This document shows, piece by piece, positions 1 through 5,446 of a stretch of 5,446 nucleotides of DNA (the stretch's first letter is position 1; every line of letters starts with the position of its first letter). The stretch lies in the IMG/VR virus record IMGVR_UViG_3300029171_000136, positions 1 through 5,446 of that record; one strand, given 5' to 3'. This DNA comes from a virus. A program made the position numbers and the translations under genes. The notes under the pieces are model-generated. The model had not been told where the DNA came from and did not search any database. It saw nothing but the letters and a program-made list of their open reading frames with translations.

Positions 1-31
1 CGAAACGTCTACAAACAGTGAAAAAAAATAA
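1..31 (+). CDS. Partial 3' end of the VP3-like ORF. It is a duplicate of 5336-5366 and an artefact of linearising the circle.
   Basis: The sequence is identical to the last 31 nt of ORF 5043-5366, and the stop codon taa lies at 29-31. Confidence 0.55.
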   Translation, partial: ETSTNSEKK

Positions 32-35
32 ATTC

Positions 36-88
36 AAGAGTGGTACGCATCTATTCTATAGTATCAAGTAGGTGTAGTACCACTTTTT
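36..88 (+). terminator. Long imperfect hairpin followed by a T-run. It may be an intrinsic terminator or an ssDNA structural signal. A second copy lies at 5371-5423.
   Basis: agtggtac (39-46) is the exact reverse complement of gtaccact (77-84). The stem extends outward (36-38 with 85-87, one G.T pair) and inward (47-55 with 67-75, including G.T pairs and a bulged A76). The loop is 11 nt, ctatagtatca (56-66). T5 at 84-88 is followed by A8. The hairpin starts 5 nt after the stop codon at 29-31 and ends 20 nt before the VP2 ATG. Confidence 0.5.
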
Positions 89-107
89 AAAAAAAAGCGC
101 GAAAAAT

Positions 108-1088
108 ATGGGAGCACAATTAGCAGTAATGGCCGGAATAGCAGCAGCAACAGCAGCTGCAAACGCAGCAGCAGAAAACCGGAGAGAAAAGAAACAGAAG
201 AAAGAAAACAGGTACATGTTAGAAAGGCAGCACCAACTAGGGCTAGACATGTGGGCAGCAACAGGAACGCAAGCACAAGTAGGACAGCTAGAAGCAGCGG
301 GCCTAAACAAAGCACTGATGTACGCAGGAAAAGGAGGCGGAGGACAATCCGCAGGAATGCCAACAGGACAACCAGCTCAAATGGCTGATCAATCAAAATC
401 AATAGGAATGGCATTACAGACAGCAATGATGGCGGCACAAGTAAAAAACATCGAGGCAGACACAAAACAGAAAGAAGTAACAACCGAAAAAACAGCAGGA
501 ACAGACACAACAGAGTCCCAAAGCAGAATAGCGAAATTAGCAGCAGAAACACAAAACGCAGCACTGCAAAACCAACTAATGCAATTCGACAAAAAACTAA
601 AAGCAATAGAAGTTCGAATTCAACAAGGCGGGGAACAAGCAAGGACAGAACAACCGGAATTAGTAAACCGGGAAATAAACCAATCTATCGAAAAAATCGT
701 AGCGGAAACGAGGACTGAAATAGCAAAAGGTAAAGTAGCCGAAGGAACAGCAGAAACAACAATCAAACAAGCACACGCAGCAGCGTTAGAACAAGCATTG
801 AGAATAAGCCTACAAAGGCAGGGTATCATAAAACAAGGAATAGAAACCCAAGAAATCAGAGCGAAAATTGAAAAAATCAGCGAAGAGATAATAAGGATGC
901 AAGAACAAACAAAGCAAGGACAAGAAGGATTAGACCAAAACGAACAAAGAATCCTACTGGAAAAAATTCAAACAGAATTCAACACAGGAGACAGCGCAGA
1001 AACGTTAAGATGGATCAACGCTATCGGAAACTTAGGCATGAGAGCGGCAGAAATGTACATCAAAAAAGGAAAGCCGGACGGGAAATAA
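108..1088 (+). CDS. VP2: Microviridae VP2 (minor capsid / DNA pilot protein, H-like)
   Basis: The ORF encodes 326 aa. The N-terminus is Ala/Gly-rich and hydrophobic (MGAQLAVMAGIAAATAAANAAA). It is followed by W...QLEAAGLNKALMY, which matches the EAGLNPxLM signature I recall at the N-terminal end of gokusho/alpavirus VP2 proteins. The rest is a long Q/E/K/A-rich region that looks like coiled coil. The position between the VP3-like ORF and VP4 fits. Confidence 0.85.
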   Translation: MGAQLAVMAGIAAATAAANAAAENRREKKQKKENRYMLERQHQLGLDMWAATGTQAQVGQLEAAGLNKALMYAGKGGGGQSAGMPTGQPAQMADQSKSIGMALQTAMMAAQVKNIEADTKQKEVTTEKTAGTDTTESQSRIAKLAAETQNAALQNQLMQFDKKLKAIEVRIQQGGEQARTEQPELVNREINQSIEKIVAETRTEIAKGKVAEGTAETTIKQAHAAALEQALRISLQRQGIIKQGIETQEIRAKIEKISEEIIRMQEQTKQGQEGLDQNEQRILLEKIQTEFNTGDSAETLRWINAIGNLGMRAAEMYIKKGKPDGK

Positions 1089-1114
1089 TAGAAAAGAAAA
1101 AGGGGGGGGCGATG

Positions 1115-1188
1115 CCTATCGCGAAACGCGAAAGGCCCGGGCTATCCGGTCGTGGCTCCCTTCTATCCCTATCGCGCTTACGCAAGAG
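1115..1188 (+). repeat. Two copies of an imperfect repeat of about 21 nt, each with a small GC hairpin, plus four CTATC motifs
   Basis: cctatcgcg occurs at 1115-1123 and again at 1168-1176. Unit 1 is cctatcgcg-aaa-cgcgaaagg (1115-1135) and unit 2 is cctatcgcg-ctta-cgcaagag (1168-1188). CTATC occurs at 1116, 1142, 1163 and 1169. Confidence 0.75.
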
Positions 1189-1191
1189 TAA

Positions 1192-1277
1192 CCCGCAAGG
1201 GGGCCCCGACTCCAAAAAAAATTACCTGTCACGCCCCCTGTGGGGGGGATTTTTTAAGTCGTTACCCCTCTTGCGGG
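1192..1277 (+). repeat. Inverted repeat forming a 12-bp stem with one bulge around a 61-nt interior
   Basis: cccgcaag (1192-1199) is the reverse complement of cttgcggg (1270-1277). After a bulged T1269, gggg (1200-1203) pairs with cccc (1265-1268). The interior holds the C5/G7 hairpin and the T6 run. Confidence 0.65.
1234..1255 (+). terminator. Short GC hairpin plus T6, resembling an intrinsic terminator downstream of VP2
   Basis: ccccc (1234-1238), tgt loop, ggggg (1242-1246), then gga and tttttt (1250-1255). The stem is only 5 bp with a 3-nt loop. C5 can alternatively pair with the distal G-run: 1105-1111 pairs with 1232-1238 over 7 bp. Confidence 0.4.
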
Positions 1278-1314
1278 GCACCCTGTAGAAAAGGAAACCT
1301 AAAACTCAAAAAAT

Positions 1315-1518
1315 ATGAATTGGACAACATCAACATGCTACTTTGACGAAAAGGGAAAAGTAATGAATAAAAAGCGAATAGAAAACGGGGAATACGTCAT
1401 ACACAAAAAAGAGGAGAAATACAAAAAAGAAGATGAATTTAACATGAAAAAAATCATCAATTATCACTGTAAACCGAATCCGCAAACCCAAATAAAATTT
1501 GGGACGACTATAGCTTAA
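1315..1518 (+). CDS. Hypothetical small protein (67 aa, or 51 aa from the alternative start at 1363)
   Basis: This ORF fills the gap between the GC island and VP4 on the coding strand. Its start context, caaaaaatATG, resembles that of VP2, gaaaaatATG. The product is K/E-rich with no motif I recognise. Random open frames are frequent on this T-poor strand, so support is weak. Confidence 0.35.
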   Translation: MNWTTSTCYFDEKGKVMNKKRIENGEYVIHKKEEKYKKEDEFNMKKIINYHCKPNPQTQIKFGTTIA

Positions 1519-1565
1519 AACGCATGTAATAAAGCCTAAAACAAAATTGACAAAAGCAAATAAAA

Positions 1566-2699
1566 ATGTGCCTTTATCCAAGATTAATAAGAAATAAAAA
1601 GTACACGGCAACAATAAAGAACAACGGCAACATTCCGGAACCAAAAGATAAAAGGGTACTAGCAGTACCACTCAAATGTGGGAGATGCATGGAATGTCGA
1701 AAAGCAATATCGAGGGAATGGCAAACAAGATTAAACGAAGAAGTACGACACAACAACAAAGGAAGATTTGTAACACTCACAATAAGCAACGAAAGTCTCG
1801 CCGAATTAGGAAACGAAATAGAAGTAACAGGTTACGAAAGAGACAACGCAATAGCAACATTAGCAACAAGAAGATTCCTAGAACGATGGCGAAAACACGA
1901 AGGCAAATCCGTCAAACATTGGCTAATAACAGAACTAGGACACAACGGAACGGAAAACGTACACTTGCACGGCATAGTCTGGAATAAAAACAATAAACTA
2001 ATAACAGAACGATGGCAATACGGTCACGTATTCTGCGGGGGATGGCTAAGCGAACAAACGGTCAACTACATTGTGAAATACGTACACAAAACAGACCTAA
2101 AACATCCAAACTACAAACCAAAAATACTAACAAGCAAAGGCATCGGGTCAGGATATATGAAAAGATTCGATGCAGAACAAAACAAATTCAAAGGGTTAAC
2201 AACGGTAGAAACATACAAAACAAGAAGCGGCACCAAATTAACACTGCCAGTATACTACCGAAATAAAATATATAGTGAGGAAGAACGAGAACAACTTTGG
2301 TTACAAAAACTAGACACACAAACCCGATACGTTGACAAACGAAAAATAGACATCTCCAAAGGACCAGAAGAATACTACGCACTACTACAAGAAGCACAAC
2401 GCAAAAGCGCAAAACTGGGATACGGAACAGACGAAACAGATTGGGATAAAAAAACCTACGAAGAAAAACGCAGAGACATGTTATACGCAGAAAGAACCAA
2501 AAAAACAACAATACAACCAAAGAAAATATTTACATATATTTACGTAACTGAGGACGGAGAAATAATCGAACCTCACGAGGTTAAGAACGGCACCTATATT
2601 AAAGAACGTTCACAAATAATTAACACAAAAGAAGATGAAATTAACAACAAAACAACAATCACAAAAAGAATCACCGTCAGAGCAGCTAACGGAAGTTGA
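1566..2699 (+). CDS. VP4: Microviridae VP4 replication initiation protein (HUH rolling-circle endonuclease, phiX174 gpA family)
   Basis: The ORF encodes 377 aa. The N-terminus MCLYPRLIRNKKY and the Cys cluster CGRCMEC are typical of VP4. Motif 1 is RFVTLTI. The HUH motif is VHLHGIVW (H133-L-H135, nt 1962-1970). The double-tyrosine motif is NYIVKYVHK (Y168 at nt 2067-2069 and Y172 at nt 2079-2081), which parallels YVAKYVNK of the phiX174 A protein. Confidence 0.95.
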   Translation: MCLYPRLIRNKKYTATIKNNGNIPEPKDKRVLAVPLKCGRCMECRKAISREWQTRLNEEVRHNNKGRFVTLTISNESLAELGNEIEVTGYERDNAIATLATRRFLERWRKHEGKSVKHWLITELGHNGTENVHLHGIVWNKNNKLITERWQYGHVFCGGWLSEQTVNYIVKYVHKTDLKHPNYKPKILTSKGIGSGYMKRFDAEQNKFKGLTTVETYKTRSGTKLTLPVYYRNKIYSEEEREQLWLQKLDTQTRYVDKRKIDISKGPEEYYALLQEAQRKSAKLGYGTDETDWDKKTYEEKRRDMLYAERTKKTTIQPKKIFTYIYVTEDGEIIEPHEVKNGTYIKERSQIINTKEDEINNKTTITKRITVRAANGS

Positions 2700-2886
2700 G
2701 ACAATTCAAAACACACCATTCACAATGGTGAAAACACCAAACGGGTATTTCCTAGCATTAGGAAAATACAAACTATCCGAAGAATTACCAGTAAAAGAGG
2801 AAGTAAAACAATTAATAACACCTCACAATTGGGATTTACTATTTAAAGTAATCCAAATCTTTCAAATGAACCAAGAAAAAAACTAA
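2635..2886 (+). CDS. Hypothetical small protein (83 aa, or 54 aa from the alternative ATG at 2725)
   Basis: The ORF occupies the VP4-VP1 gap and ends 7 nt before the VP1 ATG. Its composition looks protein-like and is not low-complexity (TPFTMVKTPNGYFLALGKYKLSEELPVKEEVKQLITPHNWDLLFKVIQIF). If it starts at 2635 it overlaps the VP4 3' end by 65 nt in another frame. I cannot assign a function. Confidence 0.55.
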   Translation: MKLTTKQQSQKESPSEQLTEVETIQNTPFTMVKTPNGYFLALGKYKLSEELPVKEEVKQLITPHNWDLLFKVIQIFQMNQEKN

Positions 2887-2893
2887 CACAAAA

Positions 2894-4972
2894 ATGAGCA
2901 ACAAGGTAACAATAGGCGGAGACCGACTAGGAGCGGGAAAACGCGAATCCGTAACGATGCACGGATATAACAGAAGCAATCACGACCTTAGCTACGCATG
3001 GAGGTCGACATTGGCAGCAGGAGTATTAACTCCCTTCCTAAAAAAAGTAGCACTACCAGGCGATACATTTGACATTGACTTACACGCAAGCGTATTAACA
3101 CAACCAACAATAGGGCCACTATTCGGAAGCTTCAAACTGCAGTTAGATGTATTTCAAGTACCAATCAGATTATACCAAGGCATGTTACACATGAACATGT
3201 TAGGAATCGGGATGGACATGAGTGCAGTAAAGCTGCCAGTATTCACTCTGACAGGACAAGCTATGAAAAGTATTAACGACTTCGAATACATTAACCAATC
3301 AAGCGTATTAGCGTACCTAGGCATAAGAGGCTTAGCATCAAGAGGGTACCAAGGGTTAGTAGTAAGAAACTTCAACGCTATACCATATCTAGCTTACGTT
3401 GACATATTCAAAAACTACTACGCAAACAAACAGGAAGACAACGCGTACGTAGTACACAGCACGCCAGCAAGAACACTTTCGGGAATAACAAACACAAACG
3501 CATTGGTAGGGTCTACACACAGCCCAACAACAACCGCGATATTGGTTACGAACATAAACTCACCGACAGTCGCAATGGTATACTCAACAACGTTCGAACC
3601 AGTAGTACAAATAAACATTCAATTCCCAATAGGCGAAGTAGTAAACGGGCTAACAATTGACGACTTCACAATAAACAGCCAACCAATAGGTGGCGGAGGT
3701 GGAGCATCACAAAGACCCGCGTCAGATTTATTCACGCGGATAGAAATCGTAGGAATAAACGGCACGAACGCAACAATAAACCTAAGAGGACCAAAATGGA
3801 TTATCGGAAGCAGCAGAGAAATCTCAGCAGCATACTGGACAAGCAGCGCAAACGCAATAAAAGGTACCATAGACTTGTACCCATTCAGACTAAAAGACAT
3901 TGACGATTGTAGAGTAGCAATACTACAAAACAACAACGCGGCAGCGTTCAACCTGTCTACATGGGCAACAACGAACAACAAAGGACCATACAAATTCCTA
4001 TTCGAAGCGATACAAAGCGGAACACAACCGAACATAACTCGAACAACATCGCTTGAAAAAAACATGGAGGGACTATTGGTAAAAACTTACAATAGCGATC
4101 TATTCAATAACTGGATATCGACAGAATGGATTGACGGACCCAACGGCATCGCAGCAGTAACAGCAGTAGACACGACAGGGAACAGTTTCACAATAGACGA
4201 ACTGAACCTAGCTAAAAAAGTTTACAACATGTTAAACAGAATCGCGCTAAGTGGTGGAAGTTATGACGATTGGTTAGATGCAGTATACGACCATGACAGA
4301 CAACGAAGCGCAGAAAATCCAATGTACATGGGTGGATTAATCCAAGACGTACAATTTGAAGAAGTAATAAGCACCGCAGCAACAACAACAGGCGATTTAG
4401 GACAAATAGCGGGAAGAGGAAGGCTAGGAAACTTCAAAAAAGGTGGTAAAGTAATCGTAAAAGTAAGCGAACCGAGTTATATAATCGGTATAGCATCATT
4501 GACGCCAATAATCGACTACAGCCAAGGCAATGACTGGGATAACAACCTAGTAACTATGAACGACTTACACAAACCAGCATTGGACGGAATAGGTTTCCAA
4601 GACCTAATAACCGAACAAATGTACTGGGGAACAAGCTACCAAGGAGTCGCAGACGCAACCAGAGCAACAGTAAAAGCAAGCGCAGGTAAACAACCGGCAT
4701 GGATCAACTACATGACAGCGGTAAATAAAACGTTTGCAAACTTCGCAAACAAAAAAGACCAAATGTGGATGACACTAAACAGACAGTATGAAGTCAATTG
4801 GGCATCACAAACTGACCAAGCAATAAGAGACCTTACAACGTACATCGACCCAACGAAGTACAACAACGTGTTCGCGGACACAAGGTTAGACGCACAAAAC
4901 TTCTGGGTACAAATAGGGGTAGGAATCGAAGCACGAAGAAAAATGAGTGCAAAGGTAATACCAAACCTATAA
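2894..4972 (+). CDS. VP1: Microviridae major capsid protein VP1 (F-like jelly-roll)
   Basis: The ORF encodes 692 aa. The N-terminal block GGDRLGAGK...YNRSNHDLSYAWRSTLAAGVLTPFLKKVALPGDTFDIDL...PTIGPLFGSFKLQLDVFQVPIRLY matches the conserved pattern RS.(F/H)(D/N)LS...T...G.L.P...LPGD...FFVP.RL of gokusho/alpavirus VP1. It is the largest ORF and sits in the expected position. Confidence 0.95.
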   Translation: MSNKVTIGGDRLGAGKRESVTMHGYNRSNHDLSYAWRSTLAAGVLTPFLKKVALPGDTFDIDLHASVLTQPTIGPLFGSFKLQLDVFQVPIRLYQGMLHMNMLGIGMDMSAVKLPVFTLTGQAMKSINDFEYINQSSVLAYLGIRGLASRGYQGLVVRNFNAIPYLAYVDIFKNYYANKQEDNAYVVHSTPARTLSGITNTNALVGSTHSPTTTAILVTNINSPTVAMVYSTTFEPVVQINIQFPIGEVVNGLTIDDFTINSQPIGGGGGASQRPASDLFTRIEIVGINGTNATINLRGPKWIIGSSREISAAYWTSSANAIKGTIDLYPFRLKDIDDCRVAILQNNNAAAFNLSTWATTNNKGPYKFLFEAIQSGTQPNITRTTSLEKNMEGLLVKTYNSDLFNNWISTEWIDGPNGIAAVTAVDTTGNSFTIDELNLAKKVYNMLNRIALSGGSYDDWLDAVYDHDRQRSAENPMYMGGLIQDVQFEEVISTAATTTGDLGQIAGRGRLGNFKKGGKVIVKVSEPSYIIGIASLTPIIDYSQGNDWDNNLVTMNDLHKPALDGIGFQDLITEQMYWGTSYQGVADATRATVKASAGKQPAWINYMTAVNKTFANFANKKDQMWMTLNRQYEVNWASQTDQAIRDLTTYIDPTKYNNVFADTRLDAQNFWVQIGVGIEARRKMSAKVIPNL

Positions 4973-4976
4973 AACA

Positions 4977-5027
4977 CCACTGGGGGGCGGAACCGAGGAC
5001 GGTACAGGGTAGCCGCAAACTTAAAAA
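4977..5027 (+). other. GC-rich spacer element after VP1 that carries an inverted copy of the 3' part of the 1101-1288 island
   Basis: It contains G6 (4982-4987) and a small hairpin accg-agga-cggt (4992-5003). The reverse complement of 5003-5027 is tttttaagtttgcggctaccctgta. This is collinear with 1251-1259 tttttaagt and 1271-1287 ttgcggggcaccctgta. Confidence 0.7.
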
Positions 5028-5042
5028 CAAACAAAATCAAAA

Positions 5043-5366
5043 ATGTTTAAAACCAACGGACACATTTCAACCGCTCTGGGAGCGGTAGAAGTAACAGAAG
5101 GCGAATCAATCGAAGAAAAAGTAGAGAGAATCGTAAACAACAAAGAGCCCATAAAAGACGGAGCACCTCCAATGTTCACAGAACGAGGTAAAGGAGTACT
5201 AGCAAGTACAAACATAAGAACGGATAGATTTTTAGTCGCAATAGAAGCCACTGAAAAAATCGAAAAGTCTTACAAAGCAAGACGAGAAGAAAGACAAACA
5301 ACAGACGGGAAACCCGAGTCAATAGATGGCAAGGACGAAACGTCTACAAACAGTGAAAAAAAATAA
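5043..5366 (+). CDS. Small VP3-like protein (putative internal scaffolding protein). It spans the circular junction.
   Basis: The ORF encodes 107 aa. The block EEKVERIVNNKEPIKDGAPPMFTERGKGVLASTNIRTDRFLVAIEATEKI resembles a conserved segment (KEPI.DGAP..YTER..GV....(D/N)IRTDRF..A) that I recall in small proteins encoded next to VP1/VP2 in Bacteroidota-associated microviruses. The start context is A-rich, atcaaaaATG. The functional label comes from memory and has not been searched. Confidence 0.65.
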   Translation: MFKTNGHISTALGAVEVTEGESIEEKVERIVNNKEPIKDGAPPMFTERGKGVLASTNIRTDRFLVAIEATEKIEKSYKARREERQTTDGKPESIDGKDETSTNSEKK

Positions 5367-5446
5367 ATTCAAGAGTGGTACGCATCTATTCTATAGTATC
5401 AAGTAGGTGTAGTACCACTTTTTAAAAAAAAGCGCGAAAAATATGG
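5336..5446. repeat. Terminal direct repeat, copy 2. It contains the hairpin copy at 5371-5423 and the first 4 nt of the VP2 ORF at 5443-5446.
   Basis: It is identical to 1-111. Confidence 0.97.

Follow-up and report, generated by a model that had tools for sequence, protein, structure and literature searches.

An exchangeable non-coding cassette between VP2 and VP4 of a microvirus combines an extended Flavo-1-like element with a predicted intrinsic terminator

The DNA analysed here (the window, 5,446 nt in its entirety; IMG/VR record IMGVR_UViG_3300029171_000136) comes from a microvirus whose circular genome measures 5335 nt; the window is terminally redundant by 111 nt. All genes of the window are encoded on the + strand and the minus strand carries none. 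The main features surrounding the locus under study are:

108-1088, + strand: pilot protein gene, VP2
1101-1278, + strand: the whole cassette, the block common to a second microvirus, L167 (blastn; identical in four Logan assemblies)
1566-2699, + strand: Rep gene, VP4
2894-4972, + strand: capsid gene, VP1

An earlier note, made from the sequence alone, had described a G+C-rich, structured, non-coding island with competing helices between VP2 and VP4, and this description was upheld. The island at 1101-1288 consists of 20% A, 31% C, 29% G and 20% T, giving 60% G+C compared to 41% for the whole genome, in which A accounts for 43%. A run scan returned exactly three G-runs of 6 or more on the + strand (G8 at 1102, G7 at 1242 and G6 at 4982), the same three that had been listed before, together with the sole C5 run at 1234 and the sole T6 run at 1250. 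Since four Logan assemblies that are independent of one another (SRR4039779-82) share an identical copy, the island is not an assembly artefact, and it is present in all near-identical copies of the genome. The suggested comparison with shuffled sequences was also carried out. Region 1089-1314 folds at -85.7 kcal/mol as RNA (z = -2.73, with 2 of 200 shuffles equally good) and at -46.3 kcal/mol as DNA (z = -3.92, with none of 200 equally good), so that the island beats its controls in both forms; the minus-strand RNA fold gave z = -2.34.

Blastn aligned positions 1103-1278 of the window with 937-1112 of L167 at 93.2% identity, while the flanks were unalignable and the identity stopped at 1278. 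The two phages are 52% identical in VP1, 55% in VP4 and 31% in VP2, and a near-identical island in two such distant phages suggests a recent transfer. A covariance-model search found the core element of the island (described below) in 3 of 83 related microviruses. In one of these, L004, it is located after VP4 rather than before it, and in the relative L002 VP2 and VP4 abut with zero gap. Our analyses thus give good support to the view of the island as a non-coding accessory cassette of approximately 178 nt that is exchanged horizontally. Exchange of this kind, seldom looked for in microvirus genomes, is documented here between microviruses with only about half of their protein residues in common.

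Several searches for further copies of the island were negative. Neither the genome nor the island had a relative or a match among GenBank phages by blastn, and the island had none in 80 relatives; homology to L004, L006 and L039 was first spotted by eye. A Rep-based IMG/VR scan for relatives yielded zero confirmed loci, and for the nearest Rep relative, P0002 (77% identity), the Logan contigs end 128 nt upstream of VP4. Matches to the pattern CGCGAAACGCG..CCCGGGC were mostly chance occurrences in G+C-rich phages. When metagenomes were scanned for CCTGTCACG together with the C5/G5 hairpin there were no hits, the window itself being missed as well, and a second metagenome scan recovered members of the core-element family and no relatives of the island.

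The 5' part of the cassette could be assigned to the following elements:

1109-1175, + strand: three-way-junction core, an extended Flavo-1-like element (family pattern, model R1)
1109-1113 with 1171-1175, + strand: P1, GCGAU paired with AUCGC
1114-1136, + strand: P2 hairpin, outer GCC/GGC and inner UCGCG-AAA-CGCGA (L167 pair swaps, family covariation)
1137-1138, + strand: joiner CC
1139-1141 with 1167-1169, + strand: P3, GGG paired with CCC
1144-1164, + strand: distal short arm of P3, with an A-U closing pair, a 3x3 pyrimidine loop UCC/UUC, GG/CC and a loop

The blocks of the core follow the order GCGAU, P2 hairpin, CCGGGCU, variable arm and AUCCCUAUCGC. This ordered family pattern has one exact match in the window (1109-1175) and none in 200 shuffles. 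Covariance model R1, which was built without the window clade, scores the window copy at 42.2 bits (E = 7e-7 over 420 kb). Approximately 23 nucleotides of the core are near-invariant across phyla and phage families, and the AUCC...UUCU arm subtype recurs in metagenome and alphaproteobacterial copies.

Conservation and covariation, the test recommended in the earlier note, were positive for P2 and for the core. In L167 the P2 pairs (1120,1130) and (1121,1129) are swapped from CG/GC to GC/CG; this double compensatory change confirms the hairpin cgcg-aaa-cgcg at 1120-1130 that had been proposed, and argues for continued selection on the structure inside phages. Across the family P2 is a hairpin of variable length in which 159 of 162 pairs are Watson-Crick, one is G-U and two are A-C. 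The end nucleotides of the arm (N:N', A1144-U1164 in the window) pair in 94 of 114 distinct family members and use all four Watson-Crick types. In a 34-row seed alignment, pre-filtered for pairing at N:N', the covariation score was 0.239 compared to 0.051 in shuffles. For P1 and P3 variation was precluded by the search patterns, in which both were fixed.

Evidence on the functional strand was conflicting, both in the G-U versus A-C counts and in the forward and reverse folding energies. On the strand in the window orientation, P2 carries cUNCGg loops and the distal hairpins carry GNRA loops. Read on the other strand, cUNCGg loops are stable cGNAg DNA triloops, and with special-loop bonuses switched off the reverse strand folded more stably in 129 of 164 family members. 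Neither tRNA nor tmRNA was detected in the window or in 12 loci of the family. Hammerhead, HDV-like and twister ribozymes, fluoride and TPP riboswitches, RNase P P4, tRNA-like structures and IS110 bridge-RNA did not fit by eye and had no Rfam support.

All helices listed earlier are present in the sequence, and they fared differently in comparison. The hairpin gcgat/atcgc at 1109-1122 is destroyed in L167, and the family instead pairs GCGAU at 1109-1113 with AUCGC at 1171-1175. The idea of mutually exclusive folds is correct, although not by way of the pairing named for it, that of the G-run with 1232-1238. Minimum-energy folds gave one further element:

1102-1109, + strand: G8 run at the 5' edge of the cassette, forming an alternative helix with 1154-1163

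This helix is incompatible with P1 and P3 of the family fold, and the G8-run fold beats the family consensus fold by 11 kcal/mol as RNA and by 4.6 kcal/mol as DNA. In these folding models the G8 run is able to lock the core into a competing structure. The L167 island also has a G-run.

The 3' part of the cassette is organized around a predicted terminator:

1192-1277, + strand: predicted long-range bulged stem around the terminator, 1192-1203 with 1265-1277 (RNA and DNA minimum-energy folds)
1214-1221, + strand: A8 tract ahead of the terminator
1225-1233, + strand: CCUGUCACG motif, directly 5' of the terminator stem
1234-1255, + strand: predicted intrinsic terminator, a C5-UGU-G5(7) stem-loop followed by A and U6 (consensus scan)
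1256-1278, + strand: conserved 3' tail of the cassette, AAGUCGUUACCCCUCUUGCGGGG (part of the 93%-identical block)

The C5-TGT-G5 hairpin with its T6, seen before as a hairpin within the bulged stem, is present and corresponds to a consensus intrinsic terminator. In the consensus scan 1234-1255 was the only + strand terminator-like site in the whole window, and L167 retains both the stem and T6, with only the loop differing (TGT to TTT). The 12-bp bulged stem is part of the predicted minimum-energy fold as claimed; the L167 evidence on it is neutral, since the pair G1199-C1270 has become C.U with both members changed, which neither supports nor breaks the stem. The CCUGUCACG motif also occurs in the non-coding G+C-rich islands of L167, L006 and L039, and L233 has the version CCTGTCACG-C5-TAC-G6 on the strand antisense to its genes. 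A search within the phage for targets of a CCUGUCACG 'seed' found chance 7-mers only and no complementary target. The layout of the cassette is well supported: 67 nt of three-way junction on the 5' side, and on the 3' side a predicted intrinsic terminator flanked by further hairpins. The island is therefore an exchangeable cassette with a predicted intrinsic terminator, and both points were absent from the earlier reading.

At least 150 distinct copies of the core element were found. Ten microviruses carry it, three in sense (the window, L167 and L004) and seven antisense to their genes, and the virion-strand orientation in the three is opposite to that in the other single-stranded DNA (ssDNA) phages. 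All 54 of 54 Pf-like inoviruses have the element, antisense, between PA0719 and PA0720, where it always adjoins the gene for the ssDNA-binding protein and has PA0719 on its other side. We did not find this PA0719-PA0720 element described in the Pf literature. The core also occurs in tailed-phage contigs and in bacterial genomes of many phyla. In several tailed-phage contigs it follows the upstream gene on the same strand, a few nucleotides past that gene's stop codon. Analysis of the adjoining tailed-phage genes with Pfam, PHROG and PADLOC gave no consistent partner, and some neighbours of the element concern ssDNA transfer or replication (DUF932, SLT, and a Toprim-AAA_25 primase-helicase).

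Such a distribution might be that of a selfish passenger, a repeat dispersed along with mobile DNA or as mobile DNA in its own right, which has landed in permissive intergenic gaps of a few microviruses and is useless to the phage, with perhaps the terminator alone being used. Some genomes have more than one copy of the element. In a Chitinophagales metagenome-assembled genome there are at least 19, each within a MITE of about 330 bp with 20-bp terminal inverted repeats; there the element is cargo inside the MITE (DDE-type) and not the MITE itself. Sphingobacteriia contigs have copies in tandem. The microvirus copies differ in orientation and position, most relatives lack the element, and the recent transfer suggested by the L167 island would suit a passenger as well. 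We nevertheless regard this explanation as unlikely. The genomes of microviruses are limited in size and, as a rule, compact; the compensatory changes that separate P2 of the window from that of L167 indicate a structure still under selection; and the core is near-invariant across phyla, unlike lineage-specific REP or MITE repeats. By inspection, the island borders of the window and L167 (AGGGGGGGGCGAT... / ...CUUGCGGGG) are without inverted repeats.

Read as its reverse complement, the family is, with good support, an extended version of Flavo-1 (RF01705), an orphan motif in Rfam. In the original seed rows of that motif (Weinberg et al. 2010, PMC2864571) the sequence is GCGUUAGGGAUA...UAGCCCGG, which is the reverse complement of CCGGGCUA...UAUCCCUAACGC in the family. 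The Flavo-1 core hairpin GGGAU...AGCCC (GGGCU...AUCCC when read on the opposite strand), whose internal loops are conserved and whose tip varies, is matched in the window by GGG 1139-1141/CCC 1167-1169, A1144-U1164 and the UCC/UUC loop. An Rfam scan of the window itself, on both strands at E <= 10, returned only a chance miRNA match and no Flavo-1. Family members matched Flavo-1 on the opposite strand at 41.8 bits (L389), 34.1 bits (L446) and 30.0 bits (L190), where the Rfam gathering threshold is 42. The suggestion of a structured RNA was thereby strengthened, in that the core is homologous to a family curated by Rfam as an sRNA, albeit one that relatives match on the opposite strand.

Rfam classes Flavo-1 (RF01705) as 'Gene; sRNA', and this curation favours a trans-acting non-coding RNA, that is, a small RNA gene on mobile elements that might act, for example, as a decoy or regulator of a conserved host factor or defence system. 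Conserved junction nucleotides next to stems that vary and covary are what one typically sees in functional RNAs, and UNCG and GNRA loops fall on one strand. An independent trans-acting RNA would leave the orientation relative to neighbouring genes free, and the element is found in either orientation, in unrelated phages and in tiny genomes. The window cassette is itself sRNA-like, with a structured 5' domain, an A/U-rich single strand and a terminator with a U-tail. Against this, an upstream promoter-like site was not found in the window and the conserved block starts at the G-run; the phage has no complementary target for CCUGUCACG; and the G-U versus A-C counts do not settle the strand. In a Flavobacterium transcriptome, Flavo-1 matches lie in both orientations and many copies in F. 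psychrophilum are untranscribed (PMC9723704). On balance a trans-acting RNA seems distinctly unlikely.

A complementary-strand origin, one of four functions first offered for the island with no choice made among them, is weakened by the comparative data. As an ssDNA element, the folded incoming strand would recruit host RNA polymerase, primase or PriA for complementary-strand synthesis; the models for this reading are the phiX174, G4 and M13 minus-strand origins and the plasmid ssi/sso signals. The element does occur in both ssDNA phage families, with the same virion-strand orientation in seven microviruses of several lineages and in all 54 Pf-like inoviruses. The virion strand contains stable hairpins and the DNA fold (z -3.9) has a better z than the RNA fold. 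The stems are almost purely Watson-Crick. The P2 loops on the virion strand of the seven microviruses and Pf belong to the cGNAg class of DNA triloops, which are very stable, and the replication-related neighbours, including the Pf ssDNA-binding protein gene, point in the same direction. However, the virion strands of the window, L167 and L004 carry the element in the opposite orientation, so that orientation is not fixed. About 80 related microviruses replicate without it, L002 having no gap at all to accommodate it, and the core is also found in tailed-phage contigs, bacterial chromosomes and a DDE-type MITE. A better origin candidate is a different non-coding motif, a hairpin plus AAAAGCGCGAAAA, conserved in 50 of 82 genomes (81 relatives and the window). 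With the core in only 3 of 83 relatives, in either orientation and in chromosomes and a transposon, the sequence comparisons argue against an essential complementary-strand origin, and we consider an ssDNA role in general improbable.

The comparative data lend no support to an attP site either. Among the loci fetched, only the core recurs and not the whole island. A recombination or attachment site would be a DNA site for phage integration, or a landing pad for site-specific mobile elements. Chromosomes from many bacterial phyla contain identical core sequences, which could act as homologous or site-specific partners; in L393 one core copy has an IS110-family transposase element inserted 28 nt to its 3' side; and P1 and P3, being identical on both strands, would suit a dsDNA or cruciform site. 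Yet among the loci fetched in the element-pattern scans there was no prophage junction of the window phage or L167 and no bacterial copy of the island. The whole island had no bacterial match in approximately 490 fetched loci, and its 3' half matched L167 only in that set, which was collected by element-specific patterns. Pf phages integrate at tRNA genes by means of their own integrase, whereas their element lies mid-genome, and the compensatory P2 changes favour a folded single strand over a duplex site. An attachment function is very doubtful.

Our best guess, at modest confidence (a probability of about 0.35), is that the cassette may be an RNA 3'-end module of the VP2 message. Because it is sense-oriented and directly follows VP2, it would be transcribed as the 3' end of VP2 mRNA. 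The C5/G5-U6 hairpin would then stop RNA polymerase ahead of orf67 and the Rep gene, and the densely paired junction upstream of the terminator would provide a nuclease-resistant 3' end. A structured, 3'-UTR-derived small RNA of about 150 nt could possibly be released, in which the single-stranded A8-UUA-CCUGUCACG beside the terminator would stay accessible. We counted in favour of the 3'-end module the sole + strand terminator and its conservation in L167, the RNA-type loops and the post-stop position in tailed-phage contigs. Counted against it were the Rfam model of Flavo-1 on the opposite strand, the single G-U among 162 P2 pairs and the 11 kcal/mol deficit of the family fold relative to the G-run fold. 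The greater reverse-strand stability (129 of 164) and the cGNAg triloops fit a DNA-level structure. A cis role in the 3'-UTR is not the general function of the family, because the element is antisense in 7 of 10 microviruses and in all 54 Pf-like inoviruses, and a pure terminator module is insufficient because the conserved block extends 22 nt past the U-tract.

Flavo-1 has been an orphan motif since 2010 and had been regarded as restricted to Bacteroidetes. The extended form identified here is widespread across phyla, has two extra helices (P1 and P2), rides transposons, and sits in the smallest phage genomes and in Pf phages. The Pf phages of Pseudomonas aeruginosa provide a medically relevant test system for the motif that is also genetically tractable, with Pf4 allowing the element to be removed or inverted. 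More speculatively, Flavo-1 could represent one side of a functional nucleic-acid module that crosses phyla, is traded among ssDNA phages of both families, tailed phages, MITEs and chromosomes, engages a universal host machine and is swapped ready-made by microviruses, an idea we consider unlikely. Such a module may, for instance, be a portable signal for priming or replication on single strands, a catalytic or ligand-binding RNA of a new kind, or a decoy against defence systems.

The cassette resembles several known systems in part. With rho-independent terminators it has in common a G+C stem of 5 to 6 pairs, a 3-nt loop, U6 within 1 to 2 nt and an A-tract ahead; it departs from a plain terminator in that the conserved block runs 22 nt beyond the U-tract and a predicted long-range stem may enclose the whole. 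REP/BIME repeats and MITE cargo are likewise multicopy, intergenic, found in either orientation, at times in tandem and MITE-carried. REP elements stabilise the 3' ends of upstream mRNA, as is proposed for the cassette. REP families are, however, lineage-specific simple palindromes, whereas the family element is a three-way junction kept across phyla. The phiX174 n'/PriA site, G4 oric, the M13 minus origin and plasmid sso/ssi are comparable intergenic blocks of 70 to 180 nt with stable hairpins, and the phage origins among them share the ssDNA phage context with the island. Plasmid sso types are non-homologous and have a cassette-like distribution among relatives, as the island does. Unlike the known complementary-strand origins, the element is not kept by close relatives, its orientation is unfixed and it occurs in non-ssDNA contexts too. 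With Flavo-1 the family shares an irregular hairpin in which the internal loops are conserved and the tip varies, an orphan status and an orientation that is free relative to transcripts. In the window, the Rfam orientation of Flavo-1 falls on the minus, non-coding strand. Descriptions of Flavo-1 had been confined almost entirely to Flavobacteria, other Bacteroidetes and a few spirochaetes (PMC2864571). The family ranges more widely, over many phyla, Microviridae, Pf Inoviridae, tailed phages and a MITE, and the Rfam model covers only the P3 arm of a three-way junction of which P1 and P2 are the missing parts.

A complete circular microvirus genome of 5335 nt makes up the window, whose two ends repeat the same 111 nt. 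Every recognisable gene is on the + strand:

108-1088, + strand, pilot protein/VP2
1315-1518, + strand, 67-aa ORF
1566-2699, + strand, Rep/VP4
2894-4972, + strand, capsid/VP1
5043-5366, + strand, 107-aa ORF

The G+C-rich island lies in the 226-nt gap from VP2 to the 67-aa ORF. As the earlier note had proposed, its composition stands apart (60% G+C for 1101-1288 vs 41% for the genome), runs of six or more G occur exactly where that note placed them, all in intergenic DNA, and the sole C5 and sole T6 runs of the + strand fall within the island. Because four independent Logan assemblies (SRR4039779-82) of the same genome carry the island at 100% identity, an assembly chimera is excluded. The claim of dense structure held when checked against dinucleotide shuffles, which the island out-folded both as RNA (z = -2.7) and as ssDNA (z = -3.9); minus-strand RNA of the region gave z = -2.3 in the same kind of comparison. 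Five G-tracts (G8, G3, G5, G7, G4) occur within the 177 nt of + strand 1102-1278, and a long-loop G-quadruplex formed from them is conceivable. A second short non-coding G+C-rich stretch, containing a G6 run (ACTGGGGGGCGGAACCGAGGACGGTACAGGGTAGCCGC), is found 3' of VP1 at 4973-5042.

The island is a discrete accessory cassette. Comparison with the microvirus L167, whose proteins are 52% (VP1), 55% (VP4) and 31% (VP2) identical to those of the window and whose coding DNA is 66-70% identical, defined the unit as ~1101-1278, since a block matching 1103-1278 is 93% identical and its flanks are unalignable. Recent exchange between distant microviruses accounts for this more plausibly than extreme constraint; that the unit is a site of recombination, as the earlier note had allowed, is very improbable. 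Two base pairs of the P2 hairpin are swapped compensatorily between the two genomes (CGCG/CGCG to GCCG/CGGC), and the terminator loop changes from TGT to TTT with stem and T6 unchanged. Since the differences preserve these features, the sequences indicate that the cassette structure is under selection. The gcgat/atcgc hairpin previously drawn at 1109-1122 is destroyed by them. A third microvirus, L004, shares just the 5' part of the island, positioned after VP4 and not before it.

Most of the eighty relatives taken from IMG/VR (VP1 ~50% identical to the window) have A+T-rich intergenic regions, and VP2 and VP4 abut in one, L002. A different structured G+C-rich island occupies the VP2-VP4 gap in L006 (4230-4330) and L039 (464-560); its hairpins are compensated and of GAAA type (GCCG-AAA-CGGC vs CCCG-AGA-CGGG; CCG-AAA-CGG vs CCATTTG-AAA-CAAATGG), and the 15-mer ACCTGTCACGTACCT is common to both. 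A third type, in L001 (4310-4450) and L007 (560-790), has CCCCTCGSCGGGGAGSCAGATTWMGCCA in common and is undetected by R1, our covariance model of the core family. Non-homologous structured cassettes thus fill the same gap in different relatives. The two Logan contigs of the closest Rep relative (77% identity), L119 and L120, share an end point, 128 nt upstream of VP4, where an island would start; structured sequence that is variable or repetitive may have broken the assembly graph there.

The earlier note had suggested an origin of complementary-strand synthesis. An essential origin is unlikely here: ~80 relatives do without the element, and where it occurs its orientation varies. A far better candidate for a core cis element, be it an origin, a promoter or a packaging signal, is window 43-106, repeated at 5378-5441 by the terminal redundancy, where a hairpin GTGGTAC...GTACCAC with T5 is followed by AAAAAAGCGCGAAAAATATG and, just downstream, the VP2 start. 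Of 82 genomes, the window and 81 relatives, 50 conserve the hairpin and AAAAGCGCGAAAA; the 12-mer AAAAGCGCGAAA is likewise present in 50.

A consensus terminator is present in the cassette: 1234-1248 with T6, preceded by A8, is the sole + strand match to the intrinsic-terminator consensus in the genome. Directly 5' of its stem lies CCUGUCACG, which L167, L006 and L039 also have in their non-coding islands. The remainder of the 3' half had no match except L167 among ~490 fetched loci. Our leading reading, to which we give a probability of roughly 35%, is that the cassette works at the level of the + sense transcript, where it would terminate the VP2 message and give it a highly structured 3' end, and that a 3'-UTR-derived small RNA might arise from it. 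In the microvirus L233, the CCUGUCACG motif turns up again on the minus strand at ~4430-4455, which reads CCTGTCACG-CCCCC-TAC-GGGGGG, with 16 nt identical to window 1224-1239; this site is antisense to the genes and ~890 nt from the Flavo-1-like element of L233.

The 5' core (1109-1175) belongs to a large family of structured elements that is related to Flavo-1 (RF01705). Search patterns from blocks common to the window and L004 were run on IMG/VR, GTDB genomes and JGI metagenomes and gave 199 distinct matches, a collection that still includes a few coding-region matches due to chance; P1 formed on folding in 164. The architecture, 5' to 3', is GCGAU, the hairpin P2, CC, GGGCU, N, a variable arm, N', AUCCC, U and AUCGC. 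P1 and the GGG/CCC helix were fixed by the search patterns and so could not vary. In a 34-sequence seed alignment, 97% of cells were paired vs 42-51% with partners slid, and covariation scored 0.239 vs 0.051 in shuffles, figures that are partly circular because the seed had been pre-filtered for P2 and N:N' pairing. The argument for structure is carried by the unfiltered counts: P2 is a length-variable hairpin with many Watson-Crick versions (159 Watson-Crick, 1 G-U, 2 A-C), and the N:N' positions are paired, with all four Watson-Crick types represented, in 94 of 114 distinct members. P2 is under selection. Built without the window clade, R1 scored the window at 42.2 bits (E = 7e-7), L167 at 42.4 and L004 at 34.1, and its search of 83 related microvirus genomes gave no match beyond these three. 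The G8 run at the 5' edge of the cassette pairs with 1154-1163 in a fold that beats the family fold by 11 kcal/mol (RNA) or 4.6 kcal/mol (DNA); this bears out the earlier impression of mutually exclusive helices, but with competing partners other than those proposed.

Distribution of the core family
Microviruses: ten, from several lineages
Pf-like inovirus prophages and phages of Pseudomonas: fifty-four, always in the 134-nt PA0719-PA0720 gap
Tailed-phage contigs: for instance, a few nt 3' of a gene located just after a terminase-like one
Contigs with DUF932, SLT or Toprim-AAA_25 primase-helicase
Bacterial genomes: Bacteroidota, Alpha-, Beta- and Gammaproteobacteria, Planctomycetota, Acidobacteriota, Leptospira, Selenomonas

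Some bacteria hold many copies per genome. The Chitinophagales MAG SRP173033_co1_345 (L378-L452) has at least 19, each within a ~330-bp MITE with perfect 20-bp terminal inverted repeats (TAGGGCTTGCTAAATAACTC / GAGTTATTTAGCAAGCCCTA) and the element ~25 nt inside the left end; Sphingobacteriia contigs carry tandem copies ~65-70 nt apart. That the element is a selfish passenger is possible, if unlikely. Copies in Alphaproteobacteria (L374, L393, L400, L416, L421, L425, L432, L436, L439, L441, L448) have a common 3' extension, CTCCGSTCGCTGSGCTCSCTGCGCGCTMCGCTTGCC, so the repeat unit in that lineage is longer. At L393:3441-5146, in one MAG, a 1.7-kb insertion with an IS110-family transposase (DEDD_Tnp_IS110 + Transposase_20) lies 28 nt 3' of an element copy; the paralogous copy in L425 lacks it, and the insertion may have targeted the conserved repeat. 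In Pf phages the element essentially fills the entire PA0719-PA0720 gap, antisense to the genes; in the Pf1/Pf4-type prophage L372 (AY324828.1) the gap is at 1563-1696. PA0720, which borders the gap, encodes an ssDNA-binding protein, and the Pf literature examined makes no mention of the element.

Viewed in the window orientation, the great majority of P2 loops are cUNCGg, and GNRA is frequent among the distal loops, which would favour RNA of that orientation. DNA-level structure or the opposite strand would be favoured by the scarcity of G-U pairs in P2, by the rare P1 variants ACGAU, GCAAU and GCGAC, whose A-C in window orientation equals G-T on the other strand, and by predicted folding, the reverse strand being more stable in 129 of 164 members with special-loop bonuses off. 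On the opposite strand a UNCG loop becomes cGNAg, a very stable DNA triloop, and this reading favours the same side. The element is sense to the genes in the window, L167 and L004, and antisense in seven other microviruses and 54 of 54 Pf-like inoviruses, so the Rfam orientation is on the virion strand in most ssDNA phages, with the window clade as the exception. A priming signal on ssDNA seems quite unlikely, and a trans-acting RNA indifferent to its orientation is similarly doubtful.

An Rfam scan of the window gave no match, and family members matched Flavo-1 on the opposite strand at 41.8 (threshold 42), 34.1 and 30.0 bits. Rows of the original Flavo-1 seed, GCGUUAGGGAUA...UAGCCCGG, are the reverse complement of blocks found in the core family. 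Flavo-1 is an orphan motif with reports almost confined to Flavobacteria (Weinberg et al. 2010, PMC2864571), and in Flavobacterium psychrophilum its matches are sense or antisense to transcripts, with many untranscribed (PMC9723704). The family links Flavo-1 to ssDNA phages, the tractable Pf4 included, and the cassette shows that distant microviruses swap non-coding DNA. Beyond Flavo-1, the core family adds the helices P1 and P2, which create a three-way junction, extends to many more phyla and is present in phages and transposons. The island is no new kind of system; it joins an ordinary terminator to an unrecognised variant of an orphan Rfam motif, one that is both extended and mobile.
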